Positions 1-64,000 of a DNA stretch of 64,000 nt are shown piece after piece. The DNA comes from Haliotis rufescens (Eukaryota), in contig NW_025963913.1 of the NCBI RefSeq assembly GCF_023055435.1, forward strand, positions 4,898,001-4,962,000, written 5' to 3'. Positions within the stretch are counted from its first letter, which is position 1. Every line of letters begins with the position of its first letter. The translations under genes and the position numbers were made by a program. The notes under the pieces were generated by a model. It was given only the letters and a program-made list of their open reading frames with translations. It had not been told where the DNA came from and ran no database searches.

Positions 1-663
1 TTATCTATACTTGCACCCAGTGCATGTACAAATTTTACAAATTTGTTACTGACTTACTAAAAAAGCTTTCTACACTTACATCTTTGAACTCAATACACTT
101 TTTGTACCATACTACATCACATTCCCAATGTTTTGAGTAATTTGACATTGTCCTTTTGGCTTTTCGTCATGAACCTTATCAGGTCAGCCTTATGATAAGA
201 ACAAGAATGCAAACAAATATGTGGGATGTATAAGTGATTCCATTCAAAGTGATCTTGTCAATGAACTGAAAATGTCAAAATATTAATGACACTGATTTCA
301 TTCTGGTATTTGAGATGATATTTTCTTTATTATGTAATAGTTTCCAATATGAGTGCAATCGGTTTAGTCTAGTGAAAAATGGTTGGGATGTCAACTTGCA
401 CCAGGTGCAAGCTATATCTAATTCCTAAATCGTGCCCTGACTCTCATGATACTGTCGGAATCGTACAAATACAGATTTTCTGTGATTACATTTGTGTTGC
501 ATTTCTCTATGTTAGTCGGTAGGCGGTATACCCTCACTTGCTATTTGTTTAAATATCCAGATAAAGTAGGTACAAAATGGTCGACCTTTTCATGTTTTTT
601 TCATACACGCTTAACTGTGGATTGATACTGATTTCAATGATTTAAGAACATCTATTTCCTCTC

Positions 664-1120
664 TGTAAGCGCCCCAGTGTCTTCACGATCACCGTCAACC
701 CCCTCTCATCCCAGCCCGAACCCCAGACCTCCCTCCCCGTCCCTGCCCTCAGAGCCCGCCCTCAAGTTGTGGAGATAGATCTTGGTGAAGAATCCAAGCA
801 GCCCCAGTCATGCTCGGCCGTCCTTGTGTCCTGTGTGAAATACATTTTCCAGAGTTTCTTCACGGAGGGATAGACTTTGGAGTTGTTTGCTGTGCTAATG
901 TTGTGTGAACTACTAGTTTTAGGAACTTTTGGACTAACCATTTGGACTATTTGGGACTATTTTTGATAACATACATTTTGTTTCATACATGAATTAAAAT
1001 TTATATAATATTCTGCTTAAAATGTATGTGATAAACGCTGTTGCTTGAAGAACGTGTCGTGTACATTCATGTTTTCTGCATTCCTTGTTATGAAAACTGA
1101 AATCAAGAGATGGCTTCGCA
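664..1120 (+). mobile_element. Possible old LTR remnant inside the tandem unit (present in all copies)
   Basis: Begins TGTAAGC and ends GCTTC(A/G)CA (GCTTCACA in copy 5), with a GC-rich then AT-rich layout. No TSD found. Confidence 0.3.
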
Positions 1121-2545
1121 TGCGGTCCATGCCAAATTGTCGCTTCAACTAACCTATTGCTATTTTAAGAGTTGATCAAAATGGGGATCGGGTAGATGAA
1201 ATGGTGCTTCATTTTTTAAGGATTTGTTTACTATGTCAGTGCAGAAAAATGAAAACAAACAAAACCTCGAAGAAGGTCGAGCTCCAGCACAAAGAAGCAG
1301 CAGTCACTGCGGCCAAGCAGTCGTTATTTAAGAGATAATTACAATGAGGATCGGATGGTTACATTGTCGGTACTCCTAATTACTATTATTCATGCTTTCC
1401 AATGCTGCAATTATCTCTTACAGAGCCCGAGGTTGAAATGTGAACGTTGAACTCCCACGTATCAGGCCTGTTGGTAAACAAAAATCTTGCTGTCAGAATC
1501 TGAACAGCTATTATTGATGGAAGACATCAGTTCAAAAATGGATAAAAGCTTAATTAATTTAGTTTTGTTACCTCACCAAAATATTCCAAGATTGTAATGA
1601 TTCAAGTATACAAGTTACAGTTATCACAAGTCGCATGTGATTTATTGTCCCTATAACATAATACAGTTTACAGATTTTTCTATCCGGGGGGTCAAAGGTC
1701 ATTCCGACGTCACAGTCAAGGGCTTTTACCTACCAATGTCTACAGGGATCGTTCTAGAATCGATCCCATATGATGATTTAATCCCATGCTTTAATTACTT
1801 AGATCGCATTTCGACAGCTCTAGGAGATGTGGCGTCCTCAAGTTTCAAAGTTTATTGTACAATTTCATTATTTTAACAGTTCAGATATATCACTCGTGGG
1901 AAGGATACGGACAAGTACCGGATTCCAGAGCCACGTTGTGACAGACAATGCCGAGCGACTGATGTTTCCAGTACCGTTGACAGCTAGTATCGTGTCCGCG
2001 ATCTCGAGACTTTGTACAAACTTTTCAGTTCAGTGATTAATTAATAAACTCGTTATTGAACTTAAACCTCCTTGTTGTGTGATCCTTCTGCATTTCGACA
2101 GTTTCGACGTTCGCTACTTGTAGATCTTTGTGATATATTTTCGCGAAAACTCGTCTCCAAGCTCTGGAATTTATTTTGTCACACTTTATAACTTGTGGCA
2201 GCATCCATATATTTTCGTAGTTTATCCACTAGAAAATATGATTCAATGCACGGAGACAATACAAAGAGGTCTCTATATAGACTCTCTGCTTCAATGAGAA
2301 ACATTAGAAAGCTGCTTTCTGAATGGCTAATGTCGACTAATTGTCGGTCAAAGTTCGCGAAAGGTCGTTCTATGTCCATTATCACAGATACCCATGTAAA
2401 TATACCTACAAGTAGTAATGTGGGTTTCAGGCTATCATAGATGTTGCGAATTTGAAAAAGTACATAAGCTTTCATATGGAAAAAAGTTTGCTTCATTTGG
2501 ATTGTCATTCCGAGTTGTAGGATATCAACTTATTATGAAATACTA

Positions 2546-2585
2546 AGCTTGATAATGGTGTTAGAACCTACACCGAAACGTCGCT
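2546..2585 (+). ncRNA. Minimal type I hammerhead ribozyme motif (U3-A8 variant), Penelope-like pLTR type, copy 1
   Basis: AGC-TTGATAA-T-GGTGT(tagaacct)ACACC-GAAA-CGTC^GCT. It lies in a ~130-bp insert (2539-2667) bounded by a 12-bp duplication. Confidence 0.65.
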
Positions 2586-3300
2586 CCTAATCGTAATAAG
2601 GAAGTTGTTCATCCATATTATATCTTGTCCTTACTTGGTACTCCAACTTCTAAATGCCTCTCAAAGAAACATATTATGACATAAAGTTGGCTTGCACAAT
2701 CGTTTATAAACAGTGAAAGTAGTCCCTACTTGCATCTCTATCCGCATATGACCCGAGCAGACATAGTTTCCTGCCGAGAAACCCACCCATTATATGATAA
2801 ATCCTATTATATTCATCAAGTCTTGTCCAAAACAAAATGTACCACTTACTCAACGTGAAAAAAATGTATACTGTACTAAGGGTCCATGGCTAAATGCCAT
2901 AGGTTCTGGAAATCAGTTATTATTGTATCACAAATTAATATTATTTCTTGTGCACGGATGTTCTTGAGAAATATGTTGGTACAGAAAGAATGGCCCAATT
3001 CGACTGGAGGTGATTTACACGGAAAGTTGAAAACGAAGAATTCACTTACATGATACGTGTCTCTTTCCTCAAACAAATATTCAAAATAGTGTTATCATAT
3101 ATTTATCAGACCACAGAGATTAGACGTCGACATGATTGCTCGTAAAATTGGTTAGCAGAGATTATGTAATGTAATGCACAAGGCCTTAGGCACCGACCTT
3201 CTTTATCGAAGAAAAGAAACTGACTCAGAAAATGCGTGAAAGTGTATGAATCAGACTTGTAAAAAAAGAATATGTCTGCCACAAAAAACTCGACTTTTAA

Positions 3301-3360
3301 CAGACCGCCGCCACATAGCTGAAATATTGCTGAGTGCGGCGTTAAACAACAAACAAACAA
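3301..3360 (+). mobile_element. SINE 3' tail fragment (also ~10178-10236 and ~16922-16980)
   Basis: GACCGCCGCCACATAGCTGAAATATTGCTGAGTGCGGCGTTAAAC(AAAC)n matches the 3' end of the longer copies at 24668 and 35121. Confidence 0.85.
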
Positions 3361-4900
3361 AGTCGGGGATTAACCACGTGATCAAAACTCAATGGTGATG
3401 TATATCGCCAACAAAATGGATATTTCTTTATTTCTAAGCGCATTTTGCAATTTTTGTAATATAAGTAATATTCCTAATAGCTGGAATAGCTTCTTATAAA
3501 TCTTTTCACTTTATAAGCATTATTACACTCCATTCACTCAACTCTCCAGCCTTGCGAAAATAGACTGGAATTTCTGGGCTCGAACGTAGAGCCACCAGTG
3601 GCTATTACGACTTATGTCCGTCCCTTCGATTGACCAATGAGAGTCCACATCTCATATCACTTGAATTTGCTTCGAACAAAATAGCGGCGCCCAGTCAAGA
3701 CGATTTTTGTAAGCTTAACGCCACTTCTTGGAAAAACATTCCTGAATTAGGTTTGTAGTATTATTATCTATATTATATATTTATATTATTTATATGTCAT
3801 ATTATTTAAATATACTGAAGCCTTATCATATGGAAATCACTATTATTTGTATACGGTATGTACGTATTTCTTCTTTGTAAAAGATGCGACGTGCGACACT
3901 CTAATATTTCTTTTACTCTCTATCTCTCCTAATAAATATGACATTGTTTTGTATCAAATATTTCTTTCAATATTGCTTCAATGTTGAGTCACTTCATGGG
4001 CGTTTATTCTTTAAACAAGGCAACTCGTCAAACTTAGTAAATACACAAGTAATGTGATGAAAATGTATTTTGCCATTCAGATTTTGTTCTACGTTTCCAA
4101 GGCAACAGTTTAAGTCGATTTCATTCGGAAATGAAGTTTGGATTCTTTCCGGAGCAGTAGTCATAATCTGTTTAATATTTATATAAAACTTCACATACAC
4201 ATTAGGCAAGTGCTTAACAGGGTAGATACACGATCTACCAGGACAAGGAATACGTGCATTATATGGCATTATATGAAACATACACACATAAAGTACAGGA
4301 TGTTCCGTAACTGCGACGTGGTTTATGCAATCGATAATTTGGGAAGAAATGTTATGGGAATCAACCTACTTAGATTGCAAACCGACCTTATATATCTTGA
4401 GTATTTTTATTTTATTTTTTTACAATAAACTTCCATCGTTTTTTTGTTTTGTTTTTGTATCATTCATAATGGAATATTCATTCATGGACTAAATGATTTT
4501 CAAACAGCATGACATCCAGTTATACACCATCGGAAAAGTACTCACTCCATTAGACGCTATATATTCCAAACGTTGTACTCGTCAAGCTCCTCACAGCGAC
4601 ATCGAATCTGTCACGCGCTGGGAAGGAGCTTGTGTAAGTCAAAGGGAAACCACTCTACACACTCTATATGAATTATTGCCCTTGACAGGAAAAGGTCACG
4701 GTCATTGTGTTGGAATGCAAACACACGGCGCGTGTTACAACAGAAATACACAAAAAAGGTATTTTGTTCCAGGTACATTTTGTATGGAATGATTGTTACC
4801 CCATCATCTGTTGTCAACTCACTGTCAGGCATTAGTCATAATCGTGGTTTGGACATGCAAGGTGGACACCACTCGGTTAGTGGCCAGAAATATATATATA

Positions 4901-5217
4901 CAGTAGAACCAACAATATCGGGGTCAAACGATACAGCAAGGTCACTATACGATACGTATCACGATACATATTAGGTCACGATACGATACGTATCGCGATA
5001 CACATATATGGGTCAAAATCGCGTGGAAACTCGATATTTCAGAGCAGGCTCTAAAGGTAAAAGTTGCAGCAGACACATGTTCGAAGCCGCAATGTTTGTG
5101 AGTTAACTTTAAACACTTACTTCAACACAGCTGCGATATGTAACTGCACAAAACAGTGGGAGTCATTAAACGAGTAGTAAGTTTATCGTCGTGTGTCGAT
5201 ATAAACTGGTTCCAGTG
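4901..5217. mobile_element. Old Tc1/mariner(pogo)-type MITE in the unit (also 11775-12091, 18519-18835, 57589-57997)
   Basis: TA|CAGTAGAACC..TATCG at the left end and CGATATAAACTGGTTCCA(C/G)TG at the right end form imperfect TIRs with CAGT termini. Confidence 0.55.
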
Positions 5218-5893
5218 TTGGTACGCGACGCAAGCTTAGCGCGATATACTAGTTTTAGTAGACAGGACCCCAGTCTAGTATCAACACAGAAAATAACTTT
5301 TCGTGTATCTTATCGTCGCATGAGAACTCACTGTGCACCATATATTTAAGGTATTCCAAGTTGTGATCAAAAGGATATCATTTGTGGCAATTATTCCGGG
5401 ACATGCAAGCTACGGAAAGCAACGAGACGCGGCGATCGCTGATGGATCTCCATGGAGACCGTTGCTACTTCCGTTATTCACAAACGACGCCATTTTGGTT
5501 GTTGCTGCTGCACTTTGTTTCCACGTCTGTGTTTGCATTTTGCTCATTATCCCGCACGTATCGCACGTTCTTCACGATGTATGCCACTGTTGCTTTGGTT
5601 TATCATCAAGGTATCTAGTAGTGGTCTCAGTGTTAACTTAATTTTGTTTTTTTTATCTTGATTTCAAAGCTTAGAGAGTGATACCTTTTGGCGGGTTGCA
5701 TTCCCAACTTGAATCCTGTCCTAAACATTTGGTAACAATAAAAGTGAAAGAGAATGACAGACATACTCATTTACAGATGGGACATTTCATGTACTTCGAC
5801 GGTCCCTGGTATATGTCTATGTACTTTGTATTTTACAATTGATCTTTTGTGAAGTGAATGTGTATGAATGTTATTAATATGAATAGTACCAAT

Positions 5894-6021
5894 CACAGGA
5901 GTCCGTATCTAAAAATAGACGCCCTCATGCATATTCATGACCATCTCCACACGCGAGCCCGTGTGTGGAGATGGTCATGAATATGCATGAGGGCGTCTAT
6001 TTTTAGATACGGACTCCTGTG
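5894..6021. mobile_element. 128-bp foldback MITE, CA..TG termini, 7-bp TSD (P-element-like); private to copy 1
   Basis: 59-bp perfect arms around a 10-nt centre. TSD TACCAAT at 5887-5893 and 6022-6028. Empty site in copies 2 (12761) and 3. Confidence 0.93.
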
Positions 6022-6809
6022 TACCAATTCAATTCCTATGGTAAAATCATATTAATCATTGTCAAGTATCATGATATATGATCAAAGTAACAATAGATCT
6101 GTGTTTCCCCTTTTCTTCCCGTGGTAATGGGATGCAGTCAGTAAGACATGATTTGTGTAGGTTTTCATATGTGGTGTCAAGGGGAGGGACTTGAAAAGTA
6201 TAGGTCTCTCTTGTCCCAAAATGTCCAGTGACCATTTTACCTCAACCTAACTTCCTGGCACAGAACCCTGCAACGTTTGAATAATTTGCTGAGGCTCCTA
6301 AACACACACAGGAATTATGTTTCTATAAAAACAACCCATCTATGTTATAGTCTATACAATGAGGATGGATGTTGTTTTTTATTTTATTTATTCCATTATA
6401 GCTCAGGACGATCTCCACAGGTTTAGGACCTACCAGGCCCCCGTCTCCCAAACGACTCTTCCTGTCCCTGATCCTGTAGGTCATCATTGGGTTCAAGTTG
6501 TTTGAATGTGTCCTATTAGTATCAGAAAAAAACAAATTCGAGAACCTTTGCAACTTACATTAGTTCGAAACATGTCATCTGTGTTAAACATTATCAGGAC
6601 AACTGTACATATTATATAGTCACGAAGCTTTTAATAATCATAACTCATTTCTAACATACAACATAAGAAAGTTGACTTGCATTTTTCTACCACTCCCTTA
6701 TTCTGTAATACATATGATAAAACTACTTCCGTTTCCCTATACATGACCTTTTCACAAACAACTTGTATCACCACTATTTGCTAGTGATTGAAAAACACAT
6801 GCTCATGAC

Positions 6810-7314
6810 CAGGGCTCGATTTAACTAAAATAAAAGCACAAGTGCCCTCTGATATGGAAAAATGTAGCCTATTATTTATCTATACTTGCACCCAGTGCAT
6901 GTACAAATTTTACAAATTTGTTACTGACTTACTAAAAAAGCTTTCTTCACTTACATCTTTGAACTCAATACACTTTTTGTACCATACTACATCACATTCC
7001 CAATGTTTTGAGTAATTTGACATTGTCCTTTTGGCTTTTCGTCATGAACCTTATCAGGTCAGCCTTATGATAAGAACAAGAATGCAAACAAATATGTGGG
7101 ATGTATAAGTGATTCCATTCAAAGTGATCTTGTCAATGAACTGAAAATGTCAAAATATTAATGACACTGATTTCATTCTGGTATTTGAGATGATATTTTC
7201 TTTATTATGTAATAGTTTCCAATATGAGTGCAATCGGTTTAGTCTAGTGAAAAATGGTTGGGATGTCAACTTGCACCAGGTGCAAGCTATATCTAATTCC
7301 TAAATCGTGCCCTG
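6810..7314. mobile_element. hAT-like MITE in the unit (also 1-439 partial, 13549-14052, 20401-20905, 28187-28699, 59260-59691)
   Basis: 14-bp TIRs CAGGGCTCGATTTA / TAAATCGTGCCCTG with 1 mismatch. TSD is not clean. Confidence 0.65.
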
Positions 7315-9420
7315 ACTCTCATGATACTGTCGGAATCGTACAAATACAGATTTTCTGTGATTACATTTGTGTTGCATTTCTCTATGTTAGTCGGTAGGCG
7401 GTATACCCTCACTTGCTATTTGTTTAAATATCCAGATAAAGTAGGTACAAAATGGTCGACCTTTTCATGTTTTTTTCATACACGCTTAACTGTGGATTGA
7501 TACTGATTTCAATGATTTAAGGACATCTATTTCCTCTCTGTAAGCGCCCCAGTGTCTTCACGATCACCGTCAACCCCCTCTCATCCCAGCCCGAACCCCA
7601 GACCTCCCTCCCCGTCCCTGCCCTCAGAGCCCGCCCTCAAGTTGTGGAGATAGATCTTGGTGAAGAATCCAAGCAGCCCCAGTCATGCTCGGCCGTCCTT
7701 GTGTCCTGTGTGAAATACATTTTCCAGAGTTTCTTCACGGAGAGATAGACTTTGGAGTTGTTTGCTGTGCTAATGTTGTGTGAACTACTAGTTTTAGGAA
7801 CTTTTGGACTAACCATTTGGACTATTTGGGACTATTTTTGATAACATACATTTTGTTTCATACATGAATTAAAATTTATATAATATTCTGCTTAAAATGT
7901 ATGTGATAAACGCTGTTGCTTGAAGAACGTGTCGTGTACATTCATGTTTTCTGCATTCCTTGTTATGAAAACTGAAATCAAGAGATGGCTTCGCATGCGG
8001 TCCATGCCAAATTGTCGCTTCAACTAACCTATTGCTATTTTAGGAGTTGATCGAAATGGGGATCAGGTAGATGAAATGGTGCTTGATTTTTTAAGGATTT
8101 GTTCACTATGTCAGTGCAGAAAAATGAAAACAAACAAAACCTCGAAGAAGGTCGAGCTCCCGCACAAAGAAGCAGCAGTCACTGCGGCCAAGCAGTCGTT
8201 ATTTAAGAGATAATTACAATGAGGATCGGATGGTTACATTGTCGGTACTCCTAATTACTATAATTCATGCTTTCCCATGCTGCAATTATCTCTTACAGAG
8301 CCCGAGGTTGAAATGTGAACGTTGAACTCCTACGTATCAGGCCTGTTGGTAAACAAAAATCTTGCTGTCAGAATCTGAACAGTTATTATTGATGGAAGAC
8401 ATCAGTTCAAAAATGGATAAAAGCTTAATTAATTTAGTTTTGTTACCTCACCAAAATATTCCAAGATCGTAATGATTCAAGTATACAAGTTACAGTTATC
8501 ACAAGTCGCATGTGATTTATTGTCCCTATAACATAATACAGTTTACAGATTTTTCTATCCGGGGGGTCAAAGGTCATTCCGACGTCACAGTCAAGGGCTT
8601 TTACCTACCAATGTCTACAGGGATCGTTCTAGAATCGATCCCATATGATGATTTAATCCCATGCTTTAATTACTTAGATCGCATTTCGACAGCTCTAGGA
8701 GATGTGGCGTCCTCAAGTTTCAAAGTTTATTGTACAATTTCATTATTTTAACAGTTCAGATATATCAATTGTTGGAGGGATACGGACAAGTACCGGATTC
8801 CAGAGCCACGTTGTGACAGACAATGCCGAACGACTGATGTTTCCAGTACAGTTGACAGCTAGTATCGTGTCCGCGATCTCGAGACTTTGTACAAACTTTT
8901 CAGTTCAGTGATTAATTAATAAACTCGTTATTGAACTTAAACCTCCTTGTTGTGTGATCCTTCTGCATTTCGACAGTTTCGACGTTCGCTACTTGTAGAT
9001 CTTTGTGATATATTTTCGCGAAAACTCGTCTCCAAGCTCTGGAATTTATTTTGTCACACTTTATAACTTGTGGCAGCATCCATATATTTTCGTAGTTTAT
9101 CCACTAGAAAATATGATTCAATGCACGGAGACAATACAAAGAGGTCTCTATATAGACTCTCTGCTTCAATGAGAAACATTAGAAAGCTGCTTTCTGAATG
9201 GCTTATGTCGACTAATTGTCGGTCAAAGTTCGCGAAAGGTCGTTCTATGTCCATTATCACAGATACCCATGTAAATATACCTACAAGTAGCAATGTGGGT
9301 TTCAGGCTATCATAGATGTTGCGAATTTGAAAAAGTACATAAGCTTTCATATGAAAAAAAGTTTGCTTCATTTGGATTGTCATTCCGAGTTGTAGGATAT
9401 CAACTTATTATGAAATACTA

Positions 9421-9460
9421 AGCTTGATAATGGTGTTAGAACCTACACCGAAACGTCGCT
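9421..9460 (+). ncRNA. Minimal hammerhead ribozyme motif, copy 2
   Basis: Identical motif. Perfect flanking duplication AACTTATTATGA at 9402-9413 and 9543-9554. Confidence 0.65.
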
Positions 9461-12400
9461 CCTAATCGTAATAAGGAAGTTGTTCATCCATATTATATCT
9501 TGTCCTTACTTGGTACTCCAACTTCTAAATGCCTCTCAAAGAAACTTATTATGACATAAAGTTGGCTTGCACAATCGTTTATAAACAGTGAAAGTAGTCC
9601 CTACTTGCATCTCTATCCGCATATGACCCGAGCGGACATAGTTTCCTGCCGAGAAACCCACCCATTATATGATAAATCCTATTATATTTATCAAGTCTTG
9701 TCCAAAACAAAATGTACCACTTACTCAACGTGAAAAAAATGTATACTGTACTAAGGGTCCATGGCTAAATGCCATAGGTTCTGGAAATCAGTTATTATTG
9801 TATCACAAATTAATATTATTTCTTGTGCACGGATGTTCTTGAGAAATATGTTGGTACAGAAAGAATGGCCCAATTCGACTGGAGGTGATTTACACGGAAA
9901 GTTGAAAACGAAGAATTCACTTACATGATACGTGTCTCTTTCCTCAAACAAATATTCAAAATAGTGTTATCATATATTTATCAGACCACAGAGATTAGAC
10001 GTCGACATGATTGCACGTAAAATTGGTTAGCAGAGATTATGTAATGTAATGCACAAGGCCTTAGGCACCGACCTTCTTTATCGAAGAAAAGAAACTGACT
10101 CAGAAAATGCGTGAAAGTGTATGAATCAGACTTGTAAAAAAAGAATATGTCTGCCACAAAAAAACTCGACTTTTAACTGACCGCCGCCACATAGCTGAAA
10201 TATTGCTGAGTGCGGCGTTAAACAACAAACAAACAAAGTCGGGGATTAACCACGTGATCAAAACTCAATGGTGATGTATATCGCCAACAAAATGGATATT
10301 TCTTCATTTCTAAGCGCATTTTGCAATTTTTGTAATATAAATAATATTCCTAATCGCTGGAATAGCTTCTTATAAATCTTTTCACTTTATAAGCATTATT
10401 ACACTCCATTCACTCAACTCTCCAGCCTTGCGAAAATAGACTGGAATTTCTGGGCTCGAACGTAGAGCCACCAGTGGCTATTACGACTTATGTCCGTCCC
10501 TTCGATTGACCAATGAGAGTCCACATCTCATATCACTTGAATTTGCTTCGAACAAAATAGCGGCGCCCAGTCAAGACGATTTTTGTAAGCTTAACGCCAC
10601 TTCTTGGAAAAACATTCCTGAATTAGGTTTGTAGTATTATTATCTATATTATATATTTATATTATTTATATGTCATATTATTTAAATATACTGAAGCCTT
10701 ATCATATGGAAATCACTATTATTTGTATACAGTATGTACGTATTTCTTCTTTGTAAAAGATGCGACGTGCGACACTCTAATATTTCTTTTACTCTCTATC
10801 TCTCCTAATAAATATGACATTGTTTTGTATCAAATATTTCTTTCAATATTGCTTCAATGTTGAGTCACTTCATGGGCGTTTATTCTTTAAACAAGGCAAC
10901 TCGTCAAACTTAGTAAATACACAAGTAATGTGATGAAAATGTATTTTGCCATTCAGATTTTGTTCTACGTTTCCAAGGCAACAGTTTAAGTCGATTTCAT
11001 TCGGAAATGAAGTTTGGATTCTTTCCGGAGCAGTAGTCATAATCTGTTTAATATTTATATAAAACCTCACATACACATTAGGCAAGTGCTTAACAGGGTA
11101 GATACACGATCTACCAGGACAAGGAATACGTGCATTATATGGCATTATATGAAACATACACACATAAAGTACAGGATGTTCCGTAACTGCGACGTGGTTT
11201 ATGCAATCGATAATTTGGGAAGAAATGTTATGGGAATCAACCTACTTAGATTGCAAACCGACCTTATATATCTTGAGTATTTTTATTTTATTTTTTTACA
11301 ATAAACTTCCATCGTTTTTTTGTTTTGTTTTTGTATCATTCATAATGGAATATTCATTCATGGACTAAATGATTTTCAAACAGCATGACATCCAGTTATA
11401 CACCATCGGAAAAGTACTCACTCCATTAGACGCTATATATTCCAAACGTTGTACTCGTCAAGCTCCTCACAGCGACATCGAATCTGTCACGCGCTGGGAA
11501 GGAGCTTGTGTAAGTCAAAGGGAAACCACTCTACACACTCTATATGAATTATTGCCCTTGACAGGAAAAGGTCACGGTCATTGTGTTGGAATGCAAACAC
11601 ACGGCGCGTGTTACAACAGAAATACACAAAAAAGGTATTTTGTTCCAGGTACATTTTGTATGGAATGATTGTTACCCCATCATCTGTTGTCAACTCACTG
11701 TCAGGCATTAGTCATAATCGTGGTTTGGACATGCAAGGTGGACACCACTCGGTTAGTGGCCAGAAATATATATACAGTAGAACCAACAATATCGGGGTCA
11801 AACGATACAGCAAGGTCACTATACGATACGTATCACGATACATATTAGGTCACGATACGATACGTATCGCGATACACATATATGGGTCAAAATCGCGTGG
11901 AAACTCGATATTTCAGAGCAGGCTCTAAAGGTAAAAGTTGCAGCAGACACATGTTCGAAGCCGCAATGTTTGTGAGTTAACTTTAAACACTTACTTCAAC
12001 ACAGCTGCGATATGTAACTGCACAAAACAGTGGGAGTCATTAAACGAGTAGTAAGTTTATCGTCGTGTATCGATATAAACTGGTTCCAGTGTTGGTACGC
12101 GACGCAAGCTTAGCGCGATATACTAGTTTTAGTAGACAGGACCCCAGTCTAGTATCAACACAGAAAATAACTTTTCGTGTATCGTATCGTCGCATGAGAA
12201 CTCACTGTGCACCATATATTTAAGGTATTCCAAGTTGTGATCAAAAGGATATCATTTGTGGCAATTATTCCGGGACATGCAAGCTACGGAAAGCAACGAG
12301 ACGCGGCGATCGCTGATGGATCTCCATGGAGACCGTTGCTACTTCCGTTATTCACAAACGACGCCATTTTGGTTGTTGCTGCTGCACTTTGTTTCCACGT

Positions 12401-15400
12401 CTGTGTTTGCATTTTGCTCATTATCCCGCACGTATCGCACGTTCTTCACGATGTATGCCACTGTTGCTTTGGTTTATCATCAAGGTATCTAGTAGTGGTC
12501 TCAGTGTTAACTTAATTTTGTTTTTTTTTATCTTGATTTCAAAGCTTAGAGAGTGATACCTTTTGGCGGGTTGCATTCCCAACTTGAATCCTGTCCTAAA
12601 CATTTGGTAACAATAAAAGTGAAAGAGAATGACAGACATACTCACTTACAGATGGGACATTTCATGTACTTCGACGGTCCCTTGTATATGTCTATGTACT
12701 TTGTATTTTACAATTGATCTTTTGTGAAGTGAATGTGTATGAATGTTATTAATATGAATAGTACCAATTCAATTCCTATGGTAAAATCATATTAATCATT
12801 GTCAAGTATCATGATATATGATCAAAGTAACAATAGATCTGTGTTTCCCCTTTTCTTCCCGTGGTAATGGGATGCAGTCAGTAAAACATGATTTGTGTAG
12901 GTTTTCATATGTGGTGTCAAGGGGAGGGACTTGAAAAGTATAGGTCTCTCTTGTCCCAAAATGTCCAGTGACCATTTTACCTCAACCTAACTTCCTGGCA
13001 CAGAACCCTGCAACGTTTGAATAATTTGCTGAGGCTCCTAAACACACACAGGAATTATGTTTCTATAAAAACAACCCATCTATGTTATAGTCTATACAAT
13101 GAGGATGGATGTTGTTTTTTATTTTATTTATTCCATTATAGCTCAGGACGATCTCCACAGGTTTAGGACCTACCAGGCCCCCGTCTCCCAAACGACTCTT
13201 CCTGTCCCTGATCCTGTAGGTCATCATTGGGTTCAAGTTGTTTGAATGTGTCTTATTAGTATCAGAAAAAACAAATTCGAGAACCTTTGCAACTTACATT
13301 AGTTCGAAACATGTCATCTGTGTTAAACATTATCAGGACAACTATACATATTATATAGTCACGAAGCTTTTAATAATCAGAACTCATTTCTAACATACAA
13401 CATAAGAAAGTTGACTTGCATTTTTCTACCACTCCCTTATTCTGTAATACATATGATAAAACTACTTCCGTTTCCCTATACATGACCTTTTCACAAACAA
13501 CTTGTATCACCACTATTTGCTAGTGATTGAAAAACACATGCTCATGACCAGGGCTCGATTTAACTAAAATAAAGGCACAAGTGCCCTCTGATATGGAAAA
13601 ATGTAGCCTATTATTTATCTATACTTGCACCCAGTGCATGTACAAATTTTACAAATTTGTTACTGACTTACTAAAAAAGCTTTCTTCACTTACATCTTTG
13701 AACTCAATACACTTTTTGTACCATACTACATCACATCCCCAGTGTTTTGAGTAATTTGACATTGTCCTTTTGGCTTTTCGTCATGAACCTTATCAGGTCA
13801 GTCTTATGATAAGAACAAGAATGCAAACAAATATGTGGGATGTATAAGTGATTCCATTCAAAGTGATCTTGTCAATGAACTGAAAATGTCAAAATATTAA
13901 TGACACTGATTTCATTCTGGTATTTGAGATGATATTTTCTTTTTTTGTAATAGTTTCCAATATGAGTGCAATCGGTTTAGTCTAGTGAAAAATGGTTGGG
14001 ATGTCAACTTGCACCAGGTGCAAGCTATATCTAATTCCTAAATCGTGCCCTGACTCTCATGATACTGTCGGAATCGTACAAATACAGATTTTCTGTGATT
14101 ACAGAAATGGTTTTGTTGCATTTCTCTATGTTAGTCGGTAGGCGGTATATCCTCACTTGCTATTTGTTTAAATATCCAGATAAAGTAGGTACAAAATGGT
14201 CGACCTTTTCATGTTTTTTTCATACACGCTTAACTGTGGATTGATACTGATTTCAATGATTTAAGGACATCCATTTCCTCTCTGTAAGCGCCCCAGTGTC
14301 TTCACGATCACCGTCAACCCCCTCTCATCCCAGCCCGAACCCCAGACCTCCCTCCCTGTCCCTGCCCTCAGAGCCCGCCCTCAAGTCGTGGAGATAGATC
14401 TTGGTGAAGAATCCAAGCAGCCCCAGTCATGCTCGGCCGTCCTTGTGTCCTGTGTGAAATACATTTTCCAGAGTTTCTTCACGGAGAGATAGACTTTGGA
14501 GTTGTTTGCTGTGCTAATGTTGTGTGAACTACTAGTTTTAGGAACTTTTGGACTAACCATTTGGACTATTTGGGACTATTTTTGATAACATACATTTTGT
14601 TTCATACATGAATTAAAATTTATATAATATTCTGCTTAAAATGTATGTGATAAACGCTGTTGCTTGAAGAACGTGTCGTGTACATTCATGTTTTCTGCAT
14701 TCCTTGTTATGAAAACTGAAATCAAGAGATGGCTTCGCATGCGGTCCATGCCAAATTGTCGCTTCAACTAACCTATTGCTATTTTAAGAGTTGATCAAAA
14801 TGGGGATCAGGTAGATGAAATGGTGCTTGATTTTTTAAGGATTTGTTCACTATGTCAGTGCAGAAAAATGAAAACAAACAAAACCTCGAAGAAGGTCGAG
14901 CTCCCGCACAAAGAAGCAGCAGTCACTGCGGCCAAGCAGTCGTTATTTAAGAGATAATTACAATGAGGATCGGATGGTTACATTGTCGGTACTCCTAATT
15001 ACTATAATTCATGCTTTCCCATGCTGCAATTATCTCTTACAGAGCCCGAGGTTGAAATGTGAACGTTGAACTCCTACGTATCAGGCCTGTTGGTAAACAA
15101 AAATCTTGCTGTCAGAATCTGAACAGTTATTATTGATGGAAGACATCAGTTCAAAAATGGATAAAAGCTTAATTAATTTAGTTTTGTTACCTCACCAAAA
15201 TATTCCAAGATCGTAATGATTCAAGTATACAAGTTACAGTTATCACAAGTCGCATGTGATTTATTGTCCCTATAACATAATACAGTTTACAGATTTTTCT
15301 ATCCTGGGGGTCAAAGGTCATTCCGACGTCACAGTCAAGGGCTTTTACCTACCAATGTCTACAGGGATCGTTCTAGAATCGATCCCATATGATGATTTAA

Positions 15401-16164
15401 TCCCATGCTTTAATTACTTAGATCGCATTTCGACAGCTCTAGGAGATGTGGCGTCCTCAAGTTTCAAAGTTTATTGTACAATTTCATTATTTTAACAGTT
15501 CAGATATATCAATTGTTGGAGGGATACGGACAAGTACCGGATTCCAGAGCCACGTTGTGACAGACAATGCCGAACGACTGATGTTTCCAGTACAGTTGAC
15601 AGCTAGTATCGTGTCCGCGATCTCGAGACTTTGTACAAACTTTTCAGTTCAGTGATTAATTAATAAACTCGTTATTGAACTTAAACCTCCTTGTTGTGTG
15701 ATCCTTCTGCATTTCGACAGTTTCGACGTTCGCTACTTGTAGATCTTTGTGATATATTTTCGCGAAAACTCGTCTCCAAGCTCTGGAATTTATTTTGTCA
15801 CACTTTATAACTTGTGGCAGCATCCGTATATTTTCGTAGTTTATCCACTAGAAAATATGATTCCATGCACGGAGACAATACAAAGAGGTCTCTATATAGA
15901 CTCTCTGCTTCAATGAGAAACATTAGAAAGCTGCTTTCTGAATGGCTTATGTCGACTAATTGTCGGTCAAAGTTCGCGAAAGGTCGTTCTATGTCCATTA
16001 TCACAGATACCCATGTAAATATACCTACAAGTAGCAATGTGGGTTTCAGGCTATCATAGATGTTGCGAATTTGAAAAAGTACATAAGCTTTCATATGAAA
16101 AAAAGTTTGCTTCATTTGGATTGTCATTCCGAGTTGTAGGATATCAACTTATTATGAAATACTA

Positions 16165-16204
16165 AGCTTGATAATGGTGTTAGAACCTACACCGAAACGT
16201 CGCT
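16165..16204 (+). ncRNA. Minimal hammerhead ribozyme motif, copy 3
   Basis: Identical motif and flanking duplication. Confidence 0.65.
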
Positions 16205-19200
16205 CCTAATCGTAATAAGGAAGTTGTTCATCCATATTATATCTTGTCCTTACTTGGTACTCCAACTTCTAAATGCCTCTCAAAGAAACTTATTATGACA
16301 TAAAGTTGGCTTGCACAATCGTTTATAAACAGTGAAAGTAGTCCCTACTTGCATCTCTATCCGCATATGACCCGAGCGGACATAGTTTCCTGCCGAGAAA
16401 CCCACCCATTATATGATAAATCCTATTATATTTATCAAGTCTTGTCCAAAACAAAATGTACCACTTACTCAACGTGAAAAAAATGTATACTGTACTAAGG
16501 GTCCATGGCTAAATGCCATAGGTTCTGGAAATCAGTTATTATTGTATCACAAATTAATATTATTTCTTGTGCACGGATGTTCTTGAGAAATATGTTGGTA
16601 CAGAAAGAATGGCCCAATTCGACTGGAGGTGATTTACACGGAAAGTTGAAAACGAAGAATTCACTTACATGATACGTGTCTCTTTCCTCAAACAAATATT
16701 CAAAATAGTGTTATCATATATTTATCAGACCACAGAGATTAGACGTCGACATGATTGCACGTAAAATTGGTTAGCAGAGATTATGTAATGTAATGCACAA
16801 GGCCTTAGGCACCGACCTTCTTTATCGAAGAAAAGAAACTGACTCAGAAAATGCGTGAAAGTGTATGAATCAGACTTGTAAAAAAAGAATATGTCTGCCA
16901 CAAAAAAACTCGACTTTTAACTGACCGCCGCCACATAGCTGAAATATTGCTGAGTGCGGCGTTAAACAACAAACAAACAAAGTCGGGGATTAACCACGTG
17001 ATCAAAACTCAATGGTGATGTATATCGCCAACAAAATGGATATTTCTTTATTTCTAAGCGCATTTTGCAATTTTTGTAATATAAATAATATTCCTAATCG
17101 CTGGAATAGCTTCTTATAAATCTTTTCACTTTATAAGCATTATTACACTCCATTCACTCAACTCTCCAGCCTTGCGAAAATAGACTGGAATTTCTGGGCT
17201 CGAACGTAGAGCCACCAGTGGCTATTACGACTTATGTCCGTCCCTTCGATTGACCAATGAGAGTCCACATCTCATATCACTTGAATTTTCTTCGAACAAA
17301 ATAGCAGCGCCCAGTCAAGACGATTTTTGTAGGCTTAACGCCACTTCCTGGAAAAACATTCCTGAATTAGGTTTGTAGTATTATTATCTATATTATATAT
17401 TTATATTATTTATATGTCATATTATTTAAATATACTCAAGCCTTATCATATGGAAATCACTATTATTTGTATACAGTATGTACGTATTTCTTCTTTGTAA
17501 AAGATGCGACGTGCGACACTCTTATATTTCTTTTGCTCTCTATCTCTTCTTATAAATATGACATTGTTTTGTATCAAATATTTCTTTCAATATTGCTTCA
17601 ATGTTGAGTCACTTCATGGGCGTTTATTCTTTCAACAAGGCAACTCGTCAAACTTAGTAAATACACAAGTAATGTGATGAAAATGTATTTTGCCATTCAG
17701 ATTTTGTTCTACGATTCCAAGGCAACAGTTTAAGTCGAATTCATTCGGAAATGAAGTTTGGATTCTTTCCGGAGCAGTAGTCATAATCTGTTTAATATTT
17801 ATATAAAACTTCACATACACATTAGGCAAGTGCTTAACAGGTTAGATACGCGATCTACCAGGACAAGGAATACGTGCATTATATGGCATTATATGAAACA
17901 TACACACATAAAGTACAGGATGTTCCGTAACTGCGACGTGGTTTATGCAATCGATAATTTGGGAAGAAATGTTATGGGAATCAACCTACTTAGATTGCAA
18001 ACCGACCTTATATATCTTGAGTATTTTTATTTTATTTTTTTACAATAAACTTCCATCGTTTTTTTGTTTTGTTTTTGTATTATTCATAATGGAATATTCA
18101 TTCATGGACTAAATGATTTTCAAACAGCATGACATCCAGTTATACACCATCGGCAAAGTACTCACTCCATTAGACGCTATATATTCCAAACGTTATACTC
18201 GTCAAGCTCCTCACAGCGACATCGAATCTGTCACGCGCTGGGAAGGAGCTTGTGTAAGTCAAAGGGAAACCACTCTACACACTCTATATGAATTATTGCC
18301 CTTGACAGGAAAAGGTCACGGTCATTGTGTTGGAATGCAAACACACGGCGCGTGTTACAACAGAAATACACAAAAAAGGTATTTTGTTCCAGGTACATTT
18401 TGTATGGAATGATTGTTAACCCATCATCTGTTGTCAACTCACTGTCAGGCATTAGTCATAATCGTGGTTTGGACATGCAAGGTGGACACCACTCGGTTAG
18501 TGGCCAGAAATATATATACAGTAGAACCAACAATATCGGGGTCAAACGATACAGCAAGGTCACTATACGATACGTATCACGATACATATTAGGTCACGAT
18601 ACGATACGTATCGCGATACACATATATGGGTCAAAATCGCGTGGAAACTCGATATTTCAGAGCAGGCTCTAAAGGTAAAAGTTGCAGCAGACACATGTTC
18701 GAAGCCGCAATGTTTGTGAGTTAACTTTAAACACTTACTTCAACACAGCTGCGATATGTAACTGCACAAAACAGTGGGAGTCATTAAACGAGTAGTAAGT
18801 TTATCGTCGTGTATCGATATAAACTGGTTCCAGTGTTGGTACGCGACGCAAGCTTAGCGCGATATACTAGTTTTAGTAGACAGGACCCCAGTCTAGTATC
18901 AACACAGAAAATAACTTTTCGTGTATCGTATCGTCGCATGAGAACTCACTGTGCACCATATATTTAAGGTATTCCAAGTTGTGATCAAAAGGATATCATT
19001 TGTGGCAATTATTCCGGGACATGCAAGCTACGGAAAGCAACGAGACGCGGCGATCGCTGATGGATCTCCATGGAGACCGTTGCTACTTCCGTTATTCACA
19101 AACGACGCCATTTTGGTTGTTGCTGCTGCACTTTGTTTCCACGTCTGTGTTTGCATTTTGCTCATTATCCCGCACGTATCGCACGTTCTTCACGATGTAT

Positions 19201-20293
19201 GCCACTGTTGCTTTGGTTTATCATCAAGGTATCTAGTAGTGGTCTCAGTGTTAACTTAATTTTGTTTTTTTATCTTGATTTCAAAGCTTAGAGAGTGATA
19301 CCTTTTATCGGATTGCATTCCAAACTTGAATCCGGTCCTAAACATTTGGTAACAATAAAAGTGAAAGAGAATGACAGACATACTCATTTACAGATGGGAC
19401 ATTTCATGTACTTCGACGGTCCCTGGTATATGTCTATGTACTTTGTATTTTACAATTGATCTTTTGTGAAGTGAATGTGTATGGATGTTATTAATATGAA
19501 TAGTACCAATTCAATTCCTATGGTAAAATCATATTAATCATTGTCAAGTATCATGATATATGATCAAAGTAACAATAGATCTGTGTTTCCCCTTTTCTTC
19601 CCGTGGTAATGGGATGCAGTCAGTAAAACATGATTTGTGTAGGTTTTCATATGTGGTGTCAAGGGGAGGGACTTGAAAAGTATAGGTCTCTCTTGTCCCA
19701 AAATGTCCAGTGACCATTTTACCTCAACCTAACTTCCTGGCACAGAACCCTGCAACGTTTGCATAATTTGCTGAGGCTCCTAAACACACACAGGAATTAT
19801 GTTTCTATAAAAACAACCCATCTATGTTATAGTCTATACAATGAGGATGGATGTTGTTTTTTATTTTATTTATTCCATTATAGCTCAGGACGATCTCCAC
19901 AGGTTTAGGACCTACCAGGCCCCCGTCTCCCAAACGACTCTTCCTGTCCCTGATCCTGTAGGTCATCATTGGGTTCAAGTTGTTTGAATGTGTCTTATTA
20001 GTATCAGAAAAAACAAATTCGAGAACCTTTGCAACTTACATTAGTTCGGAACATGTCATCTATGTTAAACATTATCAGGACAACTATACATATTATATAG
20101 TCACGAAGCTTTTAATAATCAGAACTCATTTCTAACATACAACATAAGAAAGTTGACTTGCATTTTTCTACCACTCCCTTATTCTGTAATACATATGATA
20201 AAACTACTTCCGTTTCCCTATACATGACCTTTTCACAAACAACTTGTATCACCACTATTTGTTAGTGATTGAAAAACACATGCTCATGACCTG

Positions 20294-20400
20294 GGCCCCG
20301 TTCCACAAAGCGATCTTAGCGCTACGATTGTCGTAAGTCAGTGTTAAAGAATGGGAGTTACGATCGACGTAGCGCTAAGATCGCTTTGTGGAACGGGGCC
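20294..20400. mobile_element. 107-bp PIF/Harbinger-type MITE; private to this copy
   Basis: 33-bp perfect TIR GGCCCCGTTCCACAAAGCGATCTTAGCGCTACG, flanked by CTG/CAG. The empty site reads CAG in the other copies. Confidence 0.9.
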
Positions 20401-23400
20401 CAGGGCTCGATTTAACAAAAATAAAGGCACAAGTGCCCTCTGATATGGAAAAATGTAGCCTATTATTTATCTATACTTGCACCCAGTGCATGTACAAATT
20501 TTACAAATCTGTTACTGACTTACTAAAAAAGCTTTCTACACTTACATCTTTGAACTCAATACACTTTTTGTACCATACTACATCACATTCCCAATGTTTT
20601 GAGTAATTTGACATTGTCCTTTTGGCTTTTCGTCATGAACCTTATCAGGTCAGTCTTATGATAAGAACAAGAATGCAAACAAATATGTGGGATGTATAAG
20701 TGATTCCATTCAAAGTGATCTTGTCAATGAACTGAAAATGTCAAAATATTGATGACACTGATTTCATTCTGGTATTTGAGATGATATTTTCTTTATTATG
20801 TAATAGTTTCCAATATGAGTGCAATCGGTTTAGTCTAGTGAAAAATGGTTGGGATGTCAACTTGCACCAGGTGCAAGCTATATCTAATTCCTAAATCGTG
20901 CCCTGACTCTCATGATACTGTCGGAATCGTACAAATACAGATTTTCTGTGATTACAGAAATGGTTTCGTTGCATTTCTCTATGTTAGTCGACAGGCGGTA
21001 TATACTACGATAAATATCCAGATAAAGTAGGTACAAAATGGTCGACCTTTTCATGTTTTTTTCATACACGCTTAACTGTGGATTGATACTGATTTCAATG
21101 ATTTAAGGACATCTATTTCCTCTCTGTAAGCGCCCCAGTGTCTTCACGATCACCGTCAACCCCCTCTCATCCCAGCCCGAACCCCAGACCTCCCTCCCCG
21201 TCCCTGCCCTCAGAGCCCGCCCTCAAGTTGTGGAGATAGATCTTGGTGAAGAATCCAAGCAGCCCCAGTCATGCTCGGCCGTCCTTGTGTCCTGTGTGAA
21301 ATACATTTTCCAGAGTTTCTTCACGGAGAGATAGACTTTGGAGTTGTTTGCTGTGCTAATGTTGTGTGAACTACTAGTTTTAGGAACTTTTGGACTAACC
21401 ATTTGGACTATTTACGACTATTTTTGATAACATACATTTTGTTTCATACATGAATTAAAATTTATATCATATTCTGCTTAAAATGTATGTGATAAACGCT
21501 GTTGCTTGAAGAACGTGTCGTGTACATTCATGTTTTCTGCATTCCTTGTTATGAAAACTGAAATCAAGAGATGGCTTCGCATGCGGTCCATGCCAAATTG
21601 TTGCTTCAACTAACCTATTGCTATTTTAAGAGTTGATCAAAATGGGGATCAGGTAGATGAAATGGTGCTTGATTTTTTAAGGATTTGTTCACTATGTCAG
21701 CGCAGAAAAATCAAAACATCAAAACCTCCCGCCCAAAGACTCCACGCCAAGTAGTTCTATATGATTGTTTAGTCTCATGACTTAATTACTTATATTGCAT
21801 TTCGACAGCTCTAGGAGATGTGGCGTCCTCGGCATTCATTCAGGGCTACGTGACTTCCTGAATGTATTACATTACATGGATCCAGTTCTGGTTTCAACCA
21901 ACTTCGTACACTTTCAAGTTTCAAAGTTTATTGTACAATTTCATTATTTTAACAGTTCAGATATATCAATCGTGGGAGGGATACAGACAAGTACCGGATT
22001 GTGACAGACAATGCCGAGCGACTGATGTTTTCAGTACAGTTGACAGCCGCTATCGTGTCTCGCGATCTCGAGACTTTGTACAGATTTTTCAGTTCAGTGA
22101 TTAATTAATAAACTCGTTATTGAACTTTATCTCCCTGTTGTGTGATCCTTCTGCATTTCGACGTTCGATACTTGTTGATCTTTGTGATATATTTTCGCGA
22201 AACCTCGTCTCCAAGCTCTGGTATATATTTTGTCACACTTTATGACTGGTGGCAGCATCCATTTATTTTCGTAGTTTATCCTCAAGAAAATATCGACCAG
22301 TCTAAAAGCTAAACACGCGATATTCCCAACGACAGTTACCGGCTTTACAATTGAATCAGTCAAGAACATCGTCTATCTGTCGTTTTAATGCAGGGAAACA
22401 ATACAAAGAGGTCTCTATGTAGACTCCCTGCTTCAATAAGATAAACATTGGAACGGAGGTGACTTTACATTGTCTGTTGGAAGTAGTGCCATACAATCTA
22501 GGCCATCTAATAGACAGTCCAGTATGTTCATCTGTTAAGTTTCACATTTCGAATCGAGAACTTTGTCAAAATATTTTTGAAAGTATAGTCACCGGCGCTG
22601 TATAGCTCGAGAAAGCTGCATTCTGAATGGCGTATGTCGACTTGTTAGTCATTTTATTGGTCAAAGTTCGCGAAAGGTCGTTCTGTTATGACTCGCAATA
22701 GGATGTTCACAGATCTTTGTTTAGCGGTTGCGAGAACTAAGATCTGATTTTAATGAGATTGGGGTGTGGTGCTGACAAACCTGGAAATATAATCAGGTCA
22801 AATCTGTGATTGGATCCAACGATGTTGGGTTCCTGGTTTGCATTTCTCTACAGTGAACTGCGGCGCCTTAGACAACTGGGTCACCTGTGTCTCCCTTCTG
22901 GTGAAGAAAGAGCTGAAAAGTTTACCTTTAACATTGCTGAAGTTGAAGATGTTGACGATTTCATAGACATAGACATAGATGTATTTCAGTAATGTAAGGC
23001 CACTGGTCCATTCTACATTTCAATAAGTTGGTGGGTTTTGTTTCCAAGCAAGCTGGTATACATATATTAGCAGTTGGTACAATATGTTTCAAAAGTTCAG
23101 CAATAATGTTCACATTAATACGGTATTTTATTAATAATACATCAAGAAGACAACTAATTATAGAATTCATGTAACAAAAATAATTACCAATTTTCCATTG
23201 AAATATCATCAATACACAAGTTGATAGTTGTAATGAAAATTTGAACCTCAAAACGTTTGAATTCAAAACATAAATACAACTGTTCTTACCACATGCAGAT
23301 ACGTGTAGGATGCGTATTTCTTTCCTCATAAATATATTCCAAATAATATTATTATACATATATCAGAACACAGTGATTCGACGTCAACATGATTACACGT

Positions 23401-23818
23401 AAAATTAGTAAGCAGCAATTCTCAGTGTAATCGCACAAGGCCTTAGGGCACCGACCGTTTTTATTGAAAAGAAATTGTCTCAGAACATGCGTGAAAAATT
23501 ATACATTAGACTGTTGGAAAAGAAAGAAACTATCTGCCTCCAAAAAGTAAAAGTGCGTGTTTAAAAAACCCACACCAAATATTTAGGCTCATAATTTCCT
23601 TTTAAAAAGTATCTGGTTTTGCATACAAAATCCCAGGCGTGGACAAAATCAGGAATTAGCCACGTGATCAAATTTCAATGACATCGCGACAAACGAATAT
23701 TTGCAATTTTTGTCATTACTGTAAGTAACATTCTTTATCGCTGGAATGACTTTTTAAAAATCTTTTCACTTTATAAGCATTATTACACATGCAGCTATCT
23801 TCGCATCTTCCCGAGGCA

Positions 23819-24010
23819 GGGGCACGGTCTAAGGCGGTTCGCCCCGATTTTGTTTCTAGGTTTGTCAGCACCATAGCCGTGCTCGTGGGTTTCACCGAAG
23901 TGGTAAACGTCTGAGACCTGCGTCACTTCGGGCTTACCCCCCCACATTAATTATAAGCTGACACGCCGTGTTATAACTGGGATAATGTTAAACCCAACTC
24001 ACTCACTCAC
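23819..24010 (+). mobile_element. SINE-like retroposon with (ACTC)n tail and non-tRNA structured head
   Basis: 13-bp TSD TCTTCCCGAGGCA at 23806-23818 and 24011-24023. Empty site at ~33159-33171 in copy 5. Confidence 0.85.
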
Positions 24011-24667
24011 TCTTCCCGAGGCAAGGGAGTTAACTGAGTGTAAGACTCCATTTTCCACCCTTGCCTATCTCAGCTGGAATTTCTTCGCCCAGTGGCTAAT
24101 ACGAGTTATGACCCTATGTCATACTGTTTTAGATAAACTGTTTCCCTAATCATATGGAAATCACTTTATGTGTATACAGTATGTACGTATTTCTTCTATG
24201 TAAAAGATACGACGTGCGACACTATCATATTTCTTTGTTGTTTTGTATCAAATATTTCTTTCAATTTTGCGTCAATGTTGTGTCAGTTCACCGGCGTTAA
24301 TTCTTAAAACAAGGCAACTCGTCAAACTTTGTATGCACACACGTAGTGTGCAGAAACCATTTAAGGCATTCTACGTTTCTAAGGCAACAATTAAGTCGAT
24401 TTCAGGTGGAAATGAAGTTTGGATTCATTTACAGGATGTCCCGTAACTGCGACGAGGTTTATGCAATCGATAATTTGGGAAGAAATGTTATGGGAATCAA
24501 CCTACTTAGATTGCAAACCGTATGTCTTGAATATATTTATTGACAATAAACTTCCATCGGGTTTTTAGTATCAGTCATAATGGAAATTCATTCATGGACT
24601 AAATGATTTTCAAACAGCATGCCGCCCAGTTGTACACAATCGGCAAAGTACTCATTCCATTAGACGC

Positions 24668-24884
24668 GACCCGCGAAGATCCTGAGTAGAATAGGTCAAG
24701 AATAGGCGACTAACGCGATCGGGTGGTCAGGCTCGCTGACTTGGTTGATGCATGTCATCGATCGCAATTGCGTGGATCGATGCTCATGATATTAATCACT
24801 GGATTATCTGGTCCAGGTTCCATTATTTACAGACCGCCGTCATATAGCTGGAATATTGGTGAGTGCGGCGTTAAACAACCAACC
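24668..24884 (+). mobile_element. SINE / non-autonomous RTE-like retroposon (internally deleted)
   Basis: TSD CCATTAGACGC at 24657-24667 and 24883-24893. (AACC)n tail. Homologous to the copies at 31340 and 35121. Confidence 0.88.
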
Positions 24885-27800
24885 ATTAGACGCTAGATTC
24901 CATACGTTGTACTAATCAAGCTCCTCACAGCGATAGCCCGTTCGCGGAGCTTTCTTATACTATGGCTGTCACGAAAGCTAAATTTACTATGCGTTCACAT
25001 GAAAAGTAACTTAAGTGTGTAAATAAGGTATGTAAATGGCGTAAAGCACACATATTCATGGGTCTGTTCACGACTTTCAACATGAAAAAGTTGTTTTCGA
25101 ATCATGAGAAGAGAGTTGCCTTACAGATATTAACACCGTCCACCCAGCTCTGAATGTCAGCATAAAGGTTGGCATTGCTGTAGTCTGAAAAGTGTCATTT
25201 TCAGAATGGAGAACTGTTTACAACGTGTTTGTTATTGGCAAAACAACAGATATATAGTAATTTGATCATCCTCTGACGTTGGCATAAACATTCACATTAC
25301 AACATATCCATACAGGGCAAATTTACATTTACATTTGCACCTGCTCCAGACATGATGTAAATTTGCTGCTGGTGTTAATATACATACGTGAGTAAACGCG
25401 TTCACGTGACAAGTATAGTCACGTATGCATATAAACACACGTGTGCAAATATACACACATATGTAGAGAGGTGTTCGGGGTATTACACAGTCCATTCAAC
25501 AAATTGAATATGTTTTCACCTGTTTCATTTTTGACAAGTCTTCACATCTAGATAAACATTTGGCATGGAATGGTTAATTTCATTGAGAAAATGTCCTAAT
25601 ACGTAAAGAACTTTCCATTTGCGGAGTTATCCTTTGTTTACATTGGTTGTGCTGTCATCAAACCCCTACCGAGAGAGAGCAATACGGCCACTTTGATGTA
25701 TAAAGATATATTGTCATGCACCTCAATGTCTCAGTTGTAGGAAGATATGTATGTAATTATCTAAAACAACATGTAAAGCGCTCCAAAAACTTGCATTAGG
25801 CAAATCAGTTCTTATTTCAGAATAAGAGAAAAGTCGGGTCATGTGATATGCAAATTAGCCTGTGGTGGTGGTGTTGTGACTGCCGTGACGCCGAATACTC
25901 TTACCCCAGCTGAATCATTTTCTCATTTCAACTATCATGCAACTGGTATAGTAAGAATGTAAAGGGGAAGATATTTTTTTAACTATGATGGCATTCCCAA
26001 ATACATAAACCAACATATAAACGTGACTACATTTAGAGGCCTAATGTCAAAAACTTGTAATGGCCGCTTCCACACCGACGGCAGAGATCATTTGTGTAAT
26101 TCCGGGACAAACCGAATTGAAGGTTACGGAAAGTGGCGAGTGGCGATGCATGGGTGCATTCGTCACGACTCGCTCCTTTCCGTAACTCGCAAAGAACACT
26201 CGTCCCCCTATCGGTGAATGTTATGTGCGAAAATACGACAAACCAATTAGAATGCGCGTGTGATTTCAAGTTCTTCGTCAACGAATCCTTCAGAAATAAT
26301 ATTTGATTTTACATATGTCTTGCATCTAAAAATATAGCCAAAACACAGATAAATGTGTTCACTCATACTGTAAATTCCGCATGTCCCGATGCGTTTTAAA
26401 TAGCATCTGAAATATATATAATATATGGGGAAATATATGTGAACTATTACGCAACGAGTTGACAATTGTTTTAAGTATCCCCGTTTGCGCTAAGAAGGAA
26501 CCAGGTTGCAAAAATGGCCACAAGCGGGGCACGAGTCGCTATTCGGCTTGTCCCGGAATAACACGAGTTGGTCACGAATGGGATTTTACCGAGAGGGAAA
26601 CGAAGGTGTCACGCGCTCGGAAGGAGCTTCAACACATCTGCGATATTTAACTGGCACAAAACAGTGGGAGTCATTAAACGAGTGGTAAGTTTAGCAAGTG
26701 TATCGTCTTGTATCGATATAAACTGGTTCCACTGTTGGTACGCGACGCAAGCTTAGCGCGATATACTATGTTTAGTAGACAGGACCCCAGTCTAGTATCG
26801 ACACAGATTATAACGTTTCATGTATCGTATCGTCGCATGAAAACTCACGGTGCACCATGTATTCAAGGTATAACAGATTTCCCAGTCGTGATCAAAAGGA
26901 TATCATTTGTGTCAATTATTGTGTCAATTATAGCCTACGGAAAGCAACGAGACGCGGCGATCGCTGATGGATCTCCTTGGCGACCGTTGCTACTTCCGTT
27001 ATTCACAAAAGACGCCATTTTGGTTGTTGCTCCTGCACTTTGTTTCCACGTCTGAGTTTGCATTTTACTCTTTATCCCGCACGTATCGCACGTTCATCAC
27101 GATGTATGCCGCTGTTGCTTTGGTTTATCATCAAGGTATCTAGAAGTGGTCTCAATTTTAACTTAATTTTGCTTTTTATCTTGATTTCAAATCTTACAGA
27201 TTGATACCTTTTGACGGATTGTATTCCCAACTTGAATCTGCCGTAAACATTTGGTAACAATATAAGTGAAAGAGAATGACTGACATACTCATTAGCAGAT
27301 GGGACATTTCATGAACGTCGCCGGTCCCTCGTATATATTTATGTACTTTGTGTTTTACAGTTGATCTTTTGTGAAGTGAATGTGTATGGATGTTATAAAT
27401 ATGAATTGTACCAATCAATTCCCATGGTTAAATCATATTAATCATTGTAAAAGTATCATGGTATATGATCAAAGTAACAATAGATCTGTGTTTCCCCTTT
27501 TCTTCCCGTGGTAATGGGATGCAGTCAGTAAAACATGATTTGTGTAGGTTTTCATATGTGGTGTCAAGCGGAGGGACTTGAAAAGTATAGGTCTCTCTTG
27601 TCCCAAAATGTCCAGTGACCATTTTACCTCAACCTAACTTCCTGGCACAGACCTCTGCAACGTTTGCATAATTTGCTGAGGCTCCTAAACACACACAGGA
27701 ATTATGTTTCTATAAAAACAACCCATCTATGTTATAGTCTATACAATGAGGATGGATGTTGTTTTTTATTTTATTTATTCCATTATAGCCCAGGACGATC

Positions 27801-30414
27801 TCCACAGGTTTAGGAACTACCAGGCCCCCGTCTACCAAAAGACTCTTCCTGTCCCTGATCCTGTAGGTCATCATTAGGTTCAAGTTGTTTGAGTGTGTCC
27901 TATTAGTATCAGAAAAACAAATTCGAGAACCTTTGCAACTTTCATTAGTTCGAAACAAGTCATCTGTGTTAAACATTATTAAGATAACTATGTATGTTAT
28001 ATAGTAACGAAGCTTTTAATAATCAGAACTTATGTCTGGCAAACAAAGTTGACTTGCATTGTTCTACCACTCCCTTATTCTGTAATATATATGATCAAAC
28101 TACTTCCGTTTCCCTATACATGACCTTTTCACAAACAACAGTTATCACCACTATTTGTTAGTGATTGAAAAACACATGCTCATGACCAGGGCTCGATTTA
28201 ACAAAAATAAAGGCACAAGTGCCACCTGATATTGAAAAATGCAGCCTATTTTATATCTGTACTTGCACCCAGTGGATGTACAAATTTTACAAATTTGTTA
28301 CTGACTTACTAAAAAGGCTTTCTACATTTACATCTTTGAACTCAATACACTTTTTGTACCATACTACATCACATTCCCAGTGTTTTGTGTAATTTGACAT
28401 TGTCCTTTGTGCTTTTCGTCATGAATCTTATCACGTCAGTCTTATGATAAATGACAAGAATACAAACGAATATATGGGATGTATAAGTGATTCCATTTAA
28501 AGTGATCTTGTCAGTGAAATGAAAATTTCAAATTATTAACGACACTGATTTTCATTCTAGGATTTGAGATGATATTTTCTTCTTTATTTTATGGGTTCAG
28601 TTATGAGTGCAATCGATTTTGTCTAGTGAAAAATGGTTGGGATGAAAACTTGCACCAGGTGCAAGCTACATGTATATCTAATTCCTCAATCGTGCCCTGA
28701 CTCTCATGATACTGCAGGAATTGTACAAATACAGATATTGGGCGATTATCGATATGTTTTTGTCGCATTTCTCTATGTTAGTCGGTAGGCGGTATATCTT
28801 CACTTGCTATTCGTTTAAATATCCAGATAAAGTAGGAACAAATGGTCGACCTTTTCATGTTTATTTCATACACGCTTAACTGTGGATTGATACTGATTTC
28901 AATGATTTAAGGACATCTATTTCCTCTCTATAAGCGCCCCAGTGTCTTCACGATCACCGTCAACCCCCTCTCATCCCAGCCCGACCCCCAGCCCTCCCTC
29001 CCCGCCCCTGCCCTCAGAGCCCGCCCTCAAGTTGTGGAGATAGATCTTGGTGAAGAATCCAAGCAGCCCCAGTCATGCTCGGCTGTCCTTGTGTCCTGTG
29101 TGAAATACATGTTCCAGAGTTTCTTCACGGAGAGATAGACTTTAGATTTGTTTGCTGTGCCAATGTTGTGTGAACTACTAATTTTAGGACCTTTCGGACA
29201 AACCATTTGGACTATTTTGGACTATTTTTGATAACACACATTTTGTTTCATACATGAATTAAAATTTATATAATATTCTGCTAAAAATGTTTGTGATAAA
29301 GCTGTTGCTTGAAGAACATGTCTTCTTGTACATTTGTGTTTTCTGCATTCCTTGTTATGAAAACTGAAATGGAGAGATGGCTTCACAGGCGGTCCATGCC
29401 TAATTGTCGCTTCAACTAACCTATTGCTATTTTAAGAGTTGGTCTAAACGGGGATCGGGTAGATGAAATCCGGGGGGTCCAAGGTCATTCCGACCGTCAC
29501 AGTCAAGGGCTTTTACCTACCAATGTCTACAGGGATCGTTCTAGAGTCGATCCTGTATGATTATTAAGTATTCCCATGTTTTAATTACTTATATCACATT
29601 TCGACAGCTCTAGGAGATGTGTCGTCCTCGGCATTCATTCTGGGTCATGCGACTTCCGGAATGTATTCTTTACATTACATGGATCCAGTTCTGGTTTCAG
29701 CCAACTTCGTACACTTTCAAGTTTCAAAGTTTGTACAATTTCATTGTTTAAGCAGTTCAGATATATCAATCGTGGGAGGGATACAGACAAGTACCGGATT
29801 CCAGAGCCACGATGTGACAGACAATGCCGAGCGACTGTACAGTTGACAGCCGGTATCATGTCTCGCGATCTCGAGACATTGTACAAGATTTTTCAGTTCA
29901 ATGATTAATTAATAAACTCGTTATTGAACCTTACTTACTTGTTGTGTGATCCTTCTGCTTTTCGACAGTTTCAACGTTCGCTACTTGCAGATCTTTGTGA
30001 TATATTTTCGCGAAGTGGCAGCATCCCATTTATTTTCGTAGTATCCACAAAAAATGGACCAGTCTATAAGCTAAACACGGGATATTCCGAACGACAGTTA
30101 CGGGCTTTACGATTGATTCAGTCAAGAACATGGTCTATCTGTCGATTCAATGCAGGGATACAACACAAAGAGGTCTCTATATAGACTCCCAGCTTCAATT
30201 TGATGAACATTTGAACGGAAGAGACTTTGCATTGTCCGTAGGAAGTAGTGCCATATAATCTAGGCCATCTATTGGACAGTCCAGTATGTTCTTTTGTTAA
30301 GTTTTCACATTTCGAATCAAAACTTTGTCAGGCTATTTTTGAAAGTGTTGTCACCGGTTTGAAACAAGCGCTGTTTTGCTCGAGAAAGCTGCTTCCTGAA
30401 TGACTAATGTCGAC

Positions 30415-30927
30415 TTATCCCCCGCCCAACAAAGTATGCGGGGGATATAGAAACGGGCTTCGTCCGTCCGCCACGTTTCGTTTCAGGAGCATAACTCAGA
30501 AACCGTTCAATTCTTTTTCATCAAACTTTGTAGGTTTGTCAGGTACAGCTGAACTGGTGCCTTTTGCTATTTAGAAATTTTAAAATATTTTTTTACCTTT
30601 CCATGGCAACAAGATGGGCTTAGGTTCTGTGCGGGTAGGGTTTGTTTCCGGAGCATAACTCATAAACCGTTCAATACTTTTAATGAAAGTTTGCAGGTTT
30701 GTTAGGTACTTGCTGAACTGGTGCCTTTTGCTATTTAGAAATTTTAGAAATTATTATTTTTTACGTTTCCATGGCAGCAAGATGGACTTAGGTTCCAAAC
30801 TCTTCTTTTTTTAACAATTTCAATGACAAGTTCCACCTCGGTTAAAAAAGGTTAGGGTTTGTTTAGATTTAATTATGTCATAAATTCTGCAAAAAGGGGG
30901 ATATAGCCACGTTAGTGGAAACTCTTG
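30415..30927 (+). mobile_element. Helentron-associated non-autonomous element (HINE/DINE/Pearl-like)
   Basis: Inserted at TT with no TSD. 5' TTATCCCCCGC...GCGGGGGATA inverted pair, (GTCC)n, two ~165-bp internal core repeats (30485, 30649), 3' GGGGGATAT plus a short stem-loop. Absent from copies 4 and 6. Confidence 0.85.
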
Positions 30928-31074
30928 TTAGTCATTTCATTGGTCAAAGTTCGCGAAAGGTCGTTCTGATATGACCCGCAATAGGATGTACCCAGACCTT
31001 TGTTTACAGTAGCGAGAACTAAGATCTGATTTTAATGAGATTGGGTTGTGGTGTTGACAAACCTGGAAATATAA

Positions 31075-31170
31075 TCAGGTCGAATCTGGGATTGGAGCCC
31101 ACGATGTTGGGTTTCTGGTATGCAGTTCTCCACAGTGAACTGCGGCGCCTTAGACAACTCGGTCACCTGG
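31075..31170 (-). other. Degenerate tRNA(Leu/Ser)-like remnant, probably a SINE head (also ~22795-22890 and ~62095-62190)
   Basis: The minus strand reads TGACCGAGTTGTCTAAGGCG (A-box/D-arm-like) ... GTGGGCTCCAATCCCAG (B-box/T-arm-like). No valid anticodon arm. Confidence 0.4.
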
Positions 31171-31339
31171 GTTCCCTTCTGGTGAAGAAAGATCTGAAAA
31201 GCTTACCTTTAACATTGCTGAAGTTGAAGAGGTTGACGATTTTATAGACATAGACATAGATGTATTTCAGTAATGTTAGGCCACTGACCCATTCTACATT
31301 TCAATAAGTTGGTGTTTTTGTTTTTTCCCAAGCATGCTC

Positions 31340-31533
31340 ACCCGTGAAGATCCGGGGTAGAATAGGTCTTCAGCAACCCATGCTTGCCGTAAAAGGAGAC
31401 TATGCTTATCGTACGAGGCGACTAACGGGATCGGGTGGTCAGGCTCGCTGACTTCGTTGATGCATGTCATCGATCCAATTGAGTGGATCGGTGCTCCTTA
31501 TATTAATCACTGGACTGTCTGGTCCAGACTCGA
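31340..31533 (+). mobile_element. SINE / non-autonomous RTE-like retroposon, 3'-truncated
   Basis: ACCCGTGAAGATCCGGGGTAGAATAGG...GGCGACTAACGGGATCGGGTGGTCAGGCTCGCTGAC, shared with the 24668 and 35121 copies. Confidence 0.85.
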
Positions 31534-31837
31534 TTTTTTAAAGATGACAACTTATTACAGAATTCATTTAACAAAGATAATTGCCATTTTTTCATTGAAA
31601 TATCATCAATACCAAGTCGATAGTTGTAATGAAAACTGGAATCTAAGAAAGTTTGAATTCAATACATAATATAACTATTCTTACCACATGCAGATACGTG
31701 TAGGATACGTGTTTCATTCTTCATTAAAATATTCCAAGTAATGTTCTTACACATATATCAGACCACAGTGATTAGACGTCAACATGATTACACGTACAAT
31801 TAGTTAGAAATTCGGCAATGTAATCGCACAAGGCCTT

Positions 31838-32511
31838 GGTATGGAAGGGTGTTAGTGCCACAGTCTAAACAAAAATATCTACGTAGATGATATGATACTG
31901 ATGATGATACTGCTTTCATCTAGGTATCAATATTTTCTCGAGTAATCGACGCTTCAAAATTTGAGCGAAATTATATATTAACCATAACATGGTTAAAGCC
32001 GGAGGAATATGTTGACCCTCGTGATTTCTCCATGACGGAAATTAGGGTTGAGAGGTAGACCGTGAAGTGAAGGGGTGAGAATCACTCAAACTAATTTATA
32101 AACCTATATCAAACCAATACTCGTCATCTTCCTATAAAGCACTGAAGGTACAATTCGTCAGATTGTGTTTTTTAATTTTAGCGCTAATAGTTTGACACGT
32201 TGAAAACAAAACAAAACAACCAACATGCTCCCAAACATTTAATAAAATTTGACAGTATTTAAGTAATCACCTTAATTTAAAATATATATGTTTGTATCCA
32301 ACTGGTATTGCAACTTCACCGGACTATATCACTGTCTGAGAAACGATACGTTCGATTATAATATCACATACAGGGATGAAAGTATGACCTACGTAGATGT
32401 AAGTATCGTCTCCGTAGATGTAAGTATCGTCTACGTAGATGTAAGTATCATCTACGTAGAAATTTAGTGTCATATACGTAGATGATCAATCTTTTCTATA
32501 CTGTAGCACTA
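31838..32511. mobile_element. PIF/Harbinger-like MITE, right end clipped, with an internal 20-bp tandem repeat
   Basis: Same insertion as 62750-63576. About four units of CTACGTAGATGTAAGTATCG at ~32389-32460. Confidence 0.65.
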
Positions 32512-32791
32512 GAAAATGCGATTAGAACTATACTTCAGACTGTTGGAAAAAAAAATGTCTGCCACAAAATATACATTGTTGCAAGATGTGTGTTTTAAAA
32601 CCCCCAAATATTTAGTCTCATAGCTGTAGCTGAAAAAATACCCAGTCTCCAAACAAAATCCAAGGTGTGGACACAATCAAGAATTAACCATGTGATAAAA
32701 ACTCAATGATATTGCCAACAAAACGGATATTTCTTGAAAAGCTCACTTTGCAATTTTTGTCATTACTGTAATAATATTCCTTATGGCTGGA

Positions 32792-33087
32792 AGGTCCAGG
32801 GTTCGATCCCCGGCCGCGTCATACCAAAAGACGTTAAAAGATGGTACTTCTTGTTACCCTGTCTGGCGCTCGACATAAAGGGGCTAAAACAAGGACTGGT
32901 CGCCTCGGGGTCAGTGTATGAGTGGGGTATTCATGTTAAACTGCGGCGTGGTATCTCAGTGGGCTAGCACTATAAATCGGCATCAATCCGGACTAGTACA
33001 AGCAGCCGGAGACACACGTGCATGCACGTCGCTATGTGAGTGCAATCATCTTGGACGCGACGTCAAACCCCATTTCACCTCCGCTCA
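32792..33087 (+). mobile_element. 5'-truncated tRNA-derived SINE with a Meta/MESC-like core
   Basis: B-box GGTTCGATCCC followed by CGCGTCATACCAAAAGAC...ATGGTAC. TSD CCTTAT(G/C)GCTGGA at 32779-32791 and 33088-33100. Confidence 0.8.
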
Positions 33088-33531
33088 CCTTATCGCTGGA
33101 CTTTTTAAAAAAATCTGTTCACTTTATAAGCATTATTACACATGCAGCTATCTTCGCATCTTCCCGAGGCAAGGGAGTTAACTGAATGTAAAACTCCATT
33201 TTCCACTCTTGCCGAGCTGGGCTGTAATTTCTGGGCTAGTAGTTTTACCAGTGGCTAATACGAGTTATGTCCCTTCCATTAACCAATGGAAATTCAACCT
33301 CTCACATCACTTGAATTTGCTTTAAACAAATTACGGCTCCCAGTCTAGACGATTGTTGTTAGCTTAACGCCACTTCTTGCAAGAACATTCCTATTAGAAT
33401 GTTTCTTTCACTCTCTATCTAATATGACAGGCGTTGTTTTGTATCAAATATTTCTTTCAGTATTGCGTCAATGTTGAGTCAGTTCACCGGCGTTTATTCT
33501 TTAAACAAGGCAACTCGTCAAATTTAGTATG

Positions 33532-33668
33532 TGTAATATATGTTGTGAAGCACTCCTAATATATCCATGTTAGCCCCATTATCCCCACATAATACATGTA
33601 AGGGGAGACCACTCCGAATAAAGGGTCTTGCAAGTGCCAGCCATGTGTCTTCATTACTAGACATTACA
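33532..33668 (+). repeat. 5' LTR (137 bp)
   Basis: TGTAATAT...CATTACA with an internal AATAAA. Direct repeat of 57032-57161. Confidence 0.95.
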
Positions 33669-33683
33669 TGGTGTCCGAAATCC
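33669..33683 (+). promoter_or_regulatory. Primer-binding site (tRNA-Leu-like, degenerate)
   Basis: TGGTGTCCGAAA immediately after the LTR, resembling TGGTGTCAGAAG. Confidence 0.65.
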
Positions 33684-34632
33684 GAACCCATCGATGACAT
33701 GGGGAAAATACATGGGCAGGTATAAACTTTAGGATCTATTTAACAGTATCTCACGCAAATTTAAAAAAGTTTGATGTGTTTTACTAAGAAAATGTGATCA
33801 AAATGTCTAGAATGGCTGGATCAAACCCAGTTATGAACTGGGACAGTGGAGATATGCCGACAACATTGAAACAGTTTAAAACGCATTTTGATTTCATGTT
33901 TGGTGGCCCTCTGAAAAGCAAATCAGAAGCAGAAAGATGTAATTTCTTGATGTTATGGGTTGGAGATAAGGCAGAACCGTATTAGAAACTTGGAATATGA
34001 ATGCAGATGACCGTAAAGTACTTAAAAACTACTATGATCGGTTTGAGAGTTTTGTGAAACCTAATTCCAACAGAGTATTTTGAAGATACAAGTTCCAGTG
34101 TAAAGTGCAGGGACAAAGTTTCTCAGTTTAAAACAGAACGGAAAATGCTTGCAGCTGACTGTGGAGATCATATGGTTGAAATGATCAGAGACAGAATTGG
34201 TTTTGGTGTTAATTCCTCTAGAGTGTGTGAAAAACTGATAAACGAGGGATCTGATTTATCGTTAGATAAAGCCATAGACATTGTGCAGACACAGGAAATG
34301 TCACAAGAGCAGTTAAAGGCTATGGGACCTGCAGAAGGTGCAGTTCATAAACAACAGAAGAAACAAAAGTCAGAATATGAGGTAAGATGAAAAACTGGTT
34401 ACAGAAGCAAATCAACACACAGAAAAGTTGATAGAGAATGCAATGAATGTGGTTATGAACATGTCAGAGATAATTATTGTCCAGGTGAAGGTCAACAATG
34501 TAAAGTTTGCAGAAAAATTGGACATTTTGCATCTGTGTGCAAATACAGTAAAATTAAGCAGTATCCAGCTCCACAGAAGAAATCAAGTAAGAAAGTTCAT
34601 CATGTTGAAGAGCCGTCAAGTGTTGAATCTGA

Positions 34633-34699
34633 AACTGCAGCGGAAGAAGAAACAGAAACTGAAGAAGAAACAGAAACTGAAGAAAAAACAGAAACTGAA
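34633..34699 (+). repeat. 18-bp tandem repeat (GAAGAAACAGAAACTGAA) at the gag/protease boundary
   Basis: About three and a half copies, reading EEETET in the Gag frame. Confidence 0.85.
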
Positions 34700-35120
34700 G
34701 TATGGGAATGGTAAACAAAGCAAATGAACATGCAGAGAATAATGCTTGATATGAGAACTTTCCCATAAGTGGCAGAAAAGTGACATTGCAGTTAGACACA
34801 GGAGCAAGGTGCAATTTGGTTTCGAACAGTACATTCGACAAAATAGGTATGAAAACAGGTCTTGAGAAACCTACAGTCTGTCTCAAGTCATATTCAGGTC
34901 ACGTGATAGCGTCGGTAGGGTCAGTGAAGTTACCAGGTGACTATAAAGGTGAAATCCATAATGTAATCACATAATGTTTCACATTGTGGATTGAGTTTAC
35001 CCTTCCATTATCGGAGCCAAGTCTTGTTAAGAAATGGGACTGGTCAAGCGAGTATATCACATTCAAGACAAAGTTATACCAGAATACATTCCAGCAGCTC
35101 ACCCAGATTTGTTCCACGGT

Positions 35121-35387
35121 TAGTTGGTTGGTTTGTTGTTTAACGCCACACTCAGCAATATTCCAGCTATATGACGGCGGTCTGTAAATAATCGAGCCTG
35201 GACCAGACAATCCAGTGATTGATATCATGAGCATCGATCCACGCAATTGGGATCGATGACATGCATCAACCAAGTCAGAGAGCCTGATCACCCGATCCCG
35301 TTAGTCGCCTTTTACGACAAGCATAGTCACCTTTTACGGCAAGCATGGGTTGCTGGAAACCTTTTCTATCCCGGAATCTTCACGGGT
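35121..35387 (-). mobile_element. SINE / non-autonomous RTE-like retroposon inserted in Gypsy pol
   Basis: Reverse complement of the 31340/24668 family, full length. Decayed TSD TTCCACGGT / TTCAATGGT. Confidence 0.88.
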
Positions 35388-38300
35388 TCAATGGTATCGG
35401 ATGTCTACCCGGAGAACACACAATCACACTGGATGAAAGCGTCAAACCTGTAATTCATCCACCTCGGAAAGTTCCAGTCGCCCTCAAGGTCAAGATTAAA
35501 CAAGAAATCGAGAGGATGGAAGATCTAGGTATCATCGTGCAGCAGAATGAACCTACTCCATGGGTGAACAGTATGGTGACAGTTATCAAGCCTAACAAAG
35601 TAAGAATCTGCCTCGATCCAAAAGACTTAAGCAACGCAATACACAGAGAACAAATAAACGCTCCAGTATTGTACGTCATACTATGATGAGTCTGAAGAGC
35701 TCACACTGAATGTAGATGCAAGTTCAAAAGGCCTTGGTGCAGTGTTGCTACAGAAGTCCAAGCCAATAGCCTATGCTTCACGAGCGTTGACAGCAGCACA
35801 ACAGTTGTACGCCCAGATTGAAAAAGAGACATCAGCGACTGTATTTGGGTGTACCAAGTTCCATCACTATGTGTTCGGAAGATCACTACAAGTACAAGTC
35901 GAGACTGATCACAAGCCGCTGGAGTCAACATTCAGGAAACCACTCCTTGACGCACCAGCATGACTTTGACTTCCTTTGGCACTACAGAAATACGACATAA
36001 AGGTGAAATACAAGCCGGGTAAAGAAATGAAGATTTCAGACATGTTGAGCAGGTTCTATCTACATGAGACAACAGAGAATCTAGTTCCAGAAGTTGACGT
36101 GAATGCAGTCACATTGTTTGCATACTTACCTGTCTCACCTGAAAAAACAAGAAGAATTTCAGATAGCGACGAAAGCAGATACAGTTCTCCAAGAGTTACA
36201 GCGAGTAATTCAAAGTGGATGGCCAGAAAGTAAAGCAGAACTTTCAACTGAACTGAATGCATACTGGGCCTACAGAGATGAAATCTCCAGTATAAATGGT
36301 CTGTTGTTCAAGGGACACAAGCTCATCATTCCGAAGTGTATGAGGCGAGAAATGCTTCATATTATCCATGAACCACACCTGGGTATTGTGAAAAATAAAA
36401 TGCAGAGATGTGTTATATTGGCTATTGAAGATATGGTGTCAAAATGTGAAACCTGTGCAATCCATCACAAATCAAACACCAGGGAACCTATGATACCAGC
36501 TGAGTAGACCATGGTCCAAGACTGCTATACAGATCTGTTTGAACACAAAGGTCATCATTACTTGTTGACAGTGGATTATTTCTCAAAATGGCCAGAAATG
36601 GCTAAATTGGAAAATGAGACAAATTCAAATGTGATCATGCAGCTATCGGAATAGCCAAATGTCAAGGTATGGAATACCTAAGCGCCAATGGTCCGCAGTA
36701 TTGAATTTGACAAGTTCGCTAAACAGTGTGTATTCAAGCACACAACAAGCAGCCCGCACTAGCTCCAATCAAATGGACAGGCGTAAAGGTGTGTACAAAC
36801 TGTTAAAAAAAATCATATAGATCTATATTATTATATATTTTGACATTTGCATCGGTCTAATTCTCCAGGTTAAACTGTTCATAGTGTTATTTGAAACGAC
36901 AGGCTATGTGACTGTACGTGTACTGTAGTGTAGACCAAGATGAGATTAGGTCCATAATACGTTTCTAAAACTTAAAATACATCACACACACAAATACACG
37001 TCACAGTTTTAGATTCTGTGGGAAAGTTTCTATTATGTGATGCCATTAACAACTATTTTAGGCAAAGCATCTGTATCATTAACGACATCTGAAAATCGTG
37101 TACAGCGAAAATATTGACATTTCCGCATTTTACCAATTCACTGTTCTAAATGTAATTATTTATTCAAATAAGGTATAGCTACTTGAGAATCTCAATTACA
37201 AAACCATTGGGTGTCTGCTCTTTGTCAAAACACCAATCATCATTCCGAAAAGACTCCAAAAACCCTCTATTCGTTTTCGAAACATAAAAACCGAACCGCC
37301 ATGTTGATAGCGTTGGAAAATCACGGTTCTTTTCGCGTTAGACGAGATGCCTATATCACATCAAATATATTTCACACTCAGCTACGATACATACATCCCT
37401 GAATTCATCATACCATTAAGAATCAATTGACATTTTGTCTAAGTCACTAATACAAACGGTCCAAATGAAATCAACCGCAATATTCAAGTGTGAAACAAAA
37501 CCCTGTGCTCTGAAACCTACCGAGTGGGCTTTCTCATTTAAACAAATGTAAACAAAGCAAATTTCTAGTTTTACTTAACATTTTCTACTATTCCGAGAGA
37601 TTTAGTCGTCAGTTTGTTGCCTACATTAGCTCGGATCATTACGAATATGCAATCCTTGCAAGAATTGAGGAATAAATAAATAGAGTCTAGATACTTTTTT
37701 TGAAAAGTCAACAGAAATCGTTCCACGTGACGCAATGATATTGACGCAAAATCACACACACTGAAGGCGGTCTGCCTTCCACTTAGTATCAAGGCGAGAA
37801 TGGAACATGAAAACAAACAGAACTTGTTGATTTCAGATTGATTCTGATTACTTAACTTACTTGACTCATTTATGTATGTATGTGATCCCAGCATCACGGT
37901 AAAACCTACTCCAAACATTCCGCGTACTGCAATCATTTATGTTATGACGAGAGGTTACCGGTAGTGATGTCATATTAGTATACGTCAACATCAACATCGT
38001 TGTACATATTTGTTATTTCCTTTGAGGTGAGGGTGAACTAGTACACAACGCATTCAGTTCATGAAGTAGTTTACTGTTTCAATCTTCAATTATAATTTGA
38101 ATATCTCTTCTATATTTTTTCACCCAGTAAAATAATGCACTGCTGCAAAATGGGTACATGTATGTAGTACTGTTACTAATATAATCAAAAATGCCATAGA
38201 ATTTATGAAACTCATAATAATCAACTGTTTTTTAATCACAGAAATTGACATTCATCGTGTTATTCTTCCTATAAGATGCTTTGTGAATGTACCACACCGC

Positions 38301-38777
38301 AGCATATACCTATTTCCTTTGGAGAATTGTGAAATATTCATTGTGGCAAATTTATATAGATAGGTTGAATAAAACATGCCCTTCATTTCTTAAATTAAAT
38401 TAAATGTATACCTGAAGGAAATTCGTCACGTTATATTTTTATTAATGTATGTGTGGACAACTATTTGTTTTACATTTGGATTTTATCGTTTAATTGGCGG
38501 AACATTGACAGCTAAAGAGTGCATCAGGTGCGCGTTTCAAAATAGGGGCCGACCATTTGAGATTCCAGGGTGGAGTTGGGTCATGGTCTGTTGGGCTTTG
38601 GGTGTGCGTTTGTGGGTAGGGCTGGAGTGTGGGGTTGTGGAGCTGTTGAAGTGATAAAGCCCAACATTGTGTTTTTTCAGTCGAAATTTCCTATACTATG
38701 AACGAATATTAGTGGTAATAAATATACTGTTACTTTTTTGTGGTACCGATTTTAACGTTTCTTATGAATTGGGATAT

Positions 38778-39110
38778 AAATTCTTCACTATCAGACGATG
38801 AGCTGGACTCGTAGGCCATGTTGTTTTACCGTAAACTGGTACTTGATATATTTTGCGCTGAGAATAGACAGGAACCCAGTTGAATTGGCACCAATTACGT
38901 CATAATCTAAGGGGGGTAACTCAGGCCTGTTTAGCTCGCAAATCGAACGCCTCACAACGGCATTTCATTTTCACACTATTGTGAGCTTCCTACTTTCACT
39001 GTGAAAAAGATGAGTGTATATTTTCAAACACAGACACTAATTAATTCTAAAATTGCGTTTTGTTTAGAAAAAGAAAGAAAGTGATTTTGGCGTGTACACT
39101 TCCCCTTTAA
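38778..39110 (+). repeat. Duplicated right end of the Kolobok element, abutting its left end
   Basis: Matches 46898-47230 with 2 mismatches in ~333 bp and ends in the right TIR plus TTAA. Confidence 0.95.
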
Positions 39111-39314
39111 AGGGCAAGTGTACACGAAAATGAACCTATTTTTTTGGTACTTTTTCAACATTAAAAGTGTTAAGCTAGTAGAGTCATAGACAAAAATATA
39201 AAAATATCACAATTAATTAACATATTTTTTTCATTAAAACGATTTATATTTTTCACATTTACCAAGTGTTCTATTTCCATAACAAAAACACCATGGCTTA
39301 TGCCCCTTGCAATA

Positions 39315-39353
39315 TGACGTCATTGGTGCCAATTGATAAACAGTATGACGTCA
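39315..39353. promoter_or_regulatory. Two CRE-type palindromes (TGACGTCA) upstream of the transposase; the first is part of a subterminal inverted repeat
   Basis: TGACGTCA at 39315 and 39346. 39315-39334 is inverted at 47003-47022 (19/20 identical). Confidence 0.55.
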
Positions 39354-39438
39354 TCAAGCTTTGTTAGAGCGGCTTCACGTGGTGTATGTACAAGTGTGTG
39401 ATTCTAGCGTCTCAGGTGCGCAGCCTACTGATTTGAAC

Positions 39439-42400
39439 ATGGTATACTGTTCGGTTCCTCGCTGTTCAAATTACAACGCAAAGAAACATTATTCTAAAAT
39501 TAGTTATTTTCGTTTCCCAAAATCGCCACGGAGAAGACAACAATGGATAAAGTACTGTAAGATTCACGATGATGGATGGAAAGGTCCGTTGGGTGAATAT
39601 CGCGTCTGTGATGCTCACTTTGACACTTGCTGTCGTGTTTCGCGAGCAATGCCTTCCAGTTGTTCGACTGATCGGAAACAATTACGCCCGGATGCTGTAC
39701 CATCCTTATTTGGAAACGGGATCAAGGGACAGCACTCCCATCAAGACCCTGACTGGAGTGTTTTCGTAAACAAACGTCGTAAAGTCGAAGCATCTCGGGT
39801 AAGTTTAATGTATGTAATATCACATAAAATCTAAACACGGTAGCATATAAGGTAGCTGTTTAACACAGGAATAAGTTAGTATTTGTTCATAGTTTCACGA
39901 GATAATTAAGCATGTTAAACGTGCGTCTCGTTCACTTCCTGGAATTACTTGGACATCGATATTCGGTGATCAGCTGATCGCAGTACTACAGTGTGCTGCA
40001 CGGTTTTGTGATTTTGATAGTTGACATATGTGTGGTAAGTAATTTTCACGTAACGAACTTCATCGATTGTTTGTATTTGTTTTTTTAATTTACAGTCGTT
40101 CACCTTCACGAGCGATAAAAGTGAATTTGAATATAACTACCCCTCGATGCCCGTGGGCAGTCAGTGTGGAGATGTACCGTCCGAGAAACATAACTTGCAC
40201 ATACAACCCCCTAATTGGACAGCAGATGCCGGAACTGACACCAACCATCTCATTTCGGTAAGCTATTTAGCGACAACAAAACATACTACACGTATGTCAT
40301 TAGACATGATTAGACTGATTTAGCATTAACTGATAATTCTCAAAGTTCTGGAAAGACGTACATACATATATGTAGTATTCTTTACACGTCTTTGATGCCG
40401 TTAAAATACACAAATCACTGACATGTAGTTAATTCATAATGTGCTATCGCTGAAATTTTGTGAATGACACAGATGACAAACTTGTGAATGTTTGTACTAT
40501 TTCTATCAAATTTGTAGTGTCGAAGCAAGTCATGCCAGACTCTGATGCCCTCACTCAGCTCAACAGGTACTCAGAAGAGCCTGAATACATCCCGGTGCAC
40601 GGTAGCTGTCCAGTGTACACCGCAAACATGTGACCGTGCTACACAGTATGAGGTAACAAATTCATATTTCAAATTAATCAAGCATAAATTTATGTAAAAA
40701 TGATTTTTTTCACAATTGAAATATGTTGTACATTATATTCTTGTGATACTGTAACAGAATGTAACTGACATTTTCTAAATCTAATTGTGGCATTGTACAC
40801 TGGTGACATTTGTAACCAGGCACCAAGTGAGGCTGGCAGCAAGCATGATACACCTTACACAAGTGATGATGACAGTGACAGTGATGAAGACTACCACCCT
40901 CTTTCAAGCAAAGTCAAGTTCGAAGAATTTCAGTCCCAGCAAAAGTATGCATTGAATGTACCATTTTCCAATTCATATCAAATCTACCATAGCACGACAT
41001 ATTTAAACATCATTTGAACACACAATCTAACATGTACAATCACTTCAGTCAATCAACAAAGTAATTTGACAGTTGTTATTTTATATTTCAGGTCCCTCAA
41101 TGATCATCTTGAAGAAACAAAGTTCCTGGTGTTCAAATCCAATTTGTTGTCTTTGTTCTTGTTTTGCAAGTTATGCTTTTGTTCATGCAGAGCCACTATT
41201 TATAAAGTCTGTGGTAGTCTTGTGACTGTTCAGATACAGTGCCTTAGACACAAAGAGCATCTGTATTTCTGGAGTAGTCAGCCAGTCCACAAACAACTGC
41301 CACTTGGCAATTTGGCCATAGCTTGTGCTATTTTCTTTAGTAGCCTTTCCCCAGTAAAGGCTCTGAGGAGCTATTCAATACTGAACATGTACAGCATAAG
41401 CAGATCAACGTTTCATAAGATCCAGAGAAGCTATATTGTTCCAGCCATTTCAAGGGTGTGGTCTAAACATCAAAATCAACTCCTGCTTGAAAGAAAGGAG
41501 AAATCCATACGCCTGGCAGGGGATGCAAGGTGTTGCTCACCTGGACACACAGGTTAATCCACATTTTTTAGCTTTAAAGTACATGTATTCAAAAATCCTC
41601 TTTAGTCCAATATATTTTTTGTATATACATGTATATGCATATGAATACATATTATGTATGTGCCCAAATCATTTGAGACTACAAGCCCGAATATGGGTCT
41701 TAGCATAATTTTCAGTTAAATTTAGTGTTATTATAAGGATTATTATCAGCTGAGCTTATTCGACAGAACAGAAGTTTACTAGATTTGGGCTTCTGACTTT
41801 TGGCTAAATTGTCAACTGTGTACATGTGCGATGTAGATTGTTTAGTCTTTAGTATTCCAATGTGTGACTTGGCTGAATATGTGTAAGCATACCCATAACT
41901 GACAAATATGATAAATGCCACGGCTGACATAAAATTTAGAAATTTTCATTGCCTTTGATATATTTAATGTAACCATGTATTAGAAGAAGACATAAATTGC
42001 ACTGTATGTTATGTCAGCTTTATGTAGTCTCTGTGTTTTTTAACATTGTTACAGCCAAGTATGGAAGCTACACCTTGATTGATGTGGACACAAACCATGT
42101 TTTGGACATCCAGTTGGTACAGGTAAGAACACATATTCTTGTCATAACAAGGGTTCATGATACAGTAAAAGAAATACATACAGTTAAATACACCAACTGC
42201 ACATGATGTGACCTGAACATGTTGAGTTGTGTCCAGTGATACTTACAGACATTACATACTGAAAGTGTTGATGTTGAACATCTCTGTACAGGTGTGAACA
42301 ACTGAATTTCTATTGTTCTATTTTCAGTCGAATGAGGTGGCCAATTCTAATGCCATGGAACTTGAGGGATTAAAAAGGGGCCTTGCATTTCTTCAGGCAG

Positions 42401-44337
42401 CCAGGGTGGATGTTTCAGACATCATTACAGACAGGCACACGCAAATTAAAGCCTACTTAAGGAAGGAGGAAGCTGGCATTCACCACTGGTTTGATGTATG
42501 GCATGTAGCTAAAGGTGAATACATAGTTATACAAATCATCAATATCAGCATGATTAGATTGTAACTAATGTATTTCATCACCTAAAACGTAATAAACACA
42601 CTTCCAGGTAATTTCTGTTCAATATTATCATTATATGACATTACTAGCCATTGTACAGGTAGCTTTTAATGTTTTCAGGCATTTACAAGAAACTTCAAAA
42701 AATCAGCAAAAAGAAAGGCCTGGAAATAATCAGCTTGTGGGCACATTCCATTTCCAATCACCTATATTGGTGTGCTGCAACCAGCAAGGGCAATGCCGAG
42801 GAGGTGCAAGCTAAGTGGTTGTCGATTGCTAACCACATAGCTAACATCCATAGTGGTCATGGTGCAAGCTTCCCTTCATGTATGCACGGGGAAATTCAAG
42901 ATAGAATTTGGGTAACTGCTGGTATGTAAAATAAACAAATAAGCTTCATAATGTTTGATATAAAAGAAATTGTCTGCCACAAAAATGAGATTGTTAAAAA
43001 GTGTTATTTAGAAAAAAATTATTTTTTCTCCTCGTCTTCATAAAAAATGTGTTGGTGTCACTGATAAAACAATTGCACCACAATATCACATGCTCGGCCC
43101 CTTCTACCTTTTTGTATTGACTAAAAGTCATATTTTAACTTTCTTGATTTACTGACAAATGTAAAATGTTTAGTGACAAGGGCTGTGTATCGATACTCAC
43201 CACTAAAGATCAATTACTATGCCAATTGTTTGTAGACATTTTTTCATGACAACCCCCTCCCCCCACCCAGTGAAAATAATGACCAGATTACCAGTCCCCA
43301 AATAAAGTATCAAATTCATAACTTATTTAGTAGAAAATATATATATAATACTATGTATAAGTATATGTATTATAATTTCCAGGCACACGAGCTCACAAGG
43401 AGATTGAAAGTATCCTCAAGTCTACATATCTCCTTAAAGATGTGGCTAAACTGTCACCCCATGGGCAGACATCACATCTGGAAGGATTTCATAGCGTGAT
43501 ATGCCACTTCGCTCCCAAATTTTATCACTATCATTACAACGGAATGAAAGCAAGGTATGTATTGTGATGCTTTAAGAGAAACAAAAATAAAACTACATTA
43601 TGGGAGACTAATCTTCAGTTAATGATTGCAGAATCCTACACAGAGAAAGTATGACATTGCAGTAATTGCAATGTGTAGGCTGTGACTGTCAGCAGACTCC
43701 AGACAATTGGAGCATATAGTTTTCTCAGTCTTGATATCAGAAAGTTTTGACAATGTTATTATAACCATTACCATACCATTATGTGTACATCATGATATAT
43801 ATATAATATAATTACAATCTGTGACAATAAGAATACTGTAACAGGTTGCTGATGTCTGCACTCCATTTCAACGAGAATGGTAGTCGGCACATTGCAAACA
43901 CCAAGAATGGACACGAGAAATGGAGTGTTTCTTATCCTAAGAGCAGAAACTGGGAAGCTGCTGCTAAACCCCTCAAGACAAATCCAACATACGGTATGGA
44001 TGTTATTGGTGATAAGTGGCTTTACATGAGATCCATCAACATGGACTTTTCAGGAGGTTGAATCCTGTTTTTTATGGACCTGAAATAGTTGTTAGCATAT
44101 TGTGTAAAATCTTTTACAGTACAATGAAAAGCTGTTATGTGATTTTGGTGTATTATTTTTTCAGAATATGTTGGCGAGCTGCTACATGAAGTGTCATACC
44201 TCCGAACAGAGTTTACGAGTTTTAACCTTGCCAACAACTCCCTCAGTGAGAACCAGCCACCCTGCATAACTGACACTCATGGAAAGAAACAACAAAAACA
44301 GATTGTTGTCAGAAATCATAAAACCAGATTTCAATAA
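39439..44337 (+). CDS. Kolobok THAP-domain DDE transposase, 11 exons, ~744 aa
   Basis: GT-AG exons 39439-39798, 40096-40257, 40518-40652, 40820-40944, 41092-41552, 42055-42122, 42328-42514, 42679-42921, 43383-43554, 43845-43993 and 44165-44337 join in frame (2235 nt). THAP motifs CSVPRC..FRFP..W..VCDAHF..AVPSLF. Core motifs GDARCCSPGHTAKY, TDRH, FDVWHVAK, QTSHLEGFHS, ALHFNEN. Confidence 0.9.
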
Positions 44338-44350
44338 AACAGTATTTATT

Positions 44351-46939
44351 TTAGTGAGAATAGAGGAAACCCGTATACACATCCGATGGAAATCTTTCAC
44401 GAATTTTATGTACAACACAAGAAGGAATAACTTTTCGATGATTCTTTCCTAACTTTTGCCAAATCCAGTAGGTGAATCTCCTGTAGGCGAGATGTCGGTA
44501 AATTCTGAAAAGCATGAAAATAATTTTGAATACAGTGCATTAAAGGTATTGCCATTTTTTCTCTTACAAAACGTTACAAATATCATGTACTTTTAGAAGA
44601 TGGATATGGAGTGGTTCTAGGGGGTTCATGCAAGATGATGTTTTGGGGATTTTTTTAAAACAAATATTTTCAAAGTTTCCATGGTAAAACCTTTGACATA
44701 GACTAAAATGGCAGCATTGCTTGTTTCCAAGTGACGACAAGCAGTTCTTAACACACCCTACAGTATCCAGTGTGTTAGACCTATTACATGATTCTATCAA
44801 TAAATATAGAATCTATTATCTAAGAAGGGGTGGAGGAGAGGGATCTTACTTGACTAACACAGCACCTCACTGGTCAATTCAAAGATGCATAATGAATTCA
44901 CAAATGTCAAAAAAGCTGAGTTAACTGTTCCAATATAATCATATCAAGTTAAATGACATAGGTATAACAATTTCCTTGGAAAGTATGTGTGACGGTGCCT
45001 TGTCAACAATTCAGTCATGACTTATACAATTGATCATGTTTGCATGGTATGTTTAATACTATTGCTTTGAATATGATTACAAAACTTGTCCGAGAAATAA
45101 ACATTTAATGAATTGGAGAATTATTTCACTCGTCATATTTGTTTGTTTTACTTGACATATCTTCAAATACAATATACACATTTAAAAACAAGTCGAAAAT
45201 TTGTTTTAAAATCCTGACTCGTAGTCTACAATAAACAAGAGAAGACTTTGGTCACTGATGAAAGTAAATCAGGCATTTTTTCCCAAAATTTGTTTCAGGT
45301 ATTTTTATGTTTCATGAAGCTAATACATTCAAAAAACGTAAATGATGGTTTTAGCAACAAAAACCTTTGTCCCTTGATGTAACTTAATCTGAGAAAAATT
45401 CTCATCCCTGGAAATAAAATTATGAGATTATGGAAGTTGAATTTCTTATTTAAATTTTAGTGAAATTTGGGCGTTCAAATTGTTCTACAAACATGTAATC
45501 CTCTCTTGATAAAGCATACAACTATTTTATGAATTATTAGAATGTATCATACTTGTGTACTGGTTCATCATCTCCTATCGGACCACTGGTGTCAATGAAC
45601 TCATTGTAGTACGCCTCCATTCCATACTTGCTCAGTGACACTTCATAGAGGCCAGGGTGGTAAGTGATGCAGCTGAAGTTGCAGGTAGATGTGTCATCAA
45701 GCTTATTCTGGACAGGAGCAACATCAACACAACACAGCTCCTCTACCTCAGACTGCATTCCCACACAGCAACCACATGTACACCTGTAACATTATTGCAT
45801 CAGGTATATTATTTTTCATGATTTACACTTTGTGTAAGTACACAGTTCATTACCAGGCCAAATTAATAAAATAATATTAGGTGAAAACAATTTTAACATT
45901 TTTACTAAAGCATATGCAATTAATAGTTACAACACAGAGTATCGGACTTGAAGTGTTCATGATGTACGAAGGATAAAACATATTTTATAACGCCAAGTAA
46001 ATTATAATAGTGGCACAAACTCATGGTTACTGTTAGGTCTATTTAGAGGTATCAAATATCTGCCTGAAGTCATTTTCCAGTGACCAGTTATACTAGGGTA
46101 TGTTACAGTTTCCCAGCAATGTTGCAATGGCTTTGTTGTGATTCCGTGGTGAGAGCAAACCAATATTATAAACAATGATCTATTAAACTGATGTCGAACA
46201 AAACACAAAATATTGGGACTCATCAGGGCCTACTTTTCAAAAGGTGCTAGTTTCGTACAACGGGTGGCAGATCGGACAACCGATTGAACACGACATCGAA
46301 CAATACGACAGTCGTTTTGAATATGAATTTGGATCTTAAATATTATTTCATAGATCTGGAGAGGTTAACATGTGGCTCTTGTCAGTATGTTCACAATCGG
46401 AAACAACGTGTTGACTCGACAGCCTGCGGGACGAACACCTAAATCGTGTTACGCAAAGAATAGCAACGGTTGGCGACATACTAGTATTAAAATTGCCATG
46501 TAGCCTGCGAAGTAGCCCATGGGTGGTGAGGATAGTGAAACATTTTTGATAAGCTCGGATTGGACGATATTGCTATGGAATCGTAACAGGGTGGGACAGG
46601 ATAAATGGTTACAGAAGAGTATGGGTTAGGCTACCAGGCATGGCAAATATCTCTAAGAATATGTTTCGCTTCTGGAAATGTACAATGAGCTGTAACAAGA
46701 TATTTAGGCCAAGTTTATTCTTACCACAGTGGTCTCGTCGGTTGTTCAGTAGATGGGTCGGAGGCTGACGACACGAATAAGAGGTCTTCGCTTGTTTCTT
46801 CTTCGTCGCCATATCTTGACTTTATCTTGAAGTTCGGGAAATGTTCAGGTGTTGGCTCAAAAGCATATGGCTTTACAATTTCTGTCTGGTCAAACGAAAA
46901 TTCTTCACTATCAGACGATGAGCTGGACTCGTAGGCCAT
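44351..46939 (-). CDS. KolX accessory protein, P2X7 intracellular 'ballast'-like Cys-rich domain, 3 exons, ~199 aa
   Basis: Exons 46939-46725, 45783-45553 and 44504-44351 total 600 nt in frame. Motifs PYAFEP, WCTCGCC..M...EELCC, CITYHP, YRHLAYRRFTYWIW..LG...RKVIPSCVV..IR..FP...YTGF. Confidence 0.88.
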
Positions 46940-47679
46940 GTTGTTTTACCGTAAACTGGTACTTGATATATTTTGCGCTGAGAATAGACAGGAACCCAGT
47001 TAAATTGGCACCAATTACGTCATAATCTAAGGGGGGTAACTCAGGCCTGTTTAGCTCGCAAATCGAACGCCTCACAACGGCATTTCATTTTCACACTATT
47101 GTGAGCTTCCTACTTTCACTGTGAAAAAGATGAGTGTATATTTTCAAACACAGACACTAATTAATTCTAAAATTGCGTTTTGTTTAGAAAAAGAAAGAAA
47201 GTGATTTTTGCGTGTACACTTCCCCTTTAAAGTATCTGGTTTCAACTGGCCAAAGGGCACTTTCAGGATTTTTATAGGTCATTCTTCTATATTATAACGT
47301 AATCTGAAATACTGTCCTGATCCAAAGCAGATGCTCACCACGGACATGACGGTGATCGAGTTTTGCAGTGACTTAGGTTAAGAATTGCGGAGTTATGCCC
47401 CTTTTTGTCTTTGTACATGCATGTGGACATCGCCCTCGTGTTTTGACGTCAAAGCTGAAAAGTTGTCCAGGTTTCAAATCCTTCAATTCCCATTCGAAAT
47501 TCTTCAAGCAAGCAGTATATTGATTGAGCTAGATAATCGAGATCATAAGCAAGCATAAGCATATGCTTGATCTAGATAGCTCTACTCCAGGAGATCTTTT
47601 GTATTCTTAATGTATTACAATTATTTTTTATTTTTTTCCTGTTTAAATATTTCAGCCATTTTGCACATTTTTTTTCAGT

Positions 47680-50600
47680 GGTTCCTACAGATGATGATGT
47701 CATTCATGTAACAGCATCTTATTACAGATCACAGAGGAAAAACGAATCCCCTCATCAAGTTGAGGTATTTATAATATATGATGTTAAAGTAATGTTAATT
47801 TTATTTGAAGACATGTACCGTTCAGGGTTCACTCTAGGAATGTTCTGACATGAATTTGAAAATTTCAAATATTCCAGAGACACCCAAACTTGCCCATACA
47901 GCATGTTAAAATGCCCCATTGTATTTGAAAATGTGGGCCTTTTTTCAAATTTAGGAACAAGGCCCCAGCCTAGAGTTATCCCTGCATATATAATGAACAG
48001 GCCTACATTCATATTGTATCAGTTACAGTTATTCATAATACTCATCAGTAATTGTTTGTCACTTTCACCAGGATTATAATTACTTTGTTTCAATTCATGT
48101 GACTGTTAATAATTAGATCTTTAACTCAGTATTTTTAAATCAGTTGCTACTGGTTACTGTGGTATAATCTATTTTTAAATGATTGTGAAAAGGAATGTAA
48201 TTAAAATTATAAATAGTAAAACTTATTTCATTTATCCTCCAGATATATTTCGGTTGTCATCCACTTTCTGTGGAGACTGCTGTATGTTCCTGTTCCATTG
48301 GTCAGAGTCAGAGTTGTGGCCACATCACAGGTGTTATGTACCAGATAGCAAACTACAAGTGTCTTGGTGTTACTGCCAGAGTTGTGGCCACATCACGGAT
48401 GTGATGTACCAGATAGCAAACTACATGTGTCTTGGTGTTACTGTCAGAGTCAGAGTTGTGGCCACATCACAGGTGTGATGTACCAGATAGCAAACTACAA
48501 GTGTTTTGGTGTTACTGTCAAGGTTGTGGCCACATCACAGGTGTGATGTACCAGATAGCAAACTACAAGTGTCTTGGTGTTACTGCCAGAGTTGTGGCCA
48601 CATCACAGGTGTGATGTACCAGATAGCAAACTACAAGTGTCTTGGTGTTACTGTCAGAGGTGTGGCCACATCACAGGTGTTATGTACCAGATAGCAAACT
48701 ACAAGTGTCTTGGTGTTACTGCCAGAGTTGTGGCCACATCACGGATGTGATGTACCAGATAGCAAACTACAAGTGTCTTGGTGTTACTGCCAGAGTTGTG
48801 GCCACATCACGGATGTGATGTACCAGATAGCAAACTACATGTGTCTTGGTGTTACTGTCAGAGTCAGAGTTGTGGCCACATCACAGGTGTGATGTACCAG
48901 ATAGCAAACTACAAGTGTTTTGGTGTTACTGTCAAGGTTGTGGCCACATCACAGGTGTGATGTACCAGATAGCAAACTACAAGTGTCTTGGTGTTACTGC
49001 CAGAGTTGTGGCCACATCACAGGTGTGATGTACCAGATAGCAAACTACAAGTGTCTTGGTGTTACTGTCAGAGGTGTGGCCACATCACAGGTGTTATGTA
49101 CCAGATAGCAAACTACAAGTGTCTTGGTGTTACTGCCAGAGTTGTGGCCACATCACGGATGTGATGTACCAGATAGCAAACTACAAGTGTCTTGGTGTTA
49201 CTGCCAGAGTTGTGGCCACATCACGGATGTGATGTACCAGATAGCAAACTACATGTGTCTTGGTGTTACTGTCAGAGTCAGAGTTGTGGCCACATCACAG
49301 GTGTGATGTACCAGATAGCAAACTACAAGTGTCTTGGTGTTACTGCCAGAGTTGTGGCCACATCACAGGTGTGATGTACCAGATAGCAAACTACATGTGT
49401 CTTGGTGTTACTGCCAGAGTCAGGGTTGTGGCCACATCACAGGTGTTATGTACCAGATAGCAAACTACAAGTGTCTTGGTGTTACTGTCAGAGTCAGAGT
49501 TGTGGCCACATCACAGGTGTGATGTACCAGATAGCAAACTACAAGTGTCTTGGTGTTACTGTCAGAGTTGTGGCCACATCACAGGTGTTATGTACCAGAT
49601 AGCAAACTACATGTGTCTTGGTGTTACTGCCAGAGTCAGGGTTGTGGCCACATCACAGGTGTTATGTACCAGATAGCAAACTACAAGTGTCTTGGTGTTA
49701 CTGCCAGAGTCAGGGTTGTGGCCACATCACAGGTGTGATGTACCAGATAGCAAACTACAAGTGTCTTGGTGTTACTGTCAGAGTTGTGGCCACATCACGG
49801 ATGTGATGTACCAGATAGCAAACTACAAGTGTCTTGGTGTTACTGCCAGAGTCAGGGTTGTGGCCACATCACAGGTGTGATGTACCAGATAGCAAACTAC
49901 AAGTGTCTTGGTGTTACTGTCAGAGTTGTGGCCACATCACAGGTGTGATGTACCAGATAGCAAACTACAAGTGTCTTGGTGTTACTGCCAGAGTCAGGGT
50001 TGTGGCCACATCACAGGTGTGATGTACCAGATAGCAAACTACAAGTGTCTTGGTGTTACTGTCAGAGTTGTGGCCACATCACAGGTGTTATGTACCAGAT
50101 AGCAATCTACAAGTGTCTTGGTGTTACTGTCAGAGTTGTGGCCACATCACAGGTGTGATGTACCAGATAGCAAACTACATGTGTCTTGGTGTTACTGCCA
50201 GAGTCAGGGTTGTGATCACATCACAGGTGTTATGTACCAGATAGCAAACTACATGTGTCTTGGTGTTACTGCCATTCCAGATGATGTCTGCAAAACTTCA
50301 CTTCCCCGAACCTGGCATCTTCCAAGAGGAGAAAAAATTAAGGGAGCTCAGTCAGATGATATAGTTGTTCAAGGGTATGACACTGAGAACCCTACTCGTG
50401 TCACTGAAGGTGTCCATTCTAACCTCTACAATCCTTTGCAATCACCTCTACCACCAATCCAAAACTTAGTTGTTTCACTAAGGGACATTAGGCCGAATCT
50501 GTTACTTCTGACAGTCTCTGTACCAAATTCTAAGTCTGAAGTGTTAACAAAATTTGGCATGTTTCCAAAAGGGAGTGTGTTATCGTATCAGCAAGGACTT

Positions 50601-51736
50601 ACAAAGGGTACCATTATAAATGATGATAGTCACACAACCTTTCCAGACTTTCCACTCAAAAACAGTATTGGTCCCTCAAGTATTCCAACAGATCACAGTG
50701 ATTCACAAACAGTCAACCTAGAAGCTCTCTCTGTGACTATTGATCAAAGTATTGAGATTGAGAAATCAACTCGGACACAGTCATCGCTTCCCAAGTGGCG
50801 CAAAGTCAGACAATCCAGATTAACTGCATCTGTTGCTGGTGCAATAATAAAGAAAAAGAGAGGTAAATTTAAACATTTTTTGATTATTTGTATAGGTTGT
50901 CATGTCAATGTGCTTAGGAGAAAAATTGAACAATGACTAACAGATAAACAGGAATCATCCTGATCTTTATTCATAACTAAATACTCTTGCTTTCAGGATT
51001 TGATAACTATGCCACCTTCTTAAAAACTGGAAAGAAGATCATGACAGCGCCAATGAGACATGGTCGGGCATGTGAGCCAACTGCAGCCCAAACCTATGCT
51101 GATGTGAGAATAATAAATTTCTACCTTGATTACACAAACATATAATTTCTAACAAGTTCTGTAATCCTAGAAATACTTCAGTAGATGATTGTAGCAACTT
51201 GTTTCCATTTTCCCCCCACCCAAATGTCTTATGACACAGATTCCATTTCTAAATTGACATGTGTTGAAAATGTGAAAATTCTACTAATGTTTTTATCAAA
51301 TATCACCAGGTTAATGCTAACAAATATCCTTTTTTGTGTGTGTTTTCAAATGCAGGATACAAGTGTGAATATGTTCAGGTGTGGTGTGGTTATCAGCCCA
51401 ATCTGTCCCTGGCTTGGAGCATCACCTGATAGAAAAATCTACAATCCTAGTCGAAACCCACCCTATGGCTTACTGGAAATAAAATGTCCAACTATTCCCA
51501 AATCAAGATTAGAATACTTGCATGTGTCTGACGGTGAGTTTCAACATAAAACAAACCACAACGTCTACTACCAAATACAGATGCAGACGGCTGTAACTGG
51601 CCTGACATGGTGTGATTTGTTTGTGTGGCACGAGGACTATCATCATTTAGAAACTCTTTATTTCAACCAACATGACTGGGATACAAAAAGCAAGACAAAA
51701 TTGGATGATTTTTTCTTCAAATATTTTCTTAACTGA
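47680..51736 (+). pseudogene. SWIM zinc finger + YqaJ/lambda-type exonuclease gene, disrupted by a minisatellite
   Basis: Exons 47680-47764 (YRSQRKNESPH), 48243-50862 (CSC..G....CGH SWIM, TSLPRTWH, TRTQ..W...R..RLTAS), 50997-51103 and 51356-51736 (GASPD, EIKCP, YYQIQMQ). Probable ATG remnant at 47346. Confidence 0.87.
48303..50273 (+). repeat. 68/74-bp minisatellite, 28 units, with a 414-bp higher-order repeat
   Basis: Counted 27 intervals (17x68 + 10x74 = 1896 bp). Identical ORF translations recur at +414 (48364/48778, 48710/49124). Confidence 0.97.
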
Positions 51737-54700
51737 ACTGTCAATTTCAATATTGACAAAATGGCAACTGAAAAGCAATTTTACCTGAATGGACTTGATA
51801 CCCACCTGCGGAATATTAGAAATTATTGTAAATACTCTTTTACTGTACTATTAAATTGATTTATTGTTGATTTTTTTCAGTTATTCTATAGCATAGTTAC
51901 TAAAACCTTTTGAAGAGAACATGATATCAGATCAAAATTACAGGATTCAGTATCATACAGCAATACAATTAACCCACATAAATAACAAACACATGAAGTA
52001 CAATAAATACACATTTATTTTTAATTTGTGTATTTACAACAGTGTAATAACAATAGACACATTTGCACTAGGAAAGCACTGTATATTAATTACTGATAAA
52101 TAACAATATAATTTTCAGGATACAAATTGCAATTACTTCTCAGAGTGTATTTTGTGTACAAATTTTAGAAAATTGAAAAATGTCAGCTTAAATATTAATC
52201 ACAATTGTTTTACCCAGGGGAGATAACTTTCATCAGCATATAACTTCTCAGACTTTTCCTTTCATCCATGATTAAGAAATGGTAAGCAATAAAAGCAAAA
52301 CGTATGGACCCAGCTTACCAATGTATCGCAAAACAAAGCAGGCCAAACATTCATGTGTAAACATAGTCACTGTTTTGAAATACAAAATAACTGACAATAA
52401 AGAGCATTAATAGCATTAATAGACAAGCATCGTAAAGGGCTTGAAGATCTGAAATTACATGTCATGTACAGCTGGCATAATGCAGTATTTCATCTTCATA
52501 AGCCCATTATTATTCATAATTAAACTTTGTTAACTGCAAATAGCAGAAAAATTGCTGACATTAAGCAACAATTCACTCACACAATAGCTCAAGTGACAGT
52601 CAAGTTTGATTCTACAATACATAATTTGCTGAAACACAGTATGAGCACATGTAATAATACTTCATAGCAATTGTTTGTCTGTGATACAAAATATAAAATC
52701 CGCCATACATTCGTCTTGATCAGATAAATTACAATTACAACTGGTTTCATTGGCCTGTTACTATAAGTGAAAATATCAACAATTCATAGTTAATCACAGG
52801 TTGTCTCCCCTTACACCACATTATCATCTCTTTCCTATAAATGAAATTTCAAATACAAAAGGTGGAATTATCTATTTTATGAAGCTGAAATTGAACAACA
52901 CGTACGTTACATATCAAACAAAGTTATTGTGACATTTTCATTAACATGATTAATACTCATCTAACCCATGTATTACAACAGTTATCTCAGACTTTATATT
53001 ACAGAAGAAATTCATTTACATTTATATGTCTACCTTTTTTTGTACAAGTACCCCTGAGCAAGGTATTACTCATACTTTGGGTGATATTCAATGAGTACAA
53101 GTGTACATGTACCAGCTACTCAATATCACATGAACAAAATGTTGGTGAAACTGCTGTTAAAACAATCAGATATCAACATTTGATGTTCAAGGCTAAGAGA
53201 TGTAACATGCTGGATATTGCTTGTCTCACTTGGCTATAAGGGGCCTTCTAAACAGAGATAGTAAGTTTACTCCACTCCACAGCTGATTTATTGACCCAGC
53301 CATTGATAAGGGAACTGTACCATTTAGTAGATGGTACTCTTTTACTCGTTTGATATGCCTTGCACTGTGGATCCTATGACTGGAAATTTGTTGATTTTCT
53401 TCAATTTCGGTTTGCTCAAACTGACCAGCAGAACTCAAGAAATGAGGAGTATTTATTGACACACCAGTTCCTTCCAATAGCTTCCCTATACGAAAACCCT
53501 TGTCACCCATGATGACACACTCTAGCTCAAGCAATCCCAACAGTCCACTCAGTTTGGTGATTTCAATGTCAGACACACAACCTGAGAACATGGCAGATAC
53601 AAAGGTTAATGCCCCATGAGGAGCAACACCCACCAGGCCTTTCCATGTATTCCTACTCTTGTAATGAGAATACATTTGGGAACCTAAATGTACAGAGGAG
53701 GGTCTCTCGGTATACATTTCTGTGCAGTCAATGATGACTCGAGTTCTAGGGTATAATAATCGGAAGTCTTCAGGCAGGAGGCCAAATGTTTATGCTACCG
53801 AAAACAAAATAGAGATAACTGCACCAAGTCAAAGCCCTTCTGCTTATGGTAGAGACATAACAATTGAACCTAACAGATAAACCTACTTCACTTGAACCCA
53901 GCTTAATTCTGACAAGAAACATGAATAACTCATCAAATAATGGAATAGAGTGAGAATTGTTTGGTTTTGGAAGACAGGATTCACCTTGATAATACATACC
54001 TCTCATGTTAGATGCTTTAGGTTTGATAAAATAAAATAAATGCTTGCAATGTTTGAAATGATGGAAATCCTGTGTAATGTTCCAGCAATTTATCATCATA
54101 CATGAATTTACGAACTCCGAACTTTTCAAGTTCAAGTTGTCTGTTTAGTTTTTCAATCTTGTCATCCTTTTCCTTGAGTTGCCTCTCTTGTTCACATAGT
54201 TTTTCATTGAGTTGGTCTATGTAGCCTTGTGGTCAGAGACCATTGCATCACATTCTGCTTCACTGTAACACACCAATTATGATGGATCACTATTACTTCT
54301 TAAACACACAAATAACAATAAATATGTTTCTGGAATTACAAATAAGGCAAAATTAATTTAATATGATTGTCATTCTTACTATATCTTTGATGGTGACTGT
54401 GGTGGGTTCCTTGTGGGAGTTTCCTCAGGTGGTGAAATTTTCTGAATCTCTTGATCAACATCATCTGAAATACATATTTGAAAAGTAAATATATTTCTGT
54501 TATGGTCACTTACTTGCCCTATGATATTTCCTATATTGCTGAAGCAGTGGTCACTGGTCAGTGTCATTACAGGGTATTTCGTAAAGTTTTTTTATTACCT
54601 ACATGTGTGTCATATGTACTTGAAATATTACGAAGACTTGCAGCAAATCTTATTTCACTGATATACAGACTGGTTACAATTAACATTACCTTACCTCTAT

Positions 54701-54949
54701 GGCATGAGTGTCTCCAAGAGGGTGGCTTCCTGCCAGCAGCCCCACTGTTCACAGTCCGCTGAAACACTGAGGGAACAGCACCTGGCTACAAAGTCGTACT
54801 GTTAGGTGTCCATTTGAAGTCATCCTTCATGAAATGATTGCTGCACACAACTGTGTTTGTGGTTATCTTTGAATAAAAATATAAGATAGTAAACACATGT
54901 TATAGATGTATCTAGTGAAAATATCAATGTCTTCAATATGTAGATATAT

Positions 54950-55496
54950 CAGGCCTCAAAGTTGCGACAAAACGGTCGCAAATTCCACCTTAATTTCAAA
55001 TTTCTACTGTCTAAAATGCAGAGGTAGCCAAATGACAACCTTGAAAAATATATTGTGGCAACTAAATTCTATTGCTTCACATTTGAAGTCAAAAAAATAG
55101 ATTAAAGCTGATTGTGGAAAACATGTCTGCTGGTAATTGTTCTTATGTATAATTCCTCTATAGTCGACTATGAACAGAAATACATAAATATTAATGGAAT
55201 TAGTATTTTATTTTAGTTTGATAAGCAAGGATACACCTAAATAGTCTTGTAACATAAATTGCATCATGGTTTGAGTCACCAATAACAAAAATCAAGTACA
55301 GTTTCCACTAATATACAATTCCAAGACTAGTGCTATGACTTGTACATATTAAAATAGTTATTTGATAAAAGATAATTTCAAATGTTTTTGGCTACCTACA
55401 ATATTGGCTTGACTTCTTGATTTTACAACTGGCTACCTGGAAAAAAATGTTTGTAGACATATGGCTACTTGGTAAAAAAATAAACTTTGAGGCCTG
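54950..55496. mobile_element. hAT-like MITE in the ISL2EU transposase intron
   Basis: Perfect 14-bp TIR CAGGCCTCAAAGTT / AACTTTGAGGCCTG with internal GGCTAC repeats. TSD decayed. Confidence 0.75.
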
Positions 55497-55637
55497 TACA
55501 TAATGTCCTTTACTATTATACAAACTATACTTAATTAAGTTAATATAAAACCTTCATTTCAATAAAAAATCATTTATTAGGTCTAGGCTTTTTGTAAAGT
55601 TCTGAGCCATTTCAGCCTCCTTTCCTCACTCCCTTTA

Positions 55638-55700
55638 CACCGCCGTGATATTACTGGAATATTGCTAAAAGCGGCGTAAAACCATACTCACTCACTCACT
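55638..55700 (+). mobile_element. SINE 3' fragment with (ACTC)n tail
   Basis: CGCCGTGATATTACTGGAATATTGCTAAAAGCGGCGTAAAACCATACTCACTC, flanked by a CACTCCCTTT duplication. Confidence 0.8.
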
Positions 55701-56145
55701 CACTCCCTTTACAAACTCCTGATTAATTTTCTAATTCTGTCCACTTACATAAATTACAAATGGTTAGAAGCTGGTGACAGTAATACATCCGAAAATCCAT
55801 GTTATCTCGCATCATATTTTATATTTACCAAAGGCTTAAATGTCTATGTAGCTACTAGGCGTACCTAGTACTTACAGTTCACTTGGCCTAACACAAATAG
55901 GATTTTTCTACCAACACTGGCCTAAACATTACACAGGTCTAGACCACCTACACATACTCGTCAGAATAGGCATTTCTCCACATTTACTTGTATGACATGT
56001 TGGCAAACTACTGAAAAACGAATTTCATTATGTTTTAAGTCAGCTTATAGACTATATAAAATAACATGTCTTTGGGTGGATGAATGTAATTTTGCTCTTG
56101 AATATTGAACAGTTTGAATATGTTTCGCGATGTCTATGTGACATA

Positions 56146-56588
56146 CCGCATTTCCTCTATTAGACGCCGGCCTCTAATAGAAGCCGGGTCAATTGTTCAG
56201 TGCAAAAAAAATGAAGCCGGGCCTCTTATAGACGCCGGGTCAATCAAATGATACAATTAATGATCCCTTTTGGGGACCTAAATTACATAATGAGGACTCC
56301 CTTTCTCTTCCGGTAACTCCACGTGTGTCGGAAAACGGTCCTCGATCCGATATGTCACGAGTGCAACTCGTATAGAGTGTCACGATTCAAGTACGGACTT
56401 CGAGAATTGATTAAGATATATCTACGGATATCTACGAACAGAAAAAAATCTCCATTTCGTGACGATTCGGGACATTCTTGGTCATAGTGAAATGGGGGTA
56501 TTAATAGAAGCCGGGCCTCTAATTGACGCCGGGTCGAAGGCTATTCCGAAATAAATAGAAGCCCGGGCGTCTAATAGAGGAAATACGG
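56146..56588. mobile_element. Tc1/mariner-type MITE in the ISL2EU intron
   Basis: TA TSD. TIR CCG(C/T)ATTTCCTCTATTAGACGCC with internal TAGA(A/C)GCCGGG repeats. Confidence 0.88.
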
Positions 56589-57018
56589 TATCATTATTAG
56601 GCCTAGTAATTACTTACTGTGAATGACTTTCTAGGATCTCTGCGTATTTTCGCCAAACACTGCCTTCGTACGGTCTTATCCATAGGAATTCGGTGGGAAG
56701 ACACTGTAAAGTCCCCGTGGGCATCACTTCTACACAGCAGTAATCTTTCCTTATCGAGGTCGCCATTTCCAGGGAGTGACTGCCTACGTTAGCCTCGTTT
56801 TCGATTTGACCTCGAGGTCATGCATATTGGCTAAGAATGGTCTATAAAGTGTGCTCAGAGACTTTGAGAAAGACTTTAAAACAGTGAGAAACAACAAACA
56901 AGTTACTAAGCAGTGGCATTTTAATATCACATTTATTGCAATTCATTATCATCGGTTTAATGTTGCATTTAAATATATATTAATTTCAGTACTGGACTGT
57001 TAAAAACGTGTGTTTGTC

Positions 57019-57031
57019 AGAAAAAGAGGGA
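57019..57031 (+). promoter_or_regulatory. Polypurine tract
   Basis: AGAAAAAGAGGGA directly before the 3' LTR. Confidence 0.85.
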
Positions 57032-57161
57032 TGTAATATATGTTGTGAAGCACTCCTAAAGTACCCATGTTAGTCCTATTATCCCCACAATCATAATACG
57101 TGTAAGGGGAGACCACTCCGAATAAAGTGACAGCCACGTGTCTTCATTACTAGACATTACA
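57032..57161 (+). repeat. 3' LTR (130 bp)
   Basis: Direct repeat of the 5' LTR with about 8 substitutions and 2 indels. Confidence 0.95.
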
Positions 57162-60100
57162 GTATGCACACCAATATTGTGCTGAAAGTGTATTTTGCTA
57201 TTCAGATATTGTCCTACGTTTGTCCTAGAGTTAAATTCATCTGGGAAATCTGGTCAGTCAATGGCGATGAATGGGCAGTGATTTTACCGAGAGGGTAACG
57301 AAGGCGTTACGCGCTGGGAAGGAGCTTGTGTACTCGTAGTCAAAGGGAAACCACTCTGCTCTCTATATGAATTAATTGCCCTTGACAGGAAAAGGTCACG
57401 GTCATTGTGATGGAATGCAAAAACACTGCTCGTGTTACAACAGAAATACACAAAAAAGGTATTTTGTTCCAGGTACATTTTGTATGGAATGATTGTTAAC
57501 CCCTCATCTGTTGTCAACTCGTTGTGTTGTTAGACATTAGTCATAATCGTTGTTTGGACATGCAAGGTTTTGTTCCCAGAAATATATACAGTAGAACCAA
57601 TAATATAGGGGTCAAACGATACAGCAAGGTCACTATACGATACGTATCACGATACGTATTAGGTCACGATACGATACGTATCGCGATACCCATATTTAGG
57701 TCAAATCGCGTGGAAACTCGATATTTCAGAGCAAGCCCAAAAGGTAACAGTTGCAGCAGACACATGTTCGAAGCCGCTATGTTTGTGAGTGAACTTTAAA
57801 GCCTAACTTCAAAACATCTGCGATACTTAACTGGCAAAAAACACTGGGAGTTATTAAACGAGTGGTAAGTTTAGCAAGACAGTGTATCGTCTAAGCTGAT
57901 TCCTTTGAGCGTCGTCAACTTGCGCCAAGCTACATTGTGATATTGGAGACGGGGCCCAGCTTAGTGTGTCTTGTATCGATATAAACTGGTTCCACTGTTG
58001 GTACGCGACGCAAGTTTAGTTTTGGTAGACAGGACCCCAGTCTAGTATCGACACAGAATATATAACGTTTAGTGTATCGTATCGTCGCATGATAACTAAC
58101 GGTGCACCATGTATTCAAGGTATAACAGATTTCCCAGTCGTGATCAATCTTGTCATTCCGGTAAAGGATATCATTTGTGACAATTATTCCAGCACAAGAA
58201 GGTTACGGAAAGGGGCAGTTTACGGAAAGCAGCGAGAAGCGGCGATCGCTGATGGATCTCCATGGAGACCATTGCCACTTCCGTTATTCACAAACGACGC
58301 CATTTTGGTTGTTGCTGCTGCACTTTGTTTCCACGTCTGTGTTTACATTTTGCTCTTTATCCCGCACGTATCGAACGTTCTTCACGATGTATGCCACTGT
58401 TGCTTTGGTTTATCATCAAGGTATCTAATAGTGTTTTCAGTGTTTACCTATGTTTGCTTTTTATCTTGATTTCAAAGCTTACATATTGATAACTTTTGAC
58501 CGATTGTATTCCCAACTTGAATCTGTCCTAAACATTTGGTAAGAATAAAAGTGAAAAAAAATGACAGACAAACTCACTAGCAGATGGGACATTTCATGTA
58601 CGTCGCCGGTCCCTCGTATATGTTTATGTACTTTGTGTTTTACAGTTGATCTTTTGTGAAGTGAATTTGTATGGCGGTAATTAAAATAATCACTGTCAAA
58701 GTATCATGATATATGATCAAAGTAACAATAGATCTATGTTTCCCCTTTCCTTCCCATGGCAATGGGATCCACAAAGTGAAACATGATTTGTGTATGTTTT
58801 CATATGTGGTGTCAAGGGGAGGGACTTGTGAAGTATAGGTCTCTCTTGTCCCAAAATGTCCAGTGACCATTTTACCTAAACCAAACTTCCTGGCACAGAA
58901 CCCTGGAACGTTGGCATAATTTGCTTAATCTCCTTAAAAAACACACAGGAATCATGTTTCAATAACCAAAGTCTATGTTATAGTCTACACAATGAGGATG
59001 GATGATGTTGTTTTATTATTTTATTTATTCCATTATAGCTCAGGATGATCTTCACAGGTTTAGGACCTACCAGGCCCCCGTCACCCAAAAGACTCTTCCT
59101 GTCCCTGATCCTGTAGGTCATCGTTAGGTTCAAGTTGTTTGAATGTGTCCTATTAGAAAAAAAAGTCTAAAATAACTTCCGTTTCCCTATACATGACCTT
59201 TTCACAAACGACTGTTATCACCACTATTTGTTAGTGATTGAAAAACACATGCTCATGACCAGGGCTCGATTTAACAAAAATGGGGCACAAGTGCCACCTG
59301 ATATTGAAAAATGCAGTCTATATTTTTTATCTATACTTGCTCCCAGTGCATGTCAAAATTTTACAACTTTGTTACTGACTTACTAAAAAAGCTTTATACT
59401 TAAATCTTTGAACTCAATAAACTTTTTGTACCATACTACATCACATTCCCAGTGTTTTGAGTAATTTGACATTGTCCTTTGTGCTTTTCATCATGAATCT
59501 TATCAGGTCAGTCTTATGATAAAAACAAGAATGCAAATGAATATGTGGGATGTATAAGTGATTCCATTCAAAGTGATCTTGTCAGTGAAGAGGTTCTGTT
59601 AGGAGTGCAATCGGTTAAGTCTAGTGAAAAATGGTTGAGATGTCAACTTGCATCAGGTGCAAGCTATATCAAGTTCCTAAATCGTGCCCTGACTCTCATG
59701 ATACTGTCGCAATCGTACAAATACAGATTTTCTGTGATTATAGAAATGTTTTTGTCGCATTTCTCTGTGTTAGTCGGTAGGCGGTATATCTTCACTTGCT
59801 ATTTGTTTAAATATCCAGATAAAGTAGGTGCAAAATGGTCGACCTTTTCATGTTTGTTTCATACACGCTAAACTGGGGATTGATACTTATTTCAATTATT
59901 TAAGGACATCTATTTCCTCTCTATAAGCGCACCAGTGTCTTCACCATCACTGTCAACCCCCTCTCATCCCAGCCCGAACCCCAGACCTCCCTCCCTGCCC
60001 TCAGAGCCCGCCCTCAAGTTGTGGAGATAGATCTTGGTGAAGAATCCAAGCAGCCCCAGTCGTGCTCGGCCGTCCTTGTGTCCTGTGTGAAATACATGTT

Positions 60101-62749
60101 CCAGAGTTTCTTCACGGAGAGATAGACTTTGGATTTGTTTGCTGTGCCAATGTTGTGTGAACTACTAGTTTTAGGACCTTTCGGATGAACCATTTGGACT
60201 ATTTTGGACTATTTTTGATAACATACACTTTGTTTCATACATGAATTAAAATTTATATAATATTCTGCTTAAAATGTATGTGATAAACGCTGTTGCTTGA
60301 AGAACGTGTCTTGTACATTCATGTTTTCTGCATTCCTTTTTATGAAAACTGAAAGCGAGAGATGGCTTCATAGGCGGCCCATGCCAAATTGTCGCTAAAA
60401 CTAACCTATCGTTATTTTAAGAGTTTGTAAAATGGGGATTGGGTAGATGAAATGTTGCTTGATTTTTAAGGATTTGTTCACTATGTCAGCGCAGAAAAAT
60501 CAAAACATCAAAACCTCGAAGGAGGTCGAGCTCCCGCCCAAAGACTCCACGCCAAGCAGTCGCTGCAGCTAAGCAGTCGTTATTTAAGAGATCATTACAA
60601 TGAGGATCGGATGGTTACACGGTCGGAACTCCTAATTGAAATAACTCATGTTTTCCATGCTGCAATTATCTCTTACAGAGCCCGAGATTGAAATGTGAAC
60701 GTTGAACTAACACGTATCATGCCTGTTGGTAAACACAAATCTTGCTGAGTGAATCTGAACAGCTATTATTGATGGAAAATATCAGTTAAAAAATGGATAA
60801 AAGCTTAATTAATTATGTTTTGTTACCTCACCAAAATATTCCAAGATCGTAATGATTCAAGTATACAAGTTACAGTTATCACAAGTCGCATGTGATTTCT
60901 CGTCCCTATAAAATATTACAGTTTACAGATTTTTTGATCCGGGGGGTCCAAGGTCATTCCGACCGTCACAGTCAAGGGCTTTTACCTACCAATGTCTACA
61001 GGATCGTTCTAGAATCGATCCTATATGATTATTAAGTATTCCTATGCTTTAATTACTTATATCGCATTTCGACAGCTCTAGGAGATGTGGCGTCCTCGGC
61101 ATTCATTCTGGGTCACGCGACTTCCGGGATGTATTCATTACATTACATGGATCCAGTTCTGGTTTCAGCCAACTTCGTACACTTTCAAGTTTCAAAGTTT
61201 ATTGTACAATTTCATTATTTTAACAGTTCAGATATATCAATCGTGGGAGGGATACAGACAAGTACCGGATTCCAGAGCCACGATGTGACAGACAATGACG
61301 AGCGACTGATGTTTCCAGTACAGTTGACAGCCGGTATCATGTCCGGCGATCTCGGGATATTGTACAAGATTTTTCAGTTCAGTGATTTATTAATAAAGTC
61401 GTTATTGAACCTAACCTCCTTATTGTGTGATCCTTCTGTGTTTCCACAGTTTCGACGTTCGCAACTTTTAGATCTTTGTGATGTATTTTCGCGAAACCTC
61501 GTCTCCAAGCTCTGGTATTTATTTTGTCACACTTTATAAACTAGTAGCAGCAATCATTTATTTTCGTAGTTAATCCACTAGAAAATATCGACCAGTCTAA
61601 AAGCTAAACACAGGATATTCCCAACGACAGTTACCGGCTTTACGATTGAATCAGTCAAGGACGTGTATCTGTCAATTCAATGCAGGGAAACAATACAAAG
61701 AGGTCTCTATATAAACACCCAGCTTCAATGAAATGAACATTTGAACGGAAGAGACTTTGCATTGTCCGTGGGAAGTAGTGCCATATAATCTAGGCCATCT
61801 GTTAGATAGTCCAGTATGTTTTTTTGTTAAGTTTTCACATTTCGAATCGAGAACTTTGTCAACCTTTTTTTGAAAGTGTTGTCGTCCGTTTGAAACTAGT
61901 GGCGTATAGCTAGAGAAAGCTGCATTCTGAATGGCTTATGTCGACTTGTTAGTCCTTTCATTGGTCAAAGTTCGCGAAAGGTCGTTCTGTTATGACCCGC
62001 AATAAGATGTCCCCAGACCTTTGTTTACAGTAGCGAGAACTAAGATCTGATTTTAATGAGATTGGGGTGTGGTGCTGACAAACCTGGAAATATATCAGGA
62101 CGAATCTGGGATTGGAGCCCACGATGTTGGGTTTCTGGTATGCATTTCTCTACAGTGAACTGCGGCGCCTTAGACAACTGGGTCACCTGTGTCTCCCTTC
62201 TGGTGAAGAAAGAGCTGAAATGTTTATCTTTAACATTGCTGAAGTTGAAGAGGTTGACAAGTTCATAGACATAGACATAGATGTATTTCAGTAATGTAAG
62301 GCCACTGGCCCATTCTACATTTCAATAAGTTGGAGTTTGTTTTTTCAAGCATGCTGGTATAATAGCAGTTGGTACAATATGTTTCAAACGTTCAAGAATA
62401 CTGTTCACATTAATACGGTATTATCATTAATAATACGTCAATGTGACAACTTATAACAGTATTAATTTAACAAAGATAATTGACAATTTTCCATTGAAAT
62501 ATCATCAATAGACATTCTACCAAGTTGATAGTTCTAATGAAAATTGGAATCTCAGAAAGTTTGAATTCAATACATAATATAACTATTCTTACCACATGCA
62601 GATACGTGTAGGATATGTGTTTCTTTCCTCATAAATATATTCCAAGTAATGTTCTTACACATATATCAGACAATAGTGATTATACGTCAACATGATTACA
62701 CGTAAAATTAGTTAGCAGAAATTCTGCAATGTAATCGCACAAGGCCTTA

Positions 62750-63576
62750 TTATGGAAGGGTATTAGTGTCACAGTCTAAACAAAAATATCATCTACGTAA
62801 ATGATACTGATGATGATACTGCTTTCATCTATGTATCAATATTTTCTCGACTAATCGACGCGGTCAGTTATATATAACCACTGGCTTAATTAATGAATAA
62901 TAAATATTTAATTAATAATGACCCATTTGTTTCACCCGTCTTTACTGAGGTATTATCTACTCATTGTATAAAGTAAACTTTATTTCAATATGTCGAAGTT
63001 ACTGGAGAATAACACACGCCACACTCTTTTACAACCGTAATAAAGAGAGGAGAGCACAAAATGTTCTCCAAACTACAAACAAATAAACAGCTATAGGCCA
63101 CTATTCAAAATTTAAGCGAAATTATATATTAACCATAACATGATTAAAACTGGGGGAATATTTTGATCCTCGTGATTTCTCCATGACGGAAATTAGGGTT
63201 AAGAGGTAAACCGTGAAATGAAGGGGTTAGACTCACTCAAACTATAAACCTATATCAAACCAATACTCGTCATTATCCTTTAAAGCACTGAAGGTACAAT
63301 TCTGCAGTTTGTGTTTTTTCTTAAACGGTAATAGTTTGACACGTTGAAAACAACAACCAACATGCTTCCAAACATTTAAATAAATTAACAGTATTTAAGT
63401 AATCACCTTAATTTAAAATATATATGTTTGTATCTAACTGGTATTGCAACTTCACCAGGCAATATCACTGTCTGAGAAACGATACGTTCGATTATAACAT
63501 CACATACGGGGATGAAAGTATGACCTACGTAGATGATCAATCTGTTTAGACTGTGGCGCTGATACGCGTCCACACC
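62750..63576. mobile_element. PIF/Harbinger-like MITE, TTA TSD
   Basis: The empty site AAGGCC-TTA-GGCACC in copies 1-3 becomes TTA-[~32-bp imperfect TIRs]-TTA here. Confidence 0.72.
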
Positions 63577-63917
63577 TTAGGCACCGATCGTTTTTATCGT
63601 CATAAAGAAATTGTCTCAGAAAATGCGTTTAAAATCCTACTTCAGACTGTTTGGAAAGAAAGAAATTGTCTGCCACAAAAAATACATTGTTCCAAGATGT
63701 GTCTTAAAACCCCCAAATATTTACGCTCATAGTTTTCTTTTAAAAAAGTTTCTGGTTTTGGAGCTGTGGCTGAAAAAATACCCAGTCTCCATACAGAATC
63801 CCAGGCGTGGACAAAATCAGGAATTCACCACGTAATCAAAACGCAATGATATCGCCAACAAAATGGATATTTCTTGAAATGCTCACTTTATCATTACTGT
63901 AAGTAATATTCCTAATC

Positions 63918-64000
63918 GGTGATCGAAGGTCTAGGGTTCGATCCCTGGCCGCGTCATACCAAAAGGCGTAAATAGATGGTACTTGTTGTTACCCTGTCTG
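63918..64000 (+). mobile_element. Meta/MESC-like SINE, same site as 32792, runs off the window
   Basis: GGTTCGATCCCTGGCCGCGTCATACCAAAAG at the homologous position of the unit. Confidence 0.8.

Follow-up and report, generated by a model that had tools for sequence, protein, structure and literature searches.

Does a pair of convergent, intron-containing genes in a 64,000-nucleotide stretch of Haliotis rufescens DNA (the window) form an intact and recently mobile Kolobok transposon, and what does its second gene, KolX, contribute? The locus is almost certainly a young element of the Kol0 type. The explanation that accounts for it as a whole, and that is considered probable, is an intact, recent Kol0 Kolobok that moves by TTAA cut-and-paste and whose KolX is likely a Zn-stabilised, transposase-binding helper. 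This type of element is already known, and its architecture and the link of KolX to the P2X7 ballast are published; the additions made by this copy are (i) selection on KolX, (ii) a weak interface prediction, (iii) a 652-bp MITE family and (iv) a sibling right end.

Element structure

Inspection of the sequence for terminal inverted repeats (TIRs) and TTAA delimits an element of 8,116 bp (39111-47226; Table 1). The preliminary description had given the span 39439-46939, which runs correctly from the transposase ATG (+) to the KolX ATG (-) but stops short of the element ends; its statement that the TIRs and TTAA are intact holds. The termini are AG...CT with 20-bp TIRs, the 5'-RR ... YY-3' pattern of the Kolobok superfamily, and TTAA duplications flank this element, the C601 copy described below, 2/2 of the 708-bp and 19/19 of the 652-bp derivatives. 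The subterminal inverted repeats, with a core motif 204 nt from either end that is retained in the 652-bp MITE, are likely, as candidates, bound by the THAP domain of the transposase. The two genes, with 12 introns in total, converge to stop codons 13 bp apart.

Table 1. Features of the element and its left flank, in order along the window
Feature	Position	Strand	Observation
Right-end fragment of a sibling copy	38778-39110	+	335 nt (38778-39112) 99.4% identical to 46898-47232
Left TTAA target-site copy	39107-39110	.	Sequence; single TTAA at empty site in G000:C146
Left TIR, starts AG	39111-39130	+	18/20 matches to right TIR
Left subterminal inverted repeat, ~190 bp inside end	39298-39334	+	37 nt, 84% complementary to 47003-47039
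Transposase exon 1, THAP domain	39439-39798	+	Pfam THAP E 6.6e-19 and, in another scan, 4e-17
Transposase exons 2-4	40096-40257, 40518-40652, 40820-40944	+	Low-confidence region; intron 3 spliced in one run
Transposase exons 5-7	41092-41552, 42055-42122, 42328-42514	+	Part of catalytic core
Transposase exons 8-11	42679-42921, 43383-43554, 43845-43993, 44165-44337	+	Part of catalytic core
KolX exon 3, basic helical ballast half	44351-44504	-	Pfam P2RX7_C E 1.4e-9; aligns to rat P2X7 546-594
KolX exon 2, six Zn-cluster cysteines	45553-45783	-	Both flanking junctions seen spliced
KolX exon 1, acidic N-terminus with PYxFEP motif	46725-46939	-	Gene model; pLDDT 50-69
Right subterminal inverted repeat	47003-47039	-	Pairs with 39298-39334
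Right TIR, CT end	47207-47226	-	18/20 matches to left TIR
Right TTAA target-site copy	47227-47230	.	Sequence; single TTAA at empty site in G000:C146

Transposase

The transposase (11 exons, 744 aa) and KolX (3 exons, 199 aa) are both open, with no internal stop and with GT-AG borders at 10/10 and 2/2 introns, respectively, as had been claimed from the sequence at the outset. Both models are letter-identical to database proteins (P0004 and P0005) that are automated Haliotis rufescens annotations. The N-terminal THAP features of the Kolobok superfamily (C2CH, P/W/F and an AVPTIF box) are found in exon 1 as C4, C9, C57 and H60, as P27, W36 and F61, and as an AVPSLF box. Residues 117-236 have a pLDDT under 50 in the structure model, and exons 2-4 likely encode a disordered linker. 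Exons 5-11 encode the triad D405, D472 and E614, a DxxH motif (493-496) and an H2CH zinc finger. The triad and the DxxH motif (D493-H496), which correspond to the DDE + C/DxxH signature of the superfamily, are invariant in 101/101 homologues, and the finger residues H552, H557, C567 and H569, located between DxxH and the catalytic E, are each present in 100/101. The modelled core has an RNase H-like fold, closest to the ISCth4, P-element and Hermes transposases by structure comparison, and its motifs, compared by eye, follow the order of the Kolobok-1_XT row of Data S5 in PMC9587614. Pfam returned no match above cut-off for the core; matches to Doppel, DUF5636 and Arfaptin fell below it and were disregarded.

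The transposase departs from its homologues at 7 of the 106 columns that are conserved in at least 80% of them. These include S345, where 99/101 homologues have G, and W674, where 94/101 have G. Both changes are common to older copies; thus, the lineage moved with them. I654 is a newer change than either. Compared to the C581 copy, the transposase has a dN/dS of 0.43 (p 4e-6).

In the proposed mechanism, the transposase would excise the element and paste it into TTAA sites, with D405/D472/E614 performing the cutting and joining and the THAP domain recognising both the terminal and the subterminal repeats, as expected from the family. KolX, stabilised by zinc, would bind the transposase and help it, and the same machinery likely also mobilises the 708-bp and 652-bp derivatives.

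KolX and the ballast fold

KolX is a Cys-rich protein that matches Pfam P2RX7_C (PF20478) with an E of 1e-16. Its residues C73, C75, C78, C89, C90, C110 and C178 align to rat P2X7 C477, C479, C482, C498, C499, C506 and C572, such that 7/7 ballast cysteine positions are kept, as in the second gene of the Kol0 lineage. The KolX model (pLDDT 82) matches the P2X7 ballast with a Z of 12.3 and an rmsd of 2.9 over 117 residues, the next match having a Z of 3.7. The resemblance to the ballast noted in the preliminary description is thus borne out by structure model and Pfam; the homology itself was already published by Kojima and Bao 2022 (PMC9587614). Whole KolX finds a PDB sequence match, and exon 2 by itself finds none. 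The six cysteines of exon 2 (C73 to C110) are each conserved in 98-99/100 relatives, and exon 3 holds C178 plus the R152, H153 and R184 positions. The N-terminus has 16 D+E in 70 aa and a PYxFEP motif that is found in 42/100 relatives; S121 occupies a position where 87/100 have C.

KolX shows purifying selection as judged from sequence comparison with dead copies. In 4/8 of these comparisons dN/dS is 0.23-0.32 (Fisher p 4e-6 to 0.004), and in the other four, which are short or very close and non-significant, it is 0.46, 0.58, 0.73 and 1.19, all of these being values that blend selected and neutral branches and that CpG decay may skew. Against four older derivatives, dN/dS is 0.22-0.37.

Splicing, copies and age

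The family is transcribed and spliced. Contigs of four runs (X1, X4, X9 and X11), none of them recorded as RNA and guessed to be so with support from GT-AG joints only, join 9/12 introns exactly at the modelled sites, namely transposase introns 3 and 5-10 (7/10) and KolX introns 2/2. No contig of these runs joins transposase intron 1, 2 or 4. In X1, long unspliced contigs span transposase introns 1-5; in X4, they reach from within intron 1 through intron 8. Reads from this element and from the C601 copy are indistinguishable.

The C601 copy (G000:C601) has unrelated flanks with TTAA on both sides and differs at 2/8,124 bases, both intronic. In the C46 copy, ~98.7% identical with CTAA/TTAA flanks, KolX is open and the transposase is broken. 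Intact copies number only two among the 40 candidates scored. A further segment (C146) is colinear with the window from 31541 to 64000, mostly at 94-98% identity, and lacks 38780-47226, with a single TTAA in its place. The near-identity of C601 and the empty TTAA in this paralogous segment indicate that the element moved recently. Thus, the earlier label of candidate active element stands as very recent movement but not as present activity. Judged from sequence, transposition competence today is somewhat favoured. Splice support for 9/12 junctions, a near-identical copy elsewhere and a structural match to the ballast are the three points on which the preliminary description said that it could fail, and all three were found.

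An X9 contig that joins 38779 to 47229 was considered as an empty allele and rejected: its flanking sequence is part of a repeat family and the C579 paralogue has the same junction letters, and hence the contig does not count as evidence for insertion polymorphism. The assembly was also screened for an empty counterpart of the C601 insertion, and the 40 candidates scored included none.

Non-autonomous derivatives of 652 and 708 bp occur, and the TIRs are shared with young MITEs. The 652-bp MITE family is young, with 19/19 sampled members flanked by TTAA and a mean difference of 0.75%, a figure that is biased low because the sample was chosen among equal top scorers. The left TIR core of the abundant MITE differs and is nearer to older families; thus, another transposase may move it. 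The genome has many further KolX-like loci at 30-77% identity, which indicates that other Kol0 families are present.

Role of KolX and alternative explanations

By analogy with the Myb-like protein of Harbinger, KolX may be a partner that helps to assemble, import or tune the transpososome, a role whose likelihood falls a little short of even. A KolX-transposase complex predicted without alignments lends weak support to binding, its score of 0.40 (best of three controls, 0.00) falling in a range where wrong calls outnumber correct ones. The runs have at least 21% of contacts in common and a partner pLDDT of at least 65. The mark for such complexes is reached by 51/78 solved and 2/108 mismatched pairs, and 7/44 blind neighbours pass; scores of 0.60 or less comprise five solved pairs and all four mismatches that passed. 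A THAP domain occurs in four longer KolX relatives (4/13 scanned; 3/101 in another scan) and points to work on DNA. The relative P0184 has THAP and SAP domains without a transposase core, and no transposase-KolX fusion was found among the 13 longer relatives.

The same data bear on an unlikely yet appreciable alternative, in which the element is a young Kol0 but KolX acts on the host side, in anti-silencing or on chromatin at the element, with no transposase contact. The anti-silencing proteins of Mutator-like elements provide a precedent. Purifying selection on KolX alongside a weak interface prediction, the acidic N-terminus and basic C-terminal half, and the THAP fusions of relatives would suit a chromatin factor, whereas the complex score exceeds the 0.00 of all three controls and Pfam recognises no DNA-binding or chromatin domain in this KolX. 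Many Kolobok lineages are without KolX (PMC9587614), which also fits a host-side role. Somewhat less likely again is a weak or dead transposase, with the near-identical copy produced in trans by a different Kol0 transposase of the genome. The departures at highly conserved glycines, the recent change at 654, the scarcity of intact copies, the abundance of unspliced transcript and the other Kol0 families are compatible with such a loss; yet none of the triad, DxxH, THAP or H2CH residues is missing, the glycine changes also occur in copies ~10% diverged, the dN/dS against C581 is well below 1 and the fold is confident. That both are domesticated host genes retaining transposon ends is extremely improbable. 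The genes are spliced, annotated and have dN/dS below 1, and Xenopus is described as having domesticated Kolobok transposases (PMC6004289), but a near-identical copy lies at an unrelated site, the paralogous segment has an empty site, the insertion lies inside another repeat and the TIRs are common to young MITEs.

The P-element transposase, a related THAP-DDE enzyme, uses GTP, and KolX could similarly be a guanine-nucleotide sensor in which GTP/GDP bound in the ballast pocket acts as an on/off switch for the transposase. This reading is improbable, and more so still in its direct form, in which KolX docks on the transposase core as a nucleotide-sensing transpososome subunit whose ballast pocket binds GTP/GDP. 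If the direct form were true, KolX would provide in trans a nucleotide control that acts in cis in the P-element transposase, and the intact pair would allow reconstitution and show what the P2X7 ballast originally did. In support, the human ballast in isolation binds GDP at 2.6 µM (PMC9574498) and, among the GDP contacts listed in PMC7016195 (R546, H547, R574, R578 and K583), KolX keeps the equivalents of R546, H547 and R578; R152 is found in 93/100 and R184 in 86/100 relatives. Against it, R574 and K583 are replaced by V and S (3/5 contacts kept), the R,H,R set is found in only 27/100 relatives, and the conserved arginines might just as well bind the phosphates of DNA. Loss of R574/K583 is the usual pattern outside mammals, where GDP binding is undemonstrated according to PMC7016195. 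With 7/7 Zn cysteines but only 3/5 GDP contacts kept, the nucleotide regulation that was first raised as a possibility is unsupported speculation.

Comparison with known systems

With the Kol0 type Kolobok-1_XT (PMC9587614), the element shares the TTAA duplication, RR...YY ends, DDE + DxxH, a zinc finger between the second D and E, and a KolX with ballast cysteines; by contrast, the present family is molluscan and intron-rich (12 introns). The surveyed part of the PMC9587614 supplements did not yield the family, its Haliotis entries being KolobokP families; the family may be catalogued in Repbase. The P2X7 cytoplasmic ballast (PDB 6u9v), grouped here with the nanor/ZCD proteins described by Rump et al. 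2020 (PMC7016195), has the same fold, seven cysteine positions and R546/H547/R578 in common with KolX, which differs as a stand-alone protein of 199 aa with an acidic N-terminus, no channel and neither R574 nor K583. KolX keeps the H547 equivalent, reported absent outside deuterostomes (PMC7016195). A literature search found nothing on nanor function.

PIF/Harbinger elements (PMC9179366) similarly carry two genes within one TIR element and provide the model for a transposase-binding helper; they belong to another superfamily with another target, and their helper is Myb/SANT, not a Zn ballast, whereas the transposase described here bears its own THAP domain. Xenopus T2-MITE/XKol (PMC6004289) shares an AGGRR-like terminus, TTAA, a THAP + DDE + H2CH transposase, and few autonomous copies with many MITEs; here, the left end is AGGGC (one departure from AGGRR), the transposase is spliced and KolX is present.

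In the non-subscription literature searched, a single relevant paper names KolX, and no function of KolX was found in the covered part of it; nor did the searches turn up a Kolobok transposition assay. A recent mover with both genes open and spliced, 652/708-bp mini-elements and strict TTAA is a ready substrate for studying KolX function and possible guanine-nucleotide binding by an ancestral ballast, a question relevant to what the P2X7 ballast does. A further possible use is as a TTAA-specific vector that has no relation to piggyBac.

Sibling right end and flanking frames

The fragment upstream of the element, absent from the preliminary description, includes the first KolX codons (minus strand) and a right TIR; it lies head-to-tail to the full element and shares its left TTAA. 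It has G at 38882, as do the 708-bp derivatives and the C46 copy, where the full element has A. Similarly to KolobokP, a composite-like type with long terminal direct repeats (LTDRs; PMC9587614), a long direct repeat (335 bp) flanks the genes. A KolobokP-like reading was rejected, as the upstream repeat consists of nothing more than a truncated right end and is absent beside the C601 and C46 copies. The element has neither the paired LTDRs nor the His-Me finger nuclease of KolobokP; the second gene is KolX and the target-site duplication is strictly TTAA. The preliminary description set both genes apart from all of their surroundings; in a spot check of seven other long frames, two were pieces of another transposon.

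Structure of the element

The element is a genuine, intact and very young Kolobok transposon, very probably of the Kol0 lineage. Its terminal inverted repeats (TIRs) are 20 bp long, match at 18 of 20 positions and have the ends AG...CT; with TTAA at both flanks, they are intact as the preliminary description had claimed. A 37-bp subterminal inverted repeat lies ~190 bp inward of each end. The two open, spliced genes described earlier also stand, and their models are identical to the database proteins P0004 (transposase) and P0005 (KolX), which are automated Haliotis rufescens annotations found on two contigs each. The genes are convergent, with stops 13 bp apart.

Features of the window
Feature	Position	Strand	Description
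Near-tandem ~6.8-kb unit	1-20296		three copies
Frame	36103-36504	+	134 aa
Host repeat	38300-38777, 47231-47470		dispersed repeat
Right-end fragment	38778-39112		335 bp
TTAA target-site copies	39107-39110 (left), 47227-47230 (right)
Kolobok element	39111-47226		8,116 bp; single element in the region, TTAA on either side
Transposase gene		+	11 exons, GT-AG introns; 744-aa open frame
KolX gene		-	3 exons; 199 aa
Tandem array	48301-50274		68-74-bp unit, ~2 kb
YqaJ-like exonuclease frame	51185-51733	+	Pfam E 1.9e-7
Harbinger-type DDE_Tnp_4 frame	53229-53789	-	E 1e-30

Splicing was assessed with Logan contigs from four runs guessed to be RNA, in which strand and level are not recorded and the element and its near-identical twin on contig C601 are indistinguishable. 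Both KolX introns and 7 of the 10 transposase introns (3, 5, 6, 7, 8, 9 and 10; introns 3 and 5 in a single run each) are joined exactly at the modelled sites. The earlier splice models are thus upheld at these junctions, while no joined contig spans transposase introns 1, 2 or 4 in any of the four runs. In two of the runs, long contigs without splicing span a large part of the transposase gene. A spliced KolX contig extends across transposase exon 11 (44164-44504), and AATAAA signals are present at both stops; thus, the 3' ends of the two genes may overlap and form double-stranded RNA.

Copies, derivatives and recent movement

The genome searched spans 1.33 Gb in 615 contigs. A near-identical copy elsewhere, on which the preliminary description made its case depend, lies on C601: it is full-length, with two mismatches (both intronic) in 8,124 bases, and has TTAA on both sides within flanks unrelated to those of the window. 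On C46, a further copy shows 97 differences; its transposase has a frameshift and, at codon 90, a stop, and its KolX is open. Among the 40 candidates scored out of 764 there are also older copies, broken and dispersed through the genome, at 79-90%. A segment of C146 (G000:C146:1927146-1904925), either a segmental duplicate or the other haplotype, is colinear with 31541-64000 over ~30 kb, mostly at 94-98%. It has a single TTAA at the place of the insertion, an empty site, and the insertion is therefore younger than that duplication. The element itself lies within a different dispersed repeat, of which there are at least 40 copies (76-97%).

Non-autonomous relatives include two 708-bp internal-deletion derivatives (>99% identity to the element ends) and a 652-bp MITE family (93-96%). 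TTAA flanks both sides in 19 of 19 MITE copies sampled among equal top scorers (a 20th locus, composed of several MITE pieces, was excluded); their mean difference is 0.75%, and two of the 171 pairs are identical. An initial screen gave 1,398 and 1,303 candidates for the two element ends, figures that should not be read as copy numbers. An older non-autonomous family (L036-L039, on C501, C599, C368 and C101), ~72-80% identical to the element, has shed the catalytic core and keeps the THAP exon, last transposase exon and KolX exon 3.

Directly left of the element, and overlooked in the preliminary description, is a copy of its right end with two mismatches. At one diagnostic base, this fragment agrees with the C46 copy and the 708-bp derivatives and differs from the adjacent element. 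In the simplest history, a sibling would have inserted at this TTAA, the full element would then have entered the sibling's right-hand TTAA, and a deletion with 2-bp microhomology would have taken out the left portion of the sibling together with a few bases of flank. The fragment is relevant to cloning, as the locus offers two right ends. Its interpretation as a KolobokP-type LTDR was rejected, the repeat being a right-end copy. A further case of adjoining insertions is locus L061 (G000:C68:20683300-20684600), where a full 652-bp MITE lies next to an inverted partial copy.

Transposase

The transposase has a THAP domain at residues 4-91 (E 4e-17). Across 101 aligned homologues (of 120 among the matches listed; 358 found in all), D405, D472, E614 and D493/H496 never vary, and the H2CH finger is retained in 100 of the 101. 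The structural model (mean pLDDT 80; linker 117-236 below 50) is closest to the ISCth4, P-element and Hermes transposases. By eye, the motif order is the same as that in the Data S5 row for Kolobok-1_XT (PMC9587614). Of the 106 alignment columns with at least 80% conservation, 7 differ in this protein. Two of these changes, S345 and W674, replace a residue that is normally G and also occur in a copy ~10% diverged; I654 is a newer change. Because of its family membership and the copies, the THAP-DDE protein would be expected to cut and paste the element at TTAA.

KolX and the P2X7 ballast

KolX matches Pfam P2RX7_C (E 1e-16) and aligns to rat P2X7 473-594, with all seven ballast cysteine positions aligned. 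Its model, built from a 101-row alignment (99 of 149 relatives among the matches listed, picked for coverage of both protein halves, plus the database protein P0002), has pLDDT >90 across most of residues 71-190. Foldseek places 14 P2X7 chains on top (best E 7.8e-5; next unrelated E 3.2), and VIA-align gives Z 12.3 (rmsd 2.9, 117 residues) versus 3.7 for the next of 48,161 chains; the predicted fold thus agrees with the resemblance first noted from sequence. The link is not new: Kojima and Bao 2022 (PMC9587614) publish it and propose KolX as the source of the P2X7 tail.

Role of KolX

KolX is no neutral passenger, because its dN/dS against dead copies is low: 0.23-0.32 in four of eight comparisons (p 4e-6 to 0.004), the other four, with short or very close sequences, being not significantly <1. 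For the transposase, dN/dS is 0.42-0.86 over six comparisons, two of them significant. KolX may act as a helper that binds the transposase, a role tentatively favoured from a predicted complex and from THAP-ballast fusions. The complex (transposase 262-744, KolX 15-199, two Zn and GDP) scores 0.40, against 0.00 for the highest-scoring of three controls, with 21% or more of contacts shared and a partner pLDDT of 65 or above. The tool rates this as weak support: passes at this level turn out wrong more often than right unless the pairing was already likely, and among blind neighbours 7 of 44 also pass. The fusions occur in 4 of 13 longer KolX relatives and 3 of 101 alignment members. The proposed counterpart in Harbinger is the Myb-like protein, which binds the transposase there (PMC9179366). 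The fusion proteins P0177, P0184, P0205 and P0236 have an N-terminal THAP and P2RX7_C without the transposase core; deletion, merged annotation or domestication could each account for them.

A host-facing, anti-silencing role of KolX is unlikely. Nucleotide gating through KolX is quite improbable. P-element transposase uses GTP. The human ballast binds GDP at 2.6 uM (PMC9574498); however, the human domain has all five GDP contacts and KolX only three, and PMC7016195 does not settle whether other ballast proteins bind it. Of the rat contacts (R546, H547, R574, R578 and K583; PMC7016195), KolX keeps R546, H547 and R578 (as R152, H153 and R184), with V and S at R574 and K583. Among 100 relatives, R152 is present in 93, R184 in 86 and H153 in 31; 27 have all three.

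The value of the element lies in its use for testing KolX, not in surprise. No Kolobok transposition assay was found by title or abstract start among the matches listed from the open literature; subscription papers may contain an earlier assay, and Repbase may already have an entry.

Neighbouring features

The YqaJ-like and DDE_Tnp_4 frames face each other, a pairing that suggests an ISL2EU-like two-gene transposon; the pair also occurs in the C146 segment. The 134-aa frame has no Pfam match at E 0.01 and resembles a piece of an LTR-retrotransposon pol gene. The 68-74-bp array is largely missing from the C146 segment and is thus a recent expansion. The ~6.8-kb copies are 98.7-99.3% identical and are followed by more divergent ones; they are either a segmental array of recent origin or an assembly repeat.
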